59,299 bases of DNA from Candidatus Woesebacteria bacterium GW2011_GWB1_33_38 (lineage in GTDB: Bacteria; Patescibacteriota; Microgenomatia; UBA8517). The stretch lies in NCBI GenBank assembly GCA_000990005.1, contig LBPF01000004.1, forward strand, positions 1 through 59,299. Direction: 5' to 3'. How positions within the stretch are numbered: the first letter of the stretch is position 1; each line of letters begins with the position of its first letter. The translations under genes were made by a program, and so were the position numbers. The notes under the pieces were generated by a model. The model did not search any database, had not been told where the DNA came from, and saw only the letters and a program-made list of their open reading frames with translations. Below are positions 1 through 59,299 of this stretch, one piece after another.

Positions 1-2
1 TG

Positions 3-950
3 AATCAATTTGGAGCTAAAGGTCGTGCTGAAACTGGTCAAAATTATACACAAATACTAAATGCATACTATAACGCAGATGTAACGAGCGGGTATAATAC
101 AGGGATAACGATTAACGTTTCAGGTAAAAATGAGTTTGGACAATCATTCAACGACAATTGGAATATTGAAGACTACGTTAAACATATTTATGAAATGCCG
201 ACCGATTTTCCAACAGAAGCTTTAAAAGCTCAGGCCATAGCAGCTAGGTCTTACGCATTAAGTTATACCAACAATGGAACAAAATCAATTTGCCCAAGCC
301 AAAGTTGTCAAGTTGTCAAACGCGAAATAAACAATGGCACATGGCAAACTGTTGTTGAGGCAACAAAGGGAAAGGTTTTGACAAATGGTGGAAACCCCAT
401 TACTGCATGGTTTTCCTCCACACACGGTGGATATGCATATACATCAGGAGATATTGGGTGGAGCAATAAACCATGGACAAAAAGATTGGTGGATGCAAAT
501 GGTGGGATTGGAAACTTTTCAGATTTGTTTAACAATGCTTATGATAAATCTTCCCCAACCTTTTATTGTGATTGGGGTAGCAGAACCCAATACAACAAAA
601 CCGCTTGGTTAAAACCAGAAGAAGTTGCAGATATTGCAAATGTTATGCTCCTTGCTAAGGCAGACGGATCAACCCAAAGACATCTTTCTCAGCCAGATAA
701 ACCAAATCCAGACGGTGTTGATACATGGGATGAAAACAAAGTCAAAAACGAACTTTTGAGTCGAGGTATAACACCTTTTAATTCTGTTTCAAATGTTTCA
801 ATCGGCGCTGATTTTGGAAGTGGAAGGACAACAACGGTTACAATTGATGGCAGATCGTTTGATGGCCAAGATTTTAAAAGTTATTTTAACCTTCGCGCTC
901 CTTCTAATATTCAAATTGTAGGGCCACTATTTAATATTGAAAAAAGATAA
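3..950 (+). CDS. spoIID: SpoIID/LytB-family protein (5' partial; frame open from window edge)
   Basis: Frame 3 has no stop from nt 3. Contains NQFGAKGRAETGQNYTQILNAYY and ALKAQAIAARSYAL, both typical SpoIID motifs. Confidence 0.7.
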   Translation, partial: NQFGAKGRAETGQNYTQILNAYYNADVTSGYNTGITINVSGKNEFGQSFNDNWNIEDYVKHIYEMPTDFPTEALKAQAIAARSYALSYTNNGTKSICPSQSCQVVKREINNGTWQTVVEATKGKVLTNGGNPITAWFSSTHGGYAYTSGDIGWSNKPWTKRLVDANGGIGNFSDLFNNAYDKSSPTFYCDWGSRTQYNKTAWLKPEEVADIANVMLLAKADGSTQRHLSQPDKPNPDGVDTWDENKVKNELLSRGITPFNSVSNVSIGADFGSGRTTTVTIDGRSFDGQDFKSYFNLRAPSNIQIVGPLFNIEKR

Positions 951-974
951 TCCTGATCTGTTATAATTAACTAT

Positions 975-1652
975 ATGCCAGATATATTCAAGGCGAAAGT
1001 GATTGAAGCCAAACCAATTGAATTTAAACCAAAGAACAAAGATGAAGACCACCATTTAAGAAAAGTTTTGTATAAAGATCTTCCTTCGTCTGGGTTTAAT
1101 CCATTAGGTTCTATCATGTTTTGTCCGGAAAATTTGAAATTTGAAACAATGGATTCTGAAGAGAAAGTTGTTCTTTTCCTACGAAAACATTGGATAACTA
1201 ATATTCCTTGGATTTTAATGGCTATATTTATGTTTTTAATTCCCCCTTTTGTTCAAGATCTGTCACTATTTGATTCAATTCCAGACAATTTTATGTTTAT
1301 TTTTGTACTTATCTGGTGTTTAATTTCTACAGCTTATTTTTTAGAGAGTTTCCTGACTTGGTTTTTTAATGTCTATATAGTAACCGATGAAAGAATCGTT
1401 GATATTGATTTTTTTAATTTAATTTATAAAGAAGTAAGTGATGCTAATATAGACAAAATTCAAGACGTCACTTACAAAATGGGTGGAGTTATTAGAACAC
1501 TTTTCAATTATGGTGATGTTATGGTTCAGACAGCTTCAGAAGTTCCCAATTTTGAATTTTTGGCAGTTCCTAAACCTGACAAAGTTTCCAAGGTTTTACA
1601 AGATTTAAGAATTGAAGAACAACAAGAAGCAATTGAAGGGAGGGTAAGATGA
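975..1652 (+). CDS. membrane protein with bacterial PH (bPH/YdbT-like) domain
   Basis: Two TM helices followed by a DERIVDIDF...KIQDV PH-like segment. Paralog of 15120..15758. Confidence 0.5.
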   Translation: MPDIFKAKVIEAKPIEFKPKNKDEDHHLRKVLYKDLPSSGFNPLGSIMFCPENLKFETMDSEEKVVLFLRKHWITNIPWILMAIFMFLIPPFVQDLSLFDSIPDNFMFIFVLIWCLISTAYFLESFLTWFFNVYIVTDERIVDIDFFNLIYKEVSDANIDKIQDVTYKMGGVIRTLFNYGDVMVQTASEVPNFEFLAVPKPDKVSKVLQDLRIEEQQEAIEGRVR

Positions 1653-1861
1653 TTTTATCCTTAACTATTTGGTCAATCCTTAAAGTATTTATTTTGATAT
1701 TTTTAGCAATTTACATTGTTTTTGCTTTTGTGGTTATGCGCCAAGTTCAGTTAATGACAGCTACTTTAGAGGTCGGTTTTGAGGGACAACTTAAGTTTTT
1801 AGCCTTTTTACATTTTTTATTTGCTATTGCAGTTTTGGTCTTTGGTATACTTACCCTGTGA
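1649..1861 (+). CDS. small membrane protein
   Basis: 70 aa with two hydrophobic helices. ATGA overlap with the upstream gene. Confidence 0.45.
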   Translation: MILSLTIWSILKVFILIFLAIYIVFAFVVMRQVQLMTATLEVGFEGQLKFLAFLHFLFAIAVLVFGILTL

Positions 1862-3222
1862 ACAGTAAATTAATTGGAAACGCAAAAATTAGTGGTGGTT
1901 TTATTTATATTGTTGCCGAAAAAGGGACAACAGCTGTACTTCATCGGGGTTTAAATAAAGTTTTGCTTATTAAAGCTACTGACCAAAAACAAACAGCTAA
2001 AGGTAAAGTATTACAGGGAGATGTTTATATTTTGGAAAATGGAGAAGAAAAATTAATCACTAAAATTGATGATCAAAAAATTTTTCAAGAAAATAATATT
2101 TTTATAAACCCTGACCCTATATATGACGCTACTTCCGAAAAAAGAAAGACTACATTTACTGTTGGTATTTTAATTTTGATTCTTCTAATTGTTAGTGTTG
2201 TTTTTGGAGTTAATCAAAAAAACAAAAAAGAATTTAGAGATGAATCAGAACGGCTTCTTTCAGAAGCTTTGAAAAGTTATGAAAAATCTATTGATGAATC
2301 TAGCCTTGATATAACAATCCCAAGACAACTTTTTGTTTCTGCAAGGGAAATTGCCTTTAAATTAAGAGATGATGGCTATAAAGATGAGAAGTTAACCAAT
2401 TTAATTGATAACATATCTTCCAAAGAATCTCTGGTTTTAGGTGAGCAACAAGTTGATGTAAAGGAATTTTTGGATTTATCACTTCAAACAAACGGCTTTA
2501 ATGGGGAGAGCATTACTTCAACAGGTGAAGAGATGTTTATTTTGGATAGGGAAATTAAAAGTGTTATACAAGTTGACCTTTCAACTAAAAAGGCCAAAAT
2601 AGTTGCAGGAAAAGATAAATTAGACGGTGTAAAACAGATTGCTTCATATGAAGACAAATTGTTTTCACTAACAAATGATGGTATTTATCAAATAAACAGT
2701 GAGAAAACTAAGGTGAAAGATATGGATTGGGGAGAATCGTTAATATATCTTTACTCGGCCAATATTTACTTAATTGATAAAACTGCAAATCAAGTATTTA
2801 GGTTTTCAGGTTCACCTCAAGGAAAGAATCTAACCTTTTCTGATAAACAAGACTGGTTGGCTCCAGGAATTGAGATGGATTTATCAAAAGTTAAAGATGT
2901 TGTAATTGACGGTTCGATTTGGCTGCTATCAAGTTCAGGAAAAGTCACTAAACTAACAAATGGTAATCCAATGGCAATTTTGATGAAAGGAATCATTGAT
3001 GAGATTAATAATCCAACTGCAATTTATACAAATGAAGAATTAAAATATGTTTATATTCTTGAACGCGAAAAGGGCAGGGTTGTAATTCTGGAAAAAAACG
3101 GTAACTTCAAGATGCAATATACATCAGATGCAATTAAGGAAGCAAAAGATTTAGTGGTTAGTGAAAAAGAAAATAAAGTAATCTTGCTAATAAGCTCAAA
3201 ATTAATGTATTTTGAGCCCTAA
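1858..3222 (+). CDS. membrane-anchored hypothetical protein
   Basis: Long ORF with a GTG start overlapping the upstream TGA. One internal TM segment (TFTVGILILILLIVSVVFGV). Confidence 0.5.
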   Translation: MNSKLIGNAKISGGFIYIVAEKGTTAVLHRGLNKVLLIKATDQKQTAKGKVLQGDVYILENGEEKLITKIDDQKIFQENNIFINPDPIYDATSEKRKTTFTVGILILILLIVSVVFGVNQKNKKEFRDESERLLSEALKSYEKSIDESSLDITIPRQLFVSAREIAFKLRDDGYKDEKLTNLIDNISSKESLVLGEQQVDVKEFLDLSLQTNGFNGESITSTGEEMFILDREIKSVIQVDLSTKKAKIVAGKDKLDGVKQIASYEDKLFSLTNDGIYQINSEKTKVKDMDWGESLIYLYSANIYLIDKTANQVFRFSGSPQGKNLTFSDKQDWLAPGIEMDLSKVKDVVIDGSIWLLSSSGKVTKLTNGNPMAILMKGIIDEINNPTAIYTNEELKYVYILEREKGRVVILEKNGNFKMQYTSDAIKEAKDLVVSEKENKVILLISSKLMYFEP

Positions 3223-3229
3223 ACAAACT

Positions 3230-3620
3230 TGGTGGAGATGGAGGGAATCGAACCCTCATCCGAAAAACTTATAAACAAAACCTTTACAAGCGTATTTAGT
3301 TTTTATAATTTCCTTTAAAAATTATCCAACTAACAGGAATTTTAAAGTGAGATTTATTTGTCTTTGTTACAGATCTTTAAATCATTAAAATCTGTAAAGC
3401 ATCTCGAATTGGTTTACACCCAGTCGGTCCGATCGAGAATCAGACTTCAGGACGCCGTTAAGCATCAATCGTTAAATATGCAAAATGCATATCACGATAT
3501 TGATTAACAGAAGCAAAATTTTGTTTTGCTTTTAGTTTTTGATATCTTTTGACAAGTGTTTATCAAACTTGGCTTGCAGTTTTGTAAAAGAGCTTCCCGT
3601 CGAAACCGGTCTTTTGCTTT
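3230..3620 (-). ncRNA. ssrA: tmRNA (SsrA); 3' end certain, 5' end approximate and atypical
   Basis: The reverse complement ends GAGGGTTCGATTCCCTCCATCTCCACCA (T-arm, acceptor, encoded CCA). GGTTTCGACGGG, the hallmark of the 5' tRNA-like domain, lies at 3596-3609. The gene is immediately downstream of smpB. Confidence 0.65.
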
Positions 3621-4000
3621 ATAGAATCTTTTTTCTCAAACTGTCTTTTGGCCTTGCCAAGAGTCAATTCAAGCTTAATCCTACGTTTGCGATTATACAT
3701 CATTGTGGGCACGATTTGCAAGTTTTTTTGTTTTGTTTTTGTAACCAGAGCTAAGATTTCACTTCTATGAAGTAGAAGTTTTCTCATTCTAGTTGGTTCG
3801 TATTTTAAAATTCCCTTAGCTGGAATGTTAGCGTTAATTAAAAATACTTCACCGTTTAAAACTCTGACATGAGATTGTGATAAATCTATCCGATTGTCAC
3901 GGAATGATTTAGCCTCAACACCTTTTAAGACAATACCAGCCTCAACCTTTTCAGGAGTTAGTTCATATTCAAATCTTGCTCTTTTATTAAAGATGCGCAT
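3563..4000 (-). CDS. smpB: SsrA-binding protein SmpB
   Basis: MRIFNKRARFEYEL..GIVLKGVEAKS..HRSEI is the SmpB signature. Start chosen at the internal ATG 3998-4000. The C-terminal tail overlaps the tmRNA 5' region. Confidence 0.85.
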   Translation of the reverse strand: MRIFNKRARFEYELTPEKVEAGIVLKGVEAKSFRDNRIDLSQSHVRVLNGEVFLINANIPAKGILKYEPTRMRKLLLHRSEILALVTKTKQKNLQIVPTMMYNRKRRIKLELTLGKAKRQFEKKDSIKQKTGFDGKLFYKTASQV

Positions 4001-4013
4001 ATAGTAATTATAT

Positions 4014-4640
4014 ATGATTCTTGATTTACTGTTCCCCAAATACTGTTTAGAATGCAAAAAGTTAGGTAAATATATATGTGATGGCTGTTATTGTAAGGTC
4101 AGACCTTGCAATATTATAGATAATAATTATTCAATTTTTAAGTACGAGGGAGTGATTAGAAAGGCAATAATTTCTTTAAAATATAAGTTTGCATTCGATT
4201 TAGTTGACGAGTTAGTTAGTTGCGTGTTACGAGTTTTAAAAATAAATTCTAAATTCTTAATTTTTACGGCATCGCCAGTTATTAATTCTAAATTAATTTT
4301 AGTTCCAATTCCACTTCATAAACATCGGGAAAACTGGAGAGGATTTAATCAAGCAGAAATAATTGGAGAAAAGTTAGCCAAGAAAATGAATTGGAAATAT
4401 ATTCCTGATTTATTAATTCGTACAAAAGAATCAAAACCTCAAGTTCAATTAAAAGGTCTTGACCGCAGAAAAAATTTATCAGGAGTTTTTGTTGTTAATA
4501 CTAATCACTTTATATCTAATAACTGTTCACTTGTTCTTTTTGATGATGTTTACACCACAGGTTCAACCATAAATGAGGCCAAGAAAGTACTACAAGAATC
4601 TGGTTTTAAAAATATCCAAAGTCTAACTATTGCGAGATAA
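4014..4640 (+). CDS. comF: ComF-family phosphoribosyltransferase
   Basis: N-terminal CxxC..CxxC cluster and PRTase motif VLFDDVYTTGSTINEA. Confidence 0.8.
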   Translation: MILDLLFPKYCLECKKLGKYICDGCYCKVRPCNIIDNNYSIFKYEGVIRKAIISLKYKFAFDLVDELVSCVLRVLKINSKFLIFTASPVINSKLILVPIPLHKHRENWRGFNQAEIIGEKLAKKMNWKYIPDLLIRTKESKPQVQLKGLDRRKNLSGVFVVNTNHFISNNCSLVLFDDVYTTGSTINEAKKVLQESGFKNIQSLTIAR

Positions 4641-4672
4641 TTGAAACAAAGTCTTTAGTGTACAAAACACAA

Positions 4673-5230
4673 TCACTGTACTATATTTATCGTATTTTCA
4701 GTCGCCTGAGTTCTTGTTTGTTTGGTCTGGTTAGCAAACCAATTATAGTAAGCATCTATGAAATCCAAGCAGAATATATCTATTTGTAATTGCAAGACTT
4801 TATAATTTTTGGTCTCCTGTAGATTAAAATGTCTAAAGTTATTTTTCTTTGGAGGCACAAATTCAAAGTTATCTAACTTTATACGTGCCTGTTGATGGCT
4901 AATACTAGTTGTTGCCTGGTGATAAAGACTACATCTTAGGGCGTAACAATCATTTCCAGAAAATTCTAGATTTGACATAGATATTAATTTCTGTCTCGTT
5001 TCTGTGTTCATTGACTTCAGCATATTTATCGGAGCACCAGTTTTTCTCCGATATTTTTTTCCAAGATATCGTTCGAATCATCTTATATAAAGCTTTCTGG
5101 ATGTTTTTCTATTTTTATCTTCCAAACTAGAACATATATCTGGAATAGCTAGACAAAGAAACATAGCTGCAAACCAGTTTTTATTTTTTAGACAGCTTTT
5201 AATTGATTGTATTATTAAATCTATATTCAT
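4673..5230 (-). pseudogene. hypothetical protein interrupted by an in-frame TGA (5078-5080)
   Basis: ORFs 5078..5230 (start MNIDLII) and 4673..5023 are in the same frame. They are separated only by one TGA and 18 sense codons. Confidence 0.4.
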
Positions 5231-5246
5231 ATAAAATAATTTGATT

Positions 5247-5338
5247 TGGCGGTGAGGGTGGGATTCGAACCCACGACAGCCAAAAATGACTGTATTAGTT
5301 TTCAAGACTAACCTGATCGACCACTCCAGCACCTCACC
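5247..5338 (-). tRNA. tRNA-Ser(UGA), CCA encoded
   Basis: Reverse complement reads GGTGAGG..anticodon loop CTTGAAA..long variable arm..GGGTTCGAATCCCAC CCTCACC G CCA. Confidence 0.85.
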
Positions 5339-5363
5339 GTTTTTATATAACTCTAGTAATTTG

Positions 5364-5449
5364 CGGAGGATACAGGGGTCGAACCTGTCCGACGCAATTA
5401 AGCGTCAAAGTTTAGCAAACTTTTCCCTGAACCGTTCGGGATATCCTCC
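5364..5449 (-). tRNA. tRNA-Ser(GCU)
   Basis: Reverse complement reads GGAGGAT..anticodon loop TTGCTAA..long variable arm..ACAGGTTCGACCCCTGT ATCCTCC G. Confidence 0.8.
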
Positions 5450-6438
5450 TTGTATCTCAATAATCTAAAGTTGCTTGATCCAACAATATTAAAGTAATCT
5501 ATTACTGAGGCTTTATTATACAGCCAAATGCGTTCACCTGCCACACTTGGATGCAAATTTAATTCATCTAGAGTTTTTGTTACAAAATTTAGTAAAGGTT
5601 TTGATCTATTAGCAAAACATGGGTTTAAATATGTATAACTTTTAGACTTGTATTTATGAGTACATCTTGATATGCAACCGTCTGTATCCATTAGCCCTCT
5701 TAGGCATGCGATTTTGTATTCAATTGAGCCCATTATCCACATAGGCACACTTACTTGTTGCTTTACCTTATCGCCCTTTTTAAGGCCAATTTTTAATAAA
5801 TAATTTATTAGATTAATTCCGCTATATCTTAAATTTGTAGCTTTACAATCTTTTCTTGGAGCTATTTTTGGTTTTTGTCCAAAAAGAGTTTTACCTAAAT
5901 TGGCAACATACTTTATATATTTCTTGTCAGCAACTGTATTTAGTGTCACTGTTGCTTGTTCTTTTGTAATTCCACCATCTCCTAACATGATTCCAACAAA
6001 TTCTGCCAGCCTTATTGATTTTTTTGGATACAAATAAGGCTTGGAACACCATGCGGCTAGACCTCTCTTTCTAAGAATTTGTAAAGCATTATGGCCACCT
6101 TTCCTTCTTCCTTCCGGAGTACTGAAATTTCCATAAATTTTATATCTTGCTTTTGCACCGATTCTACAAGTTTCGCTTCTTAAATTTTGCCAATTTATTT
6201 TTAATTGCTCTAAATTATTAGGTAAAATAATGTCATGTTTGTTGCATAGAATTTTTACAGCATTCTCTGTTATGTTATATTTTTCTCTTTTCCAGTCTCG
6301 AATCGTTCTAGGTGAAACATTTACCAGTCTTGAAAATTTTATGGAATCTAAATTAGATTTTTGAAGTGCACTTTCTAAAAATTTTCTTTGTTCTCCCTTC
6401 GGAAATTTAATTCTACTATCGCTATATTTAGATGGCAT
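5398..6438 (-). CDS. LAGLIDADG-type homing-endonuclease-like protein with N-terminal HTH
   Basis: Two LAGLIDADG-like motifs (LAEFVGIMLGDGGI, LRGLMDTDGCI). The last 52 nt run antisense into tRNA-Ser(GCU). Confidence 0.65.
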   Translation of the reverse strand: MPSKYSDSRIKFPKGEQRKFLESALQKSNLDSIKFSRLVNVSPRTIRDWKREKYNITENAVKILCNKHDIILPNNLEQLKINWQNLRSETCRIGAKARYKIYGNFSTPEGRRKGGHNALQILRKRGLAAWCSKPYLYPKKSIRLAEFVGIMLGDGGITKEQATVTLNTVADKKYIKYVANLGKTLFGQKPKIAPRKDCKATNLRYSGINLINYLLKIGLKKGDKVKQQVSVPMWIMGSIEYKIACLRGLMDTDGCISRCTHKYKSKSYTYLNPCFANRSKPLLNFVTKTLDELNLHPSVAGERIWLYNKASVIDYFNIVGSSNFRLLRYKEDIPNGSGKSLLNFDA

Positions 6439-6513
6439 ATTTAATACTAACTAAACCCGAAAGATAAGTCAATAGGTCATGCGAATCTATTAGTAATAAG
6501 GTATAATCTAAAC

Positions 6514-7035
6514 ATGGATCCTGCCAAAGAACAACAACAAGAAAATAGCTCTTTAAAACCTGAATTAGAAAAAGATCTTGTAACTTGGGTAGCTCCCGCA
6601 AGACCATTTAAAAGAAGAGATAAACAGTTTTATTTAACCACAATATCAATTGCTGGAATAGTTTGTTTGATTTTATTCTTAGCTGAGGGAGCTATGCCAG
6701 TAATTTTAATAGTCTCTTTAATTTTTCTCTATTATGTTATGAGTACTGTAGCTCCAGAGGATATTGAGTATAAAATTACAAATAAAGGAATTAAAGTTGG
6801 AGGTAGAACAACAAATTGGCAATTTTTAGGTAGGTTTTGGTTTGGAAAAAGGTATGATAGTGAACTTTTAATAGTGGAGACAGCGTTTATACCTAATAGA
6901 ATGGAGCTAGTCATAAAATCTGAAGTTAAAGAAGAAATAAAGGAAAATTTAAAAAAATATCTAATTGAAGAAGAAATTTCTCCATCAAAATTAGATAAAG
7001 CAATAGACTGGTTTAGTAAAAAATTACCCAATTAA
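6514..7035 (+). CDS. hypothetical membrane protein
   Basis: ORF with two adjacent TM helices. No recognisable motif. Confidence 0.45.
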   Translation: MDPAKEQQQENSSLKPELEKDLVTWVAPARPFKRRDKQFYLTTISIAGIVCLILFLAEGAMPVILIVSLIFLYYVMSTVAPEDIEYKITNKGIKVGGRTTNWQFLGRFWFGKRYDSELLIVETAFIPNRMELVIKSEVKEEIKENLKKYLIEEEISPSKLDKAIDWFSKKLPN

Positions 7036-7055
7036 AAGTTATAAAATAATATATT

Positions 7056-7127
7056 GCCCTCGTAGCTCAACGGATAGAGCACTGGTTTGCGGAATCAGAA
7101 ATATCAGTCCGATTCTGATCGAGGGCA
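7056..7127 (+). tRNA. tRNA-Arg(GCG)
   Basis: GCCCTCG acceptor, anticodon stem CTGGT/ATCAG, loop TTGCGGA. The T-loop TCCGATT is unusual. Confidence 0.75.
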
Positions 7128-7131
7128 CATT

Positions 7132-7213
7132 GGAGGATTGGTAGAACGGTAATACGCGGGTTTCGAAAACCCGTGGGAGTAATCCCAAGTAGGTTCGACT
7201 CCTACATCCTCCG
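7132..7213 (+). tRNA. tRNA-Ser(CGA)
   Basis: GGAGGAT acceptor, anticodon loop TTCGAAA, long variable arm, GTAGGTTCGACTCCTAC T-arm. Confidence 0.8.
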
Positions 7214-7240
7214 CTTTTCTGGTACAATACACGTAAAGTT

Positions 7241-7693
7241 ATGAAAAACAATAACGGTGAAATACTAATTGGTGGGGCAGTTATTTTTAAAGAAGGAAGA
7301 GGAAAAAATCATTTTTTACTTTCAAAAAATAATGAAGGTGAGTGGGAAATATTAAAGTCTACAGTTAGAAGGGGAGAGTCTTCAGTTAGGGCTGTAATTA
7401 GATTTACTTCAGAACAGGGAAATATGAATACTAGAGTTTTAGATGAAGTAGGTAGGGGAACTGGTGCAGGAACAGTTGGAAACAAAAGTGTAACTTTTAA
7501 ATATATTTATTACCTTATGTTGTATAAAACAGGTGCTGAAATAATGGGTATAGGAGAACACGCTTGGTTTGATTATGCTGGAAGCTTAAAGAAACTTAAA
7601 TTAAAAAGAGAAAAAGATATGTTAAAAACAGCAAATGGAATGATTAAAGAATGGGAAAAGAAAAGAAAATCCTCAAAAAGACCAAACTCCTGA
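7241..7693 (+). CDS. NUDIX-like protein (degenerate Nudix box)
   Basis: GGAVIF...GEWEILKSTVRRGESSVRAVIRFTSEQG loosely fits GX5EX7REUXEEXG. Confidence 0.35.
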   Translation: MKNNNGEILIGGAVIFKEGRGKNHFLLSKNNEGEWEILKSTVRRGESSVRAVIRFTSEQGNMNTRVLDEVGRGTGAGTVGNKSVTFKYIYYLMLYKTGAEIMGIGEHAWFDYAGSLKKLKLKREKDMLKTANGMIKEWEKKRKSSKRPNS

Positions 7694-7718
7694 TATAATT
7701 GCCTCAGTCTAATAAAAT

Positions 7719-7734
7719 ATGGAGGAGTCGGATA
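7719..7734 (+). repeat. 16-nt direct repeat: duplicated 5' end of tRNA-Ser(GGA)
   Basis: ATGGAGGAGTCGGATA occurs at 7719-7734 and again at 7782-7797, where it is the start of the intact tRNA. Confidence 0.9.
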
Positions 7735-7783
7735 AGTAAACTTGCAACCCAGTTGTAAGCATAGCTTGTCCTTACCCTCACAT

Positions 7784-7867
7784 GGAGGAGTCGGATAGTG
7801 GTTCATTCCACAGACTTGGAAAGTCTGCGGCTTAACAGCCTCGCGAGTTCGAATCTCGCCTCCTCCG
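7784..7867 (+). tRNA. tRNA-Ser(GGA)
   Basis: GGAGGAG acceptor, anticodon loop TTGGAAA, long variable arm, GCGAGTTCGAATCTCGC T-arm, CTCCTCC G. Confidence 0.85.
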
Positions 7868-9361
7868 CTTTGCAAATAATGAGCGTGTCGCAAAATATGG
7901 CGAGTTTTGCGCACGCTCGGAACAGGCCGTATTGTAGCCCAGTTTGTAATCTGTTTGGAGCGAATTACCTTCTAAAATGAAGTTCGAGCCGACACTTTTT
8001 GCAAAAGAGCGAAGCTCTTCTGCAACTACATTTTTTGCCGCGATTTTTCTAGCCTGAAAGGCTCGCAACATGAAGTTTTCGAAAGGTTCGAGCCAAAGTC
8101 CACCCTTTTCTTTTAGAACAGCGATTTTCTCTGCGATTTTTTGTTTTTCCTCAAAAATCTCATTCTTCTTTAGTTTATAAACTTCGGGGTCAATATCTCC
8201 TGAAATATAACCGTCGGTTAATCTACTAACTTTAAGGTCTTGTAATTTTATTTCGTTTTCAAAATTGTGAGATTTTTGAGAGACAAGTTTTGTCTCTAGC
8301 TTTTTATCTTCCTCAAACCACTTTTTCCAATCACTTTGCCAAGAAGAAGGCAAGGCAACTGCCGAAATTATCCTTTTAATCTCACTTTTGAGATTATCTT
8401 CAGAAATATACTTTTGACTGCACTTACCTAACTTTTTAGTACAACGATAGTAGGTATAGTCAGCACACCTATCAGTACCTTTGTAATATTTATGATGAAT
8501 TTCGGCAGTTATTGCAGCTCCACATTCCGCGCATCTGGCCAGTCCTGTAAAGGCAAACCTGTGTCCATCAGTTCTAGGTTTTTCTATCTTTTTGATTTCA
8601 GATTGAACAGAGTCAAACAATTCTTTGGGTATAAAACACTTATGCGTTCCTTTATACCACTCACCTTTATAGAAAAACTGACCCATATAGAATTTGTTAG
8701 TTAAAGTTCTTCTAATCCTTGTTAAGTCTAAAGGTTTGCCTTTACCTCCAAAAACTTTATTCGAAGCAAGGTATCTTGATATTTTCACAAAAGACTTTTC
8801 ATTTAAGAATAGGGTAAAACAGTTACTCACCAATTTAGATAGCTTTTTATCAATTACTATGTTGTGAGTAACTGGGTGATTTTTATACCCAAATGGAGCT
8901 TTTAGAGGCCAGATGCCCAAGCGCAATTTTTGCCTAATACCTCTTTTTACATTTTCACTTAAATTATCTACATAATATTTTCCTTGGGAAAAGGCGATTG
9001 AAAGCATGAATTTACCTTGTGGGGTATTATCAAACCAAAAAGTGGGGAATTTTAAATCAACTATTTTCCCAATATCTAAAAAGTAGATAATTTTGCCTCC
9101 GTCAACTGAATTTCTAGCAAGTCTATCGGCGTGCCATGACAAAATTGCGTTTGCCTTGCCTTCTTCAATGCTTTTAAGCATTGAATTAAACTTTTCTCTT
9201 CCAGGTTCTTTGGCAGTTTTTGACTCTGTAATAATTTCAGTTACAAAAAGGTTATTGCTCTTGGCAAATTCCTTTAGTTCTGCAACTTGTGACTCAATAG
9301 ACAAAACTTGCTTTGTGGCTTCGTCAGTTGACTTACGGCAGTAGATTATGTATTTGTCCAT
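7832..9361 (-). CDS. large serine recombinase (resolvase catalytic domain + recombinase domain + zinc ribbon)
   Basis: N-terminus YCRKSTDE..SIESQ carries the catalytic Ser region. CxxC...C cluster (ARCAECGAAITAE...YYRCTKK) and a coiled-coil tail. The ORF runs through IR1 into antisense tRNA-Ser(GGA). Confidence 0.85.
   Translation of the reverse strand: MDKYIIYCRKSTDEATKQVLSIESQVAELKEFAKSNNLFVTEIITESKTAKEPGREKFNSMLKSIEEGKANAILSWHADRLARNSVDGGKIIYFLDIGKIVDLKFPTFWFDNTPQGKFMLSIAFSQGKYYVDNLSENVKRGIRQKLRLGIWPLKAPFGYKNHPVTHNIVIDKKLSKLVSNCFTLFLNEKSFVKISRYLASNKVFGGKGKPLDLTRIRRTLTNKFYMGQFFYKGEWYKGTHKCFIPKELFDSVQSEIKKIEKPRTDGHRFAFTGLARCAECGAAITAEIHHKYYKGTDRCADYTYYRCTKKLGKCSQKYISEDNLKSEIKRIISAVALPSSWQSDWKKWFEEDKKLETKLVSQKSHNFENEIKLQDLKVSRLTDGYISGDIDPEVYKLKKNEIFEEKQKIAEKIAVLKEKGGLWLEPFENFMLRAFQARKIAAKNVVAEELRSFAKSVGSNFILEGNSLQTDYKLGYNTACSERAQNSPYFATRSLFAKRRRRDSNSRGC
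7865..7964. repeat. IR1 left copy (100 bp)
   Basis: Reverse complement of 9434..9533 with a single mismatch (7957). Contains an imperfect dyad, 7881-7895/7905-7918. Confidence 0.9.
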
Positions 9362-9389
9362 ACTTTAGTCCTCTCAAGGCAAGGCCTTG

Positions 9390-9418
9390 AAAAACATTTT
9401 GCATTTTTTTATATTTTC
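9390..9418. repeat. IR3 left copy (29 bp)
   Basis: GAAAAACATTTTGCATTTTTTTATATTTTC is the reverse complement of 9650..9678. Confidence 0.8.
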
Positions 9419-9433
9419 TTTCTTTTTAGTTGT

Positions 9434-9533
9434 TTCGCTCAAAACAGATTACAAACTGGGCTACAATACGGCCTGTTCCGAGCGTGCGCAAAACTCGCCA
9501 TATTTTGCGACACGCTCATTATTTGCAAAGCGG
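9434..9533. repeat. IR1 right copy (100 bp, inverted)
   Basis: Checked base by base against 7865..7964. Confidence 0.9.
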
Positions 9534-9604
9534 GCGTTATACAAAAAAATTCGAACTCAATTTCAAACTCAATGACTCGGACCGCTCCGGCTCGGCCTTT
9601 GGCC
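9530..9604. repeat. IR2 left copy (75 bp)
   Basis: Perfect reverse complement of 10830..10904. Weaker similarity continues about 15 bp further (CCTTCCGCGTA versus CCTCCGCGTA). Confidence 0.9.
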
Positions 9605-9649
9605 GAAGCCTTCCGCGTAAAGTGTCGGCTCGAACATCGCCGTTAGGCG

Positions 9650-9678
9650 AGAAAATATAAAAAAATGCAAAATGTTTT
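9650..9678. repeat. IR3 right copy (29 bp)
   Basis: GAAAATATAAAAAAATGCAAAATGTTTTT, inverted copy of 9390..9418. Confidence 0.8.
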
Positions 9679-9767
9679 TAACGTTCTAGTGTTCTTCTTT
9701 AAATTTATTCCATGTAAATAATTTTTCAATAGCCAAATTTAAACCAAAACTGTCTTTGTAGCTATTA

Positions 9768-10760
9768 TTGTCTTTTTTTGCTAGAATTCACGCAATTATG
9801 ACGATTGAGATAACATTGCCAATAAATACTGATACAGAACCGAAAACTGTTGGCAGATTGGCAAACATATTAAACAATTTCAGGCAAGCAAATAAATTTG
9901 GTGGCACAAGTTATGGATTTTTTTATCTAACAAACGAATGTAACTATGCTTGTGACATGTGTTATATGGATTCAAAGCCAGGACTTAAAAATACTCGATT
10001 AAATCCAGAACTTTCAAAAGGAATAATGCGTGAATTTCAAGGAATTGATGAAATTATAATTTCAGGTGGTGAGATAACGATACTTCCGTATTTTGTTGAA
10101 CAAATACAAACTGCAGCTGAAGTTGCTGGTTTTGTAACTGTCTTTACAAACGGAACAGGTTTTGTTGATAGATCGGTTCTAAGACAAACTGAAGATAATT
10201 TTGAAGCAATCCGAGACGCTGTAAAGTTAGGTATGGAAGAAAAGCTACAAAATATACCATCAAATGTTGAGATCACTATTCCAGCAACTGCATATCATCT
10301 AGTCTCGGATTCGGCTCATAAAGCACATAAATACCATGAAGCGATTGTTACAGCCAGTGCAACTTTGGCTCGAGAATGGTTTGATAGGAATGATAGACCA
10401 AAAATTAGATTTATTGCTAAAAATACCCCAGGACAGCCAAATTCAGGACAAGAAATTATTGATCGCTTTGGAATACAAGGTTTAGGGTCAACAGGTGCCG
10501 CTTTTCCTGGGGGTATTTCCAAAAACGGCAGAGGGGCATCAATTATGGAAGCAAGAAACCCATCTGAGGTTATATCTAAAATCGAGGGAGGTATTCACAT
10601 AAATCATCAAGGCGTTTTTGCCAATGAGCCGTCTTTGCTTCAAAAACTACATTTAAATAATGTTACTCCAGGAGAAATTTGTTCAATAGAATCAAGTACA
10701 TCTGTTGAAGAAGTCGTAAATTCGGTCGCGAGTTTTGTTGAAAGAGTCAGAGAAACTTAA
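9768..10760 (+). CDS. radical SAM domain protein (function unknown); start may be ATG 9798
   Basis: CNYACDMCY (CX3CX2C cluster) followed by the IIISGGEITILP SAM-binding-like motif. Confidence 0.65.
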   Translation: MSFFARIHAIMTIEITLPINTDTEPKTVGRLANILNNFRQANKFGGTSYGFFYLTNECNYACDMCYMDSKPGLKNTRLNPELSKGIMREFQGIDEIIISGGEITILPYFVEQIQTAAEVAGFVTVFTNGTGFVDRSVLRQTEDNFEAIRDAVKLGMEEKLQNIPSNVEITIPATAYHLVSDSAHKAHKYHEAIVTASATLAREWFDRNDRPKIRFIAKNTPGQPNSGQEIIDRFGIQGLGSTGAAFPGGISKNGRGASIMEARNPSEVISKIEGGIHINHQGVFANEPSLLQKLHLNNVTPGEICSIESSTSVEEVVNSVASFVERVRET

Positions 10761-10775
10761 TTTTAAGTGTCTCTG

Positions 10776-10792
10776 GTCGAGCTGTGCTCGAC
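10776..10792 (+). terminator. hairpin downstream of the radical SAM gene
   Basis: GTCGAGC-TGT-GCTCGAC followed by TTTAAAAA. The T-run is weak. Confidence 0.35.
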
Positions 10793-10829
10793 TTTAAAAA
10801 TCGCGTTCAAAAAATGTACGCGGAGGCGA

Positions 10830-10904
10830 GGCCAAAGGCCGAGCCGGAGCGGTCCGAGTCATTGAGTTTGAAATTGAGTTCGAATTTTTTTGTATAACGC
10901 CCGC
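10830..10904. repeat. IR2 right copy (75 bp)
   Basis: Perfect inverted copy of 9530..9604. It ends 1 nt before the ATG of the EEP gene. Confidence 0.9.
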
Positions 10905-11639
10905 ATGAAAATAATATTTTTAAATTGTTGGCAAGGAAAAGTTTGGGATAATCTATCTACTTTTTTGAAGAAACAAGAAAAAGACACAGACACCTTTTGC
11001 TTTGTTGAGGTTTCTCCAAAATTACATTCCAAATTCTCTGATTTATTGATCGGATTTAATGGTGTCTATGAATCAGAAAAACTAAAAGGATTGGATGGAA
11101 TTGAATATGGACAGTCTGTTTTTGTTCGAACAGGATTTGATATTCAAGAAAGTAAGAAAATATCATTATATAAAAATCTATCCAACGACATTGGATTTAT
11201 GCAAGTTGTAGATATTCAAATTAATGACAAGAGTTTGTTGATTGCAAATATTCATGGGATGTCAAATCCTGGGGATAAACTAGATACACTTTTTCGTCTC
11301 AAACAATCAAAAATAATTATTAAACATTTCATTCAAAAATTAAAAAGACCAATAATAATTACCGGCGACTTTAATCTGTTACCTGATACCAAATCTATAA
11401 AACTTTTTGAAAAAGCAGATTACAGGAATTTAATAAAAGAATTTAAAATAAAATCGACAAGAAACAAAATTGCTTGGCAACATTTTAAAAATGACCCAAA
11501 TTTTGTAAAGCAATACTATGCAGATTATTGTTTTGTTTCAAAAGACATAAAAGTAAAAAATTTTACTGTTCCGGACATTGAAATTTCCGACCACCTGCCA
11601 CTAATTTTGGAGTTTGAGATTCACCCCCACACCAATTAA
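10905..11639 (+). CDS. endonuclease/exonuclease/phosphatase (EEP) family protein
   Basis: MKIIFLNCWQG N-terminus and C-terminal ISDHLPLILEF motif. Start taken at ATG 10905. Confidence 0.65.
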   Translation: MKIIFLNCWQGKVWDNLSTFLKKQEKDTDTFCFVEVSPKLHSKFSDLLIGFNGVYESEKLKGLDGIEYGQSVFVRTGFDIQESKKISLYKNLSNDIGFMQVVDIQINDKSLLIANIHGMSNPGDKLDTLFRLKQSKIIIKHFIQKLKRPIIITGDFNLLPDTKSIKLFEKADYRNLIKEFKIKSTRNKIAWQHFKNDPNFVKQYYADYCFVSKDIKVKNFTVPDIEISDHLPLILEFEIHPHTN

Positions 11640-11654
11640 TATGTATTTAGAATT

Positions 11655-11912
11655 ATGTTTTATGTTTATGTACTAAAAAGTTTAAAAGACAAATTATTAT
11701 ATACAGGTTCAACAAATGATTTGAGACGAAGGTTCAAGGAACATAATTCTGGTAAAATATATTCAACAAGGTTGAGAAAACCATTTATTCTTATATACTA
11801 CGAAGCATACAATGATGAGAAGGATGCTAGAATGAGAGAACATAACTTAAAATTAAGAAGTAGAGCTTTTGCTCAGCTGAAAAAACGAATGGAAAGGAGC
11901 CTTAGGGCATAA
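11655..11912 (+). CDS. GIY-YIG nuclease superfamily protein
   Basis: FYVYVLKS...LYTGSTNDLRRRFKEHN is the GIY-YIG signature. Confidence 0.75.
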   Translation: MFYVYVLKSLKDKLLYTGSTNDLRRRFKEHNSGKIYSTRLRKPFILIYYEAYNDEKDARMREHNLKLRSRAFAQLKKRMERSLRA

Positions 11913-11917
11913 TTGGT

Positions 11918-13585
11918 GTGGGGGTAAATCAAATCGAGGAAGTTAAAAGTAAAACTGATATTGTATCCCTACTTGGGCAATATTTAGAACTTAAAAAGGC
12001 AGGTAGAAACTACAAAGCTAATTGTCCATTTCATGGTGAAAAGACCCCCTCTTTTATGGTTTCTCCAGAACTTCAGATGTATAAGTGCTTTGGATGTGGT
12101 AAGTCTGGAGATGTTTTTACTTTTTTAGAAGAACATGAGGGCATGGAATTTAGTGAAGCCTTGAAATATCTGGCTGATAAAGCAGGGGTTAAATTAGTTA
12201 GTTTTAAACCGGAAGTAACTTCAGAACGAGAAAAAATAATTGAAATAAACAAATCAGCTCTTAATTTTTACGAGTATGTTCTAAATTCCCATCCACAAGG
12301 CAAAAGAATTTTGGAATATTTAATTAAAGATAGGGGATTAAACCTTGAAACAATTAAACTTTTTAAAATTGGATATTCGCCTGAAAGTTTCAATGCTTTT
12401 TCAGATTTTCTAACAAAAAAGAAAAAATTTAACTTAAATGATTTGAAACTAACAGGGCTATTGGTAGGACGTGGAATTGATAGATTTAGAGGAAGAGTAA
12501 TTTTTCCACTTTTTGACCACAGAGATAATTGTATCGGTTTTGCAGGTAGAATATTGCCTTGGGTCAAACAGGACATGGCAAAATATATTAACTCTCCCGA
12601 CACTTCCGCATATCACAAATCAAAAGTTCTATATGGACTAAATCTTACTAAATCGTTTATAAGAGATGAAAAGTTTGCAGTCATAGTTGAGGGGGAAATT
12701 GATATGATTTCATCGTACGCTGCCGGCGTAAAAAATGTTATTGCGATTAAAGGTTCGGCCCTAACAGAAGACCAAATAAGATTAATAGGTAGATTTTGCA
12801 AAAAAATAGTTCTTTGTCTAGACTCTGACTTTGCAGGCGACGAAGCCGCTAAACGTGGGGCAATTTTAGCGTTTAATATGGATTTTGAAGTTAGGGTTGC
12901 CCATCTGGTCGGTTTTAAAGATCCTGATGAGATAGCAAGAAGTGATCCAGAAAAATATAAAAAGGCAATTGATGGTGCAATAGGAATCTGGGATTTCTTA
13001 ATAAATAATGCAGTCTTAAAATACGGAATAGAAACAGGCGAGGGTAAGAAAAAAATAAGCTCAGAAATTATTCCCTTAATTGCAACAATTCAGGATGAAA
13101 TTGTTAAATCCCATTACATTGAAGTTCTATCAAGAAAACTTTCTGTTCCTGTTGAGGCGGTATTTAGCCAAATAGAAAAAAATCCATCAAAACAAAAAAC
13201 TGATGAAATAAGTGATGTTCAAAAACAGGAAAAAACAAGAAGACAGCTTTTAGAAGAAAAGTTATTAGTTAATGCAATTTCCCTAAAATCTAAATTAATA
13301 TTTAAAAATGAAATAAAAGATTTAATATCCTCCGAATTTATATTAAAAGTTATTAATAATTTTGAAAAAAATAAAAATTTACCCGAAGAATTAAAAGAAG
13401 GTTATGAAGAAATGGTTTTAACTAATTCTGAGAGTGAAGATACCGATAAAATTATATTGGAGTTAACAAAATTAAAATTAAAACAAGACCTGGAAAATTT
13501 GGGAGAAAAAATAAAACTTGATGAAAACAACAAAGAATTGTTGGCAGAATTTGGCGGAATTAGTAAAAAACTTTCTACCCTTTAA
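11918..13585 (+). CDS. dnaG: DNA primase
   Basis: CHC2 zinc finger CPFHGEKTPSF..CFGCG. Toprim motif VIVEGEIDMIS. GTG start. Confidence 0.9.
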   Translation: MGVNQIEEVKSKTDIVSLLGQYLELKKAGRNYKANCPFHGEKTPSFMVSPELQMYKCFGCGKSGDVFTFLEEHEGMEFSEALKYLADKAGVKLVSFKPEVTSEREKIIEINKSALNFYEYVLNSHPQGKRILEYLIKDRGLNLETIKLFKIGYSPESFNAFSDFLTKKKKFNLNDLKLTGLLVGRGIDRFRGRVIFPLFDHRDNCIGFAGRILPWVKQDMAKYINSPDTSAYHKSKVLYGLNLTKSFIRDEKFAVIVEGEIDMISSYAAGVKNVIAIKGSALTEDQIRLIGRFCKKIVLCLDSDFAGDEAAKRGAILAFNMDFEVRVAHLVGFKDPDEIARSDPEKYKKAIDGAIGIWDFLINNAVLKYGIETGEGKKKISSEIIPLIATIQDEIVKSHYIEVLSRKLSVPVEAVFSQIEKNPSKQKTDEISDVQKQEKTRRQLLEEKLLVNAISLKSKLIFKNEIKDLISSEFILKVINNFEKNKNLPEELKEGYEEMVLTNSESEDTDKIILELTKLKLKQDLENLGEKIKLDENNKELLAEFGGISKKLSTL

Positions 13586-13610
13586 GAAACACTAAAATTT
13601 AGGTATAATT

Positions 13611-14696
13611 ATGCGTATGTTACGAAAACAAGTAATAGAAATAATTAAAAAAGCAAGAGACCAGGGATTTTTGATTCAAGAAGAAATATTAGAAATTTTT
13701 CCAGACGCCGAGGGAAGAATTGAAGAGTTAGACAACTTATACGACCAACTCCTTTCAGAAGGTATTGATGTTTTTGAGTCCGTTGCCTCAGACGATGAAA
13801 CTTCAATTGAAGCTTCCAAAGAAAAGCTTGATAAGGAAATAGAACTTTTAACTAGACTTGAGGGTATTGAATCAACTGATCCTGTTAGACAATATTTAAG
13901 AGAGATTGGTAGGGTTCCACTTTTGAATGCTGAAGACGAAATTGAGTATGCGAAGCGTTACGAAAAACAAGAAAAAAGAGCTAAAGATAAGTTAACTGAA
14001 AGTAATCTTCGTTTGGTTGTTTCTATTGCCAAAAAATATATTGGTCGCGGGCTATCACTTTTAGATCTTATTCAAGAGGGTAATCAAGGTTTAATTCGTG
14101 CTGTTGAAAAATATGATTGGAGAAAAGGATTTAAATTTTCAACCTATGCCACTTGGTGGGTACGACAAGCTATAACAAGGGCAATTGCTGATCAGGCAAG
14201 AACTATTAGAATCCCTGTTCACATGGTTGAAACTATAAATAAGCTTTATAGGGCAAGCCGTAGGTTGATGCAGGAATTGGGAAGAGAACCGACACCTGAG
14301 GAAATTGGGGAACAAGTAGAGCTTGATGGAGACAGAGTCAGGGAGATATTTAAAATTGCCCAAGAAACAACATCACTTGAAGCTCCTGTCGGAGAAGACC
14401 AGGAAAGTATTTTAGGGGACTTTATTCCAGATGAAAGCCAGCTTTCTCCAGTTGATCAAGCCAGTAAACAACTTTTAAAGGATCATTTAGATGAGGTTCT
14501 TGGGACTTTAACTGAGAGGGAGGCAAAAGTTTTAAAGCTTCGCTTTGGACTTGAGGGAACAAAACAAATGACCCTAGAAGAAGTTGGTAGAGTTTTTGGA
14601 GTAACCAGAGAAAGAATAAGACAAATTGAGGCCAAAGCCCTTCGTAAACTTAAACACCCCTCCCGCCGCAAAAAATTACAGGATTATTTGGATTAA
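13611..14696 (+). CDS. rpoD: RNA polymerase sigma-70 factor
   Basis: Region 2 [14 protein letters not shown]. Region 4.2 [30 protein letters not shown]. Confidence 0.92.
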
Positions 14697-14908
14697 ACTT
14701 CAACTCCTTTTTTTCCACCTTCTTGGCGTAAAGAAAGGTTCACTTCCGTAATTGGTTTGAGTACAGGATCAACCATTTTTTTTGTTATTCCCACACTGTT
14801 TATATTAGCACCAATACCCAAGGCAACACCTGCGGCATATAGTTCGTCGGTGTTTATCACATTTTCACTTAAGACCTTGCCTTGATCATTGAGAATTTGA
14901 ATTTTCAT
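14693..14908 (-). CDS. small protein, (CA)n-promoter family member P1
   Basis: 71-aa ORF. N-terminus [12 protein letters not shown] resembles 33335..33553. The promoter lies 9 nt upstream. Confidence 0.5.
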
Positions 14909-14917
14909 AACAGATGT

Positions 14918-14946
14918 ATTCTAAGTTGTGTGTGTGTGGATGTCAA
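14918..14946 (-). promoter_or_regulatory. TTGACA-N17[(CA)n]-TAGAAT promoter, leaderless spacing
   Basis: Minus strand reads TTGACAtccacacacacacaactTAGAATacatctgttATG. Confidence 0.6.
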
Positions 14947-14967
14947 TAGATGTGTATAATTTATGAT

Positions 14968-15123
14968 ATGAAAAAATTAAAATTAAAAAAGATACCAAAA
15001 TTTAAAACTGAAAAAGAAGAGAGACTGTTTTGGTTAAAAGTCGATTCCACTGAATATGTTGATTGGTCTAAAGCCGAAAGGTGGAAATTTCCAAATCTTA
15101 AACTTACTTCTAATTGGAACTAG
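14968..15123 (+). CDS. BrnA-like antitoxin N-terminal fragment (51 aa, not in ORF track)
   Basis: MKKLKLKKIPKFKTEKEERLFWLKVDSTEYVDWSKAE parallels MTKKIPKFRNIEEEQKFWQKNDTTEYFDLS of 44083..44352. No toxin partner is present. Confidence 0.4.
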   Translation: MKKLKLKKIPKFKTEKEERLFWLKVDSTEYVDWSKAERWKFPNLKLTSNWN

Positions 15124-15758
15124 TACCTTTCCCCTTTGGGTTTGGGGACAAAGGATCTGATGTTGGCCATTTCTTTTGGGAGTTGTTTATAAGTAAACAA
15201 GATTTTGTCAATATAATTTCCTAAGTCTCTATAAAGGTAAATATCATTTAATTCGATGTCGTCTGCGGAAGTGTGACTTATGTTTTCATCTGACGTTTTA
15301 ACTGTAGTTCTTGCATGTACAACAACAGTACCAATTTTAAGCTGTTTCCAGAGAATATTTGGAGAATATGTTTTAACCTTGACCGCTTCATCCCAACTAA
15401 GTGTTCTTATGTTTGTTGCAAAAAAGGTTGATGGATCAAATCTGATGATTCTTCTATCTGTAATATATGAAATGTTTCTTTTTTGAAAATTATCAACCAA
15501 TTTTGTTCCGATAATAATTATAGTTAAAGGTGTGATTGTTCCGATAATATAGAATATGTTTGAGATTTGAGAAATTTCTTTTCCCAGAAAGAAAAAAACT
15601 AAAAAAGTAACAAAAGCTACTAAAAATACCTTGATCAGGTTTGTGAAACCTGCAATAAAATGTGGGCGAGCAACATATAAGATTCTTTCATTTTCTTGCT
15701 GTCCGTAGAATAAATTTTCAGTATTAATCATTTTTTTGAATTTTAATACCTGATTCAA
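15120..15758 (-). CDS. membrane protein with bPH domain
   Basis: FYGQQENERILYVARPH, two TM helices, then a PH-like C-terminal domain. Paralog of 975..1652. Confidence 0.5.
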   Translation of the reverse strand: MNQVLKFKKMINTENLFYGQQENERILYVARPHFIAGFTNLIKVFLVAFVTFLVFFFLGKEISQISNIFYIIGTITPLTIIIIGTKLVDNFQKRNISYITDRRIIRFDPSTFFATNIRTLSWDEAVKVKTYSPNILWKQLKIGTVVVHARTTVKTSDENISHTSADDIELNDIYLYRDLGNYIDKILFTYKQLPKEMANIRSFVPKPKGERY

Positions 15759-16101
15759 TATTTGGTATTGTCAGTATACTTTCAGGAAACTTTAAATCTC
15801 TAACTTTATTTTCAAGTTCTAAAAGTTCTTTTTGAGTTGAGTTTAAATTCACTCTCGTTGCAGGTGAAGGAGCTTCTATTTTAGGTTTATTTAGTGTCAA
15901 CCCATCAGAATCACCATTTTTCATAAATGGTGAAAGAATTAAGCCTAATAAAATTAAAAATAACATAAAGACAAACAAAACTCCGATTGCATAATATAAA
16001 AGTTTACGAAGCTTAGGATTTGGAATTAGACTTTGGAATTTCATATCCAAACTTAATAATTTTGGTTTTAACTTGTCTAATATGTTGTTTATATTTTTCA
16101 T
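15724..16101 (-). CDS. small membrane protein
   Basis: ORF with one TM helix, overlapping its neighbours in an operon. Confidence 0.4.
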   Translation of the reverse strand: MKNINNILDKLKPKLLSLDMKFQSLIPNPKLRKLLYYAIGVLFVFMLFLILLGLILSPFMKNGDSDGLTLNKPKIEAPSPATRVNLNSTQKELLELENKVRDLKFPESILTIPNIESGIKIQKND

Positions 16102-16901
16102 CTTTTTTCTGAGATGGTTAATTCTAATTCAGTTATAAAACTGTTTAATTTAAGTAAATTTTCTTGTGCTGGGGACAACTTTTCAACTACTTTATCATAC
16201 GATTTTTTAATTTGGTAATTATCAGAGTTAAATATTTTTTGTATCTCTTCTCTTGTTAGGCCCTCTGTGTTATTAATTTTTGTTAACTCTGCATCAATAT
16301 CTTTAAACCATCTGTCAAACAAGGAAGAATCAGCTCGACCCAACTTAACCAACTCATTAGCTTCAGATTTTAATTTGTCATATATTTTAATATGACTATT
16401 TTTAAGTTCTATTATCGAGGAGAGGCTAATATTTCCAAGAGAGAAATAAATAATAGGTAATGTGTCAGTTTGATATTTTGTATCTTCTTCACTTGATTTA
16501 CTAATTAAATCTTCCAATGAGTCTGTTGATTTAACATTATCTTTCCTTTTTTCATACCAAACAACCTCTGGATCAATTTTTGTGTAAATTGCTCCCTTCT
16601 CGTCGTTAGTTATTCCTGATTGTTCTGATGTTCTGGTTCGAATAACTGTCAAATAAGTTCTTTTGTAATCATTCCTCTTGGATAAGAAATCATAAAGTGC
16701 AATCCTAGTATCCTCTTTTAAGGATAAAGTGGGGTTTTTAAGATACGAATCCTTTTTAAGGTTAAATGTAGTTAAACTGTTTCTATAATTATCTTGAGAG
16801 AAAATATAATCATTAAACGCTTTTTTGGAAGTTAAATCTTGTGCATAAATCGGAAAAATAATTGTCAAAAATAAAATTACGATAACAAACACCTTTTTCA
16901 T
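16098..16901 (-). CDS. secreted hypothetical protein
   Basis: N-terminal signal-like MKKVFVIVILFLTIIFPIYA. Confidence 0.45.
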   Translation of the reverse strand: MKKVFVIVILFLTIIFPIYAQDLTSKKAFNDYIFSQDNYRNSLTTFNLKKDSYLKNPTLSLKEDTRIALYDFLSKRNDYKRTYLTVIRTRTSEQSGITNDEKGAIYTKIDPEVVWYEKRKDNVKSTDSLEDLISKSSEEDTKYQTDTLPIIYFSLGNISLSSIIELKNSHIKIYDKLKSEANELVKLGRADSSLFDRWFKDIDAELTKINNTEGLTREEIQKIFNSDNYQIKKSYDKVVEKLSPAQENLLKLNSFITELELTISEKR

Positions 16902-16921
16902 ATTAATATATAATATCAGAT

Positions 16922-17473
16922 ATGTCGGATTTTGTATCTAGGGCTGGAGAGAAATTGCAGTTTGCACTACAGACTTTTAAAATTGATATTAAGGATTTGG
17001 TTGTTGCTGACTTTGGCTCATCAACTGGAGGATTTGTTGACTGCCTTCTCCAAAACGAGGCTAAAAAAATATACTCAATTGACACTTCATACGGGGAATT
17101 GGCTTGGAAATTAAGAAATGACCCTAGAGTTGCAGTTATGGAGAGGACAAATGTTATGCACGTAAGGTTGCCTGAAAAAATGGATCTAATCACAATTGAT
17201 ACATCTTGGACGAGGCAGATTTTAACAATTCCTAATGCCTTAAGTAATTTAAAAGAAAACGGAATAATAATTTCACTTATAAAACCTCATTATGAAGCTC
17301 CAAAAGAATATCTGACAAGAGGGAGGTTGGGCGATGAACATGTAGATGAAGTTTTGGAAAAAGTCAAAAATGATATTACAGCCATTGGGGGAAAAGTTGT
17401 TAACTTGGTTGAATCTCCGATTGTGGGGGAGAAAGGCAAGAACAGAGAGTTTTTAGTTTATGTTCTTAATTAA
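16922..17473 (+). CDS. tlyA: TlyA-like FtsJ-type rRNA 2'-O-methyltransferase (no S4 domain)
   Basis: VADFGSSTGGFVDCLLQNEAKKIYSIDTSYGELAWKLRNDPRV. Confidence 0.65.
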   Translation: MSDFVSRAGEKLQFALQTFKIDIKDLVVADFGSSTGGFVDCLLQNEAKKIYSIDTSYGELAWKLRNDPRVAVMERTNVMHVRLPEKMDLITIDTSWTRQILTIPNALSNLKENGIIISLIKPHYEAPKEYLTRGRLGDEHVDEVLEKVKNDITAIGGKVVNLVESPIVGEKGKNREFLVYVLN

Positions 17474-17936
17474 AAAAGACTTTTGGCAAATCAAAAAAAC
17501 AAAAAGCAAAGGTAGGGGAATTTTTGCAAAGAAAAAGATAAAGGGAAAAACGATAATTGGAGAGTATACAGGTACAAAAGTTAAAATTGAAAAATATGAT
17601 TTAGAACAGGACAAAGCAGGACTTTACTTGATGTTTTTAAACGACAAATACGCAATTTATCCAGATTTAACCAAAATCGATATTCATTTAATCAATCATT
17701 CGTGTGAACCAAATTGTTGGATTTTAAATGTTAGTGGTAAGGTTTTCTTTTTTACACTTCGTGATATCAAAATTGGCGAGGAACTGACCATTTCTTATTT
17801 ATTACCACCAAAAGATAAAACCTGTAATCCTTGCCCGCATAATTGTTACTGCGGTAGTCAAAAATGTACAGGCACAATGCATCAAACTTTAAGGCAATTT
17901 AAAAGATGGCAAGCATTTCAAGAGAAACTGTGTTAA
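17460..17936 (+). CDS. SET-domain protein (putative lysine methyltransferase)
   Basis: KGRGIFA..GEYTG..INHSCEPNC..GEELTISY plus a Cys-rich post-SET-like CNPCPHNCYCGSQKC. Confidence 0.7.
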   Translation: MFLIKKDFWQIKKTKSKGRGIFAKKKIKGKTIIGEYTGTKVKIEKYDLEQDKAGLYLMFLNDKYAIYPDLTKIDIHLINHSCEPNCWILNVSGKVFFFTLRDIKIGEELTISYLLPPKDKTCNPCPHNCYCGSQKCTGTMHQTLRQFKRWQAFQEKLC

Positions 17937-17945
17937 GATGCATCT

Positions 17946-18389
17946 ATGGCATATTTTAATAGGGACTCAAACAACAGAGCGGGTAGAGATAACAGGGGTG
18001 GGGGCAGGGGTTTCGGTGGAGGAAGATCTTTTAGTGGGGGAAGAGATGATAGACCAAGAGAGATGTTTAAAACAGTATGTTCTAACTGTGGCAAAGATTG
18101 TGAGGTTCCATTTAGGCCAACTTCAGGAAAGCCAGTATATTGCTCTGATTGTTTTGAAAAAGTAGGAGGTAGAAATTCTATTGGAGATAGATCTGAAAGA
18201 AGCGATAGACCATCCTTTGACAGACCTCAAGCTCCAAGAAGTGACAATAACAAAGCACAACTTGATGCTATTTCCCAAAAGTTAGACAAAGTCATTGAAC
18301 TTTTGACACCTAAAGTAAAAGAAGTTAAACCTGAAAAGCTTGCTAAAGCCCCAAAAGTAAAAAAAGCTAAAGAAGTTGTTGAAAAGTAA
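17946..18389 (+). CDS. RGG-rich CxxC-x17-CxxC zinc-ribbon protein
   Basis: RGGGRGFGGGRSFSGGR followed by CSNCGKDCEVPFRPTSGKPVYCSDC. Confidence 0.6.
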   Translation: MAYFNRDSNNRAGRDNRGGGRGFGGGRSFSGGRDDRPREMFKTVCSNCGKDCEVPFRPTSGKPVYCSDCFEKVGGRNSIGDRSERSDRPSFDRPQAPRSDNNKAQLDAISQKLDKVIELLTPKVKEVKPEKLAKAPKVKKAKEVVEK

Positions 18390-18519
18390 CCTAAAACAAG
18401 ATTTAAGTGAGAAGTTAAAAATAGTGTTGTCTGTTTACTTCAAAACTCAATTTATGTTATTTTTTTCTTTTTTGATATTAAAAACAGTTTGGGAACACAA
18501 CAAAAGTCTTTATAATTTC

Positions 18520-19185
18520 TCATTCATTCCTTCCTTTAAAGTAATTTGAACAAATTTCCGGGGCATTGGCTTTCATCTCAGGCCAATCAGTATTGCTCCA
18601 AATTTTTTCTAACAGGATTCGAGCTGATTGCGAAAAGTAATTCATTGGACACAGACGATCCTTTACTTTCTCTGGAATAATGTAATCAGAATATCCAAAT
18701 TGCCAATGAATCATGCGATATTTTGGGAAATCTACTATATCTTTAGGATGATTTGGAATTCCTACCCAATCACCAACTTTTAATTTGGAGCCTGATTTGA
18801 GTTCTGGGTTTACACTTTCCATTTCTGTATAGTCAACACCCCATTTTCCATTTCTCGTTGCCAAATCATATCTACCATTTTTGTCTGGAAAAATTCCAAC
18901 TACCACTGAGTCCATTGATGCGTAAATTTTAACACCATCTCCATCGTGCCATTGAAAATCAATCCCGGGATGGCCACCTTGTTTAGCGTTGTGGTTTATC
19001 GTTTCCCCCATAGGCATAATTTGGTTTGGAATTTTTCCATTTGTATCTATTGGCAACTCAAGTATTGGCTTTCCGTTTTCAGGCAGATTTGTATAAACAT
19101 TTTTATTGTTATAAAAGTGGAGGATAGCTACTACTGAAACAAGAATTACTAATATTAACAAAACCCATTTCAGATGTTTCAACAT
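18520..19185 (-). CDS. membrane-anchored M23/LytM-like peptidase (tentative)
   Basis: N-terminal TM helix and an HPGIDF (HxxxD-like) motif. The second His motif is unclear. Confidence 0.4.
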   Translation of the reverse strand: MLKHLKWVLLILVILVSVVAILHFYNNKNVYTNLPENGKPILELPIDTNGKIPNQIMPMGETINHNAKQGGHPGIDFQWHDGDGVKIYASMDSVVVGIFPDKNGRYDLATRNGKWGVDYTEMESVNPELKSGSKLKVGDWVGIPNHPKDIVDFPKYRMIHWQFGYSDYIIPEKVKDRLCPMNYFSQSARILLEKIWSNTDWPEMKANAPEICSNYFKGRNE

Positions 19186-19224
19186 AATTTAAGTATATAA
19201 TGGTTTTGACTGTGCCAATAACAA

Positions 19225-19626
19225 TTATTGTAAATTCTCAACAATTAATTTAATTTTGTCTCTCATTGTTCTGACAACATCAATTGTTTTCTTAATATCT
19301 GGAGGATCTTCGACTAAGGCGTATAAGACATTTTCTCTCATAATAATTGCCTCGGGGCATATCTTTTTGTTACAAAGTACAACTATTTTTTCTGCCACAT
19401 CTATCATTTCTGTAGTCAACTGATTAATCTTTTGGTCACCAATATTAATGCCAACCTCTTGCATTACTTGAATTACATCAGGGCGTGGGTGACCGTTATA
19501 TTTTTGAGAAGAATCAACTAAACCTGCACTTATTGAAGCTTTACTTCCACTTTTCTTGTTATAGAATCCCTCAGCCATTTGGCTACGACCAACATTCTCA
19601 TTGCAGATAAATAAATATTTATACAT
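19225..19626 (-). CDS. low-molecular-weight phosphatase / ArsC-type reductase family
   Basis: P-loop FICNENVGRSQMAEGF (CX5R-S). Confidence 0.7.
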   Translation of the reverse strand: MYKYLFICNENVGRSQMAEGFYNKKSGSKASISAGLVDSSQKYNGHPRPDVIQVMQEVGINIGDQKINQLTTEMIDVAEKIVVLCNKKICPEAIIMRENVLYALVEDPPDIKKTIDVVRTMRDKIKLIVENLQ

Positions 19627-19746
19627 AAGCAGATTTTATCAAATTTTTACCTTGATGTTATTTATGATAGACACAATATAAACTTGACATTCGTCGTGGT
19701 AAAAATGATGTTTGACAATAGTTGTATTACTTGTTATGATACTTGT

Positions 19747-20115
19747 ATGAAACAATATAAATTCGTGAAGTTTGATGGAATTTATTCTAGAGGTGATGCC
19801 AAGATCGGATTAAACAAATCTGGCTTAATAAGACTTTCGTCTGGTTTTTGTAGGATAAATAACATTCTACTTTTTAAATATGTAGTGCTTTATTATGATG
19901 ATCTAAATAAGGCAATTGCGTTCAAGTTTACGAACCAAAGAGAGGATGGTGTGTTAGCAGTAACAAAAGATACCACTGGAGCAACTGTTTCAGTAAAATC
20001 CTTCATGAATGCAAATAGATTGGAACTTCGAAGTTACTTTGGGAGATATGACTGGAAAAAACAAACAATAAACGGTGTTGGAGAAGTTTTTATAATAGAA
20101 TTGGGTAGAAAATGA
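19747..20115 (+). CDS. hypothetical protein (leaderless start)
   Basis: TTGACA(19712)-N17-TATGAT-6 nt-ATG(19747). ORF begins MKQYKFVKFDG. Confidence 0.45.
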   Translation: MKQYKFVKFDGIYSRGDAKIGLNKSGLIRLSSGFCRINNILLFKYVVLYYDDLNKAIAFKFTNQREDGVLAVTKDTTGATVSVKSFMNANRLELRSYFGRYDWKKQTINGVGEVFIIELGRK

Positions 20116-20368
20116 AAAGGTTTTTAGACAATTTGTTAAAGTTTCAAATTAAAGCTAGATTTAGTAATTTTTTTCGAGCTCATGTGTCCAATTCTAATAA
20201 CAAGGTAGAAAACTACTTTAATGGTCCAATATATTTTATTAATAATCAGGCAAAAAGATTAGTAGCTAAAAATTAATTGTTATTCACATTCCAAATTTAT
20301 ATATTACTGTAGAATATTGGCTTCATTGTTGGTATAATTAACCGTTCTTTAAAGATTGAATTTCTAAC

Positions 20369-20628
20369 TCCTCGGTAGCTCAACGGCAGAGCAGATTCCT
20401 GTCAAATGGCAGCACTTGATAGTAATATCAGGAGGCAAATCAGGCTAATTCGGGGAACGCCTAATTAGTTTTAGGTCAATCCCGAGCTAAGTCCCCGATT
20501 TAATTGGGGTAAATGTGTAGAGACTATATACCTGACACCAGTTTCTGGTGATGAGATAGTCCAGTCCTTTTGGTAACAAGAGGGGTTCTGTAAGAATAAG
20601 GTTGCACGTTCGAATCGTGCCCGAGGAG
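20369..20628 (+). tRNA. tRNA-Asn(GUU) interrupted by a group I intron
   Basis: The exons join to TCCTCGGTAGCTCAACGGCAGAGCAGATTCCTGT|TAAGAATAAGGTTGCACGTTCGAATCGTGCCCGAGGAG. U1-A72, G73 and the CUGUUAA loop match E. coli tRNA-Asn. Confidence 0.8.
20403..20590 (+). ncRNA. group I intron (IC3-like, ORF-less, 188 nt)
   Basis: P1 pairs CTGT with GCAG, giving U.G at the 5' splice site. The terminal G sits before the 3' exon. P7 is TCAGG/CCTGA. The core GTGTAGAGACTA is identical to the Azoarcus tRNA-Ile intron segment as I recall it. Confidence 0.75.
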
Positions 20629-20636
20629 CAAGGAAT

Positions 20637-21311
20637 TTAATTAAGTACACCAGCCATTAATCCTAATATCTCTCGCTGTGTTTTAGTTGACAAATAAAGT
20701 AATGTGAAAACGCCAAATTTATGTACTTGTTTTCTGATTTTTTTACTCCCAATTTTATTTTTTGCAATATAGCTCTTGTAAATTCTTTTTTCTGGTATCT
20801 TTGTTAAAACAGACCAATATTTTCTTGCCTTCTTTTCATCTAAATTATCATGAATCCAGATTTGACCAGCCATTTTATTAGGAGATATATCATAAAATTC
20901 TATTAGCCAATTAGTCATGAATTTGATTGTATTTGGATCAGAATTAGCAAAGCCAAACCGCTGATCATTTTTCCCACCATCTCCAATATAAAGTCCAATA
21001 CCTGCCATAAATCTATCCCTTTTTGTCAATCGTCCTATTTTTGATTTACCACTTTCAAATAACCGTTTTGTTCTTTCGATACGTTCTTTTTGTTGTTTTT
21101 TTGCTCCAATCATTCTACCTTTTGTTGCCCCGTTCAATTTGTTTTGAACAAGCCTATTGATTTGCTCAGGGGATAAAATAACATCTCTACACCACCTGCT
21201 TAAAGTATCCTTTGAAACCTTAACTCTTTTTTGTATTTCTCCGTAGGACAAGCCGTTAGATCTTAGTTTTTGAGCCAGCTTCTTCTCCTCTAATTTTCCG
21301 TAATAACCCAT
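20637..21311 (-). CDS. HTH + LAGLIDADG-like protein (free-standing homing-endonuclease-like)
   Basis: N-terminal resolvase-type HTH (LSYGEIQKRVKVSKDTLSRWCRDV). Single FMAGIGLYIGDGGK motif. Its stop codon begins 9 nt after the tRNA-Asn 3' end. Confidence 0.5.
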   Translation of the reverse strand: MGYYGKLEEKKLAQKLRSNGLSYGEIQKRVKVSKDTLSRWCRDVILSPEQINRLVQNKLNGATKGRMIGAKKQQKERIERTKRLFESGKSKIGRLTKRDRFMAGIGLYIGDGGKNDQRFGFANSDPNTIKFMTNWLIEFYDISPNKMAGQIWIHDNLDEKKARKYWSVLTKIPEKRIYKSYIAKNKIGSKKIRKQVHKFGVFTLLYLSTKTQREILGLMAGVLN

Positions 21312-21391
21312 ATATAAATATTAATATACCGGATAAGCAAAGTCAATAAGTATAGTAATATACTAAGTAACATGTATGTTATAATTTATTT

Positions 21392-21718
21392 ATGAAAACT
21401 AAAAAACTAAAATTGGAAAAAATAATCAAAAGAAATACAGTTTCTAGTGGAAGTGTATTTCGTGATTTTACTGCAAAGCAAAAAAAAATTGTTGATGCCG
21501 AGATTAAGTATTATGATGTTTTAGTAGGGTTAAAAAATCAAAGAAAGAGAATGGGTTTTTCGCAAAAACAATTAGCTGAAAGGGCCAGTTTGCCTAGAAC
21601 AACCATTACTAAGATTGAATCTGGAAGTTATAATCCTACAATTAACACTTTAATCTCTATCGCATACGCACTTAATAAGAAATTAGAACTAAAATTTGCC
21701 GAATTTGTATTCGGCTAG
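21392..21718 (+). CDS. XRE-family HTH transcriptional regulator
   Basis: MGFSQKQLAERASLPRTTITKIESG. Confidence 0.7.
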   Translation: MKTKKLKLEKIIKRNTVSSGSVFRDFTAKQKKIVDAEIKYYDVLVGLKNQRKRMGFSQKQLAERASLPRTTITKIESGSYNPTINTLISIAYALNKKLELKFAEFVFG

Positions 21719-21752
21719 TGCCTAAAAACTCCAAATAAGATATAATATTAAT

Positions 21753-22064
21753 ATGGATGGTAGAAGTCTTCGTCAGTTGCAAGAATTAATGGTAATTCAA
21801 TTAAAGAAGCGAGGATATTATCCAAAAGACGACAAAGAAGTTCTACTTCGCTTAGGAGAGGAAGTTGGAGAAGTTTTTGAAGCAGTTAGAGAAAATCAAA
21901 GTGAGGAAGATCTAAGCCATGAGATTGTAGATGTTTTTTGGAATTTACTTCGATTGTGCGAATTAAAAAATATAGATTTAGAAAAGGCATTTATAGAAAA
22001 ACTAGAGATAAACGAGTCAAGGCCCCTTGAAAAAGAAGTAACAGACATTTCTCAGAATTCGTAA
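21753..22064 (+). CDS. MazG-like nucleotide pyrophosphohydrolase
   Basis: LGEEVGEVFEAV...EIVDVFWNLLRLCE. Confidence 0.65.
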   Translation: MDGRSLRQLQELMVIQLKKRGYYPKDDKEVLLRLGEEVGEVFEAVRENQSEEDLSHEIVDVFWNLLRLCELKNIDLEKAFIEKLEINESRPLEKEVTDISQNS

Positions 22065-22090
22065 AGTGAAGAATATATTCAAATTAATTG

Positions 22091-22651
22091 CTAATACTTG
22101 GCAAAAAGATATATCTTTTTGTATACCGCACTAACAAAGTATCTACTTTTTATTAAGAGATTATTAAAACAGATTTCATAAATTAAAAACCCAAGGGGAA
22201 CAAAGAATATTGTACTTACTAATTGATACTTTAAAAAAGGTATACCGTTAACGTAGGAAGAAAGAAGCCCGTTTAGTGTTTTAGGATACATTCCCCATGA
22301 ATCAAGAGCCCAAACTCCAAAATTAGTCCAGATGAAGAAAAAGAGGTTTGATGAAATACCAACAAAGGTTCCTGAGAAAATATTATTAATCTTTAAATTT
22401 TTAAAGCGTTTTATAAATAAAACAGGGATTAAAAAACCAGACCAAGTAAATATAAAGATATTAGTATTGCCAATTAATAAATCAGAAATAATCAGAAGAA
22501 GTGAAGTAAAGAGTAGGGAGTATTTAGGATTTAGATAAAAAGCGCTTAAAACCATGGCTAAAGTTACAAGTTCAAAGTTTGGACCTAAATCAAAAGCAGT
22601 TCTCTCTAAAAAAGCCAGAAAGAATATGAAATAAACGAAGTAGTTTTTCAT
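22091..22651 (-). CDS. polytopic membrane protein (ECF S-component-like)
   Basis: Five to six TM helices. Translationally coupled to the DUF4430-like gene. Confidence 0.4.
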   Translation of the reverse strand: MKNYFVYFIFFLAFLERTAFDLGPNFELVTLAMVLSAFYLNPKYSLLFTSLLLIISDLLIGNTNIFIFTWSGFLIPVLFIKRFKNLKINNIFSGTFVGISSNLFFFIWTNFGVWALDSWGMYPKTLNGLLSSYVNGIPFLKYQLVSTIFFVPLGFLIYEICFNNLLIKSRYFVSAVYKKIYLFAKY

Positions 22652-23064
22652 TAGTATTTTGGAGTTTCATATTTCCACAACACAGTATCGCTTTCCTTTA
22701 ATGAGTAAAGATCAGCTGCTTTGTCTCCAGAAACACCGTTTACATAATAAATCCAAGATTTTTTGGCTCCAGATTCAAGATCTCCTATTTTTTTAACAAA
22801 TACACCAAAGTCATATTGTTGTGTTTCTAGGTATATGCCTTGTTTTTCTGTTTCAGATTTTAATATTGAAAAGGCAGTAGCATTTTCTTTTGTATTAATT
22901 TCATATGAATTTGCGTTTCCATTCCCATAATCTAAAGTAAGCATAGTTTTGAACTGCTGAACCTGTGGTTTTGGTGTTTGGATGTTTTGCTTTGTGCTAA
23001 AGCCGTAGACTGTAGACAACAAGCCAATGGCAATTATTACAAATAGATACCAGTATTTTTTCAT
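22651..23064 (-). CDS. DUF4430-like secreted protein
   Basis: Signal peptide, then WIYYVNG..ADLYSLKESDTVLWKYE C-terminus. Confidence 0.5.
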   Translation of the reverse strand: MKKYWYLFVIIAIGLLSTVYGFSTKQNIQTPKPQVQQFKTMLTLDYGNGNANSYEINTKENATAFSILKSETEKQGIYLETQQYDFGVFVKKIGDLESGAKKSWIYYVNGVSGDKAADLYSLKESDTVLWKYETPKY

Positions 23065-23626
23065 GTCTTCCTATTTAAAATTATGTTACACTTTTTGTAA
23101 AGTGGGAATTAATGTTTTGATACATGATAAGGCCTTGCACGTACACTCAATAGTAGTCTCTGCTAACGATGGTATTACGACTACTTTTGCAGTTGTGGCA
23201 GGTTCTCTTGGAGCTTCGCTTTCTCCTAGCATTATTTTGATTCTAGGTTTTGCTAATTTATTTGCTGATGGCCTATCGATGGCTACTGGATCATATTTGG
23301 GTGTTAAATCTGAAATAGAATTTGAAGAAGACAATGGTCAAAATATAAAAGTTGGTACGGAACCTATCAAAAACGCAATTACAACATTTATTTCATTTAT
23401 TATTGCTGGTTTTGTGCCAATATTGCCTTATATATTCAAAATGAACAATAGTTTTATTATATCTATAATTCTTGTTTTTTTAGCTTTAAATGTAGTTGGA
23501 ATTATTAGAGCTAAATTGACAGGTAAAAAAATAATTAGAACAGCTATGGAAAATACCTTAATTGGAGGATCAGCAGCCTTTGTTGCTTATGGTGTTGGCT
23601 ATTTAGTTAGAAGGTATTTAATATAA
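23063..23626 (+). CDS. VIT1/CCC1-family iron/manganese transporter (start uncertain)
   Basis: SANDGITTTFAVVAG and ANLFADGLSMATGSYL motifs with C-terminal TM helices. Confidence 0.65.
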   Translation: MSSYLKLCYTFCKVGINVLIHDKALHVHSIVVSANDGITTTFAVVAGSLGASLSPSIILILGFANLFADGLSMATGSYLGVKSEIEFEEDNGQNIKVGTEPIKNAITTFISFIIAGFVPILPYIFKMNNSFIISIILVFLALNVVGIIRAKLTGKKIIRTAMENTLIGGSAAFVAYGVGYLVRRYLI

Positions 23627-23642
23627 AGGGGGTGGTATAAAA

Positions 23643-23816
23643 ATGACAAAACTTGAATCTAAAAAATATTCTAAAGTTTTGATGATGGGTTCGGTGTCCG
23701 CGATAGTTTTATCGGGGATTGGCTATTTGGGTTATGATTTTTGGTTGGCATCAACACAGTGGTTACTGGTCTCTGTTGTTTTAGCACTATTTGGAGTTTA
23801 TATGAAACTTTCTTAA
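23643..23816 (+). CDS. 57-aa two-TM membrane protein (not in ORF track)
   Basis: AAAGGGGGTGG Shine-Dalgarno sequence 5 nt upstream of ATG 23643. Sequence is hydrophobic. Confidence 0.45.
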   Translation: MTKLESKKYSKVLMMGSVSAIVLSGIGYLGYDFWLASTQWLLVSVVLALFGVYMKLS

Positions 23817-23909
23817 TAGATTTGAGGCTAGCGGTAAATGTGCGTTAAATTTGCGGTAATTTGAGCAGTATTGACAAATATGGGAGTGAGTAGTATTCTT
23901 CGCCTGTAT

Positions 23910-24374
23910 ATGAATTATAGTCGAAAAGACATCTTGGTTGGCCTTGTTATTGTGGTTGTTGTTGTTTTGGGTGTACTTTTATTTAAGAAACTAAAGACAC
24001 CTAAGGTTTTATCTACCCCTATTCCACAAGAGGTAAGCTTTAAGAATGACCTTGAAAATAGTTTTAAGTTTGATATTCCAGATAATGTCAAAACAGTGGA
24101 GTTAAAAGATGTTTCAGGTGGAAATGGTCGGGCAATTGCAACACAAACTGAGATTTTGGTAGATATTGAAGATCCTGCTGTAGGATATTTTTACCAAGGT
24201 TGGTTAGAGAATGGTGGTAGTTTGATTTCTTTAGGAAAGTTAAGAATTGCAAAAGGTGGTTGGCTTTTAGAATATGATGGAAGTAAATATCCAGAATACA
24301 AAAAGGTCATAGTATCACTTGAAAAGGTGTTTGATTCCAGTTTAGAGAAAAAAATTCTTGAGGGGTCTTTCTAA
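23910..24374 (+). CDS. membrane-anchored hypothetical protein
   Basis: MNYSRKDILVGLVIVVVVVLGVLLF anchor. Confidence 0.45.
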   Translation: MNYSRKDILVGLVIVVVVVLGVLLFKKLKTPKVLSTPIPQEVSFKNDLENSFKFDIPDNVKTVELKDVSGGNGRAIATQTEILVDIEDPAVGYFYQGWLENGGSLISLGKLRIAKGGWLLEYDGSKYPEYKKVIVSLEKVFDSSLEKKILEGSF

Positions 24375-24405
24375 ATTTTTCGATTTAAGCTAATATTAAT
24401 TAGAA

Positions 24406-24900
24406 ATGAGAAAGGTAATTTTGTTTTTTGTCCTTCTTGTAATTTTTGTATCTTTGGCCGTTTTTTTATTAAATGCTTTTGTACTTCAAAAGAATTATTT
24501 TGAAAATAAAAACGGGAACTCTCAAGCTGAAACTGGTCCAGAAACTATTGAAACACCATCATATTATAAAAATTACTTGAAAGAAGATTATGAAAAGGCT
24601 TTAAATAAAAAAAGGGTGTTGGTATTATATTTTAGCTCAAATTGGTGTCAGGAATGCCAAGATCAGGAAAAAATTAATAACCAAGTATTTGATGAATTGA
24701 TCAAAGAAGGTGTGGTAGGTTTAAAAATACATATTTTGGACTCAGAAACAACCACAGAAACAGATGCTGTGGCCAAGAAATTTGATATTACTAAAGAGCA
24801 ATCATTTGTCATATTAGACAAAAATGGAGTAGTATTCTTTAAACACACAGGACTTTTGGAAGAAGATCTGTTAAAACAAAAAATATTGGATGCGAGGTGA
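24406..24900 (+). CDS. membrane-anchored thioredoxin-like protein
   Basis: Signal anchor plus WCQEC (CxxC) in a Trx-like context. Confidence 0.6.
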   Translation: MRKVILFFVLLVIFVSLAVFLLNAFVLQKNYFENKNGNSQAETGPETIETPSYYKNYLKEDYEKALNKKRVLVLYFSSNWCQECQDQEKINNQVFDELIKEGVVGLKIHILDSETTTETDAVAKKFDITKEQSFVILDKNGVVFFKHTGLLEEDLLKQKILDAR

Positions 24901-24905
24901 TTTAT

Positions 24906-25157
24906 ATGAATTATACGATTTATTCAACAACATCATGTCCTTATTGTAAGATGCTTAAAGACTACTTAATGTCAAAAAATGTTTCATATACAGAAAAATT
25001 AGTGGATCAAGATGAGATGGCAAGAAATGAAATGATGGTAGAATCTGGGGGTTTTTTAGGAGTACCATTTAGCGTAATTATTAAAGATGATGGAACAAAA
25101 GAAACAGTAGTAGGATTTGATAAAGGCAGATTGGAGAAGCTAGTAGCTAGTAACTAG
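24906..25157 (+). CDS. glutaredoxin/NrdH-like redoxin
   Basis: YSTTSCPYCKMLKDYL with a GVPF motif. Confidence 0.7.
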   Translation: MNYTIYSTTSCPYCKMLKDYLMSKNVSYTEKLVDQDEMARNEMMVESGGFLGVPFSVIIKDDGTKETVVGFDKGRLEKLVASN

Positions 25158-25175
25158 AATCTAGATTCTAAGCGT

Positions 25176-25838
25176 ATGATATTTTTGAATTTTAAAACTT
25201 ACAAAAGTGGGACAGGGGAGTCAGCTCTTGATATGGCAAAAATTGTTGATGAGGTGTCCCACACCTCTGGGGTAAAAATTGTTTCTGTTGTTCAAGCACT
25301 TGATATAAGGGAAGTTGTTTTGGAAGTTTCCACTGAGGTTTGGTCACAAAAAATTGATCCTGTAGAATTTGGTGCAAGTACAGGAAGTATTCTGCCAGAA
25401 GCAGTCATTGATGATGGTGCAATTGGAACGTTTTTAAATCACTCAGAGAATAGACTTTCTACTTTTGAAGATTTGTCTAAAGCTCATGATAGGGCAAAAG
25501 AAGTGGGTTTAAAAACATTAATCTTTGCAAAGGATGTTAAAGAGTTGGAAAAAATAACTTCACTAAATCCAGATTTTATATCATATGAACCCCCCGAACT
25601 TATCGGAAATAAAGATACATCAGTAGCTACAGCCAAAGCAGATGTTATTGCTCAAGCGGTAGAAATTTCTAAAAAATCAGGAATCCCCCTAATTGTTGGA
25701 GCTGGAGTTCATTCTGCACTAGACGTAAAAAAATGTTTGAGTCTGGGAGCTGTGGGAATTGCAGTAGCGAGTGATGTCATGAATGCGCTTGATCCAAAAA
25801 AAGAATTATTGGACTTAACAGAAGGATTTACCGCGTAA
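25176..25838 (+). CDS. tpiA: triosephosphate isomerase, archaeal-type short form
   Basis: FLNHSENR, SYEPPELIG, IVGAGV. Confidence 0.8.
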   Translation: MIFLNFKTYKSGTGESALDMAKIVDEVSHTSGVKIVSVVQALDIREVVLEVSTEVWSQKIDPVEFGASTGSILPEAVIDDGAIGTFLNHSENRLSTFEDLSKAHDRAKEVGLKTLIFAKDVKELEKITSLNPDFISYEPPELIGNKDTSVATAKADVIAQAVEISKKSGIPLIVGAGVHSALDVKKCLSLGAVGIAVASDVMNALDPKKELLDLTEGFTA

Positions 25839-25850
25839 GCGGGTTATTAA

Positions 25851-26300
25851 ATGAAAATATATATTGGTGCGGATCACAGGGGCTATGCCCTAAAAGAAAA
25901 AATAGCAAAATGGCTATATGAAATGGAGTATGAATTTACTGATCTTGGTGCTGTTAATTTAGATCCTAAAGATGATTATACAAAATATGCAACTGAGGTT
26001 GCATCTTTAGTTTCAAAAGATTCTGAATCACTTGGAGTTTTAATCTGTGGTAGTGGTGTGGGAGTTGAGGTCATAGCCAATAAATTTGATGGTATTAGAG
26101 CGTTTATAGGAAAAGATGTAAGACAGGTTAAAGCTGGAAGGATAGAGGATGATGCAAATGTTCTAACAATAGCTGCTGATTACACTACTGAAAAAGAAGC
26201 AAAAGCAATGCTTATTTCATTTTTAGAAAGTAGGTTTTCAGCAAAAGAAAGATACAAAAGAAGGTTAAGTGATATTTCAAAAATTGAAGCAAACAATTAA
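25851..26300 (+). CDS. rpiB: ribose-5-phosphate isomerase B
   Basis: IGADHRGYALKE, LICGSGVGVEVIANK. Confidence 0.85.
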   Translation: MKIYIGADHRGYALKEKIAKWLYEMEYEFTDLGAVNLDPKDDYTKYATEVASLVSKDSESLGVLICGSGVGVEVIANKFDGIRAFIGKDVRQVKAGRIEDDANVLTIAADYTTEKEAKAMLISFLESRFSAKERYKRRLSDISKIEANN

Positions 26301-26333
26301 TCTTTTCCATCTATTTTATCACTCATGAGCGGT

Positions 26334-26352
26334 ATTTTACTGTGTGTGTCAA
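26334..26352 (-). promoter_or_regulatory. decayed (CA)n promoter copy with a 9-codon ORF remnant
   Basis: Minus strand reads TTGACAcacacagTAAAATaccgctcATG AGT GAT AAA ATA GAT GGA AAA GAT TAA. The spacer is only 7 nt. Confidence 0.5.
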
Positions 26353-26426
26353 TAGAGGCACGTGTTAAGATCCAACCTTTTTAAGTATCCGCTTGACAAA
26401 GTATGAATTTAATTCATAATTAGAGT

Positions 26427-26660
26427 ATGAGTTACAAAAGAATAACGGTTAGCTTACCAGATTATCTATATGAAGATATGCTTGCCCTTACACCTACACG
26501 AGGAGTGAGTGGTTATGTAGCCGAGGCTGTACAAAAAAGAGTTTTGCAACAGAAGGTAAAACCTGAGGATGCTGTAACTAATTTTTTAGCTTTACGCGCA
26601 GAGTCTCCTAAAAAAAATATAAAACAAATATTAAATGCTATACATAAAGGTAGAACATGA
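26427..26660 (+). CDS. ribbon-helix-helix (CopG-like) antitoxin
   Basis: KRITVSLPDYLYEDM. 4-nt overlap with the downstream PIN gene. Confidence 0.6.
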   Translation: MSYKRITVSLPDYLYEDMLALTPTRGVSGYVAEAVQKRVLQQKVKPEDAVTNFLALRAESPKKNIKQILNAIHKGRT

Positions 26661-27070
26661 ATAAATGTGTATTGGATGCCTCAATAATTTTAACATCCTT
26701 ACTTGAAAGCAAAAAAAGTGTTTTAGATAAAATAAATACCTATCTTTTTGATATTCAAAAAGGAAGCTTAAAATCATTTTCTGTGAATTTTTTGAAAACT
26801 GAGGTTGCAAACGGTTTAAGATTTGGTTTATCTGATCCCGAGAAAGCAACTAAATTTTTCAACAGTTTTCTCTCTTTACCCATAAAATATGAAAAATTAG
26901 ACACACCACTGTACGAAGAAGCAATTTATTTAGCATTTAAATACAAGACAACTGTGTACGATACTCTCTATCATGTTTTAGCCAAAGCTCAGAATGCTAT
27001 GTTTTTAACTTGTGATGAAGATTACTACAAAAAGGCAAAAAGTTTAGGAGATATTGAATTAATAAAATAG
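26657..27070 (+). CDS. vapC: PIN-domain toxin (VapC-like)
   Basis: N-terminal LDASIIL and C-terminal FLTCDEDYY acidic residues. Confidence 0.6.
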   Translation: MNKCVLDASIILTSLLESKKSVLDKINTYLFDIQKGSLKSFSVNFLKTEVANGLRFGLSDPEKATKFFNSFLSLPIKYEKLDTPLYEEAIYLAFKYKTTVYDTLYHVLAKAQNAMFLTCDEDYYKKAKSLGDIELIK

Positions 27071-27089
27071 AAAAACTGGAAGCGAATAA

Positions 27090-27329
27090 TTAACTTTTTT
27101 TACTAGATCCAACAGTTTCATTAAAAACTTGTCTTAAACTGCCATCAGCTGTTACTAAATCCTTGGCAATTTCTGCATTTTCCTGGTTAATTAAGTTTCC
27201 ATGTCCGTCATAAAGTTGTTCATATTCCTCCATAGCTCCATTTGCTAAACTGCCAGCCACATGCGGATCAACCTCAATGATATGATTACCACGTTCAGTA
27301 CTTATTGTGATTCTAATTTTAGGTATCAT
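27090..27329 (-). CDS. small protein, (CA)n-promoter family member P3 (79 aa)
   Basis: ATG 27327-27329 lies 7 nt downstream of TAGAAT. The longer track ORF (27090..27458) would read through the promoter. Confidence 0.5.
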   Translation of the reverse strand: MIPKIRITISTERGNHIIEVDPHVAGSLANGAMEEYEQLYDGHGNLINQENAEIAKDLVTADGSLRQVFNETVGSSKKS

Positions 27330-27336
27330 GAGTGGT

Positions 27337-27365
27337 ATTCTAGTCTGTGTGTGTGTGAATGTCAA
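27337..27365 (-). promoter_or_regulatory. TTGACA-N17[(CA)7]-TAGAAT promoter
   Basis: Minus strand reads TTGACAttcacacacacacagacTAGAATaccactcATG. Confidence 0.6.
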
Positions 27366-27428
27366 TACAAAGCTGATATCTAAAATAATGTAACTTGACA
27401 AAGTAATGAGGTATATTATAATAATGTA

Positions 27429-27680
27429 ATGCAACAAATAGTTTCTATCACCAGCCAAGGACAGTTATCAATTCCCAGATTAATGCTTTTAGATTTAGGT
27501 ATTTACGGTGCTACTAAGGCCTTTATTCAAAAAACTGGCAATGTGATAACTGTTGTTCCTAAAAAAGACTTTTGGGCATTAGGAGGGTCATTAAAGTCAG
27601 ATGTACGATTAACAAACAAACAATTAAAAAAGGCTAGAGAAAGTTTTTCAAAAAATTGGGCTCAAATACAATGGAATTAA
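27429..27680 (+). CDS. AbrB/SpoVT-type antitoxin
   Basis: ITSQGQLSIPRLML looped-hinge motif. Promoter TTGACAAAGTA..TATAAT lies 6 nt upstream. Confidence 0.6.
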   Translation: MQQIVSITSQGQLSIPRLMLLDLGIYGATKAFIQKTGNVITVVPKKDFWALGGSLKSDVRLTNKQLKKARESFSKNWAQIQWN

Positions 27681-28057
27681 TAGATACAAATATAATACTT
27701 AGATATTTAGTGAATGACGATGATAATTTTTACAACAAAGCTAAAAACATACTCAAAGAAGCAGAGATAGGTAAAAGAAAAATTCAAGTGAAAGTTGTGG
27801 TGATTGCAGAGTGTTGCTATGTACTTGAGTCTTTTTATAAAAAATCTAAAGAAGAAATTGCTTCAGCAATGGAAGTATTTTTGTCACAAAGATGGCTTAA
27901 AGTTGAAGATAGATCAGCGCTTTTATCAATGTGGAATAATTTCAGGCAAAATTTACATTTTGTCGATTGTTATTTACTGGCACTAGCGGGCACAAATAAA
28001 TACAAAATAATTACTTTTGATAAAGAATTAAATAAAAAATCTGAAGCTAATAATTGA
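27671..28057 (+). CDS. vapC: PIN-domain toxin (VapC-like)
   Basis: MELIDTNIILRYL...FVDCYLLA..IITFD. Confidence 0.65.
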   Translation: MELIDTNIILRYLVNDDDNFYNKAKNILKEAEIGKRKIQVKVVVIAECCYVLESFYKKSKEEIASAMEVFLSQRWLKVEDRSALLSMWNNFRQNLHFVDCYLLALAGTNKYKIITFDKELNKKSEANN

Positions 28058-28168
28058 AATTCTTTAATCTGCCCAACGTGGCGAAGTGTCCTCTTTTATT
28101 TCTGCCTTCTCTTTCGTATACTTTACCTCGATCTTGTTCTTCCATATCGTCTGATGATAATATAAATT

Positions 28169-29122
28169 ATGATCAATTTAGTAAAAATTTCAGATTTAGA
28201 TGTTAATAACAAAAGAGTTTTGGTTAGGCTTGATTTAGATATTAAGGAATTTAATGAAAATGACTTACGTCTTACAGCTGCAACTAAAACATTAGATTAT
28301 TTAAAAGGTAAAGCCTCAGAGATTACTATAATTGCTCATAGAGGTCGACCTGATGGTAAAGTTGTTCCTGAGTTGAGCTTAAAAGTATTTCAATCTTATT
28401 TTGACAAGTGGGGAGCAAGAGTTGAGGAAAACTTGAGATTTGATAAAGGTGAGGAGGAAAATAATCCTGACTTTATAAAAAAACTTGCAACACTTGGCGA
28501 CGTTTTTATAAATGATGCATTTGCAAACTCCCATAGAAATCATGCTTCAATTGTAGGCCTACCCAAATTGATGCCTTCTGTTTTTGGTTTTCATTTTTTA
28601 GAAGAAATTGAAAATTTAAGTAGGGATTTTAGTAAACCTGTGGTTGTTGTTATAAGTGGCATTAAGGAAGACAAGGTTGAAATGGCTAAAAAACTAAGTG
28701 ATATTTATGACAAAGTTTTAGTTGGAGGAAGACTGCCTGAATATTTTGGTGATGAGGGACTTGAGTCAGTTAGAAATCAAGATGAAAAGTTAGTTATAGG
28801 CAACTTAACACAAGACAGGGAAGACATAACTTTAAATACTATAGAAAAGTTCAAGAGTGAACTAAGTTATGCTGAGACTGTGATTTTGGCAGGAGTCTTA
28901 GGTAAATATGAAGATGAAGGACACATGCAAGGAACAAAAGAAATCTTTGAATATATTTCAAAACTCTCTGCTTTCAAGATCGCTGGGGGTGGAGACACAG
29001 AAACCGCGATAACGACCCTGAATTTGTCTGATAAGTTTGACTGGATATCAGTTGGTGGGGGTGCAATGCTTGAATTTTTAAGTCACAAAACCCTTCCCGC
29101 TATTGAAGCAATAATCAAATAG
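28169..29122 (+). CDS. pgk: phosphoglycerate kinase (unusually short, 317 aa)
   Basis: KRVLVRLDLDI, AHRGRPDG, NDAFANSHRNHAS, AGGGDT. Confidence 0.8.
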   Translation: MINLVKISDLDVNNKRVLVRLDLDIKEFNENDLRLTAATKTLDYLKGKASEITIIAHRGRPDGKVVPELSLKVFQSYFDKWGARVEENLRFDKGEEENNPDFIKKLATLGDVFINDAFANSHRNHASIVGLPKLMPSVFGFHFLEEIENLSRDFSKPVVVVISGIKEDKVEMAKKLSDIYDKVLVGGRLPEYFGDEGLESVRNQDEKLVIGNLTQDREDITLNTIEKFKSELSYAETVILAGVLGKYEDEGHMQGTKEIFEYISKLSAFKIAGGGDTETAITTLNLSDKFDWISVGGGAMLEFLSHKTLPAIEAIIK

Positions 29123-29480
29123 TTGAAACAATTTTAGTTTTTCCAAAGAATTTCATCTTTAACAATTTTTTGTCATTAGTCAAAAAAATATCTGCCTCTG
29201 TTTTGGCTGCAGAATGGAGTTGAATGTTATCTTCAAGATCTTCTGTTGGTCCATCAAGAGAAAGCATAAAAAGATTTTTATTAAAAGGTACTAATAATAT
29301 CTTTTTAAGATATTCTTTCAATTTTTCATTTGGAACTTTATATTTATATGCGTAGGCTAAGATTTGTACAGATAAAACACTAACATACAATTTGTTACCG
29401 ATAAGTTTTTCTTTCAGATCTAATTTTTGTCTTTCGGTAAAATCTATAAAATAGTTTGCATCAAGAAATAAATTAGCCAT
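29115..29480 (-). CDS. vapC: PIN-domain toxin
   Basis: FLDANYFIDF...FLTNDKKL. Confidence 0.6.
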   Translation of the reverse strand: MANLFLDANYFIDFTERQKLDLKEKLIGNKLYVSVLSVQILAYAYKYKVPNEKLKEYLKKILLVPFNKNLFMLSLDGPTEDLEDNIQLHSAAKTEADIFLTNDKKLLKMKFFGKTKIVSTI

Positions 29481-29739
29481 ACTTTTGTATTATGTGCCTT
29501 AGGTAAGTTTGTTTTCTTTGGAATCTGGTTGTTTTGGGTAAATTTAAAATGGATATTGCGCTATAAAGTTTTTCAACATCTTCTCTTGTCAATATTTTTT
29601 CATCTTTTTCTTTTGGTTCAATTATTCCAATAATTTTAGATCTGTGAATTAAATTTACCTGTTCTCCAGCCATAAGCATATCAACCAAACTTGTTGACAT
29701 TGTTCTCAATTGTGTTGTGGTTATATAATTCATATACAT
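29473..29739 (-). CDS. Phd/YefM-like antitoxin
   Basis: ITTTQLRTMSTSLVDML..VNLIHRSKIIGII. Overlaps the PIN gene. Confidence 0.5.
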   Translation of the reverse strand: MYMNYITTTQLRTMSTSLVDMLMAGEQVNLIHRSKIIGIIEPKEKDEKILTREDVEKLYSAISILNLPKTTRFQRKQTYLRHIIQKYG

Positions 29740-29800
29740 TTAAATATACACTTGAATGTGCATATTGTCAAGACCCTTTGTTTATAGTAAGTTATAATAT

Positions 29801-30865
29801 ATGGTAACTGTAGGAATTAACGGATTCGGTCGTATAGGCCGTTTAGCTTTTAGGATTGGTGTATCAAAACATTTAGATGAGATTAAATTTGGAGCCATAA
29901 ACACTTCAGGTTCAATGCCTGCTTCTGGTTGGGCACACCTTGTAAATTACGACACAATGTACAGAAAATATGAGTATGAAGTAATTGGCAAAGAGGACTC
30001 AATCCAAGTTCCCGAAAGAAATGTGAACGTTTCGCTTCTAGCTCAGAAAGATCCAGCCTTAATTCCTTGGGGGAAATATGGTGTCGATGTCGTCATAGAA
30101 GCAACTGGAAAGTTTACCTCGGAAGAGGATGCTAAAAAACATGCATTAGGTGGAGCTAAAAGAGTAATTATCTCAGCCCCAAGTAAGGGGGGAAATGTGG
30201 GAACGTATGTTATTGGAGTTAATGAAGTTAAAAAAGATGCAGTAGTTTTTTCAAATGCCAGTTGTACAACAAATTGTGTTGCACCAGTTGCTGCAGTCAT
30301 GCATGCTAACTTTGGAATTGAAAAAGCAATGATGACTACAGTTCATAGTTATACTGATGACCAAAACTTACAAGATGGATCTCATAAAGATCTACGAAGA
30401 GCCAGAGCCGCTGCAGTTAATATAGTTCCTACAACAACAGGTGCTGCAATTGCTGTCACTGAAACTATCCCAGACTTGAAAGGACTCTTTGATGGCATGA
30501 GTTTAAGGGTCCCTGTTGCAACAGGTTCTATAACTGACTTTACTTTTCTTTTAAAGAAAAATGTATCAGTAGAAGAGATAAATAACGCATTTAAAGAAGC
30601 TGTGGAAAATCCCATGTATAAGGGAATACTAGCCATTTCCGAGGGATTTTTGGTTTCAAGTGATATTGTTGGAAGATCGGAATCTGCCATTGTTGACTTG
30701 CCATTAACGCAGGTTGTTGCGGGAAATATGGTTAAAGTTTTTGCATGGTACGACAATGAATGGGGTTATGCCAACCGCTTGGTTGAACAAGTTATAAGAG
30801 TTGGCAGAAGTTTAGACTCAAACAAAGTACCAACTGATTTAATTACTTTAACTCACAATGGATGA
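29801..30865 (+). CDS. gap: glyceraldehyde-3-phosphate dehydrogenase
   Basis: INGFGRIGR, SNASCTTNC, WYDNEWGY. Confidence 0.92.
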   Translation: MVTVGINGFGRIGRLAFRIGVSKHLDEIKFGAINTSGSMPASGWAHLVNYDTMYRKYEYEVIGKEDSIQVPERNVNVSLLAQKDPALIPWGKYGVDVVIEATGKFTSEEDAKKHALGGAKRVIISAPSKGGNVGTYVIGVNEVKKDAVVFSNASCTTNCVAPVAAVMHANFGIEKAMMTTVHSYTDDQNLQDGSHKDLRRARAAAVNIVPTTTGAAIAVTETIPDLKGLFDGMSLRVPVATGSITDFTFLLKKNVSVEEINNAFKEAVENPMYKGILAISEGFLVSSDIVGRSESAIVDLPLTQVVAGNMVKVFAWYDNEWGYANRLVEQVIRVGRSLDSNKVPTDLITLTHNG

Positions 30866-31472
30866 TTCAAAAAAATATTCTAAAACATATGGATTCATAA
30901 AAAACATCGCCTTCTTTGGCGATGCTGATATAACAGAAACAAATGAAACCTATACTGACGCTTTTAAACTTGCAGAAACATTAGCCAAAGAAGGGTATGT
31001 AATTGTTGATGGTGGTGGTCCTGGTGTTATGGAAGCAGCTACCAATGGAGCTAAGAAGGGTGGGGGAAAAACAATTACTGTTACTTTTGATCCGACTAAC
31101 GCACCCGGGTTTGAGGGAAAATATGTTGGAAATGTTCCAGATCAAGAAATTGTAACCACCAACTACATTGAAAGAATGTTTAAGTTGATGGAGATGGGAG
31201 ATATTTTCATCATGTTTAAAGGAGGAACCGGGACGATCTCTGAATTTGGAACAGCTTGGGTCTTGGCTAAACTTTACTTTGGTTGCCACAAACCATTTAT
31301 ATTGTTTGGTGATTTCTGGATTGAGGTTATTGATGTTATGAAGAAAAACTTAAACATTGATTCAAAAGAAATGTCTGTTTTTGAAATCGCAAGAAAAATT
31401 GAAGACGTGCCCGCAATAATTACTAAGTTTGAAAAAAGCATTTCAAAGCGCCCTTACTGTTCTATAGATTAA
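30858..31472 (+). CDS. LOG-family (TIGR00730) nucleotide phosphoribohydrolase-like protein
   Basis: DGGGPGVMEAATNGA and GGTGTISEF motifs. Confidence 0.7.
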   Translation: MDDSKKYSKTYGFIKNIAFFGDADITETNETYTDAFKLAETLAKEGYVIVDGGGPGVMEAATNGAKKGGGKTITVTFDPTNAPGFEGKYVGNVPDQEIVTTNYIERMFKLMEMGDIFIMFKGGTGTISEFGTAWVLAKLYFGCHKPFILFGDFWIEVIDVMKKNLNIDSKEMSVFEIARKIEDVPAIITKFEKSISKRPYCSID

Positions 31473-31474
31473 AA

Positions 31475-32320
31475 ATGAAAACACACACGATTGATGAGCT
31501 TCAAGAAGTTGCAAAAGAAGTTAGACGAGATGTCGTAAAGATGATCTTGAAAGCTGGAGCAGGGCATCCTGCTGGATCTTTAGGTATGGTTGATGTTTTT
31601 GTGGCGCTTTATTATGCGATACTTCGTAATGATCCAAAAAATCCTGAATGGGAAGATCGAGACAGATTGATTCTCTCAAATGGCCATATTTGTCCCGCAA
31701 GATATGCAGTTATGAGCCATGTGGGTTATTTTGAACATAAAAACTTACTAAAATTGGGTAGTTTTAAAAGCATTCTCCAAGGGCACCCTGACAAAAGGTT
31801 TTTATCAAGCTTAGAGACAACATCTGGGCCCCTTGGGTCAGGTTTGGCACAAGCAGCAGGAATTGCCTATGCTGCCCGTATGGATCAAAAAAGATTTAGA
31901 ACATTTGTTATAACTTCAGATGGTGAACATGATGAAGGTAATCATTGGGAAGCTGTAGCCTTTGTTGGAAAAAATAATCTTTCAAATCTCACAATGATTG
32001 TTGATAGAAACAATATTCAAATAGACGGTTTTACCGAAGAAGTCATGCCGTTAGAACCTTTGATTGATAAATATAAAGCATTTCATTGGGCAATATTAGA
32101 GGTTGATGGACATAACATTAAAGAGATTGTTGAGGCTTGTAATAAAGCTAGAGCTATTTATGAAAACCCTACAGTAATTATTGCAAGGACCATTCCAGGT
32201 AAAGGTGTTCCGTTTATGGAAGGTAATCCTAATTGGCATTCCAAGGCACCAAATAGTGATGAAGTGCGAGAAGCAATTAAAGATATTAGAAATATGAAAG
32301 GAGAAATAGAAGATTACTAA
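31475..32320 (+). CDS. transketolase, N-terminal subunit
   Basis: DRDRLILSNGH, TSDGEHDEGNHWEA. Confidence 0.85.
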   Translation: MKTHTIDELQEVAKEVRRDVVKMILKAGAGHPAGSLGMVDVFVALYYAILRNDPKNPEWEDRDRLILSNGHICPARYAVMSHVGYFEHKNLLKLGSFKSILQGHPDKRFLSSLETTSGPLGSGLAQAAGIAYAARMDQKRFRTFVITSDGEHDEGNHWEAVAFVGKNNLSNLTMIVDRNNIQIDGFTEEVMPLEPLIDKYKAFHWAILEVDGHNIKEIVEACNKARAIYENPTVIIARTIPGKGVPFMEGNPNWHSKAPNSDEVREAIKDIRNMKGEIEDY

Positions 32321-32338
32321 ATCAATTCTAAATTACAA

Positions 32339-33334
32339 ATGCTAAATTCTAAATTATTTTTATCTGACAAAATATTTAAAAAAGATATTGAAGTGAAACT
32401 AATGAGAGATGGATTTGGTTTGGGGCTTCTTGAGGCGGGGGAGAAAGATCCGCGAATTGTTGTTCTCTCGGCAGATCTAAAGGAATCCACAAAAGCTTCA
32501 TATTTTGCTGAAAAATTTCCTGAAAGATTTATTGAAGTAGGGGTAGCTGAACAAGCTTTAGTAACAATTGCCTCAGGCATGGCTAATTATGGGAAAATTC
32601 CATTTTGTACATCCTATGCAATTTTCTCACCAGGAAGAAATTGGGAACAAATAAGAACAACAATTGGGATAGATAGCTATCCAGTAAAAATAATTGGTGC
32701 CCAATCAGGACTTAATATTGGTCATTATGGAGTAACTCATCAGGGATTGGAAGACATAGCTTTAATGACAGTCATTCCAAACATGAACGTTGTTGTGCCA
32801 AGTGATTATTTAGAAGCTAAAAAGGCCATCTTACTAATGGCCGAAGACAATAAGCCATATTACATGCGTTTGCCAAGAATTGAAAGTCCTGTTTACACAA
32901 CAGAGAAAACTCCTTTTAAATTTGGTAAGGCAAACGTATTAACTGAAAGTAAAAATCCAGAGGTAACAATTGTAGCAACAGGGTTAATGGTTTACGAAGC
33001 ATTGCTTGCTTACAAGGAACTTGAAAAAAATGGTATAGAGACAATTGTTGTTAATATGCATACTATTAAACAGATAGACGAAGAAACTATTATTCGTCAA
33101 GCTAAATTAACGGGAGCTGTTGTAACAGTTGAAGAACACCAAGTAATTGGGGGATTGGGATCGATAGTTTCCTCTGTTTTATCTAATAATTTTCCCGTGC
33201 CAATGGAAATATTAGGAGTACAAGACAGATTTGGTCAGTCAGGTAAACCAAAAGAACTTTTTGAAGAATATGGATTAACCAAAGAAGACATAATAAAAGC
33301 TGTCAAAAAAGTCATTGCAAGGAAAAATAGCTAA
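32339..33334 (+). CDS. transketolase, C-terminal subunit
   Basis: FIEVGVAEQALV...EEHQVIGGLGS. Confidence 0.85.
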   Translation: MLNSKLFLSDKIFKKDIEVKLMRDGFGLGLLEAGEKDPRIVVLSADLKESTKASYFAEKFPERFIEVGVAEQALVTIASGMANYGKIPFCTSYAIFSPGRNWEQIRTTIGIDSYPVKIIGAQSGLNIGHYGVTHQGLEDIALMTVIPNMNVVVPSDYLEAKKAILLMAEDNKPYYMRLPRIESPVYTTEKTPFKFGKANVLTESKNPEVTIVATGLMVYEALLAYKELEKNGIETIVVNMHTIKQIDEETIIRQAKLTGAVVTVEEHQVIGGLGSIVSSVLSNNFPVPMEILGVQDRFGQSGKPKELFEEYGLTKEDIIKAVKKVIARKNS

Positions 33335-33553
33335 TTAAAATTGATTTTCAGGTCCTTTAACAAAACTTCTCTCGGTTAATTCTCTAGTAGCTGCTCGAAA
33401 AGTATCTAAAATCTCCTCAATTTTATTTGTATTACCCATTTCTTCTGCGCCTCTAAACATCGAAATACCAACCAAGGCTATGTCTTCTGGTTTTAGGTTG
33501 TTGGCTGTTTCTTTTACAACCTTATTTTCATCATCAAGTATTACAATTTTCAT
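33335..33553 (-). CDS. small protein, (CA)n-promoter family member P2
   Basis: MKIVILDDENKVVKE resembles P1. The promoter lies 6 nt upstream. Confidence 0.5.
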   Translation of the reverse strand: MKIVILDDENKVVKETANNLKPEDIALVGISMFRGAEEMGNTNKIEEILDTFRAATRELTERSFVKGPENQF

Positions 33554-33569
33554 ATCCGTATTATAGTGT

Positions 33570-33601
33570 GTGTGTGTGTGTGTGATGTCAATTAGTAGTT
33601 T
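33570..33601 (-). promoter_or_regulatory. TTGACA-N20[(CA)~9.5]-TATAAT promoter (over-long spacer)
   Basis: Minus strand reads TTGACAt(ca)n cTATAATacggatATG. The spacer, counted at 33576-33595, is 20 nt. Confidence 0.55.
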
Positions 33602-33646
33602 AATTAGTACTGGAGTTTATTCTTAATTTGTTACTATAATGTATCT

Positions 33647-34612
33647 ATGAATTCAACTGTCCAACGGCTTTTAGCTCCATACAAAGGAATTTTGGCGGCT
33701 GATGAATCAACAAAAACAATTGAGAAAAGGCTTATGGCTTATGGTCTACAGTCTACTGAAGAAATAAAACAAGCATACAGAAAAATGCTTTTTACAACCC
33801 CAGACATAGAAAAATATATAAGTGGAATAATTTTATATAAAGATAGCTTAGATTTTATTCCACTTCTGAATCAAAAAGGAATTACTGCTGGTATTAAAGT
33901 TGATGAGGGATTGGAAAGTTTTAATGGAACAGAGGAAGAAGTAACTAAGGGCTTAGAAGGTCTTTCAGCAAGACTTGATAAATATATAAATCTTGGAGTA
34001 AGGTTTACCAAATGGAGGGCAGTTATTAAGATTTCTAATATTTATCCTAGTGATACTTTTTTGGAAGAGAATCTTGGTAGAATGTCCAAATATGCAAAAA
34101 TGGTACAAGAAAAAGAAATAACACCAATTGTTGAGCCAGAAGTGCTACTTGATGGAAATCATACTACCGCAAGATGTGAAGAAACCATGACCAAAACACT
34201 TAAGAAATTATTCGAGCTTCTAATCAAAGAGAATGTTGATTTGGATAATTTGCTACTCAAAAGTAGTATGGTTTTGCCTGGTAAAGATAGTGGGGTTGAA
34301 GCTTTACCATTGGAGGTAGCCAACGCAACACTTCGTACTTTTAGAAACTCAGTTCCAAACAAATTAAGAGGGATTGTTTTCCTTTCAGGGGGGCAAACTT
34401 CAGACCAAGCTATAAATAATTTAAATGAAATCGTCAAATTAAATATTGGCAATAAATTTGGTCCTTGGGATATCTCATTTTCTTATTCGAGGGCTTTACA
34501 AAATGACGCCTTAGCCATCTGGATAGGTAAAATCGAGAATGTGACTAATGCGCAAGAAGTTTTTGGTAAGAGATTGCAAATGGTATCGAAAGCTAGAATG
34601 GGAGAACTATGA
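33647..34612 (+). CDS. fba: fructose-bisphosphate aldolase, class I
   Basis: GILAADESTKTIEKRL, KWRAVIKI, LLKSSMV. Confidence 0.8.
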   Translation: MNSTVQRLLAPYKGILAADESTKTIEKRLMAYGLQSTEEIKQAYRKMLFTTPDIEKYISGIILYKDSLDFIPLLNQKGITAGIKVDEGLESFNGTEEEVTKGLEGLSARLDKYINLGVRFTKWRAVIKISNIYPSDTFLEENLGRMSKYAKMVQEKEITPIVEPEVLLDGNHTTARCEETMTKTLKKLFELLIKENVDLDNLLLKSSMVLPGKDSGVEALPLEVANATLRTFRNSVPNKLRGIVFLSGGQTSDQAINNLNEIVKLNIGNKFGPWDISFSYSRALQNDALAIWIGKIENVTNAQEVFGKRLQMVSKARMGEL

Positions 34613-35598
34613 ATTTTGATTTACTATCAGTAGGAGATGCTAATTTAGATGCTTTTATTCATCCTTCTGAATCTGAGTCGCTTTGCGACATTAATACAAA
34701 AGAGTGTTTAATTGCTTTTTCATATGCCGACAAAATTCCAGTTAAGGATTTGGAGTTTTCTGTAGGAGGAAATGCTGCCAATAATGCAGTCGGGATCAAA
34801 AGATTGGGAATTAATGTGGGGACTGTTTTAACTCTTGGAGATGACAGTACAGGACTTCAAATTATTGAAAAATTAAAACAAGAAAATGTAGATTTAACTT
34901 ATGTTGTACAACAACCTTCAACACTTTCAAATTTTAATGTAGCAATAACTTACACAGGGGAGCGAACCATTTTTACATATCATGCGCCCCGTTCTTATGA
35001 ATTTCCTGTTCAACTTCCTAAAATCCCATGGCTTTACTTAACCTCAATGGGAGAGTCATTTAGACCGTTTTATAACCACATTACTGAATGGCTTGTCAAA
35101 AACCCTGAAGTTAATTTAGCTTTTAACCCAGGTAGTTGGCAGCTTCGGGCAGGCATGGAATCTTTAAATAGTATTTTTAAATTGACAAAAATAATCTTTG
35201 TTAATAAACAGGAAGCAGAAAAATTGATAGGATTTGAAGTTAAAGATGAAGTTACTAAAGAATTGCTTGTCGCCTTATCAAATTTGGGCCCAAAAATGTC
35301 GGTTATCACTGATGGTGGAAATGGTGCGTATGTTTTTGATGGAGTTAAATGTTTCCACTCTGGGGTGCTTCCTGTTGATGCATATGAAAGAACTGGGGCG
35401 GGAGATGCCTTTGGTTCAGGGTTTTTAGGTGCAATAATTAAAGGCAAAACAACAGAAGAAGCTTTAGTCTGGGGAACTGTTAATTCAGCTTCTGTTATCG
35501 GTTATGTGGGAGCTCAAAAAGGGCTTTTAAAGATAGAAGATATTGATACTTGGGTAGAAAGAGCCAGATCTTCAGGAGTAAAAGTAGAAGAAATATGA
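34609..35598 (+). CDS. PfkB-family carbohydrate kinase
   Basis: GGNAANNA and TGAGDAFGSGFL motifs. Confidence 0.8.
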   Translation: MNFDLLSVGDANLDAFIHPSESESLCDINTKECLIAFSYADKIPVKDLEFSVGGNAANNAVGIKRLGINVGTVLTLGDDSTGLQIIEKLKQENVDLTYVVQQPSTLSNFNVAITYTGERTIFTYHAPRSYEFPVQLPKIPWLYLTSMGESFRPFYNHITEWLVKNPEVNLAFNPGSWQLRAGMESLNSIFKLTKIIFVNKQEAEKLIGFEVKDEVTKELLVALSNLGPKMSVITDGGNGAYVFDGVKCFHSGVLPVDAYERTGAGDAFGSGFLGAIIKGKTTEEALVWGTVNSASVIGYVGAQKGLLKIEDIDTWVERARSSGVKVEEI

Positions 35599-35650
35599 AC
35601 ATTTGAAAAATGTTGACATCTGTCATAACTTGTTATAACATTGTAATAAC

Positions 35651-35899
35651 ATGCAAATACAGACAATTTTTAAAGCTGGGAATAGTGATGTTGTTTCTAT
35701 CCCAAGAGATTTAGCCGATGAATATGGCTATAATCAAGGCTTGATGGTCCAAGTTGTGCCAACTGGATATGGCGACGATTTAATTATAAAAAAGGTTAAA
35801 AAAATTAATAAATCAAAATCTAAAATTACGACTGAATTTAAAAGCTGGCTTAAATCCACATTAGATGAAGACGGGGAGATTTTAGATGAACTTGCATAA
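35651..35899 (+). CDS. AbrB-type (Phd-like) antitoxin
   Basis: KAGNSDVVSIPRDLADEYG. Overlaps doc. Confidence 0.55.
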   Translation: MQIQTIFKAGNSDVVSIPRDLADEYGYNQGLMVQVVPTGYGDDLIIKKVKKINKSKSKITTEFKSWLKSTLDEDGEILDELA

Positions 35900-36275
35900 A
35901 TTAGACATCTCAGAAGTTTATGCAATTCATGAAGCGATTATAAAAAGAGCAAAAACTAAGGCATCAATTCGAGACTTTTCTCTACTTCATTCTGCAGTTG
36001 AAAGACCATATACAACATTTGAGGGCCAAGATTTATACCAAACTATATTTTTGAAGGCTGGAGCTTTAATTCAATCAATTTGTTTGAATCACGCCTTTTC
36101 AGACGGCAACAAAAGAACGGCTTGGATTGCAACAAAAAGATTTTTATGGATAAATGGATATCATCTAAAGTCTGAGGCTAAAGAAGCAGTCGATTTTATG
36201 ATCTGGATAGATAATAGTCACTCAGAACTTAAAAAAATATCAAATTGGTTGAAAAATCATTCCAAGAAAGTTTAA
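35886..36275 (+). CDS. doc: Doc (Fic-fold) toxin
   Basis: Fic/Doc motif HAFSDGNKRTA. Confidence 0.8.
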   Translation: MNLHKLDISEVYAIHEAIIKRAKTKASIRDFSLLHSAVERPYTTFEGQDLYQTIFLKAGALIQSICLNHAFSDGNKRTAWIATKRFLWINGYHLKSEAKEAVDFMIWIDNSHSELKKISNWLKNHSKKV

Positions 36276-36881
36276 CTAAGGTTTTAGAGTTGGACACGGG
36301 GCAAATTCACAATTTGGACCACTTCGACCAACACTTGTTCCGTCAGGACAAAGCTTAGCCTCCATTGTACAGGCGGTATTTTTATTTGCCATAAATTTAA
36401 TGGGTATTTCAAATGATTTGTTGTTTTGAGGTAAACCACTTGGATTATCAGCATGAACTACTATAAATCCGCTTTGGGCTGTTGTTACAAATGATATTGA
36501 AATTGAAAATAGGCCTCTGGAAACAACCTCGTTCTCAAAATTTACACTAACTGGCATCGAGTTTAATGGTTTTCGAGCGCTATCTAAGATTTCAATTGAA
36601 AATGTTGCTTCCCATGTCCAAGATTTATCTATTGTTCCGGATATATTGACTGGACTTGTAATTTTATCTCCGTTTTTGATGTTATTAATTACAACAGCTT
36701 GAGAAGGAATTATTGTTTGGATCGGGGTTTGGGATGGTGTTGTCAGATTCTGATTTCTAGATTCTGTCAACTCTCGTACTAAATTTTGTGTTTGCCAGGC
36801 AAAAAAACCAGCAATTATACAAGAAAGTAACAATAAAATAGATAAAAGTGAAATCAAGAAATTATTATTTTTGGGTTCCAT
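36276..36881 (-). CDS. membrane-anchored Ig-like (Gmad2-type) protein with Cys-rich C-terminus
   Basis: TM anchor, a beta-rich middle, and C-terminal CTMEAKLCPDGTSVGRSGPNCEFAPC. Confidence 0.4.
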   Translation of the reverse strand: MEPKNNNFLISLLSILLLLSCIIAGFFAWQTQNLVRELTESRNQNLTTPSQTPIQTIIPSQAVVINNIKNGDKITSPVNISGTIDKSWTWEATFSIEILDSARKPLNSMPVSVNFENEVVSRGLFSISISFVTTAQSGFIVVHADNPSGLPQNNKSFEIPIKFMANKNTACTMEAKLCPDGTSVGRSGPNCEFAPCPTLKP

Positions 36882-36918
36882 GCTTTATTTATGATATCAC
36901 AAATGTTACATTTAATTA

Positions 36919-37875
36919 ATGAAGATTTTTGTTACAAGAAAAGTTCCAGGTGACTTAGAGCCATTAAAAAAAGAAAATGAAGTAGTAATTTCAGAATTTG
37001 ATAGACCCCTAACTCCTGAAGAATTAATTGAAAAAGCAAAAGGGGTGGATGCCGTTCTTTCACTTTTGACTGATAAAATTGATGGGGAAGTAACGGATGC
37101 AATAGGACCACAACTTAAAGTTATTAGTAACTATGCTGTTGGTTTTGACAATATAAATATTACTGAAGCAACTGATCGTGGAATTGTTGTAACCAATACA
37201 TCCTGTGAGGAAGTTGATGAAGCCGTGGCAGAACATACTTGGGCTCTAATATCCGCTTTGACAAGAAGGGTTGTTGAAGCAGATGAAGCTACTAGGCGAG
37301 GGGCTTATAGAGGTTGGGAACCTGATATATTTTTAGGCACTTCTCTAATTGGGAAAACATTAGGAATTGTGGGTTTTGGTGGTATCGGGACAATGGTAGC
37401 TCGCCGTGCAGAAGGGTATAACATGAATGTTATATATACAAAACGTACAAAAGATGAAAAAAGTGTAGACCTTGATACTTTACTTGCCAACTCAGATGTA
37501 GTTACAATTCATGTTCCCCTAAATGATGAGACTAGACATATGTTTAATAAGGAGACTTTTGCCAAAATGAAAAAGGGAAGTTTTTTAATTAATACTGCTA
37601 GAGGCCCAATAGTTGACGAACATGATTTAGTTGACGCTCTAAGATCTGGGCATTTACAAGGTGCTGCTCTTGATGTTTTTGACAATGAACCAAACATTGA
37701 TCCTGAACTTATTGGTATGCCTAATGTTATAACCACACCACATATAGCCTCAGCAACACATGAAGCAAGAGAAGCCATGACTAAACTTGCAGTTAGCGGA
37801 ATACTTGACGTTTTTGCGTCTCATGAACCAGTTAATATTGTAAATAAAGAAGTATGGACGAAGAGAAGGGAATAA
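36919..37875 (+). CDS. D-isomer-specific 2-hydroxyacid dehydrogenase (glyoxylate/hydroxypyruvate reductase-like)
   Basis: GIVGFGGIGTMVARRA NAD-binding motif, and a catalytic region TPHIAS. Confidence 0.8.
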   Translation: MKIFVTRKVPGDLEPLKKENEVVISEFDRPLTPEELIEKAKGVDAVLSLLTDKIDGEVTDAIGPQLKVISNYAVGFDNINITEATDRGIVVTNTSCEEVDEAVAEHTWALISALTRRVVEADEATRRGAYRGWEPDIFLGTSLIGKTLGIVGFGGIGTMVARRAEGYNMNVIYTKRTKDEKSVDLDTLLANSDVVTIHVPLNDETRHMFNKETFAKMKKGSFLINTARGPIVDEHDLVDALRSGHLQGAALDVFDNEPNIDPELIGMPNVITTPHIASATHEAREAMTKLAVSGILDVFASHEPVNIVNKEVWTKRRE

Positions 37876-38777
37876 AAAGAGACGGTTTTAAAGATTTAAA
37901 ACCTGAAAACAAACGTACCAGAAAAGAACCTCAAAAGCCTTGGGGAATAAAAGAAAGACTAATTATTCTATTTACACTTCTGGTAACAGTTTTGACCTCA
38001 GCTTTTTTATCCCTGTCCTCTCGTAATTTTAAACTTCCCAACTCGCCTAAATTGTCTTTTTCTTTTAATTCTTTTAGCAAATTGTTTGAGGATCAGGTAA
38101 TAGTGGTTGGTAAAAAAGGAAATAAAGTATCACAAGAAAAAATAGAAAATGCAAAAAAACAATTTAATGAAGCAACTGATGGATATTCAGGAATTTATGC
38201 CTTTTACCTTTACGATTTAAACGGTGATTATTATTATGGACTAAACTATCAAGAGATTATGCAAGCAGCATCATTAATTAAACTCCCAGTTATGTATTTA
38301 GCCATGAAAGAGAATCAAGACAAGAGCCTGATAGAAGCAATGGGTAAAAGGTCAGATAATAACGCTTTCAATAAAATGGTTAATACACTAGGTAAAGAAA
38401 AAATAAACAAAACTATTTCAGAACTCGGAATGGTAAATACTTCATTTTCTGAAAATCTTACAACTCCTGAAGAAATTGGGATGTTTTTTGTTAAACTTTA
38501 TAAAAATGAAATCCTTAAAGAGGACGACACAAAGGAACTTACTAGTTTTATGACCAATACGATTTTTGAGGAATGGTTAAAACCTGGTCTACCAACAGGT
38601 GTAACACTTATTCATAAATATGGTCGAGAATCGGGAACAGTCAATGATGCTGGAATTGTTTTATCTTCAAAACCCTTTGTGTTGGTTATTATGACCGATG
38701 GTGTAATTGAAAGAGAAGCTGACGAACTATTTCCAAAACTCTCAAAAATATTGTATGATAATCATATAAAGGAATAA
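37854..38777 (+). CDS. class A beta-lactamase-fold serine hydrolase, membrane anchored
   Basis: SLIK (SxxK), SDN, and HKYG (KTG-like) motifs in the right order. Confidence 0.6.
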   Translation: MDEEKGIKRDGFKDLKPENKRTRKEPQKPWGIKERLIILFTLLVTVLTSAFLSLSSRNFKLPNSPKLSFSFNSFSKLFEDQVIVVGKKGNKVSQEKIENAKKQFNEATDGYSGIYAFYLYDLNGDYYYGLNYQEIMQAASLIKLPVMYLAMKENQDKSLIEAMGKRSDNNAFNKMVNTLGKEKINKTISELGMVNTSFSENLTTPEEIGMFFVKLYKNEILKEDDTKELTSFMTNTIFEEWLKPGLPTGVTLIHKYGRESGTVNDAGIVLSSKPFVLVIMTDGVIEREADELFPKLSKILYDNHIKE

Positions 38778-38778
38778 T

Positions 38779-39459
38779 ATGAAGGGTCCAATAGAATATA
38801 TAAAAGAAGCTTGGAGTATTTACTTTAAAAAAGAAAACTTTTTATTTTTTGTCAAAATAATGGCAGTGTTGACGATTGTTTCTACATCTTTAAGTTATTT
38901 AATATATTATTTATATCCAGTAATTAATTGGCAAAATTTTGAATTTGACAATACTGGAATGGCTGTTGGATTTCTTGCTTTGGCATTATTATCAACTATC
39001 TTTTATTTTTATTCACAGTCAACAACCTATTCTGCAATTTTAAATATTAATTTATCAGAAAAAGAGATATTTAAATTAGGATATAGAAAAATGTGGAGAT
39101 TTCTCTTAATTTCATTGATAGTTGGTTTAATAATTGGTTTTGGTGCGTTGTTGTTAATTATTCCCGCATTAATTTTTGGAATTTGGTATTCATTCTCAAT
39201 TTTTCTAGTTTTAGACAAAGAACTTAGAGTCAAAGAGGCTTTGAAACAGAGTAAGGCTATGGTTAAAGGTAAGTTTTGGGTAATTCTGGGTAGGAATCTA
39301 GTCTTTGGTTTGTTTGGATTTTTAATAAGCTTTATTTTTGGCCTTATTCCTTATGCTGGAGGAATTTTAGTTTCTTTTCTAGCGCCCCTGTTTGTTCTCC
39401 CAAGTTATTTACTCTACAGAGATTTGAGCAGCGGGCTGGATAATCTTAGGGCAGTTTAA
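38779..39459 (+). CDS. polytopic membrane protein
   Basis: Multiple TM helices. No recognisable motif. Confidence 0.4.
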   Translation: MKGPIEYIKEAWSIYFKKENFLFFVKIMAVLTIVSTSLSYLIYYLYPVINWQNFEFDNTGMAVGFLALALLSTIFYFYSQSTTYSAILNINLSEKEIFKLGYRKMWRFLLISLIVGLIIGFGALLLIIPALIFGIWYSFSIFLVLDKELRVKEALKQSKAMVKGKFWVILGRNLVFGLFGFLISFIFGLIPYAGGILVSFLAPLFVLPSYLLYRDLSSGLDNLRAV

Positions 39460-41601
39460 TTGTCTTTCCTCCAAAAACCATTCTTTTCGGCTATAACATT
39501 CTTTATAGACAAGTCCTTCTGGTGCTTCATATTCATCAATTGGCTGATTAACAAGCAAACTTCTCATTATTTTGTTCCACACTGGCGCAGCGCCAGTAAT
39601 TCCTGATGCGATTCTATTCATTGGAGAACCATCATTATTCCCAACCCAAACAGCAACTACATAATTTTTGTTAAAGCCAACTGTCAAATTATCTTTTAGA
39701 TCATTGCTTGTGCCTGTTTTTACAGCAATTTCGGGGTGATTTGGAATAACAAGCATAGAATTTGTTCCAAAAGCTCTTGATCTTGCTACATTGTCCCTTA
39801 AAACATCAAGCAGTAAAAATGCAATTCTGGGGTCAAGTACAGAATTTTGGATTTTTTCAAATCGACTTTCTTTATAAAGAATTTTACCATGAAGTGGCAA
39901 GCTCCGCTTATTTTTGTAATTTTTTATTTCAGAAATTGACTTAATTTCTTCTCTAACTCCATTATTTGCAATAATTGAATAGACCTGGGCAAGATCTAAT
40001 AATTTAACTTCTCCGCCACCCAATGTTAGTGATAATCCAAATCGAGATGGATCGTCCCAAGTTGTTATTCCCATTTTTTGCCCCATTTCAATCATTTTAG
40101 ATACACCCACTGAGGCAAGAATCTTAACTGCGGGAATGTTTCTTGATTCTGCCAATGCTTGTCTAACTGTGATCTTTCCTCTAAATTCACCATCATAATT
40201 CTTAGGTGAATAAGGTTTTTGTCCGGGAACCGTAAAGGTAATTGGTGAGTCTTCAATTACCGACGCTAGTGTTAAACCACTTGAAAGTGCAACTGCATAA
40301 TTTACTACTTTAATTGATGATCCAGGTTGTCTAAGTCTCGTTGTGACATTCACATTACCTCCAGTAGTAGTATCAAAGTAATCTTTTGATCCAACCATGG
40401 CTAGAATCTCACCATTTTTAGGATTTAAAACAACAACTGCAGCATTACCTACGTTTAAATTTTTTAGTTTTGTAAGTTCTTCATCAACGACCTTTTCAGC
40501 TAGGGTCTGAATATTTAGATCAAGTGTGGTTTTGACTATTAAACCGCCCTTTTGAACAACTTCTTCATTATATTCTTCTATTAGTTTCTCTCTAATATAC
40601 ATTACAAAATGAGGAGCTAAAATTTGTTGTTTGTTTGAAGCAAAAGTAATTCTTTCTAATTTTGCCATTTCTTCTTCCTCCAAGGTTATATATCTATTAA
40701 TCTTCATTAAATGTAATATTTCTCTTTGTCTGGAGAATGTTAAATCAGGATTATTGCCAAAGGGTGAGTATCTTGTAGGACTTTGAGGAAGACCAGCCAG
40801 AAGTGCAGCCTCAGATAACGTCAAGTCCTTCGCAGATTTATCAAAATAATGTTTAGAGGCCTCCTCAATGCCGTAGGTGGTTCCGCCGTAAGAAACTTCA
40901 TTAAGATACATTTCTAAAATTTCGTCTTTACTGAAATTCATTTCAACACCAATTGAGAGAATAAGCTCGCGGATTTTTCTGATATATGTTTTTTCAGAAG
41001 AAAGCAAAGCATTTTTAACTAATTGCTGTGTGATTGTTGATCCACCTTCTAGTTTACCCTCACTCAAGTTTTTACTTAAGGCTCTAAGCATTCCGCGAAT
41101 TGAAAATCCAATATGATTGTAAAATTCAGCATCTTCGGCTGCAAGAGTAGCGAGCCGTACATTTATTGGTAGATCGATAAGTTTTACAGGTGTTCTGTTT
41201 TTGTCTTTATAAATTGTGTAAAGAAGAATATTATTTCTGTCATATATTTTTGTTGAAACTTCCTGCTCACGAGTTAATAGGTCTTTAGGGGAGGGAAGGT
41301 CTTTTAATACGAAAAAGTAAGCAAAGCTTGCCACTATCGTGGTAAAAAATAAAAAAATATGAATCTTGATCGCAACTTTTGGAAATTTAATTTTATATTT
41401 TGGATATATGACTTTATAAATTTTTATTTTTGGAAGTTTTGGTAATTTAATTGATCGAACAATATGCCCAATAAAATACAATATAAAAAAAATTGCAATA
41501 AAGATATGGGAGAGAATAAAATAAAAAGGGCGACCGACGGAGGTTAATACTGCCGTAAGTAGTGATAGGGCAGTAATGGTTTTCTTCTTTCTAAAAGCCA
41601 C
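39409..41601 (-). CDS. bifunctional penicillin-binding protein 1A (glycosyltransferase + transpeptidase)
   Basis: EDAEFYNHIGF, GGSTITQQL, PGSSIKV. GTG start. Confidence 0.9.
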   Translation of the reverse strand: MAFRKKKTITALSLLTAVLTSVGRPFYFILSHIFIAIFFILYFIGHIVRSIKLPKLPKIKIYKVIYPKYKIKFPKVAIKIHIFLFFTTIVASFAYFFVLKDLPSPKDLLTREQEVSTKIYDRNNILLYTIYKDKNRTPVKLIDLPINVRLATLAAEDAEFYNHIGFSIRGMLRALSKNLSEGKLEGGSTITQQLVKNALLSSEKTYIRKIRELILSIGVEMNFSKDEILEMYLNEVSYGGTTYGIEEASKHYFDKSAKDLTLSEAALLAGLPQSPTRYSPFGNNPDLTFSRQREILHLMKINRYITLEEEEMAKLERITFASNKQQILAPHFVMYIREKLIEEYNEEVVQKGGLIVKTTLDLNIQTLAEKVVDEELTKLKNLNVGNAAVVVLNPKNGEILAMVGSKDYFDTTTGGNVNVTTRLRQPGSSIKVVNYAVALSSGLTLASVIEDSPITFTVPGQKPYSPKNYDGEFRGKITVRQALAESRNIPAVKILASVGVSKMIEMGQKMGITTWDDPSRFGLSLTLGGGEVKLLDLAQVYSIIANNGVREEIKSISEIKNYKNKRSLPLHGKILYKESRFEKIQNSVLDPRIAFLLLDVLRDNVARSRAFGTNSMLVIPNHPEIAVKTGTSNDLKDNLTVGFNKNYVVAVWVGNNDGSPMNRIASGITGAAPVWNKIMRSLLVNQPIDEYEAPEGLVYKECYSRKEWFLEERQLNCPKIIQPAAQISVE

Positions 41602-41639
41602 GGGGCAATTGTAACATTAAGATCACAACTTATGAAGCC

Positions 41640-41762
41640 TTAACCTGTTTTTGATACAAAGCAAGAAGTTTTATTTGAAATCCTTTTTCTAGCTTCACTT
41701 TGCATTCCAGCCATTATGAAATTATCATAAGCTCTACATAAGGCATTCGTAAAAGTCTCCAT
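41640..41762 (-). CDS. 40-aa ORF behind a (CA)n-type promoter (P4, not in ORF track)
   Basis: METFTNALCRAYDNFIMAGMQSEARKRISNKTSCFVSKTG. The ATG lies 7 nt after TATACT. Confidence 0.35.
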   Translation of the reverse strand: METFTNALCRAYDNFIMAGMQSEARKRISNKTSCFVSKTG

Positions 41763-41769
41763 GGTCAGC

Positions 41770-41798
41770 AGTATAGCCAGCGTGTGTGTGAATGTCAA
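41770..41798 (-). promoter_or_regulatory. TTGACA-N17[(CA)4]-TATACT promoter
   Basis: Minus strand reads TTGACAttcacacacacgctggcTATACTgctgaccATG. Confidence 0.5.
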
Positions 41799-41855
41799 GA
41801 CTATGGGCGTTTTTTAGGAGTCTGTAAGGGTCGGACCTTTTTACAGATTTCTCTT

Positions 41856-44081
41856 TTAAGGTCCGACCCTGTTAGAAAGTGGGTATTTGATTATGGCAGA
41901 TTGTGATGCAATGGGGCAACTTAAGCAATAAAGACCTCCCACTGGATCTGTGTAAACAGGTCTATTAGTTGTTTCTACTTGTTCAGGTAAAAAGTCTTTT
42001 AAAGCCATTTGACCTGTATCTTTAAAAATTATGATGTCTTGGCTAACAACATTGGTTGTGGTGGGAACGGTCCCTTCAAGGAAATACTCAAATCTGGCTG
42101 GACAGCCTGGATTATTTGGATCTCCAGACGGTATAGCATCACCAGTATCTGCACAAATTGTTGCTCCAACGACATTTTCAGGTTGCAATGGCCAAGAGTG
42201 TCCACCATCGTCTTGATCATATTCGCCCTTTTCACTTTTATCGAGTGCAAACTTAATTATTTTATTCCAAATTGGGGATGCTCCAGACACTCCAGAGACA
42301 GCACCACTCATAGGTGTGTTGTCGTTGTTACCAACCCAAACAACAACTGCAATTTGTTTTGTAAACCCAACAGTCCAGTTATCACGTCTGTCGTTTGTGG
42401 TTCCTGTTTTAACAGACACTTCTGGGTGACCTTTAACATTTAAGAAGCTTGTGGGTCCAAATGCTTGGGATCTAGCATTATTATCATGCAGTATATGCGA
42501 AATTAAAAATGTTGTTCCAACGTCAAGTACTTTTTCGCCATCTAACTTACTATCATTAATATTAATTTCTTTCAAAATCTTACCTTTCCAATCTTCGATT
42601 TTTGTAATAGCAACAAGAGGTTGTTTGACCCCATCATTTGCAAATACTCCAAAGGCTACTACCATATCATATGGTTTTACCTCACCTCCACCTAGTGTCA
42701 ACGAAAGACCATACCTATCAGGATCTACCAGTGTGGTTAAACCCATATTTCTAGCAAAATCTATAAATTCTTTAATTCCGTTTAAGGCAAGAATTTTAAC
42801 TGCTGGAATATTAAATGAATTACCTAGTGCAAAACGAGTTTGAACCAGACCGTGATAAGTTCCATCATAATTTTTGGGGCAATATAACGACTGTCCAGCA
42901 ACCGAGAAACAAGATGACACATCAGCAAACGTCGTAGCTGCAGTAATTTTTTTGTTCGCAATAGCCATGGCATAGTTAATTGGTTTTATGGATGATCCGG
43001 GTTGTCTTTCAGCTAATATTACATTGACTTTTCCATCTTCATCCTCCGCAAAATAATCTTTACTGCCAACCATAGCGAGTATTTCTCCTGTTGCTGGATG
43101 TGTAACAATTGCTGCCCCGTTTCCTACTTTTTGTTTTTTTAACTTACCAACCTCAGATGCAACTGTACTTTCCGCAAAATTTTGTAAATCCAAATCAAGT
43201 GTTGTTGTTACACGTAGTCCTCCTTGTTCTACTTTTTTCTCTCCATACTTTTCAACTAATTGATCTTTAACCCAAAGAGCAAAATGGGGGGCACTGGGAG
43301 CTTTAATTTTTGCATATTTTAATTCTTCAGCAAATGCTTTATCAGCTTCTTCCTGAGGCAAATATTTGTTTTTAATCATTTGGTTTAAAACTTCTCTTTG
43401 CCTAATTTTTGCAAGTTCTGGGTGTGCTCCAAAGGGTGAATACCTGGTAGGACTTTGAGGCAGACCTGCAATTAATGTAGCCTCCGCCAGTGTTAAATTT
43501 TTCGCTACTTTATTAAAATAAAGCTCACTTGCAGATTCTATCCCGTAAGCTGTCGAGCCGTATGGAATCTGATTTAAATACATTTCTAGAATTTGATCTT
43601 TAGAATATATTCCCTCTACAAACATGGTTAAAAAAAATTCTCTTGCTTTTCTTCTGACTGTTCTTTCAGGAGTAAGTAAAGAATTCTTGACAAGTTGTTG
43701 AGTTAAAGTAGACCCTCCTTCAATTTTACCCCTAGTGACAATTTTCCAGACTGCACGGGCTATGCCCGTAAAAGAAAAACCATAATGTTTGTAAAAATCT
43801 TTGTCCTCGATTGCAATGGTTGAATTTTTAATATAATCAGGTAAAGAATCTAAGTCTACAGGACTTCTTCTGGTGTCAGCATATACTTCATAAATTAATT
43901 TACTACTTCTATCAAGAATTTTAGTTGATACAGGAATATCTAGGGAAGACAACTTAGTGGGTAAGGGGATGCCCCAAAAAAGCCAAAATGAAAAAGAAAT
44001 AAGAACGGTAAAAAAGATAATTCTTTTTCTATTATATACAGTTGAAAGATGGCCTCTGATTTTAAGAATCAACAATTTCAT
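41856..44081 (-). CDS. bifunctional penicillin-binding protein 1A (second paralog)
   Basis: EDKDFYKHYGF, GGSTLTQQL, PGSSIKP. Confidence 0.9.
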   Translation of the reverse strand: MKLLILKIRGHLSTVYNRKRIIFFTVLISFSFWLFWGIPLPTKLSSLDIPVSTKILDRSSKLIYEVYADTRRSPVDLDSLPDYIKNSTIAIEDKDFYKHYGFSFTGIARAVWKIVTRGKIEGGSTLTQQLVKNSLLTPERTVRRKAREFFLTMFVEGIYSKDQILEMYLNQIPYGSTAYGIESASELYFNKVAKNLTLAEATLIAGLPQSPTRYSPFGAHPELAKIRQREVLNQMIKNKYLPQEEADKAFAEELKYAKIKAPSAPHFALWVKDQLVEKYGEKKVEQGGLRVTTTLDLDLQNFAESTVASEVGKLKKQKVGNGAAIVTHPATGEILAMVGSKDYFAEDEDGKVNVILAERQPGSSIKPINYAMAIANKKITAATTFADVSSCFSVAGQSLYCPKNYDGTYHGLVQTRFALGNSFNIPAVKILALNGIKEFIDFARNMGLTTLVDPDRYGLSLTLGGGEVKPYDMVVAFGVFANDGVKQPLVAITKIEDWKGKILKEININDSKLDGEKVLDVGTTFLISHILHDNNARSQAFGPTSFLNVKGHPEVSVKTGTTNDRRDNWTVGFTKQIAVVVWVGNNDNTPMSGAVSGVSGASPIWNKIIKFALDKSEKGEYDQDDGGHSWPLQPENVVGATICADTGDAIPSGDPNNPGCPARFEYFLEGTVPTTTNVVSQDIIIFKDTGQMALKDFLPEQVETTNRPVYTDPVGGLYCLSCPIASQSAIIKYPLSNRVGP

Positions 44082-44082
44082 T

Positions 44083-44352
44083 TTATGCAGTTTGGAATTC
44101 TTGTCTTAACTTATCTGTTAGAAATACTTTCATAAGTGATTGGTAAGGCATATCTCTTTTGTTCGCCGCAATTTTTAGAGATGAAAACATGTGTTTTGGG
44201 ATTCTTAAAGTGACCACTTTTGTTGATGGTTTAAGTTCTGAAAAATCATAGTCAACAGGATTAGATAGATCAAAATATTCTGTAGTGTCATTTTTTTGCC
44301 AGAATTTTTGTTCTTCTTCAATATTTCTAAATTTTGGTATTTTTTTTGTCAT
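44083..44352 (-). CDS. brnA: BrnA-type antitoxin
   Basis: C-terminal RHH-like VTLRIPKHMFSSLKIAANKRDMPYQSLMKVFL. Confidence 0.65.
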   Translation of the reverse strand: MTKKIPKFRNIEEEQKFWQKNDTTEYFDLSNPVDYDFSELKPSTKVVTLRIPKHMFSSLKIAANKRDMPYQSLMKVFLTDKLRQEFQTA

Positions 44353-44662
44353 ATGTTTTCCTTTCCTTTCTGTTTTGTTTCCTTGCCGATATAATCCTTG
44401 TCTTTTTAAATCTTAATGTAAAAATAATAGTTAAATATTTATTTGCATCTGTCTTTCCGTAGGCTACAAATCGAGCTTCATTTAGTGAATGTTTTTTATC
44501 ATCAAACACCCTTAATGGTCTGTTCAAAAACGCTTCTTCACATTCTTCTTTGGTAACCCCATGTTTTAACCAGCTTTTAGTTACATTTCCACTATCCCAT
44601 TCAAAAGCAATGGATGAAATATGTCTTGGCATGATATCACTGTATATGATCATACAATACAT
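44327..44662 (-). CDS. brnT: BrnT-type (DUF497) toxin
   Basis: FEWDSGNVTKSWLKHGVTKEECEEAF. Confidence 0.7.
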   Translation of the reverse strand: MYCMIIYSDIMPRHISSIAFEWDSGNVTKSWLKHGVTKEECEEAFLNRPLRVFDDKKHSLNEARFVAYGKTDANKYLTIIFTLRFKKTRIISARKQNRKERKTYDKKNTKI

Positions 44663-44664
44663 AA

Positions 44665-45213
44665 TTGCAATTTGTCAAGTGCGTATATATCATTTACATG
44701 ATGGATTTAAAACTAGAAAACAAAATTTGGTGGAGTTATATACAGGAAGATTTGCAAGAATTACTTGTAGCCTCTGAATTTTTAGCCAACACTGTTAAAA
44801 GTTGGGGTGGGGACCTGCCTGCGGGAAGCAGAGTATTTCATGATTATTCTTTTGTTGTTTTTCCAACAGCCAAAGCCTATGAAGGTTTTTTAAAGAAGAT
44901 GTTTTTTGACCTGGGTTTTATAACAGAAGAGGATTACAGAGGCAAGAGATTTAGAATTGGTAAGGCCTTAAATCCCTTTTTAGAAAAAAACTTAAGAAAC
45001 AGAGAAAGTGTATATGATAAATTGGTTAAATATTGCAATGGCAAAGAACTGGCAGATAAACTTTGGGAGGCTTGGACTAGTGGCAGAAACCTTATTTTCC
45101 ATTGGTTCCCTGAAGAAAAAAAGGCTGTCAGCTTTAAAGAAGCAGAAGAAAAGATCAATTTGATAATTAATGCTATGGATTTGGCCTTTAGAGGGTGTAT
45201 TATTAATAAATGA
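44665..45213 (+). CDS. hypothetical protein (start uncertain)
   Basis: Long ORF with no motif I recognise. Confidence 0.4.
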   Translation: MQFVKCVYIIYMMDLKLENKIWWSYIQEDLQELLVASEFLANTVKSWGGDLPAGSRVFHDYSFVVFPTAKAYEGFLKKMFFDLGFITEEDYRGKRFRIGKALNPFLEKNLRNRESVYDKLVKYCNGKELADKLWEAWTSGRNLIFHWFPEEKKAVSFKEAEEKINLIINAMDLAFRGCIINK

Positions 45214-45848
45214 AATCATTTAAATATGCCGTAGGTTTTGCAGTTTATCTTCTAATTGTCTGGGGTTTTTATAGATTTTTATTTCAACTACCTGAAACAA
45301 TTGAAGAACTAATTATTAAACCAGTTGTTTGGTTATTACCTGTTTTTTACCTCCTGAAGAAGGAGGAAGAAGGGATTTCCTCTTTAGGAGTTACACTTAA
45401 AAATTTATTCCCAGCAGTTTATTATTCTTTGGGACTTGGTGCATTTTTTGTCATGGAAGCTTTAGTTATTAATTTTGTTAAATATGACGGCAAGTTTGAT
45501 CTGAGAGCAAATATTGGAACTCTTCCACTTTTAACATCCTTAGGTTTATCATTTGCAACTGCAATTTCAGAGGAGCTTGCATTTAGGGGATATGTATTTA
45601 CAAGAATCTGGAAGTTTCTGGGCTCAGAACTTTATTCCAACGTTGTTACAAGTCTTTTCTGGGCCTTAATTCACGTTCCAATTACTATATTTGTGTGGAG
45701 GCTTGATTTTTCTGCAACGTTAATTTATCTATTCTTAACAACTCTTTTTGGTATGGGTAGTGCCTTTGTCTATGCTAGGACAAAAAATATTCTTTCTCCA
45801 ATTCTACTTCATGTTCTCTGGCAATGGCCCATCATACTTTTTAGGTAA
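45210..45848 (+). CDS. CPBP-family intramembrane metalloprotease
   Basis: ISEELAFRGY, WALIHV, ILLHVLWQ motifs. Confidence 0.75.
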   Translation: MKSFKYAVGFAVYLLIVWGFYRFLFQLPETIEELIIKPVVWLLPVFYLLKKEEEGISSLGVTLKNLFPAVYYSLGLGAFFVMEALVINFVKYDGKFDLRANIGTLPLLTSLGLSFATAISEELAFRGYVFTRIWKFLGSELYSNVVTSLFWALIHVPITIFVWRLDFSATLIYLFLTTLFGMGSAFVYARTKNILSPILLHVLWQWPIILFR

Positions 45849-45850
45849 AA

Positions 45851-46054
45851 ATGAAAAAACTTAAATTACATCAATACAATGTAATTTCAAGATTTTGTGA
45901 AGATATAGCTAAAGGACTAATGCTGGCAGTGATTTTAGGACAAATGGCTATAGCAAATCTCACACCTTTAGAAAGAGTGTTGTCAATATTAACATCAATA
46001 GTTTTGGCTTTACTATTATTGTTTTTCGCGATATACTTTTCTAAAGAAAGATAA
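45851..46054 (+). CDS. small membrane protein
   Basis: 67 aa with two TM helices. Confidence 0.4.
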   Translation: MKKLKLHQYNVISRFCEDIAKGLMLAVILGQMAIANLTPLERVLSILTSIVLALLLLFFAIYFSKER

Positions 46055-46062
46055 AAACAATT

Positions 46063-46173
46063 ATGAATAATATTGATTGGGGTGTTGCGTATAATTCAGC
46101 CTTTATTGTAGCTGGTTTTGTAGGAATTCTTTTGGCCTCATTCGCTTTATATACTAAGAAATTTGCAAAATAA
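46063..46173 (+). CDS. 36-aa single-TM peptide (not in ORF track)
   Basis: MNNIDWGVAYNSAFIVAGFVGILLASFALYTKKFAK. Confidence 0.3.
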   Translation: MNNIDWGVAYNSAFIVAGFVGILLASFALYTKKFAK

Positions 46174-46174
46174 T

Positions 46175-46270
46175 ATGAATATTCCGTGGAACGCTCAGAC
46201 ATCAACAATAACCCTAGTAGTAGTTACACTAATTCTTCTGGTTATGGTTTATTTTGTCGCAAAAAAGTAA
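46175..46270 (+). CDS. 31-aa single-TM peptide (not in ORF track)
   Basis: MNIPWNAQTSTITLVVVTLILLVMVYFVAKK. Starts 2 nt after the previous stop. Confidence 0.3.
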   Translation: MNIPWNAQTSTITLVVVTLILLVMVYFVAKK

Positions 46271-46277
46271 TACTTTT

Positions 46278-46760
46278 TTAATTGACTAAATCGTATTTAG
46301 GAACAGGAAATCCTTTCTGTATTGCCTTTTTGGCAATACCAATTGAAGCTTTTCGTACTCTTTCATATTTTTCACCCCAAGCTCTTAATTCAGAATCCAT
46401 GTTTGGCCCTGCAGTATTTTTACCATGTGCAGATAAGCCATTCTTGAGTTGGGTATGGCTTTGAAGTACATCTCTTCGCTCATCTTGTATAAATTTGGAG
46501 AAGGATTTCAACTCCGTTTCAGTAACATCATCTTCGGTGAGCGCCTTCATGTCGGGTTTATTCAAAACCATCCACTCAAATGCCTCATCTTGACCAATTC
46601 CTCGTGAACTTGCAATATTTTTTGTTACTTCATCATCTCTCATCCATGCAAAACGCCTATTGAAAATTATTTCTGCGGCTTCAGGATTAAAATGTTTGGA
46701 TAACAAACCAATAATATTTTCCTCTGCACTTAATTTTGGTTCCCCCCCCACAGCTTCCAT
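46278..46760 (-). CDS. hypothetical protein
   Basis: 160-aa ORF with no recognised motif. Confidence 0.4.
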   Translation of the reverse strand: MEAVGGEPKLSAEENIIGLLSKHFNPEAAEIIFNRRFAWMRDDEVTKNIASSRGIGQDEAFEWMVLNKPDMKALTEDDVTETELKSFSKFIQDERRDVLQSHTQLKNGLSAHGKNTAGPNMDSELRAWGEKYERVRKASIGIAKKAIQKGFPVPKYDLVN

Positions 46761-46826
46761 ACTAGTAATTATACACTATGTTTGCGGGGATTGACTAATT
46801 GATATACAATTACAATTACCCGAAAA

Positions 46827-47435
46827 ATGAAAAGTAGGATTGCAGGAATTAGTACTACAATTTTGACAGCTTTTATCATCCTTCTGGTATCTTTACTAAA
46901 ATGTGTAACTCCTAATTATGCATATTCCCCAATGGTTTTGTCAGAAAAAGCTGTAGACAATAGTCAACTAGATGTCGATTATGATCTACCTTATCAGGGC
47001 AAAATTCTGCCAGATAATCCTTTGTGGTATGTCAAAGTGTTAAGAGATAAAGTTTGGCTAGTCATAACATTCAATTCTTCAAAGAAGGCAGAATTGAATC
47101 TATTGTTTGCAGATAAGCGGTTATCTTCATCTCTTGAGCTTTTTAAAAAGAATAAACCTGACTTAGGATTGTCTGTACTTACCAAATCAGGAAAATATTT
47201 GGAAAAGTCAGCTGGTCTTATGGGAGATGACAAAGATTTTTTAAAGAAACTTTCTCTGTCTTCACTTAAACATAGGGAGATTATAGAAGAAGAAATACTC
47301 TCACTTACTCCAGAAGATTTGAGACCAAAAGTTATAAAGACAGAGGACTACTCGAAGTTAACATATGAAAAGGTGAAAGACAAAATGCTCTCAGTTGGCT
47401 TAGTTCCACCAAATAATCCTTTTGAAACGAAGTAG
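46827..47435 (+). CDS. secreted/anchored hypothetical protein
   Basis: N-terminal hydrophobic segment followed by a helical repeat-like body. Confidence 0.4.
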   Translation: MKSRIAGISTTILTAFIILLVSLLKCVTPNYAYSPMVLSEKAVDNSQLDVDYDLPYQGKILPDNPLWYVKVLRDKVWLVITFNSSKKAELNLLFADKRLSSSLELFKKNKPDLGLSVLTKSGKYLEKSAGLMGDDKDFLKKLSLSSLKHREIIEEEILSLTPEDLRPKVIKTEDYSKLTYEKVKDKMLSVGLVPPNNPFETK

Positions 47436-47591
47436 TTTTTTGTGCAATTTTATTTTTTGATTTCCGCGGAAATTTCCGCGAGCAATTTTTATTTTACTTT
47501 TTCACGCTTAGCTTACGCATAAGCTGATATATTTGGTTCTACAAACTAATAGTTGCTTATCCGTTGTTAGTATTAGATTATCCAATTACTT

Positions 47592-50500
47592 ATGAAAAAT
47601 TACAAAGCTCCTACTTACGAAAAGATAAAAAAAGAAATAACAAAAAAAGTTGGCATGATGCCAGCTAGACCTGCTGATTTACCTCAAGGTGCATGGACAG
47701 AACAAGCTTTAAAAGTTTTGGAAGAAAGATATCTTGTAAAGGATAAAAACTTAAATCCAATTGAGAGTCCTGAAGACATGGTTTGGAGAGTTGCTTATGA
47801 AATCGCCTCATCTGAGGCAAGATGGGGAGCCAACAAAAAAGAAGTTTTAAGGGTAGCTAGAGAGTTCTATGAACTAATGGTTAGTAGAAAGTTTTTACCA
47901 AATTCTCCAACTTTAATGAATGCTGGAACTAATAATGGTTTGCAATATTCTGCCTGTTTTGTTCTCCCTGTTGAAGACTCTATGGAAGGAATTTTTGATG
48001 CTCTAAAATATCAGGCAATAATTCATAAAACTGGTGGGGGAACAGGATTTGCCTTTAGTAGACTTCGTGAAGGTGGATCACTTGTTAAAACCTCATCAGG
48101 AACAGCATCTGGACCAATATCATTTATGAGAATTTTTGATACGGTCACAAATGAGGTCAAACAGGGCGGTAAAAGAAGGGGAGCTAACATGGGAATCTTA
48201 AGAGTAGACCATCCTGATATTTTGGAATTTATCCATTGTAAAGAAGAGGGGGGAATCACTAATTTTAATATATCGGTTGCGATAACAAACGCTTTTATGA
48301 AAGCATATCAAAATGATGAGGAATATGAACTTATTAGTCCTAAGACAAAAGAGGTGGTGGGTAAGCTTTCAGCTAAAAGGGTTTTTAATGAAATTGCCGA
48401 TGGAGCCTGGAGAACTGGGGACCCTGGACTTATTTTTATAGACAAGATAAATGAAAGCACGGCCAATCCAGTACCTACACTTGGTAATATAGAATCCACA
48501 AATCCATGTGTTATTGGGGATACTTTGGTGTCGACAAAAATAGGATTACTTAGAATAAAAGATATTGTAGAGAATGGTAATAAGGGATTATTTTTTGATA
48601 ATAGAGTTAAAAATATAACTAAAAGTGGAGTTTCGATCAGTGAAGCTGTTAAGTTATATGATTTAGGTCCAAAAAAAGTAATGAAATTAGTTACCAAATC
48701 AGGTTATGAAATAACTGCAACTCTAGACCATAGAGTAATGACTGTTAGTGGATGGAAGGAAATCCAATCGTTAAAAATAAATGATGAGATTCTTATACAA
48801 AGTGCCAAAGGTAGTTTTAATGAATCTAATAAGTTATCTTTTGAAACTATCAACAATTTTCCAAATAAGTGGACCAAAGAACTGGGTCAGGTTTTGGGTT
48901 TGTTAATAGGTGATGGCTGGTTACGAAGATAAAAATTGTAGAGTCGGATTTACTTTTAGTGAACAAGATACAGACTTGTTGATACGATTTAAAAATATAA
49001 TTAACAGATGGTATGGAAGAGAAATTAAAGAAGTAAAAAGACCAAGAAATACATACCATCTTTCTTATCATTCTCAGGAGATGGTTGACTTATTTATGAA
49101 CTTTGGAGTGAAATCTGTCATAGCCGAAGAAAAAACTGTTCCCGAATCAATCTTTTCAGCAACTGAGGATGCTGTTGTAGGTTTCTTGCAAGGTTTATTT
49201 TCAGCAGATGGAACTGTTAGAGATAGTAAAAAAAGCAATAGCGATTGGGTTGCTTTAACTTCAAAAAGTGAGAGACTCTTAAAAGATGTACAACTTCTTT
49301 TATTGAATTTAGGAATTAAATCGAGGATATTTGACAGAAGTAGAGATGAAAGGTCGGGAATGTTTCCTTACAAAGACAAGAAGGGAAATATAAAAACTTA
49401 TACAACGGATGGGGTGCTTTATGAATTAGGCATATTTGGTGATTTTAGAGAGAAATTTAAGAATGAGATAGGATTTTTAAATATTGATAAACAAAAACAT
49501 CTTGAAAATACTAGACCAAGAAAAAATAGACGTTTACAGGACCAATTTGTAGATATCGTTGTAGAAATTAAAAATGCCGGTATTCAAAACGTTTACGATG
49601 TTACAGAACCGATTAGTCATTCCATGATTGCAAACGGGCTTGTTGTTCATCAATGTGGTGAACAGCCGCTTTATCCATTTGATGCCTGCAATCTTGGTAG
49701 TATCTTTTTAACTTACTTTGTTAAAGACGGAGACATTCTTTGGGATGAACTAAGGGACGTAACCAGAAAGTCAGTAAGGTTTTTGGATAATGTTATTGAA
49801 GTCAATCCATATCCTCTAGAACAAATAAGAAACACAGTCTTTGCCATAAGAAGGATTGGTCTCGGGATTGGTGGTTGGGCAGATATGCTTCTAGAGTTAG
49901 GTATTCCTTACGATTCCAATGAGGCCTTGGATTTAGCAGAAAAAGTCATGAAGACTATCCAAGAAACTGCTGTTGATGAAACAGAAAAGTTGGCCAAAAT
50001 TAGAGGAGTGTTCCCATTATTTAAAGATTCAATTTACAAAAAAGATAAACCAAGAAGAAATTCAACTGTGACAACAATTGCACCAACAGGGACAATATCA
50101 ATCATTGCGGGGGCATCATCGGGGATAGAACCGTTATTCGCAATAGCTTTTCAACATATTGTTAAGGATAAACACTTGGATAGAAAACTAACATTTGTAA
50201 ACCCCAAATTTGAAGAGGTTTTGAAGTCTCAAAACCTGTGGAGTCAGGAGTTAATGGATAAAGTGGGAGAAAAAGGGGTTGTTAGACATATTGAAGAATT
50301 GCCTCAAAAAATTAGAGATATCTTTGGAACAGCTCATGAAATTGATCCAGAATGGCATATTAAAACTCAAGATGTATTTCAAAAATATACAGAAAATGCG
50401 GTTAGTAAAACTATTAATTTAAGACATGATGTAACCGTTGAAGACATTAAGAATGTTTATTTACAAGCTTGGAATTCCGATTGTAAAGGCATCACAGTTT

Positions 50501-51174
50501 TTAGAGATGGTTGTAAGAATGCACAAGTTTTAAATCTGGGAATTAAGAATGACCTGCCTGCCGGCAGGCAGGAGGAAGTAAAAGAAGAACCCCTAAGACA
50601 TAGACCTTACATGGTTCATGGCTCAACCTATAGAATGAATACACCTGTTGGTACAGCTTTTATAACAATAAATGAAGACAACTTGGGTGAGCCGTTAGAG
50701 GTTTTTATAAACGTAGGTAAGGCAGGGTCAGATGTGGCTGCAATGGCTGAAGCCTTAGGTAGAACTATATCGACGACTTTAAAGTTTAGGGGTGGTATTT
50801 CTGCAAAAGAAAAAGCAAAAGAAATTGCAGAGCAACTATCAGGAATAGGGGGCAGAAGGTCAATTGGATTTGGACCAACTAAAATAAGATCTCTACCAGA
50901 TGCAATAGCAGGTGCTATATCAGTTCATTATAATTTTGGAATTAACGGTTATCATAATAGCCCAAACATCTTTGGAGAAACTCAAAATGGTAAAGTGGAA
51001 ACTGAGGTCGTGGCAACACAACCCCATATTGAAGATAAACCTGTTCAAGAAGGATTGTTTTTGCACGCAACAGTTCAGAAAGCAGGGGACATCTGTCCGT
51101 CTTGTGGAGCCTCAGCACTTGTTTTTGAAGAAGGATGTAGTAAATGCCATGCATGTGGACACTCTGAGTGTTGA
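47592..51174 (+). CDS. nrdJ: class II (B12-dependent) ribonucleotide reductase with intein; reading frame broken by +1 shift near 48921-48927
   Basis: Exteins read ...IESTNP|CGEQPLYPFDACNLGS..., TIAPTGTIS, VSKTINL, plus a C-terminal Cys4 finger. The two track ORFs (47592..48932 and 48910..51174) are offset by +1. Confidence 0.85.
48507..49653 (+). mobile_element. intein with LAGLIDADG endonuclease domain inserted at the TNP|CGE active site
   Basis: Starts CVIGDTLV and ends GLVVHQ|C. LAGLIDADG blocks are LGLLIGDGW and VVGFLQGLFSADGTV. Length 1147 nt equals 3n+1. Confidence 0.8.
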
Positions 51175-51212
51175 GCACACAAGATATTAGGTGATAAGAT
51201 ATAAAGTGAACA

Positions 51213-51584
51213 GTGTTAATACAAAAGTTTACTGATTTGGAAGTTTGGAAGAATTCTCACGAGTTAACTATTTTTATTTATAAAATTACAAAAAGCTTTC
51301 CAAAGGAAGAAGTATTTGGTATTACTTCACAGATTAGACGAGCTTCAGTTTCAATCGAATCTAATATTGCTGAGGGTTTTTCCAGATTTCATTTCAAAGA
51401 TAGACTGAATTTTTATTATCAATCTAGAGGTTCTGCTTCTGAAGTTCAAACACAGTTATTAATAGTAAAAGACCTGAAATATATTTCTGCAGAAGATTTT
51501 AAAAAAGCCTTTGATTTAGCGCAGAAAGTATTGATCATTTTAAGTGGATTAATCAAATCCACAGAAAATATGACAAGAAAATGA
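51213..51584 (+). CDS. four-helix-bundle protein (23S rRNA-IVS protein / Avd-like family)
   Basis: FTDLEVWKNSHELTIFIYKITKSFPKEEVFGITSQIRRASVSIESNIAEGFSR. Confidence 0.75.
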   Translation: MLIQKFTDLEVWKNSHELTIFIYKITKSFPKEEVFGITSQIRRASVSIESNIAEGFSRFHFKDRLNFYYQSRGSASEVQTQLLIVKDLKYISAEDFKKAFDLAQKVLIILSGLIKSTENMTRK

Positions 51585-51627
51585 AACCACTTTATATCTT
51601 AATTACTTTTCACTTTATATCTTTTAT

Positions 51628-52134
51628 ATGACTGTATATACAAAAACAGGGGATAGGGGGCAGACAGGGACTTTTGGTGGAAAGAGAGTTTCAAAATCTT
51701 CGAAACTAATAAATGCAATAGGGGTAATTGATGAACTTAATTCATATCTTGGGATAATTAATACAGGATACAAAGATATAAAGTTAGTAGATATACAGAA
51801 AAATTTATTTACCATAAACGCCATTCTAACAGGGGCAAAGCTCGATTTTTCAAAAGTTGAAACAAAAAAGTTAGAAAAAGAAATAAACTTGATGGAAGGT
51901 CAGATGCCTGTTCTTGCCAACTTCATTATTTATTCAGGAACCTCAAGAGCGGTGAAATTATATTATGCCCGCGCTTTATGTCGTCGTGCTGAACGCTTGC
52001 TGGTTAAATTAAGAATTAAGAATGAAGAATTAAGAATTTTACCGTACATTAACAGGTTATCAGACTATTTATTTACGTTAGCTAGATATACTAACTTTAA
52101 GAAAAAAGTAAAAGAAGAAGTGTGGATGGTTTGA
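51628..52134 (+). CDS. pduO: ATP:cob(I)alamin adenosyltransferase, PduO-type
   Basis: VYTKTGDRGQTGTFGGKRVSKSS N-terminus. Confidence 0.8.
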   Translation: MTVYTKTGDRGQTGTFGGKRVSKSSKLINAIGVIDELNSYLGIINTGYKDIKLVDIQKNLFTINAILTGAKLDFSKVETKKLEKEINLMEGQMPVLANFIIYSGTSRAVKLYYARALCRRAERLLVKLRIKNEELRILPYINRLSDYLFTLARYTNFKKKVKEEVWMV

Positions 52135-52174
52135 TATTATGTATTGACAAAGTATGTACTGATATAATAAAATT

Positions 52175-52477
52175 ATGGTGTTTAAATTTAAGTACAATGT
52201 AAGTTTTGATAGCGATAAAAATACATTACTTAAAGAAACAAGGGGAATGTCTTTTGAGGATTTGTTAGACCTTGTCTACAATGGAAAGGTTTTAGACAAT
52301 ATAGAACATAATAATCTTAAAAAACATCCAAATCAGAGCGTTTTAATTATTAAAACAACTGGTTATGTATATGCGATGCCATATGTAATAGATGATAAAA
52401 AGAAAATGATATTTTTAAAAACAGCTTATCCAAGCCATAATTTAACAAAAAAATATGCAAAAAATAATACTGGATAA
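52175..52477 (+). CDS. BrnT-like toxin (tentative)
   Basis: FDSDKNTLLKETRGMSFEDL resembles the DUF497 core. Overlaps the downstream antitoxin-like gene. Confidence 0.45.
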   Translation: MVFKFKYNVSFDSDKNTLLKETRGMSFEDLLDLVYNGKVLDNIEHNNLKKHPNQSVLIIKTTGYVYAMPYVIDDKKKMIFLKTAYPSHNLTKKYAKNNTG

Positions 52478-52745
52478 ATACGAGCAGGAAATAGAAGACG
52501 CCATCGCAAACGGCGAATATTCTTCTGTCCCAAAAACAGAATTTAAAAAGACTAAAAAAATATTTGAAGAAGCAGCAAAAAACTACTTTGAAATAAAAAA
52601 GAGTAAAAGTATAACCTTAAGAGTTAAAAATGAAGATTTAATAACTGTTAAGTCAAAAGCAAGGGGAGTTGGTATTCCATATCAAAGAATTATTAATATG
52701 CTTATAAATGGCTATGCAAACGATAGAATAAAACTAGCCATTTAA
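52455..52745 (+). CDS. BrnA/CopG-like antitoxin
   Basis: ITLRVKNEDLITVKSKARGVGIPYQRIINMLI. Confidence 0.55.
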   Translation: MQKIILDKYEQEIEDAIANGEYSSVPKTEFKKTKKIFEEAAKNYFEIKKSKSITLRVKNEDLITVKSKARGVGIPYQRIINMLINGYANDRIKLAI

Positions 52746-52749
52746 AAAT

Positions 52750-53229
52750 ATGAATTTAACTAAAAAACAAATAGAAACCCTTAAAAAGTTAATGATAAAT
52801 TCTGCCAAAAAAGGAAATTTAGCAAATTCGGGTATGGTCATTGGGGGGGGCAGGATAATTGCGACTTCAGAAAGTTTGGTCGTTACTAATCATAATGCCA
52901 CTGATCATTCTGAAAGAATGCTGGTTGAAAAAGTATGTAAGAAATATCAAAGTCATTACACTCCAGATTTAACAATGGTTACTGTTTGTCAACCCTGCTT
53001 GATGTGTTTATCAGCTTGTTCCCAAGCTGGTTATAATAAAATAGCATATATAATTCCTGCCCAAAAATATGTAGATAAAATTCCATGGATGTCTGATAAC
53101 ACTAAAATCAATGTGGGCAAAACAGCAAAAACAATGACTGACCCAATTGAATTTGTTCAATTGCCCCAATATGAGACAGAATTTTCAAAAGTTTTTGAAA
53201 AAGTAATGATCCATCACTTAACTAAATAA
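52750..53229 (+). CDS. cytidine/deoxycytidylate-deaminase-fold protein
   Basis: HSE...(x)...PCLMCLSAC, a variant of the HAE/PCxxC zinc motifs. Confidence 0.55.
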   Translation: MNLTKKQIETLKKLMINSAKKGNLANSGMVIGGGRIIATSESLVVTNHNATDHSERMLVEKVCKKYQSHYTPDLTMVTVCQPCLMCLSACSQAGYNKIAYIIPAQKYVDKIPWMSDNTKINVGKTAKTMTDPIEFVQLPQYETEFSKVFEKVMIHHLTK

Positions 53230-53313
53230 GCTTCTTTTGTGCCAATATTAATTCATGGGACTACTGTCGAAAACTCTATTGACAAGATGTACACTAGGAG
53301 ATATTATATAAAT

Positions 53314-53574
53314 ATGCAAACAATGATATTTTCGGCTACAAAAGCAAGGAATCAATTTTTTGATATCTTGACATGGGTTTCTATGGGTAAAACTATAATG
53401 ATAGAAAAAGACAAAGAATTAATTGCAAACATTTCACCTATTTTTAAAGTAAACAAGAATAAAGGTTTGTTAAAATCTTTAGATTTAGCTTCTGTTGGCT
53501 TTGAATATTCTAAGGAAGATAATCCATTAAGAAAAAAAGGTGCGTCTAATTTTTTGGGTAGATGGGACAAATGA
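53314..53574 (+). CDS. Phd/YefM-type antitoxin
   Basis: MQTMIFSATKARNQFFDIL. TTGACA(53278)-N17-TATTAT-6 nt-ATG. Confidence 0.6.
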   Translation: MQTMIFSATKARNQFFDILTWVSMGKTIMIEKDKELIANISPIFKVNKNKGLLKSLDLASVGFEYSKEDNPLRKKGASNFLGRWDK

Positions 53575-53954
53575 ATTATATATTTGATACCAATATTATT
53601 ATTGATGCTTTAAGACAAAATAAAAAAGCTAGGCAGTTATTCGTAGATTTTGATGGAGCTTTAGATAATCTATTTATATCTTCAATAACTGCTTTTGAAT
53701 TATTTTCAGGCAAAAGCTCAAAAGACACAACACAAAGTGAGAGAATAACCAAATTACTATCACATTTTACAGAAATTGATTTGAATTGGAAAATATCTAA
53801 ACTTGCTGGAGAAATTTATAGGGATAAGGTAAAAGGGTTAGAAGTACCAGATTACATTATCGCCGCAACTGCTATGGAAATAGGAGCACAAGTTGTAACT
53901 TTAAATAAAAAGCACTTCACTCAAATTCCAAACTTGATGATTTATCAATTATGA
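53562..53954 (+). CDS. vapC: PIN-domain toxin (VapC-like)
   Basis: YIFDTNIIIDAL...IAATAME..VVTLNKKHF. Confidence 0.7.
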   Translation: MGQMNYIFDTNIIIDALRQNKKARQLFVDFDGALDNLFISSITAFELFSGKSSKDTTQSERITKLLSHFTEIDLNWKISKLAGEIYRDKVKGLEVPDYIIAATAMEIGAQVVTLNKKHFTQIPNLMIYQL

Positions 53955-54304
53955 AATTTATAACAAAAAAACAGTCCAAAGAATTTAAAAACAGTGAAAC
54001 CTGTATTGCTATCGAATATCCAATCGATGATAAAGATATAAATATTGCAGTTATTAAACTCAAAAACGATCGTTACCCTGCAAAAGGGTGGGCTATCAAT
54101 GAAAAGTGCAAAGAAATGTCATATATTGTTAGGGGTAGAGTAGAACTTGTAACTGAAAATGAAAGTGTCGAACTGCAAGAAGGAGACGTTGCGTTTATAG
54201 AAGTAAATGAGAAATATTATTGGTTTGGGGATTGTGAAATGGTGATGCCTTGTACTCCAGCATGGTACCCAGAACAACACAAAATTATTGAGGCTTCATT
54301 GTGA
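53951..54304 (+). CDS. cupin-domain protein
   Basis: About 117 aa, beta-rich, GDVAFIEVNEKYYW cupin-like strand pattern. Confidence 0.45.
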   Translation: MKFITKKQSKEFKNSETCIAIEYPIDDKDINIAVIKLKNDRYPAKGWAINEKCKEMSYIVRGRVELVTENESVELQEGDVAFIEVNEKYYWFGDCEMVMPCTPAWYPEQHKIIEASL

Positions 54305-54316
54305 TATTATTAATTC

Positions 54317-54646
54317 ATGGGACTACTGCCTGAAAGGGAACCTGCTAAAAATAAGTATGAGAATATTGACGAAGCTTCTACCTTAAACATTGAAAGGAAA
54401 GAGGTAATTACTCCTGTCCCCACTCAATTTAAAGCCAAAGTTACAGATGATAAGGGAAATAAACTTGTTGAGTCCGTGGATGACAAAAGATTTATAATTA
54501 AAATTCCTCAATTTAGTCGTGAACAAATGGAAAAAGACATTAAAGATGGAGATAAAGAAGATAGTAAAATATGGTCAATTGCATATTGGTTAAGATTATT
54601 TAAAAAAGCATTATTTTTTGGTTGGAAGGCGGTGTTTGACAGATGA
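54317..54646 (+). CDS. hypothetical protein coupled to the downstream ATPase
   Basis: ATGA overlap with 54643. Confidence 0.4.
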   Translation: MGLLPEREPAKNKYENIDEASTLNIERKEVITPVPTQFKAKVTDDKGNKLVESVDDKRFIIKIPQFSREQMEKDIKDGDKEDSKIWSIAYWLRLFKKALFFGWKAVFDR

Positions 54647-56970
54647 TTATTCCTGACATAAATACAATAATTGCATTTTTAGTTTTAATCATAATTTTAA
54701 CCCTTTTCTTTATTGTGATTGGCTATGTTTTATTTATAGTTTTTCGTTTCAGGGGTAGAGAAGAAAAATCTGTCGACTCGGTATATTTACAAGTTTCAGT
54801 TCCTAGATTAAATGAAATAAAAACTGATGCCATGGAGCAATTATTTGCATCCCTATATTCAATTAAAAAAGGAGGCTGGAAACAAAAGTTTTCAGTTCAA
54901 CCAATAATTTCTTTTGAAATTGTAGCTCGGGCTGAAGATATCAAATTTTACGTTTGGACCCCTACGAATTATAAAGATTTAATTGAAAAATCAATCCATG
55001 GAGCATATCCTGATGCTGAGATAAAAGAGGTTCAGGAAATAAATATTTTTACAGAAGATGGTAAGGTTTGTTATAAATCTCTGCAACTATCTAAAGCTGA
55101 TTTTTATCCTTTAAAAACATTTAAAGATCTACCAACTGATATTTTAGCCTCTTTAACTTCATCCCTTGCTCGAATGAATAAGGATGAAGCATCAGCAATT
55201 CAAATTTTAATTTCTCCTGCCGAATCGGAATGGCAAAAAATCGGAAGTAAATTTATATCAGAGACTAAAAAACAAGAAAGTAGTAGCGAATCAGCTAAAT
55301 ATTCAGTTTCTTCAAAACAATTAGAAGCAGTTGAAAATAAAATTAGTAAAGCAGGCTTTGAGACTTCAATTAGAATTGTGACAACAGCGCCCACTAAAGA
55401 GGCTGCCAAGGTTCATCTTGATAATATTGCCTCAGCGCTTGGTCAAACAGCAGGGGAATATAATAATTTAGGTAGTAGAAAAATTTACAACAAAGGTGGT
55501 TTCATGCAAGATTTTCTGTATCGTTATCAGCCGATGTTTCATGTGTTTAAAAACCATGTAACTATTTTAAATACAGAAGAATTAGCAACACTCTTTCATT
55601 TTCCAAATCGTCAAATAACAACTCCACACATTCATTGGTTGCATAGTAAAACAGCTCCAGCCCCCGCCGAAATTCCTGAAGATGGATTATATATTGGCAA
55701 AAGTGTTTATAGAGGAGTGGAAAGGAAAATTGCAATTGGAGATGATGATAGACGTCGTCACGTTTACATCATTGGAGCAACTGGAACTGGCAAAACAGAA
55801 TTATTAAAAAGCATGATTATGCAGGATATTAATGAGGGAAAAGGTGTTTGTTTTATGGATCCACATGGTGATGCGGTAGAGGATATATTAAAATTAATTC
55901 CTCCCGAGAGGGCTGAGGATGTAATTTATTTTAGACCTTCAGATACTGATCGCCCAATGGGATTAAATCTAATGGAAGCCTCGACTGAAGATGAAAAACA
56001 TTTTGTGGCTTCATCAATTATCAATATGATGTATAAACTTTTTGACCCCTATAAAACAGGTATTGTTGGACCTCGTTTTGAACATGCTGTTAGAAACGCG
56101 ATGCTTACAATTATGTGTGAGAAAGGTTCAACCTTCGTTGAATTAATGAGGGCTTTAACTGATGCTAGATATGTTCAGGAACTTCTCCCTAAAGTAACTG
56201 ACCCAATTATTAGAAGATATTGGACTGATCAAATTGCACAAACTAGCGATTTTCACAAATCAGAAGTTTTGGATTATATCACTTCCAAATTTGGCCGTTT
56301 TGTTACCAATAAGATGATTAGGAATATCATTGGCCAATCCGTTTCTTCATTCTCCTTTAGAGACGTAATGGATAATGGGAAAATACTACTTATTAATCTG
56401 GCCAAAGGTGAGTTGGGCGAGGAAAACTCAAACTTTTTAGGACTTATATTAGTACCTAGGATATTAATGGCTGCTATGAGTAGATCTGATACCCCAGAGG
56501 AAAAAAGACGCGACTTTTATTTATATGTAGATGAATTCCAAAATTTTGCCACTCCTGACTTTGCTGTAATTTTATCAGAGGCTAGAAAATATAAATTAAA
56601 CCTTACTGTTGCCAATCAATTTATTGGTCAAATGGAGGAAGAGGTTAAAAATGCTGTTTTTGGAAATGTAGGTACAAAAATATCATTTAGGGTTGGTGTA
56701 ACTGACGCTAATTATCTTCAGCATGAATTTACCCCGACCTTTGGTGAAGATGATCTATTAAATGTCGAAAGATTTCATGCCTATGTTAAAACAATAGTCA
56801 AAAATCAACCACAAACTCCATTTTCCCTTGATACGACTATGGATATGGATAAAATTAACGCAATAAAAAATGAGAGAACAGCAGAAATAATTAAAGAAAT
56901 GAGTAGATTAAAACATGGTAGAGATATGAAACTTGTAGAAGCAGAAATCACAAGAAGAGCAAAGCTCTAG
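54643..56970 (+). CDS. membrane-anchored TraD/VirD4-like (coupling-protein-type) P-loop ATPase
   Basis: N-terminal TM helix. Walker A GATGTGKT. Walker B region FYLYVDEFQNF. SEARKYKLNLTVANQ. Confidence 0.65.
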   Translation: MIIPDINTIIAFLVLIIILTLFFIVIGYVLFIVFRFRGREEKSVDSVYLQVSVPRLNEIKTDAMEQLFASLYSIKKGGWKQKFSVQPIISFEIVARAEDIKFYVWTPTNYKDLIEKSIHGAYPDAEIKEVQEINIFTEDGKVCYKSLQLSKADFYPLKTFKDLPTDILASLTSSLARMNKDEASAIQILISPAESEWQKIGSKFISETKKQESSSESAKYSVSSKQLEAVENKISKAGFETSIRIVTTAPTKEAAKVHLDNIASALGQTAGEYNNLGSRKIYNKGGFMQDFLYRYQPMFHVFKNHVTILNTEELATLFHFPNRQITTPHIHWLHSKTAPAPAEIPEDGLYIGKSVYRGVERKIAIGDDDRRRHVYIIGATGTGKTELLKSMIMQDINEGKGVCFMDPHGDAVEDILKLIPPERAEDVIYFRPSDTDRPMGLNLMEASTEDEKHFVASSIINMMYKLFDPYKTGIVGPRFEHAVRNAMLTIMCEKGSTFVELMRALTDARYVQELLPKVTDPIIRRYWTDQIAQTSDFHKSEVLDYITSKFGRFVTNKMIRNIIGQSVSSFSFRDVMDNGKILLINLAKGELGEENSNFLGLILVPRILMAAMSRSDTPEEKRRDFYLYVDEFQNFATPDFAVILSEARKYKLNLTVANQFIGQMEEEVKNAVFGNVGTKISFRVGVTDANYLQHEFTPTFGEDDLLNVERFHAYVKTIVKNQPQTPFSLDTTMDMDKINAIKNERTAEIIKEMSRLKHGRDMKLVEAEITRRAKL

Positions 56971-57060
56971 GCATAAGATATAAAGTAATTAGATATAAAG
57001 TCCGAAAGTGAGTGTTGTTTTCTATCACTTAATATCTTAATATCTTATCACTTAATATCT

Positions 57061-57921
57061 ATGCATAAAGTTGGAATAATTGGTTGGGGATTTGTGGGGG
57101 AGGCAACTGGTACCGGATTTGCAAAAAGTAGACAAAACAAAGTTTTTTGGTTTGATAAATTTAAAAAGTCTCCAAATACTTTTGATGAAGTAATAGAAAA
57201 ATCCGATTACATATTTATTTGTGTTCCCACCCCAATGTTTAGAAATTACTCAGGAATGGATATGAGTATAGTTGAGGGGGTTTTGGATTTAATTGTTCCA
57301 AAAGTTTCAGGAGCGAAGAAAATTGTAATTATTAAATCAACTTCACTTCCAGGGACAACAGCAAAATATGCTAAAAAATACCCTTCAGTTAACTTTGCAA
57401 TGAATCCTGAATTTCTAACACAAAATAAGGCTAAAGAAGACTTTTTAAATCCCGCAAGAACCGTAATAGGGGTCAAGAATAAGGAATTGGGAATTAGGAT
57501 TCAGGAATTATATAAAACCATACTACCCAAAGACCAAAAGTACTTCATTACAGGACTAACTGAGGCAGAAATAATCAAATATATGAGCAATTTAATGCTT
57601 GCCAGTAAAGTACTTCTAGCCAATGAGTTTTATATGCTTGCAGAAGATATAGGAGCGAATTACAAGGAAATATACCCTGCAGTTCAAGCAGATCCAAGAA
57701 TAGGGACACACTTGTCTGTTCCTGGTCCAGATGGTGACCTTGGATTTGGTGGAGCCTGTTTTCCAAAAGATATATTAGGACTACTTTCTTTTGCAACCCA
57801 AAAGAAAATTGATATGAGTGCATTGTCTGGTATTTGGAAGAAAAATTTAAAAATTAGAAAAGTAAAAGACTGGGAACATATGGATAATGCCTTTGGTCGC
57901 GGAGCTTCTTTAAAAAAGTGA
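57061..57921 (+). CDS. UDP-glucose/GDP-mannose dehydrogenase family protein (short form)
   Basis: IGWGFVGEATG Rossmann motif and catalytic GGACFPKD. Confidence 0.7.
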   Translation: MHKVGIIGWGFVGEATGTGFAKSRQNKVFWFDKFKKSPNTFDEVIEKSDYIFICVPTPMFRNYSGMDMSIVEGVLDLIVPKVSGAKKIVIIKSTSLPGTTAKYAKKYPSVNFAMNPEFLTQNKAKEDFLNPARTVIGVKNKELGIRIQELYKTILPKDQKYFITGLTEAEIIKYMSNLMLASKVLLANEFYMLAEDIGANYKEIYPAVQADPRIGTHLSVPGPDGDLGFGGACFPKDILGLLSFATQKKIDMSALSGIWKKNLKIRKVKDWEHMDNAFGRGASLKK

Positions 57922-57986
57922 ATAGTTAATGAGATTCAGCTTCGCTATAGATACAAAGTGATTAGATTGCTATAATATGCCTCATT

Positions 57987-58029
57987 GGGCCTGTCGTTCA
58001 ACGGTTAGGATGGATTTCTTATGACAAAT
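57987..58029 (+). repeat. 5' half (about 43 nt) of a diverged tRNA-Ile(UAU)-like gene
   Basis: GGGCCTGTCGTTCAACGGTTAGGATGG...CTTATGA aligns with the first 43 nt of the adjacent intact tRNA. A TATAAT box sits at 57971-57976. Confidence 0.6.
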
Positions 58030-58100
58030 GGGTGTGTCGTTCATCGGTAGGACGGTACTCTTATAAAGTATCAAGGATGGTTCGACTCCATCCACACCCA
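58030..58100 (+). tRNA. tRNA-Ile(UAU)
   Basis: GGGTGTG acceptor, D stem GTTC/GGAC, anticodon stem GTACT/AGTAT, loop CTTATAA, T-arm GATGGTTCGACTCCATC. Confidence 0.75.
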
Positions 58101-59198
58101 CAGAAATGGATTTTCCGGCGAGTCGGGAATGGCGCTCGCCGCGCCCGCCCCCGTGGCGAGCGCTGCAAAGCCCAGTTTATATACGCAAAAAAGCCGCCGA
58201 TTAGAAACAAGGTAGTCCGAGCCGACTTTTTTGGCGAAGAATGATAATTCTTCGCCATTATGTTTCGCGCGCGCGATTTTGGCCGCATCAGCGGCCACTT
58301 CTACAAATTCCCTCATTAGTCCGAGCCATTCACTTCCGTTTTTGGAAACACTTGCCATTTTCTCCTTCAATCTGATTTTTAGTTCCATTAATTCGTTTTT
58401 CTTTTGTTGATAGACTTGGGGATCAACTATCTGGTCGAGATAGCCTTCAAGTAACCGATCAAGTTTTTTGTCTATTTCTTGAACTTCGGAAGAAAATTTT
58501 GTAACTTGATTTTCACTATTTGTTTTTTCTTCCGTTTCCTCTTTATCAAGTCTTTCTATCCACAGTTTAGTCCACGAAGTGGGCAGGCTGGCTTTTTCAA
58601 CAATTGCTCGCAATTGTTGCTCTAAAAGTTCTTCCCGCAGATAATTTTGTGAACAATCGGTTTTCTTTTTGGTACAGCGATAGTAGATGTAATCCACATT
58701 TCCCCTCGTTGTTGGATAGCATTTGTGTTTGACTTCGGCGGTGATGGCACAGCCACATTTAGCGCACTTGGCCAATCCCAGAAAAGCAAAGTTGTGCTTT
58801 TTGTTTTTAGGATGTTCTCTTGCCTCGAGAATTTTCTGAATTTTTCCAAACAACTCTGGGGGAATAAACAGTTTATGAGTCCCTTCGTAGGTTTCACCTC
58901 CGAAGTTGATTATGCCAACGTAAAACTTGTTGCTTATAATCCTCTTTACCGTATCAAGGTGAAGCATTTTACCGTTGTATCTGGTAATGCCAAACTTTTG
59001 AAAAAATCGAGAAATGTTAGCAATAGAGCTTTCGCCTTCGGCGAAAAGCTCAAATGCTTTTTTGACGATTTTTGATTTTACCGGATCAATTTCGATTGTT
59101 CGTAATCTCGGCTCGTTGAAATATCCGTACGGCGCTTTATTAGGTAAAATTCCTTTTCGCAGTTTTTGCCGATTGCCTCGTTTTACATTTTCGGACAA
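58071..59198 (-). pseudogene. 5'-truncated large serine recombinase (lacks catalytic domain)
   Basis: Homologous to residues ~134-end of 7832..9361 (LSENVKRGNRQKL..., CAKCGCAITAE, YYRCTKK). An in-frame TAA lies just upstream of the homology. The 3' end runs antisense into tRNA-Ile. Confidence 0.7.
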
Positions 59199-59299
59199 AT
59201 TCAGGACTTACGCATTTTGACAAACTATAAGTTGGTGGTTTAAACTTTGTGGTAAGAATGGTGGTGATATAAAAAGTGGGGATAAAATGCAATAAAGAG

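Follow-up and report, generated by a model that had tools for sequence, protein, structure and literature searches.

We propose that nucleotides 7869-10904 of the window (the whole 59,299-nt stretch of DNA analyzed here) are an integrated, non-replicative mobile element that has a large serine recombinase (LSR) as its sole machinery; taken as a whole, we regard this explanation as probable, and the role proposed below for an inner attachment site as much less certain. The element lies at the 3' end of tRNA-Ser(GGA) between attL and attR with a common CCGC core, as the initial annotation had claimed, and empty sites in related species, a sister element and the geometry of the att sites bear this out. 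A second, full-length attP is permanently kept, in inverted orientation, inside the integrated element. The family to which it belongs is large and mostly confined to Patescibacteria, targets many tRNA 3' ends and carries a swappable cargo cassette.

Gene content and boundaries of the element

The genes and ends of the element are as follows.

7784..7867, plus strand: tRNA-Ser(GGA) (ARAGORN, 7784-7868; Rfam, 7784-7867, 52 bits); its 3' part supplies the B arm of attB and attL
7832..9361, minus strand: LSR ORF, 509 aa, with the Pfam domains Resolvase, Recombinase and Zn_ribbon_recom
7865..7868, plus strand: attL core CCGC, overlapping the acceptor end and discriminator of tRNA-Ser(GGA)
9798..10760, plus strand: orphan radical-SAM protein, 320 aa, with the motif CNYACDMC
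10901..10904, plus strand: attR core CCGC, read from the sequence
10905..11639, plus strand: EEP-family gene, 244-aa product; the B' arm consists of the first bases of this gene

The discriminator G of the tRNA is at position 7867. The LSR and the radical-SAM protein are the only long ORFs between the junctions, as annotated, and the three junction strings with CCGC that had been read there are all present, the central one as GCGG at 9530-9533. The ATG previously assigned to the EEP gene at 10905 is supported by homologues that cover 98% of the product. The arms next to the cores are indeed GC-rich (0.46-0.57, compared with 0.20-0.35 in nearby DNA). A structured RNA in these arms was considered and rejected: Rfam reports three tRNAs and nothing else, and folding gives one 15-bp hairpin, with z-scores of merely -0.8 to -2.2.

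The catalytic domain of the LSR (PF00239, E = 5.8e-20) contains R9, S11 and R80, which are invariant in 30 sequences, and is accompanied by the recombinase and zinc-ribbon domains (PF07508 and PF13408) with invariant C277, C280, C307 and C314. An AF2 model predicts a coiled-coil hairpin at residues 341-419 (helices 341-386 and 392-419; pLDDT 83-91), and the best Foldseek match is the SPbeta integrase (9dxd, E = 2e-18), followed by the LI (4kis), Bxb1 and phiC31 integrases. The folded, conserved part of the protein stops near residue 480 (about nt 7921). The tail is poorly conserved and disordered according to the alignments and the AF2 model, and the ORF passes through attL into the tRNA gene in antisense.

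Several other assignments were rejected. The protein scores 100 bits with CcrB of the SCC cassettes and 96.6 bits with XisF, far below the NCBIfam cut-offs of 900 and 375, respectively; the match to the IS607-family transposases (39.7 bits, cut-off 110) covers the catalytic domain only, and the domain order is that of an LSR. A tyrosine-integrase island is at odds with the absence of a phage-integrase domain, the serine recombinase and a duplication of 4 nt. Phage or plasmid origin was dismissed, as the best identities in phage or plasmid collections are about 25% and relatives occur in only five of the 2.9 million viral contigs searched. A search of the ORFs and Pfam domains of the 3-kb element recognized no candidate directionality factor (RDF).

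Evidence for insertion

In syntenic relatives, the gene order is NUDIX, tRNA-Ser(GGA), EEP, DnaG and sigma70, with neither LSR nor radical-SAM gene, and the gap between the tRNA and EEP genes is 11-50 nt or is occupied by MscL. A sister element (L001), with an LSR 92% identical, the same scaffold and different cargo, resides at another, non-tRNA site. Its target is a repeated intergenic sequence, which has intact copies in the same contig and is broken inside GCGG. Together, the orthologous empty sites and the sister element elsewhere establish that insertion has occurred.

The expected empty site was thus found in related species, but a conspecific one is absent from at least 22 independent assemblies, and the predicted circular junction was seen in none of these. 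Scanning metagenomes with the arm pattern retrieved nothing beyond this insertion and the sister element, scanning genomes retrieved nothing, and exact-protein look-ups of EEP, the radical-SAM protein and the LSR returned the same arrangement every time, with no empty site or circle. The arrangement is identical in 22-24 contigs of this organism from many groundwater samples. Since a conspecific empty site, a circle and a flipped orientation are all unseen, present activity of the window copy is unproven.

That the structure results from chimeric joins or collapsed population variants has a negligible probability. The source is metagenome-derived, and inverted repeats close to the k-mer length confuse assemblers; however, the same structure recurs in at least 22 independent assemblies from different projects and assemblers, and the same architecture is found in the closed MAG genomes CP011214 and CP011210 and in the isolate Schleiferia thermophila DSM 21410.

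Attachment sites and target

The T-loop motif GTTCGAAT of tRNA-Ser(GGA) is located at 7847-7854 and starts 18 nt from the core, and a mimic of it, again GTTCGAAT, is found in the P arm of attR at 10878-10885, starting 23 nt from the core. In the loci that allow placement of both motifs, the distance between the GTTCGA-type motif and the core is 4-5 nt greater in the P arm than in the tRNA arm. Solved LSR complexes have the distal (ZD) motif nearer to the centre in attB than in attP, by about 5 bp (PMC3783163, Rutherford et al. 2013). The 5-bp shift of the T-loop motif in the window matches this attP/attB half-site geometry. On the right side, the B' arm (ATGAAAATAAT) resembles the P' arm (TTTGCAAATAAT) next to the core; this similarity is short and contains no clear shifted motif.

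The duplication at insertion is limited to the 4-nt CCGC and the two outer ends are not related as inverted copies, which argues against a DDE-type transposon with terminal inverted repeats. The cores of the relatives coincide with tRNA gene ends (CCGC, CCAC, CGACCA and others). A palindromic crossover dinucleotide, leading to separate recombinase and cargo circles, was also rejected, as the cores CCAC and CAAC contain none. A near-attB with the same CCTCCGC end is present at 7193-7214 in tRNA-Ser(CGA), 650 bp away, and is unrearranged in at least 22 assemblies.

Very probably, the LSR recombines an attP composed of the P arm b', CCGC and the P' arm a with an attB in which CCGC is preceded by the T-arm and acceptor stem end of the tRNA-Ser(GGA) gene and followed by the downstream DNA. 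The P arm mimics the tRNA T-loop with the motif placed 5 bp farther out, according to what the LSR zinc ribbon needs on attP as compared with attB. With the crossover within the last tRNA bases, the tRNA stays intact.

Inverted repeats and the inner attP

The 12-17-nt arms of the junction strings are the tips of two long inverted repeats that meet at the common CCGC. IR-a (100 nt, 99% identity) brackets the recombinase gene, IR-b (75 nt, 100% identity; 102 nt at 93% with gaps allowed) brackets the radical-SAM gene, and a third, perfect repeat of 30 nt, formed by the X boxes, brackets the centre.

7865..7964, plus strand: outer arm of IR-a (P' arm of attL), which also codes for the LSR tail
7979..8007, no strand assigned: Y' box, codons of the conserved VGSNF motif, with GSN invariant
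9390..9419, no strand assigned: X box on the LSR side, promoter-like, 29-58 nt upstream of the LSR ATG
9434..9533, plus strand: inner arm of IR-a, reverse complement of the P' arm
9530..9533, plus strand: central core GCGG, common to IR-a and IR-b
9530..9604, plus strand: inner arm of IR-b, reverse complement of the P arm, with a weaker extension to about 9619
9610..9638, no strand assigned: Y box, inverted partial copy of the VGSNF-coding segment, 83% identical to Y'
9650..9679, no strand assigned: X' box on the cargo side, pairing with the X box
10742..10829, plus strand: right-end scaffold with a hairpin
10830..10904, plus strand: outer arm of IR-b (P arm of attR), assigned from sequence and motif distances

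These repeats far exceed chance: the next-longest inverted repeat of the window is 46 nt at 74%, and the window contains no further copy of IR-a, IR-b or the 30-nt repeat. The 15-bp hairpin lies in the outer arm of IR-a (7881-7918); on the LSR-sense strand, a U-rich tract comes after it.

The reverse complement of 9434-9604 reads b', CCGC, a, that is, a complete inverted attP. The initial annotation had likened its middle part to the closed junction of an excised circle. The sequence is that of attP, but it is a resident inverted copy, neither the footprint nor a predictor of a circle; it arises where inverted repeats of 75-100 nt abut and is conserved across the LSR clade. The two copies of the inverted repeats co-evolve, with 14 differences mirrored and three unmirrored. 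As a result of the inner attP, both modules have long inverted repeats on their two sides, and these evolve in concert.

The X boxes are kept in relatives, where they likewise bracket the inner attP; their fit to the promoter consensus is weak, and the scan gave 19 promoter-like sites compared with 14.8 expected. Equivalents of Y and Y' in several loci of the tRNA-Ser group are 26-28 nt long and 89-100% identical.

Distribution of related elements

More than 6000 homologous LSRs were found, and relatives are encoded in at least 574 stretches of species-representative genomes. IR-a surrounds the recombinase gene in 61 of 82 related loci. In 46 of the 55 loci with enough flank, the arm on its downstream side terminates in a tRNA 3' end of convergent orientation, the tRNAs being those for Ser, Gln, Pro, Trp, Val, Ala, Ile, Leu, Gly and Arg. 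An abutting IR-b surrounds a cargo of 0.6-5.3 kb in 25 of 37 loci, and a P-type arm is clear in nine of the other 12. The second inverted attP inside the element is a near-universal hallmark of the family. Arm length varies from 48 to 317 nt, and one locus (L024) shows tandem accretion at an occupied tRNA site. We found no description of this architecture in the literature, in line with the idea of an undescribed family, but with so many homologues the element is no one-off.

Cargo

The cargo cassette sits between the conserved scaffold segments 9434-9749 and 10742-10911, and the right-end scaffold is common to the sister element despite its different cargo (171 nt at 91.8%). Exchange of cargo via the att cores was rejected, since the arms are common to related elements, and the differences are confined to the stretch from the central scaffold to the outer b arm. 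Only three homologues of the radical-SAM protein were found. Its assignment as a prokaryotic viperin (pVip) was discarded, as the NCBIfam score is 37 bits against a cut-off of 180 and covers residues 42-137 only, and the PADLOC match (7.5e-11) covers only the radical-SAM core. The cargo of the relatives is variable and consists mostly of restriction-modification or defence-type genes. Larger relatives contain a small HTH gene beside the centre, which could encode a regulator or an RDF.

Two inverted repeats and two unique segments, one with the recombinase, make up the layout of the yeast 2-micron plasmid, and the arms are long, perfect and co-varying. The doubled attP could then serve inversion-driven amplification of a circle or, as in the CTX phage, a fold-back of single-stranded DNA, where b'-c-a would pair with a'-c'-b in a perfect stem of about 180 bp. 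We consider either use very improbable. Among the 70 ORFs of 25 cargo segments, a set with every segment of 4-5 kb in it, there are no replication, rolling-circle or transfer genes; Rep, primase and partition domains are absent from the 25 commonest Pfam families of these ORFs and from the 10 largest ORFs scanned singly, and a 2-micron-like amplifying circle was rejected on these grounds. The rarity of relatives in viral contigs points the same way. Moreover, a serine recombinase cuts both strands, and we reason that recombination between the stem and a duplex attB would produce chromosome ends closed by hairpins, so that fold-back integration was judged topologically unworkable.

Orientation of the modules

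Of 47 loci, 46 share one orientation of the LSR module (46:1), and the orientation of the HTH end of the cargo is constant in eight of eight. In the exception (L064), the tRNA is on the 5' side of the LSR gene; the contig of this locus stops precisely at the arm, a position at which assemblers are unable to resolve orientation. Judging by this locus, inversion, or integration via the inner site, may take place at low frequency; frequent inversion is unlikely given the fixed orientation.

These data bear on whether the two modules are adjacent invertons, with the LSR acting mainly as a DNA invertase in a phase switch for its own gene and the cargo, not primarily as an integrase. For instance, the LSR gene would flip from a position convergent with the tRNA (off) to one of tRNA read-through (on). 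Perfect inverted repeats with cores in inverted polarity do flank each module, the 5' end of the LSR gene adjoins the tRNA in L064, contigs break at the upstream arm in 20 of 61 cases, and the hairpin of arm a is terminator-like on the LSR-sense strand only, so that read-through from the tRNA would be antisense to the LSR gene. Against this, both module orientations are constant, at least 22 assemblies of this organism agree, the only exception falls at a contig end, contig breaks are expected at any repeat near the k-mer length, and insertion is evident from the orthologous empty sites and the sister element at another target. We therefore find such a switch quite improbable as the main function. 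A Hin/Gin-type inversion system was rejected on the same bias, the LSR nature of the enzyme and the arms of 48-317 nt as compared with sites of about 26 bp.

Possible role of the inner attP

For the integrated element we tentatively propose that the inner attP does not serve integration or routine inversion and is a control site, bound by the LSR between identical X boxes. It might autoregulate expression of the LSR and the cargo or, alternatively, permit excision between attL and attR as an accessory site in cis, in an element that has no separate directionality factor. Such a copy would have to be inverted, as one in direct orientation would undergo deletion. As the arms far exceed what LSR sites need, the role of an operator is insufficient alone, and gene conversion between the repeats is invoked in addition.

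In one form of this proposal, which is unlikely, the inner attP is a cis substitute for an RDF and excision takes place in cis only: LSR dimers at the inner site would engage the B-type subunits at attL and attR via their coiled coils and release auto-inhibition. The lack of an RDF candidate in the 3-kb element, the near-universal position of the inner site between attL and attR, the coiled-coil hairpin (the controller of directionality in solved integrases) and cores such as CCAC and CAAC, which lack a palindromic dinucleotide and thus define the polarity of the site, are all compatible with it. However, the idea is purely inferential, we know of no precedent for a cis attP replacing an RDF, the small HTH gene near the centre of the larger relatives could itself be a regulator or an RDF, and excision products were not observed in the assemblies.

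More broadly, though unlikely, the inner attP could make the element a self-sufficient single-protein device for integration and excision, either as such an RDF substitute or as a rare self-inversion switch, in which the LSR gene would turn from an off state, antisense to the tRNA, to an on state with read-through from the tRNA. If so, and as an intact attP comes with every integrated copy, thousands of natural attP/attB pairs, with the universally conserved tRNA T-arm as target, would be readable from single genomes.

The mobile elements of Patescibacteria are poorly described, and this family looks like a major carrier of restriction-modification and other accessory cassettes in their reduced genomes. 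The family also accounts for many contig breaks beside "recombinase" genes. Each locus documents attP, attL and attR, and attB can therefore be inferred without an empty site, which would yield a large catalogue of candidate LSR/att pairs recognizing tRNA T-arm sequences. For the serine-integrase field, the questions are why a whole clade keeps a spare inverted attP and how 3-kb elements without an RDF exit the chromosome.

Comparison with known systems

The enzyme shares with the phage-type LSRs (Listeria A118/LI, SPbeta SprA, Bxb1 and phiC31) the domain order, that is, catalytic, recombinase and zinc ribbon with a coiled-coil insert, and its sites share the short common core and the attP motif 5 bp farther out than in attB. 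Unlike these systems, the sequence identity is about 25%, the element is 3 kb long and not a phage, tRNA 3' ends are the targets, no RDF is recognizable, a second inverted attP is kept inside, and the ORF crosses an att site.

Tn4451 and Tn5397 are small non-phage elements with a single LSR (TnpX and TndX, respectively), a circular form and no known separate RDF; their ends are GA dinucleotides and the choice of target is looser. To our knowledge, neither an internal inverted joint nor long inverted repeats have been reported for them. The window element differs in having the core CCGC and no GA at the ends or joint, and the cores of its relatives are tRNA ends.

Islander-type tyrosine-integrase islands are described in one source as inserting at tRNA genes and leaving a functional tRNA (PMC4383910). 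The family analyzed here resembles them in tRNA-site insertion, accessory or defence cargo and tandem accretion, but uses a serine recombinase. As its crossover falls in the last 4-9 nt of the tRNA, no displaced tRNA fragment is left, unlike in the tyrosine-integrase islands.

The yeast 2-micron plasmid (FLP/FRT) is split by inverted repeats with the recombination site, replicates autonomously and has a tyrosine recombinase; the CTX phage has two inverted attP halves, a single-stranded genome and also depends on a tyrosine recombinase. The present elements have a serine recombinase, and no replication or single-stranded DNA functions were found in them. The phiRv1 element of M. tuberculosis is an LSR element in the repeated REP13E12 sequence, with a separate Xis and no known internal attP. 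The sister element similarly has an intergenic repeat of several copies as its target, the sequences being unrelated. Finally, the res site of Tn3 and gamma-delta lies between the divergent tnpA and tnpR genes, can double as an operator, and serves cointegrate resolution, in which a small serine recombinase acts on res copies in direct repeat. The inner attP is likewise a recombination site between divergent transcription units, but in contrast to res it belongs to an LSR, as a spare attP in inverted orientation.

Locus Organization and Inverted Repeats

The locus is arranged as tRNA - CCGC - a - LSR (minus strand) - a' - GCGG - b - rSAM (plus strand) - b' - CCGC - ATG-EEP, where LSR is the large serine recombinase, rSAM the radical-SAM gene of the element (7869-10904), EEP the gene downstream, and a/a' and b/b' the arms of two inverted repeats, IR-a (P' arm type) and IR-b (P arm type).

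Features of the element and its flanks
7784-7867/8: tRNA-Ser(GGA) (ARAGORN; Rfam, 52 bits)
7832-9361, minus strand: LSR ORF, 509 aa, with Resolvase, Recombinase, and Zn_ribbon_recom domains
7865-7964 and 9434-9533: IR-a, 100 nt, 99% identical
7979-8007 versus 9610-9638: Y repeat, a partial inverted copy of an LSR-coding segment, 29 nt, 83%
9390-9419 and 9650-9679: X boxes, a perfect promoter-like 30-nt inverted repeat around the centre
9530-9604 and 10830-10904: IR-b, 75 nt, 100% identical, continuing more weakly up to ~102 nt
9530-9533: overlap of IR-a and IR-b, exactly GCGG
9798-10760, plus strand: radical-SAM ORF
10905: start of the EEP gene, whose homologues span 98% of the product
GAATCTCGCCTCCTCCGCATGAAAATAAT: empty site predicted for element removal
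...TGAGCGAA/ACAACTAAAAAGAAAGAAAATAT: predicted junction of a flipped recombinase segment, read after the full 100-nt arm

The left and right junctions of the initial annotation, GAATCTCGCCTCCT-CCGC-TTTGCAAATAATGAGCG and TTTGTATAACGC-CCGC-ATGAAAATAAT, were found by direct reading, as was its third junction string, the reverse complement of 9519-9546. The two genes it assigned to the element, an LSR and a radical-SAM gene, are indeed the ORFs between the junctions, with domains identified by profile search, and the arms are GC-rich, as it had claimed (0.46-0.57, against 0.20-0.35 in the surroundings). The short junction arms it described are correct but incomplete, being only the end portions of two long inverted repeats. 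No comparable inverted repeats occur elsewhere in the 59-kb window.

Recombinase

The enzyme belongs to the large serine recombinases and has all testable defining features of this class. Alignments show no variation in the catalytic Ser/Arg or in the four cysteines of the zinc ribbon, and the AlphaFold model (mean pLDDT 72) contains a recombinase domain, a zinc ribbon, and a long coiled-coil hairpin (341-419). The top Foldseek matches of this model are the SPbeta, LI, Bxb1, and phiC31 integrases, with E down to 2e-18. Assignment to the Ccr, XisF, or IS607 equivalogs was rejected by curated cut-offs. Both conservation and model confidence end near residue 480, the final ~30 residues being disordered, and in relatives the tails are translated antisense tRNA T-arms (DSN, IEP, VEP); thus arm a is conserved as DNA rather than as protein.

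Evidence for Insertion

The element is a real insertion. Exact copies of the EEP, rSAM, and LSR proteins occur in 22-31 contigs, which come from a large number of groundwater samples and were built by several assemblers, and all contigs fetched have a 100% identical arrangement, which rules out an assembly chimera. A strain 98.75% identical carries the same insertion. In distant relatives with EEP ~55% identical, the order 173-aa protein - tRNA-Arg/Ser - NUDIX - tRNA-Ser(GGA) - EEP - DnaG - sigma70 is kept. In two related genomes, L094 and L090, EEP follows tRNA-Ser(GGA) after 11-50 nt, the L094 junction reading ...CCCTCTCCGC-ACATACCTCTG-ATG, while in two others, L091 and L092, MscL lies between them; neither LSR nor rSAM is present in this region in any of the four. 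These relatives provide orthologous empty sites; among the conspecific contigs fetched, neither an empty site nor an alternative junction was found. The copy in the window appears to be fixed in its population.

The window has several other notable features. A stand-alone GIY-YIG ORF of 85 aa (11655-11912), with a 21-nt, 95% inverted repeat exactly at both sides (11618-11638 and 11910-11930), is missing from the orthologous EEP-DnaG junction of L090, L091, and L094, and the segment 11618-11930 looks like a second, tiny lineage-specific insertion. At 7719-7797, a second copy of the initial 15 nt of tRNA-Ser(GGA), preceded by the same single base (ATGGAGGAGTCGGATA), lies 63 nt upstream, at the position where the tRNA of relatives begins after a TGATATAAT promoter-like box; this duplication may be the scar of an earlier event on the 5' side of the tRNA. 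In the tRNA-Ser cluster, a minus-strand ORF of 346 aa (5398-6438), whose 3' end overlaps tRNA-Ser(GCT) (5363-5449), has a faint LAGLIDADG_3 match and may be a homing-endonuclease-type gene. Finally, a 33-nt motif with a (TG)n core, GTATTCTA..GTGTGTGTGTG.ATGTCAATA, occurs in three copies (14916-14948, 27335-27367, and 41768-41800).

A Mobile Family at tRNA 3' Ends

More than 6000 LSR homologues (~500-560 aa, ~55% identity) were found, overwhelmingly in Patescibacteria and many on contigs of just 1.65-2.5 kb. Only 5 viral contigs in 2.9 million carry LSR relatives, and the best matches in phage and plasmid collections are ~25% identical. We surveyed 82 family loci, namely 79 from species-representative genomes, the sister element L001, the locus L002, and the window. 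IR-a is present in 61 of the 82 (48-136 nt, median 97, mostly 95-100% identical), and 46 of the 55 loci whose flank is long enough have a downstream arm that terminates within a convergent tRNA gene, inside its 3' end. The targets are tRNA-Ser (18 loci), Gln (9), Pro (5), Trp (5), Val (3), Ala (2), and Ile, Leu, Gly, and Arg (1 each). An abutting IR-b (62-209 nt) surrounds a cargo of 634-5279 nt in 25 of the 37 loci with at least 3 kb upstream. A P-type arm is clear at the centre of 9 of the 12 loci with no detected IR-b partner, which is probably located beyond the fetched flank. Where the two repeats overlap, the 4-9 nt that they share (CCGC(CA), CCAC, CTGC, CAAC, GCTC, CGACCA, and others) correspond in every case to the acceptor end, discriminator, or CCA of the tRNA targeted. 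The double-repeat structure is also found in the closed genomes CP011214 and CP011210 and in the isolate Schleiferia thermophila DSM 21410.

The closest LSR homologue (92% identity) is that of L001, an element that shares the double-repeat scaffold and X boxes and carries a different cargo. Its target is not a tRNA but a repeated intergenic sequence of ~100 nt; three copies on the contig are intact (...TTTTCAGTGCGG/AGTCAATGGTACGAG...), and the filled one is broken inside GCGG. At L001 501-5891, this sequence, which ends in a TATAAT-like box, recurs upstream of several minus-strand genes.

Cargo Genes

The arms and central scaffold are common to related elements, which vary only in the cassette enclosed by these parts. 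In relatives the cargo consists mainly of restriction-modification components, Fic, ATPases, a LexA-methylase fusion, a P-type ATPase, and a small Cro/C1-type HTH gene adjoining the centre; no genes for replication or transfer turned up. The rSAM protein has the CX3CX2C motif and otherwise matches other families in the radical-SAM core only; viperin-type models score highest, yet far under the cut-off. Among 5.8 billion clusters, just three contained a homologue, each on a contig of 2.0-2.6 kb; in one of the two contigs fetched, the gene lies behind a family-type X box and adjoins a GC-rich P-like arm. The gene looks like an element-borne orphan.

Assignment of attP and attB

In serine integrases, the zinc-ribbon-domain motif occupies attP half-site positions 16-24 and is shifted 5 bp centreward in attB (Rutherford et al. 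2013, PMC3783163). The tRNA T-loop GTTCGAAT begins 18 nt before the core, while the identical octamer in the right arm b' begins 23 nt before it; the same offset of +4/+5 is seen in relatives wherever both motifs can be placed, matching the attP/attB difference. Further, B', the DNA directly after the tRNA, is similar to the P' arm over ~10 nt beside the core (ATGAAAATAAT versus TTTGCAAATAAT), and behaves likewise in L001, L008, and L070. Together these observations indicate, at the sequence level, that b'-core-a is a bona fide attP and tRNA-core-downstream its attB, in line with the attP-type reading of the initial annotation. L024 (4295-13364) is a case of tandem accretion: one element was inserted into the attR (P-type arm, core, B') of a second, related element already resident there, the second LSR lying from ~12.6 kb, to give a cargo-LSR-cargo-LSR chain of alternating core polarity.

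In the window (10865-10907), the P arm ends in TATAAC 6 nt before the EEP ATG, and relatives have TAAAT or TACAAT there; one might speculate that this arm supplies a promoter pointing outward, which would serve a leaderless gene downstream.

The Inner attP

A second copy of b'-core-a, inverted relative to attL and attR, is nearly universal among the family loci examined. It lies between two conserved X boxes (AAAACGCAAAAATTT-type; AGAAAATATAAAAAAATGCAAAATG in the window), one of which, in most loci, precedes the LSR start by 10-55 nt, with the other mirrored on the cargo side. Inner and outer arms evolve in concert, with 14 differences between the window and L001 mirrored and 3 not.

A less favoured explanation for the inner attP is an inversion switch using tRNA read-through. 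In 46 loci it is the 3' end of the LSR gene that points toward the tRNA; the opposite was seen once, in L064 (5615-7489), the sole locus where a tRNA (Ala-GGC) lies beside the LSR 5' end. There the contig stops exactly at the downstream arm, which leaves a real inversion indistinguishable from an assembly ambiguity. The HTH end of the cargo points to the centre in 8 of 8 loci. Moreover, tRNA-Ser(CGA), 650 bp away, contains a near-attB (7193-7217) with the CCTCCGC-TTT end and T-loop spacing of the occupied site; this potential secondary attB is unoccupied and unrearranged in all assemblies. The LSR and HTH orientations and the intact near-attB count against routine inversion or integration at the inner site. 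Some cores have no palindromic dinucleotide, hence the att sites are polar. Available reactions are limited to attL x attR excision and silent inversion of either module. Other alternatives are a single-stranded fold-back attP and 2-micron-type amplification.

In our preferred reading, which is tentative and of low confidence, the inner site would be bound by the LSR and serve a control or architectural role. It may work as an operator or roadblock set between the X-box transcription units, comparable to res in Tn3, or alternatively as a cis accessory site relieving the coiled-coil lock on attL and attR. A copy in direct orientation would be lost by deletion, hence the inverted one would be retained; gene conversion would have extended and homogenised the long arms.

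Comparison with Known LSR Systems

A full-text literature search yielded no account of the internal-attP/double-repeat architecture or of serine recombinases in Patescibacteria. In its workings the element is like a minimal LSR integrative element. In contrast to known LSR systems, it is very small with no recognisable recombination directionality factor and has an LSR ORF that crosses the att site; its family systematically targets tRNA 3' ends via a T-loop mimic and keeps an internal inverted attP together with double inverted repeats.

Follow-up and report, generated by a model that had tools for sequence, protein, structure and literature searches.

A large serine integrase gene that appears to span its own attP, with a C-terminus predicted to change on integration

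What becomes of an integrase when the site at which its element recombines lies within its own gene? The window, which is the whole stretch of DNA analysed here, is an entire 59.3-kb contig from an 845-kb genome (33% GC, 14 contigs), and it contains a large serine recombinase (LSR) gene, rec1, whose 3' end runs into a tRNA gene in antisense. We consider it likely that rec1 encodes the integrase of a 3,036-bp element, that attP is located inside this integrase gene, and that the C-terminal helix of the enzyme is rebuilt or replaced according to the state of the junction. As read from the sequence, rec1 spans its own attP, integration would replace a conserved and selected C-terminus, and this C-terminus would be present only where the P' and P arms are joined.

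The rec1 element and its two C-terminal readings

The endonuclease/exonuclease/phosphatase (EEP) gene that starts at 10905 in the window has its ATG only 0-60 nt beyond tRNA-Ser(gga) in four relatives; in a same-genus relative, another ORF lies between the two genes. Since the tRNA gene adjoins the EEP gene in the relatives, the segment 7869-10904 (3,036 bp) is an insertion, and the attachment junction that the first-pass annotation had placed at this tRNA is real. The precision of the insertion relative to the empty sites points to attP x attB integration, presumably catalysed by rec1. The features of the element are collected in Table 1.

Table 1. Features of the rec1 element and of the second recombinase gene (positions are those of the window)
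Feature	Position	Strand	Basis
tRNA-Ser(gga), target of integration, whose 3' end forms the B-type arm of attL	7784..7868	+	ARAGORN; relatives' empty sites
rec1, LSR gene, integrated state, 509 aa	7832..9361	-	ORF list, Pfam, comparison with P0001
Integrated-state tail, 10 codons and stop, from antisense tRNA acceptor and T arm	7832..7864	-	
attL core CCGC, common to 9530-9533 and 10901-10904; R499 codon and last base of K498 codon	7865..7868		
P' arm (repeat arm A); encodes the final 33 rec1 codons that belong to the element	7865..7964	-	inverted repeat I1
Inverted internal P' arm copy (A'), upstream of rec1 start	9434..9533	+	inverted repeat I1
P arm (repeat arm B) of internal inverted attP	9530..9604	+	inverted repeat I2
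Conserved tail exon copy 1 (ALYKKIRTQFQTQ and stop), inside internal inverted attP	9534..9575	+	
P arm at attR (B'), holding tail exon copy 2 at 10859-10900 (-)	10830..10904	-	inverted repeat I2
attR core CCGC, directly before EEP gene ATG (10905)	10901..10904		
rec2, second LSR gene, N-terminally truncated	58071..59198	-	homology starts ...NLSENVKRG

The two copies of inverted repeat I1 are 100 nt long and 99% complementary, those of I2 are 75 nt long and 100% complementary, and I1 and I2 have the 4-nt sequence GCGG/CCGC in common. Read along the window, attL consists of the tRNA, CCGC, and arm A, and attR of arm B', CCGC, and the ATG. Between them, A', GCGG, and B make up an internal site that reproduces the joined ends (attP) in inverted orientation. 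On visual inspection, neither the P nor the P' arm has an obvious dyad symmetry, and no T-loop mimic is apparent in the P' arm. We also asked whether each of the two repeat-bounded modules could be a transposon with terminal inverted repeats, and rejected this reading because arm A bears no relation to arm B and the two jointly form one attP-type site. An invertase of the Hin/Gin type is a small serine recombinase that has a C-terminal helix-turn-helix and whose gene lies outside the segment that it inverts; rec1, by contrast, has a 509-aa LSR architecture, and its gene lies inside the repeat-bounded segment.

The rec1 protein begins with a resolvase-type catalytic domain (PF00239, E = 5.8e-20, residues 5-147), followed by a Recombinase domain (PF07508, E = 8.7e-12) and then a zinc-ribbon domain (PF13408, Zn_ribbon_recom, E = 3e-9). 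In the family alignment the Cys columns of the zinc-ribbon domain are invariant, and rec1 S11 occupies the invariant S24 column (P0001 numbering). Residues 1-499 are element-borne, whereas residues 500-509 (RRRDSNSRGC) are an antisense reading of tRNA-Ser(gga), which the 3' end of rec1 overlaps by 37 nt (ARAGORN and ORF list); in the ORF list the integrated-state protein ends ...SLFAKRRRRDSNSRGC before its stop. The internal inverted copy supplies the other reading. ORF 9387..9575(+) ends ...SLFAKRALYKKIRTQFQTQ and a stop, so that across the junction ...SLFAKR is followed by ALYKKIRTQFQTQ and a stop, and ORF 10859..11032(-) of the ORF list likewise ends ...ALYKKIRTQFQTQ. In the attP configuration, to which the closed junction of the first-pass annotation corresponds, the rec1 protein is 512 aa long and ends ...FAKR followed by ALYKKIRTQFQTQ, compared with 509 aa for the integrated form, and the crossover (core GCGG) falls at codons K498/R499, 13 codons upstream of the natural stop. 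That annotation had proposed that the tail is encoded across the junction and antisense to the tRNA; the ORF does cross the core, and both tails are exactly as it gave them. The closest database relative, P0001, is 92% identical to rec1 through R499 and diverges beyond, where its tail reads SQWYEFRTYH, a motif-like but different sequence. Among 121 genomes of the host's taxonomic family, we found no rec1 relative of more than 55% identity.

The second LSR gene of the window, rec2, is truncated where the contig ends. Its 3' end reads ...WVWMESNHP and stops 31 nt inside the antisense of tRNA-Ile(tat) (58030-58101, ARAGORN), in agreement with the first-pass annotation. The same is true of every LSR paralog of this genome that has a 3' end: all six run 31-151 nt into an antisense tRNA, each into a different one.

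The pattern of tails across the family

At E <= 1e-30, the family to which rec1 belongs counts over 6,000 database proteins, and it is present in 70 of the 121 genomes of the host's taxonomic family. The comparison covered 64 related loci in which the ORF is closed and a tRNA converges on it; these loci are related among themselves. The LSR stop lies at or past the tRNA 3' end, in or beyond the antisense tRNA, in 61 of the 64, and further loci from the host's taxonomic family show the same pattern; homologs thus do not stop ahead of the arm, an outcome that the first-pass annotation had said would refute its proposal. Because this read-through is shared by 6/6 paralogs and 61/64 related loci, the overlap of rec1 with the tRNA gene is not a matter of chance. 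An inverted repeat of 80-135 nt brackets the LSR gene in nearly every related locus, and an inverted internal arm copy of the A' type is found in about 60 of them.

The attP-state C-terminus could be read in 57 loci by extending the ORF into the upstream repeat copy. In 54 of these 57 the reading ends in a conserved peptide, Φ-Φ-(E/D/N)-(K/E)-(I/V)-R-T-x-(F/Y), examples of which are ALYKKIRTQFQTQ (rec1), EIYEKVRTEFRKG, CLFEKIRTDFAQNR, and SVLNEIRTFFRENPDADF, and the tail is 11-18 aa long in 48 of the 54. The integrated-state tails, on the other hand, vary from 0 to 89 aa, are unconserved, and use different T-loop frames (DSN versus L/I/F-EP). When the best 120 database homologs are examined, about 6% end in the motif and nearly all of the others end in antisense-tRNA sequence; in one close subfamily, the alignments end exactly at the crossover.

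LSR genes that are 99.8-99.9% identical occur at three different tRNA-Ser genes in three phyla. Two of the hosts are MAGs, one each of Thermodesulfovibrio and Patescibacteria, and the third is the cultured Schleiferia thermophila DSM 21410, where the locus lies on NZ_QPJS01000004.1. Two of the three integrated tails read RGRDSNPRWG and RVWDSNPRTTF and the third locus has none; all three loci keep the same stored tail, CLFEKIRTDFAQNR. The presence of near-identical LSRs at different tRNA-Ser genes in three phyla indicates that the family has been mobile recently. Other configurations also exist. One locus among about 60 (L088) is a flipped isomer, in which tRNA-Ala(+) is followed by CCACCA, arm A, and a recombinase gene pointing away from the tRNA. 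In two further loci (L048 and L070) the gene runs directly into the P arm of a neighbouring module and acquires a motif tail. Full-length and clipped genes are thus both natural, the clipped, tRNA-convergent state being far commoner than the full-length state. Several related contigs break at the repeat arms; we discounted these breaks as evidence of inversion because 100-nt repeats break short-read assemblies anyway.

Constraint on the tail and its predicted structure

Is the tail conserved as protein, as DNA, or as both? We calculated pN/pS for the ten tail codons over 17 independent nearest-neighbour pairs, with 68 substitutions in total. The value is 0.25 in the ORF frame versus 1.40 and 0.82 in the other two frames, and the gene-body control gives 0.36 in frame versus 0.90 and 1.35. 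Synonymous changes account for 36 of the 68 substitutions, where 22% would be expected (p = 2e-8), and the entropy at codon positions 1, 2, and 3 is 0.99, 0.68, and 1.33, respectively. The motif Arg is kept through AGA, CGG, or CGT variants, and the Thr is encoded by all four of its codons. Thus, the tail-coding DNA evolves as coding sequence. The first-pass annotation had named synonymous-substitution patterns as a check and absence of coding constraint across the arm as a refutation; the pattern favours coding, and the constraint is present. Upstream of the core, the P' arm encodes a short conserved helix and then a poorly conserved linker, and pN/pS is 0.68 for the 25 codons preceding the core.

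The same stretch also has the properties of a recombination half-site. In LSR attachment sites, the motif contacted by the zinc-ribbon domain lies 5 bp further out in attP than in attB (PMC3783163). TTCGAA occupies 7848-7853 in the tRNA arm, where it begins at nt 12 beyond the core, and the T-loop mimic TTCGAAC of the P arm (9550-9556) begins at nt 17; across the family, the T-loop motif of the P arm is shifted relative to that of the tRNA arm by +5 in 32 of 48 loci and by +4 in another 7. The att sites here are short, and the offset of the mimic matches the zinc-ribbon-motif geometry of PMC3783163. Given the T-loop mimic at the attP offset together with in-frame coding selection, the tail stretch is constrained doubly, by DNA and by protein.

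What would the conserved tail look like? In a first AlphaFold run, for which the alignment retained the unconserved antisense-tRNA tails, pLDDT fell below 50 beyond the last folded helix. A second run used translations trimmed at the crossover together with ten naturally contiguous motif-bearing proteins; it returned a 21-residue terminal helix (492-512 of P0113) that spans the crossover between residues 499 and 500 with a pLDDT of about 90, a confident prediction for which these ten motif-bearing sequences are the only basis. According to this model, the attP-form tail is a conserved amphipathic helix whose second half is predicted to be replaced by RRRDSNSRGC on integration. AlphaFold helices 339-386 and 392-419 form a coiled-coil inserted in the zinc-ribbon domain. 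The model aligns full length to the SprA, Bxb1, and phiC31 chains, and the closest solved protein is SPbeta SprA (profile E-value 4.5e-22), residues 11-537 of which align to model residues 1-479 (chains 9y66 and 9dxh; Z 17-18). Because the SprA alignment stops at model residue 479, the family has about 35 extra residues, consisting of the variable linker and the terminal helix. SprA and rec1 share the same domain order, but the sprA gene does not span attP and the extension of approximately 35 residues in the rec1 family has no sequence counterpart there. According to PMC11722253 (citing Abe 2021), the extreme C-terminal end of SprA (F532) is in contact with the recombination directionality factor (RDF) and has an influence on directionality. 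The RDF of SPbeta binds at DBD2 and the coiled-coil hinge.

These observations bear on the possibility that the overlap is neutral, that is, that the ORF simply runs to a chance stop as a result of the compact element having its attP at the end of the gene, the tail has no role in the protein, and the conservation is that of a DNA half-site only. Several points speak for it. At the motif Arg, 45 of 54 loci (83%) use CGA, compared with 25% in the bodies of the same genes, and the Trp conserved ahead of the core is encoded by TGG, which is CCA read in antisense, so that part of the amino-acid conservation of the tail is forced by the DNA site. Moreover, E-K-I-R-T is encoded by GAA AAA ATT CGA ACT, an A-tract plus TTCGAAC (antisense T-loop sequence) situated where the zinc-ribbon-domain motif is expected, and with the unfiltered alignment the tail is predicted with low confidence. 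However, the frame control disfavours DNA-only constraint, except possibly for E-K-I-R-T itself, and the five tail codons outside E-K-I-R-T have a pN/pS of 0.21. Positions -4, -3, 0, and +4 stay hydrophobic while their codons vary, the stop falls within a narrow range (11-18 codons), and in the Pro-tRNA group, where the shift is 4 bp, V-R-T is nonetheless in frame with AGA for Arg. We therefore regard a neutral overlap as unlikely.

It is conceivable, instead, that the tRNA-encoded tail is itself a selected functional form, one that, for example, makes the integrated enzyme an excisionase or an invertase. Such a role would fit the integrated-form ORFs, which are nearly always open and of full length, and the D-S-N or (L/I/F)-E-P that is common to many tails because T-loops are conserved; yet the T-loop is read in different frames, the tail length ranges all the way from zero to 89 aa, and the near-identical enzymes of the three phyla differ in their ends or have no tail, which together make this idea very improbable. 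Less credible still, and in our opinion barely worth entertaining, is that the layout is an artefact of metagenome-bin misassembly or the relic of a decaying, immobile gene. The genome is indeed a 14-contig assembly, related contigs are broken at repeat arms, and rec2 is cut off at a contig end, but the same layout occurs in about 60 independent assemblies, including complete chromosomes and the isolate Schleiferia thermophila DSM 21410, the empty site of the relatives is precise, and copies 99.9% identical reside in three phyla.

Proposed consequences and relation to known integrases

We propose that integrated rec1 is probably a C-terminally crippled or re-specified enzyme, a change that would either stabilise the insertion or alter the pairs of sites that are recombined. 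The altered enzyme may still work, as integrated-form ORFs are intact in most loci. The full gene could be re-formed in three ways: by excision, where tail exon copy 2 at attR would join rec1 in the excised circle; by inversion of the recombinase module between the 100-bp repeats, which would place rec1 onto the copy at 9534-9575; or by a later insertion supplying another P arm. A bolder version, which we put forward tentatively and consider rather doubtful, is that the tail swap is a built-in switch of activity or directionality that takes the place of an RDF. Under this scheme, attP x attB recombination would require the full-length enzyme, terminal helix included; insertion through the recombinase-proximal attP would truncate that helix and hold the element where it is, and the enzyme would be re-activated by excision or when the module is inverted onto the spare internal attP. 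The same 40 bp would then serve as terminal helix, as half-site for binding of the enzyme that it encodes, and as mimic of the tRNA T-loop.

Among known systems, the IntP/IntX pair of phage Mx8 offers the nearest parallel. Its attP lies inside the integrase coding sequence, integration (also beside tRNA genes) gives the gene a new 3' end, and the enzyme of the integrated form is alive with changed properties (PMC6070905; PMC4383910). Likewise, the crossover in rec1 falls inside the integrase ORF, with the core at codons 498-499 of 512. The two differ in that Mx8 Int is a tyrosine recombinase whereas rec1 is a large serine recombinase, and in that Mx8 lacks the internal inverted attP copy that the rec1 element possesses. 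The swap in Mx8 reportedly replaces a much longer C-terminal stretch than that of rec1. In the 'suicidal' SSV-type integrases of archaeal viruses and plasmids, the site also lies within the integrase ORF and integration disrupts the gene (PMC7253208; PMC4383910). The first-pass annotation had drawn its analogy to this type; a recombination site inside the integrase ORF is indeed common to SSV-type integrases and rec1, but they are not the closest analogue, because Mx8 swaps a C-terminus whereas the SSV gene is split near its N-terminus. SSV-type integrases are, furthermore, tyrosine recombinases whose gene is split in two, whereas rec1 swaps its last 13 codons and its ORF stays open. The rec1 element thus functions like the attP-spanning integrase group but is not a member of it, having serine and not tyrosine recombinase domains.

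To our knowledge, the integrase genes of LI/A118, Bxb1, and phiC31 lie beside attP and not across it. These canonical phage integrases resemble rec1 in their short att sites and in the 5-bp shift of the attP motif (PMC3783163), which is also seen at the rec1 sites; they differ in that their targets are protein-coding genes, whereas the target of rec1 is a tRNA gene. Serine integrases have been stated as not known to target tRNA genes (PMC4383910). A minority of tycheposons carry LSRs. In the integration-dependent immunity systems of mycobacteriophages, attP is located in the 3' end of a gene, and the integrated and free products differ in their C-terminus and in stability or activity; there, unlike in the rec1 system, the affected gene is that of the repressor and the integrase is a tyrosine recombinase. 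Our literature search found no description of an LSR gene spanning attP or of this LSR family. The attP-spanning integrase layout was, as far as this search shows, earlier described for tyrosine integrases only.

Finally, serine integrases are valued for genome engineering because they are strictly one-directional, and structural work is actively addressing how this direction is determined and how it can be reversed. To the proposal of a tail that depends on the junction, the present analysis adds a frame-controlled selection test, the dual coding of the tail stretch, the SprA precedent, the copies in three phyla, and the flipped isomer. Very few serine integrases are known from tRNA genes, and the family adds to their number; its attP arm contains a mimic of the tRNA T-loop at the 5-bp offset that the structural model predicts. 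It would represent a very large natural family in which integration rewrites the conserved C-terminal helix of the enzyme itself and, if it is true that the two forms differ in activity, a factor-free coupling of recombinase behaviour to integration state.

Internal attP and the attR boundary

The core of the internal attP lies at the centre of a perfect 30-nt inverted repeat (positions in the table). One stretch between the two repeat copies reproduces the recombinase codons SFAKSVGSNF to 83% and contains an in-frame stop. The internal copy is contained in a 62-aa ORF, which encodes, in order, a hydrophobic N-terminus (MKNILHFFIFSFFLVVSL...), the duplicated last 33 codons of the recombinase, and the conserved tail, that is, the peptide read beyond the core when the P' and P arms are joined. 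At attR, the downstream endonuclease/exonuclease/phosphatase (EEP) gene as listed opens at a TTG within the element arm; comparison with relatives places the true start instead at the ATG at 10905, directly after the attR core.

Positions of window features and of large serine recombinase (LSR) genes or fragments in the host genome
Feature	Sequence	Position
62-aa ORF	window	9387-9575
Inverted repeat, both copies	window	9390-9419 / 9650-9679
Inverted repeat, full extent	window	9390-9679
Copy of SFAKSVGSNF codons	window	9610-9638
Arm B' and inner flank	window	10762-10895
Match to arm B' and inner flank	G000, C6 (contig end)	154531-154663
EEP start as listed (TTG)	window	10890
Region of listed and true EEP starts	window	10890-10905
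Region of rec2 homology break	window	59100-59299
LSR	C1	881-2377
LSR	C2	37160-38692
LSR (two genes)	C4	
LSR	C6	144720-146209
LSR	C13	18689-20233
LSR	C13	30329-31594

Recombinase genes across the genome and a possible breakpoint within them

The 845-kb genome holds seven LSR genes or fragments, and every complete gene has its own convergent tRNA (Gln, Glu, Ser, Ile, Ala, Pro). The 3' arm is nearly identical between the C13 and C6 copies, and their adjoining tRNAs differ. At the end of C6, a segment containing a GTTCGAAC motif matches arm B' with its inner flank, in reverse complement, at 78%; it is probably the terminus of another element that the contig end truncates.

Homology of rec2, the truncated second recombinase of the window, begins exactly at ...NLSENVKRG (approximately residue 130), and some 110 nt (36 codons) separate this point from the contig end; the sequence upstream of the break is unrelated and contains a stop. 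In relatives (L134 in G138:C11, and database homologues P0003-P0007 and P0016), open frames of 835-914 aa are in-frame fusions of a complete LSR with a second LSR that begins at ...SKYYIDNLSENVKRG. The rec2 break and these fusion frames suggest that LSR genes harbour a recurrent internal breakpoint or target.

Module chains and near-identical recombinase copies

At related loci L048 and L104 (both on JBAZPT010000003.1) and L070, modules occur in chains in which the 3' arm of one recombinase adjoins the next module's P arm, an arrangement that fits one insertion after another at a single tRNA. The inner recombinase would thereby take its motif tail from a P arm that is foreign to it. At locus L015 (G014:C5), a partial duplicate of the tRNA-Ser(gga) 3' end (…GGGTTCGAGTCCC…CCTCCTCCGCC) lies downstream of tRNA-Ser(gga) itself; tyrosine-integrase islands leave scars of this type, here at the tRNA that the element of the window also targets.

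Finally, we note that the LSR genes of L044, L045 and L046 are 99.8-99.9% identical in a Thermodesulfovibrio MAG, a Patescibacteria MAG and the isolate Schleiferia thermophila DSM 21410; either the genes passed between phyla very recently or the bins are contaminated. As an isolate, S. thermophila DSM 21410 offers an experimental handle.

Follow-up and report, generated by a model that had tools for sequence, protein, structure and literature searches.

The window, i.e., the entire 59,299-nt stretch of contig LBPF01000004.1 from Candidatus Woesebacteria bacterium GW2011_GWB1_33_38, carries a small integrative element at positions 7865-10904. On its left lies a tRNA-Ser(GGA) gene on the plus strand (7784-7867, found by ARAGORN and Rfam), whose 3' end represents the left (B-type) half of the target. 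The minus strand encodes a large serine recombinase (LSR), 509 aa long in its integrated form (7832-9361), with the Pfam domains Resolvase, Recombinase, and Zn_ribbon_recom (PF00239 with an E-value of 5.8e-20, PF07508, and PF13408). Its Y-C-R-K-S-T-D-E motif, including the serine, is invariant in 14 aligned recombinases, the G-S-N of motif M (see below) is invariant in the recombinase alignment A1, and a coiled-coil-like stretch was read by eye in the C-terminal part. The cargo gene on the plus strand (9798-10760; PF04055), present as a 320-aa gene call in L179 and L180, encodes a radical-SAM-family protein. The element terminates with its outer arm B at the right junction B|host, and a host exo/endonuclease-phosphatase gene (Pfam) begins at 10905.

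Between the LSR gene and the cargo, a repeat search of the window revealed a unit composed of both element ends. Positions 9434-9533 (arm A') are the reverse complement of the outer arm A (7865-7964) with 99 of 100 nt identical; the lone mismatch, 9441 versus 7957, is located 7 nt from the arm edge. Positions 9530-9604 (arm B') are the reverse complement of the outer arm B (10830-10904) over all 75 nt. The arms share a 4-nt overlap (CCGC/GCGG), the crossover core, which is found at 9530-9533 within the unit and at 7865-7868 at the left junction tRNA|A, where it consists of tRNA positions 71-73 plus one base. The first-pass annotation had described the 171 bp at 9434-9604 as the joined element ends in inverted orientation, in full agreement with both alignments: inside the element lies its own recombination joint (attP = B|A), intact and in inverted orientation.

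This joint is bracketed by a further inverted repeat, which is 30 bp long (9390-9419 and 9650-9679) rather than 29 bp as first reported; its arms are 100% complementary, and the left one lies 28 nt upstream of the recombinase ATG. Adjoining arm B', positions 9619-9635 on the plus strand carry a copy (M') of motif M (AAAGTGTCGGCTCGAAC), which encodes KSVGSN in the recombinase (7982-7998, minus strand). The match, put forward earlier as a C-terminal recombinase fragment (AKSVGSN), is an exact inverse over 17 nt and extends to 29 nt at 83%; 0.01 chance matches with up to three mismatches are expected in the window, and the copy occupies the same position in family loci. A supposed third remnant in the outer flank of arm B (10775-10829) amounts to a weak similarity to the flank of the internal unit. 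Here, 23 nt (10796-10818) form an inverted repeat with the recombinase codons KIAAKNV (8027-8048), scored over 18 nt at 83%, with the extent of homology being our own reading. All repeats described in the first pass were recovered, exactly or with a shift of 1-2 nt.

In the window, the element sits at the 3' end of tRNA-Ser(GGA); that such elements are genuinely integrated follows from locus L001, an unrelated contig whose recombinase is 92% identical and which combines the same layout with another cargo and another target. The L001 contig contains three uninterrupted copies of this target, and the element ends are exactly its two halves. For the window, the empty-site form implied by the insertion is tRNA|ATGAAAATAAT; no empty target site was found for its own population among the contigs examined. 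In 96 family loci the recombinase 3' end adjoins a tRNA gene on the opposite strand. Crossover overlaps in 28 family loci range from 2 to 11 nt, mostly 4-5 nt, with 2 nt in L025 and L028; there is short identity at the crossover and no long target duplication.

The half-sites reveal how the tRNA end is recognized. In 72 loci, GGTTCGA is found at 20-14 in the tRNA half and GTTCGA at ~24-18 in half B; in the window, the outer arm B carries GTTCGAA together with a GC hairpin. Half B is thus a mimic of the tRNA T-arm whose distance from the core exceeds that in the tRNA itself by 4-5 bp, which corresponds to the spacing of P-type versus B-type LSR sites. For LSRs, the outer (DBD2) motif is known to lie 4-5 bp further out in attP than in attB half-sites (PMC11722253). 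The right halves depart from this rule: half A has a conserved inner motif and a variable, mostly short-spaced outer one, and the host half is unconserved. Sibling elements insert at the occupied junction tRNA|A (L132, L157, and L089) and give rise to tandem arrays; the junction stays a competent target for incoming siblings, as seen in L132.

The outer arm A is coding, as shown by its in-frame conservation across the family: it comprises the last ~33 recombinase codons before the crossover on the minus strand. The crossover sits 12-14 codons ahead of the native stop, and in the integrated form the frame reads on beyond arm A and into the tRNA, so that the protein acquires the tail ...KRRRRDSNSRGC. 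Since the crossover lies within the recombinase frame, integration swaps the native C-terminal tail for tRNA antisense; the integrated-form protein ends in RRRRDSNSRGC, the native form in ALYKKIRTQFQTQ, and the integrated-form tails of family recombinases are translated tRNA antisense. The native tail motif x-Y/F-E-K-I-R-T-x-F is conserved in the family. By an automatic count, 47 of 49 loci agree in the reading frame of the B' motif TTCGAAC; the remaining two are mis-hits, whose tails are likewise in frame. Between the GSN codons and TTCGAAC only the distances 112, 121, 133, 142, and 145 occur, each equal to 1 modulo 3.

As integration replaces the native tail, the internal unit also stores an intact 3' end of the gene (...FAKRALYKKIRTQFQTQ*), which amounts to the last ~45 recombinase codons; half-site logos were computed as well. 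A stand-alone small gene for this C-terminal peptide was rejected, with 22 of 50 loci devoid of an in-frame start and ATG present in just three. Neither the crossover within the frame, nor the targeting of tRNA 3' ends via the T-arm mimic, nor the sharing of the internal joint across the whole family was part of the first-pass annotation, which overlooked them.

The stored 3' end could mean that the unit works as a switch, in which the inverted 3' exon plus attP reactivates the recombinase. RecA would flip the 1.5-kb recombinase segment through the A arms, or the recombinase itself would do so by recombining tRNA|A with the internal joint; a rare inversion of this kind would restore the native tail and a full-length gene with the element still in place. 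Re-mobilisation would thereby come under control, and the element could leave its site independently of a directionality factor, as a self-repairing 'suicidal' integrase built from a gene-altering programmed inversion. Such a device would fit the conserved in-frame tail, its inverted storage beside the gene together with ~33 upstream codons, and the recombination competence of tRNA|A. Moreover, integrases altered by their own integration are known: the Mx8 integrase (PMC6070905) and the SSV-type integrases (PMC7253208). We nevertheless consider a switch, the main rival of the reading preferred below, unlikely. It leaves the bracketing arms, M', and the 100-nt B arm unaccounted for, the importance of the 12-14-residue tail for activity is an assumption, and the isomers that it predicts failed to appear, as detailed below.

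The arrangement is reproducible in the population from which the window stems. Samples of the Rifle aquifer, for example ERZ909590, ERZ27254732, and JGI 3300025308, contain this population. Nine independent contigs, which were built by several assemblers from several samples, match the part of window positions 7000-11700 that they cover at 99.98-100% identity; they reveal the same arrangement, and the same single arm A mismatch wherever both copies of this arm are covered. A single arrangement was likewise seen in all 10 places listed of the 23 contigs carrying P0033. Repeats of this kind often coincide with contig breaks, which might suggest that the internal unit is an assembly artefact or the oddity of one contig; given its recurrence in the population and an equal architecture in ~100 unrelated loci from two collections, the chance of this is negligible. 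Flipped or excised forms were found in none of >20 contigs of the window's population, and the exact protein predicted for the flipped form of the recombinase is absent from a collection of 15 billion proteins.

The recombinase has >6000 homologues at E<=1e-10 in the protein collection. No relatives above 57% identity were present in GTDB representative genomes or JGI metagenome contigs; close relatives were obtained from ENA contigs via a protein index. Among 100 related loci with enough flank, whose recombinases are 43-57% identical, 96 contain the internal copy, measured as the A pair, which has a median identity of 97.5% over a median of 103 nt. The B pair was detected in 50 of the 65 loci having at least 3 kb upstream (median 99%, 108 nt), and loci devoid of a detectable outer B keep an intact internal B|A. 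This persistence led us to reject two independent cassettes with palindromic attP sites (A'|A and B|B'); a recombinase-only module was not found either.

Nearly all family members thus share the layout host|B'-cargo-[arm-M-B|A-arm]-recombinase-A'|tRNA, in which the recombinase gene is enclosed by the A/A' repeats and the cargo by the B'/B repeats. Equivalents of the bracketing arms are found family-wide, with sequences that covary from subgroup to subgroup, and M' follows the codons of each element's own recombinase. Several element copies per small CPR genome are found. The LSR family, in CPR/Patescibacteria, is large, tRNA-targeting, and apparently undescribed; the literature searched gave no account of it, nor of an internal attP in serine-integrase elements.

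Canonically, serine integrases convert attP and attB into attL and attR, such that the integrated element retains no attP. In the window and in 96 of 100 family loci, an intact attP is nevertheless present inside the integrated element; the family, with its >6000 proteins, breaks this rule in a conserved way. The first-pass annotation had proposed comparing homologous elements, and they do carry the internal inverted unit. Its alternative, the scar of a head-to-head dimer or of a nested insertion, has to be rejected because the copy is family-wide and ~98% identical to the element's own ends. Judged from these comparisons, the internal copy is a conserved feature built into the family and not a scar.

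Arms are more similar within an element than between elements, with 98.1% versus 84.6% identity over 231 element pairs and this pattern in 225 of them, and such concerted evolution shows that conversion is active. One might therefore regard the unit as a neutral relic: the 3' end of the recombinase gene would have been duplicated in inverted orientation in an ancestor, and the copy would persist only via gene conversion with the element ends, as simple recombination cannot lose inverted repeats. The lone mismatch of the window, 7 nt from the arm edge, is where conversion tracts predict it, and some loci contain decayed arms at 74-90% identity. However, the unit is retained in 96% of loci at 43-92% protein identity, in elements down to ~3 kb and in streamlined genomes; its position, its orientation, and the order of its sub-motifs are conserved, and the bracketing arms and M' covary even though they lie outside tracts long enough for conversion. 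A relic is hence very unlikely in our judgement.

Isomers were sought in two unbiased scans. Among ~115 classified loci, 96 were in the integrated form and zero were flipped; coexistence of both orientations was seen neither in the scans nor in the assembled contigs of the window's population. Three contigs, L175, L176, and L177, do have the flipped layout that a switch predicts. All three start exactly at a repeat boundary, and two have 2-3x coverage. De Bruijn assemblers yield such contigs when a unique segment joins one repeat at both ends. Having this assembler-type form, the three contigs were discarded as evidence, and inversion is not accepted as demonstrated. Segment inversion, as suggested in the first pass, is chemically possible, but the only contigs that look like it are of the assembler type. 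In L178, the inverted repeat passes through the core, and the contig begins there.

The orientation of the joints is equally uniform. In each of the ~60 loci that allow a judgement, integration has split the joint at the recombinase 3' end; a split internal joint was seen in none of them, and the bracketing arms always adjoin the internal B, never the outer B. These observations speak against the earlier suggestion that the element integrates in either orientation. In contrast, its companion, that an excised circle would carry two inverted attP-like joints, follows from an intact inverted attP within a truly integrated element, and contig L173 is consistent with such a two-joint circle.

It would be conceivable that the internal joint, a complete site of correct geometry, is a spare functional attP: the circle could integrate via either joint, or the joint could be a landing pad for siblings or for tRNA-bearing circles. 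L173 is compatible with this, and the most plausible reading of L174 is that one element has entered the internal joint of a sibling, which leaves the hybrid joints A2'|B' and A1'|B3'. This putative nested insertion was encountered once. Secondary insertions normally take place at tRNA|A, and the predicted doubly flipped isomer, or a bracketing arm beside the outer B, is absent in ~60 loci. A spare integration site thus seems improbable as the purpose of the unit. However, the apparent insertion in L174 suggests that the internal site is not absolutely inert.

Transcription and cargo were inspected for hints at a function in place. In the window, the cargo is transcribed away from the internal unit, and across the family 80% of the cargo coding sequence is divergent from the recombinase. 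The cargo itself is highly variable: L001, although 92% related, has an entirely different one, singletons make up 96 of the 143 cargo proteins, and no cargo gene is common to all members, hence none that would be a conserved directionality factor. A 70-90-aa gene with an XRE-type helix-turn-helix, which is a candidate regulator, occurs in 17 of 52 cargos, usually beside the unit. In none of 58 loci was a sigma70-like site found between the unit and the recombinase ATG, while 14 of the 58 possess such a site upstream of the unit and oriented towards the recombinase. In the window, the only good promoter matches point inward and remain at the level of shuffled controls, with the reservation that the consensus may not fit CPR bacteria; a role of the bracketing arms as simple outward promoters is accordingly not supported. 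Rfam reports three tRNAs and no known RNA family in the unit, and RNAalifold gave no consensus structure on 38 aligned units in a gap-rich alignment.

We tentatively regard the unit (9390-9679) as a selected, built-in component of an LSR-driven integrative element. Our main reading, to which we assign a probability of roughly 40%, is that it acts as a control site which does not recombine and belongs to the leader of the recombinase. The internal copy would work in place, without recombining, between the divergent recombinase and cargo genes, and would most likely be part of the 5' leader of the recombinase. Binding of the recombinase would act there as an autoregulatory roadblock or as a decoy; the unit would also, if transcribed, match the 3' end of the recombinase mRNA in antisense orientation. 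Gene conversion would keep the copies alike. The inverted orientation would be the sole stable one, because, with a direct copy, homologous recombination would remove the recombinase or the cargo.

Several observations stand against a control site. A plain operator needs neither near-perfect identity over ~200 nt nor the coding part of arm A, and an LSR dimer at the core would be ~100 nt away from either bracketing arm. Since tRNA|A is still competent (L132), the internal joint should recombine with it, which was not seen; the nested insertion in L174 suggests that the site is not wholly inert; the promoter scans of the window stay within their shuffled controls; and no consensus RNA structure emerged from the gap-rich family alignment.

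Lack of a conserved candidate directionality gene, with cargo proteins that are mostly singletons, would also agree with a helper for excision in cis. As a pure inference, a dimer on the internal attP might engage the locked attL or attR complexes and stand in for a directionality factor, or pair unproductively with B|host and thereby hold the element. The SPbeta integrase has been seen to form tetramers on two attP sites (PMC11722253), yet the distance to attL ranges from 0.6 to >7 kb. Among the functional roles considered, we give this one the slimmest chance.

With the LSR integration modules of phiC31, Bxb1, A118, and SPbeta (SprA), the family shares the domain set Resolvase, Recombinase, and zinc ribbon, the short crossover without target duplication, and, in the left halves, a DBD2 motif that lies 4-5 bp further out on the element side than on the target side. 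It differs in that the target is the extreme 3' end of a tRNA gene, recognized through the T-loop sequence, that a strong outer motif is found in left halves only, that the crossover takes place within the recombinase frame, and that an intact inverted attP is kept inside the integrated element. Furthermore, there is no evident directionality-factor gene, and the occupied tRNA|A junction is still targeted, with tandem arrays as the result.

In the rewriting or splitting of the recombinase gene by integration, the family resembles Mx8 IntP and the 'suicidal' integrases of the SSV type. These are tyrosine recombinases, none of which is reported to retain an intact duplicate of its 3' end together with attP; in the present family, the loss is limited to a short tail and the enzyme is a serine recombinase, foreign to tyrosine chemistry, such that the resemblance is functional and confers no membership of that group.

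The res site of Tn3/gamma-delta offers a working analogy for the proposed control site, being a serine recombinase site between divergent genes. Binding of the small resolvase to the three dimer sites of res also represses both genes, and res is used for resolution. It differs from the unit described here in not being an inverted duplicate of the element ends.

Programmed inversions, i.e., Hin/Gin, shufflons, and gene-altering inversions, are similar insofar as inverted repeats flank a recombinase segment, as with hin. Also shared is the signature sought in PMC9881135, with one repeat in the 3' coding part of a gene and its partner in a silent partial copy. In contrast to these systems, both orientations are not seen here, the enzyme is an LSR, and the repeats are halves of an integration site. 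Finally, the predicted circle with two inverted sites and two unique segments recalls the yeast 2-micron plasmid (FLP/FRT). The latter is a replicating eukaryotic plasmid with a tyrosine recombinase, where flipping serves copy-number amplification; no replication function was seen in the present element.

Three unusual traits are thus combined in one family: recognition of the universal tRNA T-arm, a crossover within the recombinase gene, and an intact spare attP kept inverted beside this gene. Once its role is worked out, the spare site would reveal how integration and excision are controlled in an element that has no visible directionality factor, and knowing it would help to explain how mobile DNA moves in Patescibacteria. 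The family may also yield tRNA-directed or self-regulating integrases for genome engineering. As a side observation, the inverted repeats account for many contig breaks beside tRNA genes in CPR metagenome assemblies.

In the window, the element driven by a large serine recombinase (LSR) extends over 7865-10904. In plus-strand order, tRNA-Ser(GGA) (7784-7867) is followed by outer arm A (7865-7964), the LSR gene (9361 down to 7832, minus strand; 509 aa with Resolvase, Recombinase and zinc-ribbon domains), a left bracketing arm (9390-9419), the inverted joint A'/B' or internal unit (9434-9604), a copy (M') of motif M, the recombinase codons KSVGSN (9619-9635), a right bracketing arm (9650-9679), a radical-SAM-family cargo gene (9798-10760, plus strand) and outer arm B (10830-10904); a host exo/endonuclease-phosphatase gene has its ATG at 10905. 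Here, primes denote inverted copies, the joint B/A is the attP, and the slash marks the crossover. The recombinase frame passes through arm A and ends in the tRNA. The neighbours dnaG, rpoD and several tRNAs, together with 33% GC, mark the surrounding chromosome as CPR-type.

Direct reading of 7500-11200 and repeat searches recovered every repeat listed in the first-pass annotation. Positions 9434-9533 are the reverse complement of 7865-7964 (99/100 identical), 10830-10904 and 9530-9604 are reverse complements at 75/75, and arms A' and B' overlap by 4 nt (CCGC). The segment 7982-7998 has an exact inverse copy at 9619-9635, with a chance expectation of 0.01 (up to 3 mismatches, within the window). 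The inverted repeat framing the unit is likewise present and perfect, but measures 30 bp instead of 29 bp. The 59-kb window holds no other long inverted repeats than these.

Nine further contigs, derived from several samples with several assemblers, contain the same 4.7 kb and match the window at 99.98-100% identity wherever they cover it. All show the arrangement of the window and, wherever both copies are covered, the same single mismatch in arm A, 7 nt from the outer arm edge. For practical purposes this excludes an assembly artefact, to which we assign a very small probability. The internal unit is real, and it combines the recombinase 3' end with an intact attP in inverted orientation.

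The closest relative of the window recombinase (P0001, 92% identity) is located on contig L001, with the same layout in another genome context and with another cargo (an 81-aa protein). In L001, a 47-nt intergenic repeat occurs in three uninterrupted copies; a fourth copy is split, its two halves directly adjoining the element ends. The uninterrupted repeats thus provide an empty-site-like control and place the crossover at GCGG/CCGC. Judging from these target copies, the element is a true insertion. The targets are alike, …GACTCCGC/ACTGAAAAT… in L001 and …CCTCCGC/ATGAAAAT… in the window. The L001 target is a repeated host intergenic sequence of about 47-80 nt (501-547, 1170-1216, 5330-5376, also 5845-5891) which ends like a tRNA 3' end (…GACTCCGCA); ARAGORN calls no tRNA on the contig, and the 5845-5891 copy resembles a true tRNA 3' half.

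At E<=1e-10, over 6000 homologues of the window recombinase are known in the protein collection, nearly all of about 500-520 aa. Their hosts are Patescibacteria wherever the source names the organism, while some MAGs carry other labels. The comparison with homologous elements of other genomes, as proposed in the first-pass annotation, was based on two unbiased scans (GTDB representative genomes and JGI metagenome contigs) of 80 loci each, at 43-57% protein identity, with repeats found by self-comparison within each locus. Among the 100 loci with enough flank, 96 carry the A-pair inverted repeat (about 100 nt, median identity 97.5%), joining the recombinase 3' end to a position 30-100 nt ahead of the start codon. 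A B pair (about 108 nt, median identity 99%) begins directly beside it in 50 of the 65 loci whose upstream sequence reaches 3 kb or more; its partner site lies upstream at a further distance of 0.6 to more than 7 kb. The arms overlap by 2-11 nt, mostly 4-5, and an intact internal B/A is retained even in loci without detectable outer B. The internal joint is therefore a hallmark of the recombinase family. In 96 loci, outer A' abuts the 3' end of an opposite-strand tRNA gene; nearly every tRNA identity is represented, and database homologues have C-terminal tails translated from tRNA antisense sequence (GxEP and DSN types). The window contains a second family member near its right edge (58030-59207), where tblastn matches residues 131-474 at 43% identity on the minus strand (59207 down to 58173). 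This member adjoins tRNA-Ile(TAT) (58030-58101) and has an M-like motif at 58215-58231; the window stops before its internal-unit region. Five homologues (P0003, P0004, P0005, P0007, P0016) reach about 865-890 aa, almost double the usual length; possible causes are gene fusion, tandem recombinase genes or reading through a tandem array.

In the recombinase protein alignment, conservation takes in VGSNFFLxNRxLxxxYKxGF and, inside subgroups, reaches the crossover. When each frame was joined through A' into B', as an excised circle would read, the tail x-(Y/F)-E-(K/Q/N)-(I/V/C)-R-T-x-F appeared in every cleanly joined locus, with a stop 3-8 codons further on in most of them and longer tails in one subgroup. 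An automatic count placed the TTCGAAC motif of B' in one shared frame in 47/49 loci; the remaining two are regex mis-hits showing the same tail. Its distance from the GSN codons is only ever 112, 121, 133, 142 or 145 nt, all 1 mod 3. This conserved in-frame tail and spacing locate the native gene end 12-14 codons past the crossover. Upon integration the native tail is replaced, in the window from ...KRALYKKIRTQFQTQ to ...KRRRRDSNSRGC, and the internal unit thus represents an inverted spare copy of the last approximately 45 recombinase codons. The tyrosine integrases of Mx8 (PMC6070905) and of the 'suicidal' SSV type (PMC7253208) are known parallels, but a spare copy is reported for neither.

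Site geometry was deduced from logos of 72 non-redundant loci anchored at tRNA positions 71/72. The tRNA half-site shows GGTTCGA at 20-14 and TCC at 12-10, half B GTTCGA at about 24-18 and TTTTC at 15-11, and half A a conserved inner motif ATTTCC (15-10) with a variable, mostly short-spaced outer motif; the host half shows no conservation. The sites are thus asymmetric, with a single strong half each. By its motifs, half B is a T-arm mimic displaced by 4-5 bp, matching the displacement between attP-type and attB-type half-sites of serine integrases (PMC11722253). Locus L132 is a clean tandem array, host/B1'-cargo1-(B1/A1)-rec1-(A1'/B2')-cargo2-(B2/A2)-rec2-A2'/tRNA-Ser, so that an occupied tRNA/A junction is still usable by an incoming sibling element. 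J-like tails suggest such reuse in L157 and L089 too, while L174 is best read as one element apparently inserted into the internal joint of another, a nested or tandem case.

Even though tRNA/A remains reactive, the internal joint stays unused. In all of about 60 judgeable loci, a bracketing arm lies beside internal B and the recombinase 3' end points towards the tRNA; the isomer expected from integration via the internal joint was never seen in these loci, where the joints are identical over about 200 nt. The internal joint is not the integration site: what is split is in every case the identical joint at the gene 3' end. As an explanation, a spare attP or landing pad is improbable, and a helper in excision slightly less probable still. 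The main rival, though unlikely, is an inversion that re-attaches the native recombinase tail. It would account for an inverted duplicate of coding sequence adjoining the recombinase gene, yet it leaves bracketing arms and M' unexplained, and no reliable flipped molecule was found. Neither scan contains a flipped recombinase segment, the element of homologue P0033 shows one arrangement in 10/10 places shown of 23 contigs carrying it, the window's element has a single arrangement across all contigs examined, and its predicted flipped-form protein is missing from the protein collection. Joint-type tails occur in about 10 among the best 120 of the more than 6000 homologues, and six contigs with such tails (L173-L178) were examined. 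L173 (megahit, k=127, exceeding the arm length) reads arm-recombinase-A'/B'-outer flank-cargo-arm, which fits an excised circle broken in the second joint or a doubly flipped insertion. L175-L177, candidates for flipped segments, all start exactly at a repeat boundary, two of them with 2-3x coverage; they were discounted because a unique segment tied at both ends to one repeat node yields such contigs.

The arms evolve in concert. Across 231 element pairs, whose orthologous A arms are 75-96% identical, mean A arm identity is 98.1% within elements and 84.6% between orthologues, the former exceeding the latter in 225 pairs. Some process thus keeps the copies alike, most plausibly gene conversion, since site-specific exchange at the core would merely swap arms. 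Homogenisation can fail, as arms in some loci are only 74-90% identical. The tail of P0127, from the same 90% cluster as the window recombinase, is frameshifted (…NTACSELAIFCDTLIICKAEEARFELAR…) on one contig carrying a near-identical element, indicating a short deletion in the outer arm A hairpin, so that the A arms there are no longer identical. That the unit is a relic kept up by gene conversion is improbable.

In 38 aligned internal units, the order of parts is constant: bracketing arm, small hairpin, nearly invariant M' (GTTCGAGCCGAC), one or more GC-rich hairpins, GAAAT..GTTCGAATTTTTTCGTAAA, core, GGAAAT.., GC-rich hairpin, antisense of the RRLS…YKKGF codons, and a bracketing arm followed by the recombinase ATG. 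The bracketing arms are mutual inverted copies whose sequences change in a compensating way between subgroups (e.g., TGCGTTTT/AAAACGCA, TGCGGGGT/ACCCCGCA, GGGAAGCCCGC…/…GCGGGCTTCCC). M' tracks the codons of its own element's recombinase, wobble positions included (identity 16.6/21 to self, 14.4 to other elements, 11.5 for shuffled queries). The unit is conserved, homogenised with the element ends, and placed between divergent genes: 30,730 of 38,356 cargo coding residues lie on the strand opposite the recombinase, and cargo transcription runs away from the unit. None of 58 loci has a sigma70-like site (at least 9/12 matches) between unit and recombinase ATG, and 14/58 have such a site upstream of the unit and directed at the recombinase, under a consensus that may not fit CPR bacteria; in the window, matches are no more frequent than in shuffled controls. 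This placement hints that the unit sits in the recombinase leader.

Our best guess, with a probability of roughly 0.4, is that the internal unit acts in place as a non-recombined control element. The recombinase would bind it within its own leader, as a roadblock or decoy, and the unit, if transcribed, would be antisense to the recombinase mRNA 3' end. Such a control element agrees with the fixed orientation and position, the covariation of the arms, the tracking by M' and the absence of recombination products, although a simple operator would need no 200 nt of identity.

In a literature library with few subscription journals, we found neither the recombinase family nor an internal attP in serine-integrase elements described; recombinases and tRNA both go unmentioned in a study of horizontal transfer in Patescibacteria (PMC12455944). 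A serine-integrase element that targets the tRNA T-arm, has its attP within the recombinase frame and keeps a conserved inverted attP as a spare is, in our view, probably new.

Among the cargos, 17 of 52 non-redundant ones encode an XRE-type HTH protein of 70-90 aa, whose gene usually adjoins the internal unit; eleven such proteins fall in one cluster, its listed example being LexA-like by eye. The window's element has no HTH gene, and other cargo proteins are mostly singletons. A complete type I restriction-modification system (HsdS, HsdM, HsdR; L174, 10520-17542) and a BrnT/CopG toxin-antitoxin pair (L163, 1872-2418) occur among the cargo or neighbour genes, so that some family elements carry defence-type cargo.

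Elsewhere in the window, a 16-nt exact direct repeat ATGGAGGAGTCGGATA occurs at the 5' end of tRNA-Ser(GGA) (7782-7797) and 63 nt upstream (7719-7734), possibly left over from an earlier rearrangement there. A LAGLIDADG-type homing endonuclease ORF (346 aa, 5398-6438, minus strand) overlaps the end of tRNA-Ser(GCT) (5363-5449); its gene call is present in some same-population contigs and absent in others. A 33-nt repeat family, GTATTCTAAGTTGTGTGTGTGTGGATGTCAATA, has three copies spread across the window (14916-14948, 27335-27367, 41768-41800) with 70-100% identity.

Follow-up and report, generated by a model that had tools for sequence, protein, structure and literature searches.

Within the window, the whole 59,299-nucleotide stretch of DNA analysed here, positions 20369-20628 of the + strand are read as a tRNA-Asn(GUU) gene of Patescibacteria (Woesebacteria-like) with a group I intron of 188 nt inserted between U35 and U36. 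The intron is assigned to the IC3 (Azoarcus-like) type and lacks an open reading frame (ORF); this reading is given a probability of about 0.88. It is supported by a covariance-model match, by the tRNA predicted for the spliced product, by intronless orthologues and by covariation across 54 homologues. Judged from its sequence, the intron is a real, intact ORF-less IC3-type ribozyme, most likely functional and self-splicing. The gene consists of TCCTCGGTAGCTCAACGGCAGAGCAGATTCCTGT, 188 nt and TAAGAATAAGGTTGCACGTTCGAATCGTGCCCGAGGAG, and its parts are arranged as follows.

20330-20338, + strand: TGGTATAAT, a putative promoter element of the extended -10 kind, lying 31 nt before the tRNA and proposed from reading the sequence
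20369-20402, + strand: 5' exon of tRNA-Asn(GUU), nt 1-35, ending in C32 U33 G34 U35 (3' end ...GATTCCTGT), from ARAGORN on the joined exons
20403-20590, + strand: group I intron, 188 nt, IC3-type, no ORF, running from CAAATGGCAG to GGGGTTCTG, from Rfam RF00028, covariation, and RNAalifold and MFE folds
20591-20628, + strand: 3' exon of tRNA-Asn, from U36 (start TAAGAATAAGGTT) to the discriminator G73 at 20628, from ARAGORN on the joined exons

The host gene

In default mode, ARAGORN reports six tRNAs in the 59-kb window, none of them at 20369-20628 and none elsewhere a tRNA-Asn, so that genomes of this kind appear devoid of tRNA-Asn. When 20403-20590 is deleted, the program returns a 73-base tRNA-Asn(gtt) with a U1-A72 pair, the loop CTGTTAA and a 5-nt variable loop. 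The top of the anticodon stem carries a G27.A43 mismatch that is common to all intronless relatives. CCA is not encoded at the 3' end, where CAA comes next. E. coli genomes searched by BLAST with the spliced tRNA yielded no hit at the sensitivity used, and a direct alignment to the annotated E. coli asnT was used instead: the two genes have UCCUC.G...C.GAGGA-G, CUGUUAA and G73 in common, and the acceptor stems agree in six of seven pairs. This alignment bears out an earlier reading, made from the sequence alone, in which U1-A72, G73 and CUGUUAA had been likened to E. coli tRNA-Asn. The cloverleaf with its GUU anticodon, G73 and the likeness to known tRNA-Asn thus identify the host. The putative -10 element upstream was not called by a consensus promoter scan because the -35 is weak.

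Intronless relatives and the splice junction

One genome per species was scanned with the tRNA-Asn 5' half, with degenerate D-loop positions, which yielded 23 loci. The DNA relatives are without exception Patescibacteria/Microgenomates MAGs, mainly of Candidatus Woesebacteria. Thirteen of the loci are intronless, the gene running uninterrupted through ...GATTCCTGT TAAGAATAAGG... (CTGT/TAAGAAT, the slash marking the junction); in nine, 178-221 nt of inserted sequence separate CTGT from TAAGAATAAGG; and one is a tRNA-Asp gene. The intronless gene at locus L023 (Woesebacteria GW2011_GWB1_33_22; 60.2 bits on RF00005) has a 5' half identical to that of the window and a 3' half that differs by 1 nt, and the window 5' exon also matches 12 other intronless tRNA-Asn genes. 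The window intron begins with C, ends with G and is preceded by an exon U, which gives the mature junction CTGT/TAAG. Since no other pair of boundaries yields the intronless sequence, the 13 intronless genes fix both splice sites uniquely. The sequence-only reading, which had called a tRNA-Asn(GUU) with a 188-nt intron between positions 35 and 36, was therefore correct to the base, as judged by ARAGORN, RF00028 and the intronless relatives.

These relatives also decide against a different host. With introns allowed (-i), ARAGORN returns a tRNA-Gln(CUG) interrupted at 31/32 by an intron of 186 nt, and bacterial tRNA-Gln likewise has U1-A72 and G73. However, in such a gene the 5' splice site would follow a C, the anticodon stem would close with a C-A mismatch and position 37 would be a pyrimidine, and the reading ignores both the U.G pair of P1 and the P9.0 helix described below. 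The acceptor stem is moreover that of asnT in all pairs but one, and in the intronless orthologues the sequence across precisely the Asn junction is CTGTTAAGAAT. The intronless alleles thus exclude tRNA-Gln(CUG), leaving it a negligible probability.

A pair of genomes with and without the intron at the same locus was looked for, using the L023 flanks and the relatives of a neighbouring protein, and none was obtained. The L023 flanks do not align with the window, and a scan with the neighbouring 224-aa protein gave relatives at 46-62% identity only, among which only L153 (on the same contig as L070) keeps the adjoining tRNA, with the intron present. Some genomes with an intronless tRNA-Asn bear the intron in tRNA-Asp, for example CP011214.1 (L008 versus L051) and the genome of L023 (L104).

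Identity and architecture of the intron

Rfam RF00028 (Intron_gpI) matches 20391-20583 across the full model (positions 1-253) with an E-value of 8.5e-18 and 76.8 bits, the gathering score being 50. It is the sole Intron_gpI match within the window, and relatives of the window intron score 82-89 bits on the same model. The earlier reading had named this search among its checks and the lack of a significant covariance-model hit among the grounds for dropping the claim; as the match is significant, that objection falls away. The intron has P2 without P2.1, a simple P5 (no P5abc), no P7.1/7.2, GNRA loops on P2 and P9, and core strings of the IC3 type. These are the features of subgroup IC3, a placement made from the helix map and from alignment to Azoarcus and other IC3 rows of the Williams seed (Williams, 2020). 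All 188 nt are occupied by ribozyme helices, which leaves no room for an ORF; no homing endonuclease gene is present, and the element is thus not a homing-endonuclease intron. If it moves at all, the routes left to it would be reverse splicing, recombination and the action of an endonuclease provided in trans. The helices of the model, all on the + strand, are listed below with the evidence from the 54-intron alignment.

20399-20403/20408-20412: P1, exon C32-U35 and intron C1 paired with the guide GGCAG, with the 5' splice site at the U35.G wobble (20402.20409)
20415-20421/20426-20432: P2, 7-bp hairpin with GUAA tetraloop L2 at 20422-20425; double compensatory changes in 7/7 pairs
20440-20444/20531-20535: P3, UCAGG/CCUGA; 100% paired, double changes in 3/5 pairs, at the P3 position of the Rfam alignment
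20450-20455/20480-20485: P4, enclosing P5; 99.4% paired, nearly invariant
20459-20464/20471-20476: P5; 5/6 pairs covary
20486-20487/20515-20516: P6, GC/GU; invariant
20493-20498/20504-20509: P6a hairpin; every stem pair covaries
20520 and 20522-20526/20557-20562: P7, G-(A20521 bulge)-GACUA/UAGUCC, predicted pseudoknot, by homology to the Rfam and Williams alignments
20536-20541/20545-20550: P8, hairpin CACCAG-UUU-CUGGUG; double changes in 6/6 pairs, lying between P3' and P7' as P8 must
20563-20564/20588-20589: P9.0, AG/CU, enclosing P9; second pair GC in 23, AU in 16 and CG in 7
20565-20572/20577-20584: P9, TCCTTTTG-GTAA-CAAGAGGG, with GUAA tetraloop L9 at 20573-20576; 7/8 pairs covary
20590: omega G, last intron nucleotide, at the 3' splice site; G in 54/54

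P1 comprises only four exon pairs and one intron pair. Exon CUGU pairs with guide GCAG, the U35.G wobble included, in 54/54 sequences, a support that comes from conservation; the four exon pairs are invariant, and the C1-G extension covaries. The terminal G, next to the covarying P9.0, is equally invariant, a G having been required when intron ends were picked and the junction being fixed independently by the intronless alleles. Both P1, with its U.G pair at the splice site, and the terminal G had been recognised from the sequence alone. Two other helices had been misassigned in that reading: TCAGG/CCTGA, taken for P7, is P3, the real P7 being formed by G20520 and GACTA (20522-26) with TAGTCC (20557-62), and CACCAG-TTT-CTGGTG, taken for P9, is P8 (20536-50), the real P9 lying at 20565-84. 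By homology, the G20522-C20561 pair occupies the position of the guanosine-binding pair and may play that role.

Covariation and folding

A second scan, with the intron core pattern GTAGAGACTATANNCC...GATAGTCC, gave at least 119 loci. Fifty-four of these introns, together with 6 and 4 flanking exon nucleotides, were aligned (MAFFT) and pairs were counted on the P1-P9 model. Standard pairs fill 91.8% of 3101 cells, a share that drops to 32-47% once the 3' partners are displaced by 1-3 columns. Changes on both sides occur in 36 of 59 pairs (539 cells), and each of 500 shuffles falls short on all five measures. Helices P2, P3, P5, P6a, P8, P9 and P9.0 covary. The pairs of the P3/P7 pseudoknot are present in all 54 introns, P3 covarying and P7 never varying, with the P7 strands fixed by the search pattern. 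Because the exon pairs of P1 and helices P4, P6 and P7 never vary in the sample, they carry no covariation evidence, an invariance that stems partly from the scan pattern having fixed the P7 strands.

Run blind on the same alignment, RNAalifold recovers P1, P2, P3, P4, part of P5, P6a, P8 and P9; the P7 pseudoknot is, as expected, something it cannot draw. Folded by itself, the window intron adopts the same helices (z = -3.39 versus shuffles), and it agrees with the family model pair for pair. To assess P10, the stretch 5' of the guide G was compared with the 3' exon for complementarity that depends on the host. Asp hosts show it clearly (GUG versus CAC in 10/16, mean 2.5 bp); in Asn hosts it is weak (mean 1.1-1.5 contiguous pairs; 2 in the window), and P10 is thus not used as evidence for the window intron.

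Relation to known introns

Four classical classes of bacterial tRNA intron are recognised: Leu, Arg, fMet and Ile2. According to the preprint by Williams (2020; bioRxiv 10.1101/2020.01.27.920355), a screen of ~80,000 genomes extended the split-tRNA classes to 21, and split tRNA genes number 0.49 per genome in metagenomic assemblies from unnamed phyla. Its seed alignment has rows named Pam37.Asn.4Ug and Wba81.Asp.4Ug, where 4Ug gives the insertion site (following nucleotide 4 of the loop), the -1 nucleotide (U) and the omega nucleotide (G). The insertion point (U35/U36), the U -1 and the G omega of these classes are those of the window intron, and its Asn host corresponds to Asn.4Ug; split tRNA-Asn was therefore already on record. 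The Wba81.Asp.4Ug row is base-for-base identical to the tRNA-Asp intron at L051 (Woesebacteria CP011214.1), to which the window intron is 73% identical, and the representative Asn.4Ug row, Pam37, is 273 nt long, has extra helices and is ~65% identical to the window intron. In that seed, the short form represented by the window intron, here type A, has a tRNA-Asp host only, unlike the tRNA-Asn of the window.

The tRNA-Ile(CAU) intron of Azoarcus sp. BH72 (IC3, 205 nt) is likewise compact, ORF-less and inserted in a tRNA anticodon loop. The two introns share the helix set P1-P9, without P2.1 or P5abc. In both, P2 and P9 are capped by GNRA loops, and AAUUCGG.GAA, GUGUAGAGACUA and AUAGUCC recur in the core. 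The claim of an Azoarcus-like core made in the sequence-only reading holds, as GUGUAGAGACUA recurs in the Azoarcus-type Ile2 intron (row Aol6.Ile2.5Ug). However, there are differences. The Azoarcus host is Ile2, with the site after position 36; overall identity is 57%, and the window intron is 17 nt shorter. Loops L2 and L9 are GUAA in the window intron and GAAA in Azoarcus; P8 is a plain 6-bp hairpin that lacks the CCUAAG...UAUGG receptor motif of Azoarcus; and J7/3 and P6 also differ. The introns of cyanobacterial and plastid tRNA-Leu(UAA) and of cyanobacterial tRNA-fMet are self-splicing and, like the window intron, of the IC3 type, located in anticodon loops and sporadic among relatives, but they occupy other hosts, sites (after U34 in tRNA-Leu, after loop position 2 in tRNA-fMet) and another phylum, are longer, and in some cases carry homing endonuclease genes.

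A second intron lineage, type B, is found in other Patescibacteria at the same CTGT/TAAG site of tRNA-Asn (L001-L003). These introns are 199-218 nt long, have a GCAG guide and score 56.7-60.9 bits with Rfam, above gathering, but their core differs (GAGAAUUGCGUGAAG..., GGUUCAGAAACUAUG..., AAGAUAUAGUUCC) and can be aligned to type A only in the universal core. An example lies at L003:6376-6593, in Woesebacteria RIFCSPLOWO2_01_FULL_39_23.

A tRNA-Asn intron was not found in a 2014 review of bacterial group I introns or in a 2025 group I intron database paper, and so far the impression of rarity in the earlier reading can be understood. Searches pairing group I introns with tRNA-Asn returned nothing relevant, and among the titles listed for Patescibacteria or the Candidate Phyla Radiation there was none on tRNA introns. 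A cyanobacterial paper applies the term 'group I intron' in a loose sense to short introns predicted in genes for Arg, Gly and Lys, with Asn not among them.

Distribution and possible host switching

For 124 core matches, every upstream T was joined to every downstream G and ARAGORN was run on the products, U -1 and G omega being thereby imposed. This core scan of species-representative genomes gave at least 93 tRNA-Asn(GUU) and at least 16 tRNA-Asp(GUC) genes split after U35. Two more tRNA-Asp(GUC) genes, with the same site and 79 nt, stand outside the 16 only through a 78-nt cut-off. Among the matches listed, three fall outside these two groups, nearly all hosts are Patescibacteria, and intron lengths are 174-289 nt (median 197). 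Patescibacteria are known for intron-rich rRNA genes, and split tRNA-Asn is routine in the group. The expectation that an Asn host with insertion at 35/36 would be uncommon fails, as it was drawn from the four classical classes alone; the at least 93 tRNA-Asn genes are in different species, and Asn.4Ug was already in the seed of Williams (2020).

The same breadth bears on whether the window gene is alive. It might be a decaying pseudogene whose intron no longer splices, with tRNA-Asn supplied from another copy, and the consensus scan did call no strong promoter or terminator. However, the core elements are all intact and fit the family model, the exons are virtually identical to those of the functional-looking intronless gene at L023, and the arrangement persists, with compensatory changes, in over 100 species. 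A dead gene is hard to reconcile with one intron family occupying one site in so many tRNA-Asn and tRNA-Asp genes of different species, and decay is accordingly judged most improbable. Patescibacteria genomes are small, and their tRNAs are usually single-copy.

In a rough neighbour-joining tree without bootstrap, 15 of the 16 Asp-hosted introns form one clade and one is a stray among the Asn-hosted introns, a pattern suggestive of at least two host switches. The CUGU that begins both the Asn and Asp loops is the target of the guide, which would fit reverse splicing or recombination between the genes.

Further observations concern loci outside the two main hosts. A type-A core lies outside tRNA-Asn and tRNA-Asp at L046, L075 and L089; one of these may sit in tRNA-Met(CAU) and one, from a Clostridia MAG, in tRNA-Arg(UCU) or tRNA-Ile(UAU). 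Many TPA MAGs titled 'uncultured Gammaproteobacteria' or 'Pseudomonadales' (e.g. L001, L002, L005, L009) bear tRNA-Asn genes and introns typical of Patescibacteria, so that their labels appear unreliable.

Viral contigs scanned with the core pattern gave 11 matches, none in tRNA-Asn or tRNA-Asp. One of them, L164 (IMGVR_UViG_3300012983_001723, a 62.9-kb viral contig; - strand, about 4540-6240, intron core at 5384-5440), has a cluster of ~15 tRNA genes, including an apparent tRNA-Leu(UAG) split at the classical U34/A35 site by a related intron of ~850 nt (5' half GCGTCTG...TCAGACTT, 3' half AGGATCTGG...CCCACCAGACGCA). According to the 2014 review, the phage group I introns then known were all in protein-coding genes. 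In L155 and L163 (IMG/VR, 123.5 and 105 kb), a frame resembling an HNH-type endonuclease (..CPNCHSQTDNF..) lies inside the intron upstream of the core, and a T-arm-like 3' exon (GTACGGGTTCGAATCCCGTTCGAGCTA) follows the core; these may represent an endonuclease-bearing tRNA intron in large phages. The related cores of L156-L162 and L165 (IMG/VR) have an extra set of 3' helices and a recurring 'cagaaatga', in an apparent protein-coding context rather than in tRNA genes.

Genomic surroundings

The window, with a GC content of ~33%, is bacterial chromosome and not phage, given its DnaG primase, class A penicillin-binding protein and tmRNA. Phage records searched by BLAST with 19000-23000 yielded no hit. 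The tmRNA (3230-3611, - strand, 121 bits) is of the standard one-piece kind, its first six acceptor pairs not being aligned by the model, and four tRNA-Ser isoacceptors and tRNA-Arg(GCG) cluster near it (5247-7868). A tRNA-Ile with anticodon UAU (58030-58101, + strand) represents the less common bacterial solution for AUA; the tRNAscan-SE 2.0 paper reports tRNA-Ile(UAU) replacing tRNA-Ile2(CAU) in only 17 bacterial genomes.

Proposed splicing mechanism

Splicing is proposed from the conservation of the intron and the established chemistry of the group I family, which the following steps adopt. The pre-tRNA would be made as a single RNA, in which the intron folds into its P3-P9 core while the guide GGCAG and exon C32-U35 form P1 with the U35.G wobble. 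Free guanosine held in P7 would attack the bond after U35; the terminal G20590, placed by P9.0, would then take the same P7 site, and the 3'-OH of U35 would attack after G20590, joining U35 to U36 and restoring the loop CUGUUAA. Only the spliced RNA would function as tRNA-Asn. Exon alignment probably depends on an intact anticodon stem together with P9.0, as in the Anabaena tRNA-Leu intron, which reportedly needs exon pairing in the anticodon stem.

A real intron might not act as an autonomous ribozyme in the cell, but need a protein cofactor or chaperone at physiological Mg2+, for example a tRNA-binding protein or an aminoacyl-tRNA synthetase, with the anticodon stem perhaps required as a scaffold. 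The short P1 (4 exon pairs), a P10 of ~1-2 pairs in Asn hosts and the minimal periphery are consistent with such a need, as are a length 17 nt below the 205-nt Azoarcus intron, the lack of the 11-nt tetraloop receptor found in Azoarcus P8, and the Anabaena requirement just named. On the other hand, every core helix, the GNRA loops L2 and L9, and P9.0 are present and conserved, near-related IC3 introns self-splice efficiently in vitro, and no cofactor candidate is linked to the gene, Pfam identifying among the neighbours only a phosphatase, an HTH protein and a MazG protein. Dependence on a cofactor is therefore considered improbable, and an intact self-splicing ribozyme is preferred.

The element is best regarded as a long-resident, largely neutral selfish ribozyme whose target, CUGU, is common to tRNA-Asn and tRNA-Asp, and its moves between the two would be rare. 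An improbable further idea is that these reduced cells control their tRNA-Asn and tRNA-Asp supply through GTP-dependent splicing.

Significance

The finding leaves current understanding unchanged. It contributes one more well-supported case to the tRNA introns of Patescibacteria, which are catalogued but have received little study. Its practical value lies in annotation, as the gene is missed by standard tRNA finders and recognition of the intron mends this. The residual interest is in the small size (188 nt, with a family minimum of 174 versus 205 in Azoarcus), the plain periphery of GUAA loops and C-G helices, and the target shared by Asn and Asp hosts. The shared position in particular offers circumstantial material on how ORF-less group I introns reach new sites.

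A bolder reading may be entertained, with the odds clearly against it: of all natural group I ribozymes that self-splice, type A introns (mostly 174-237 nt) may be the smallest, and their U35/N36 position in tRNA-Asn and tRNA-Asp may record rare jumps at the RNA level. They would then manage with a 4-bp exon P1 and almost no P10, GUAA loops on plain C-G helices would replace the 11-nt receptors, and reverse splicing would be the likely route of jumps between CUGU-bearing tRNAs. Shorter than the Azoarcus ribozyme and available in more than 100 natural variants that covary clearly, the type A family could serve studies of folding and engineering as a minimal ribozyme.
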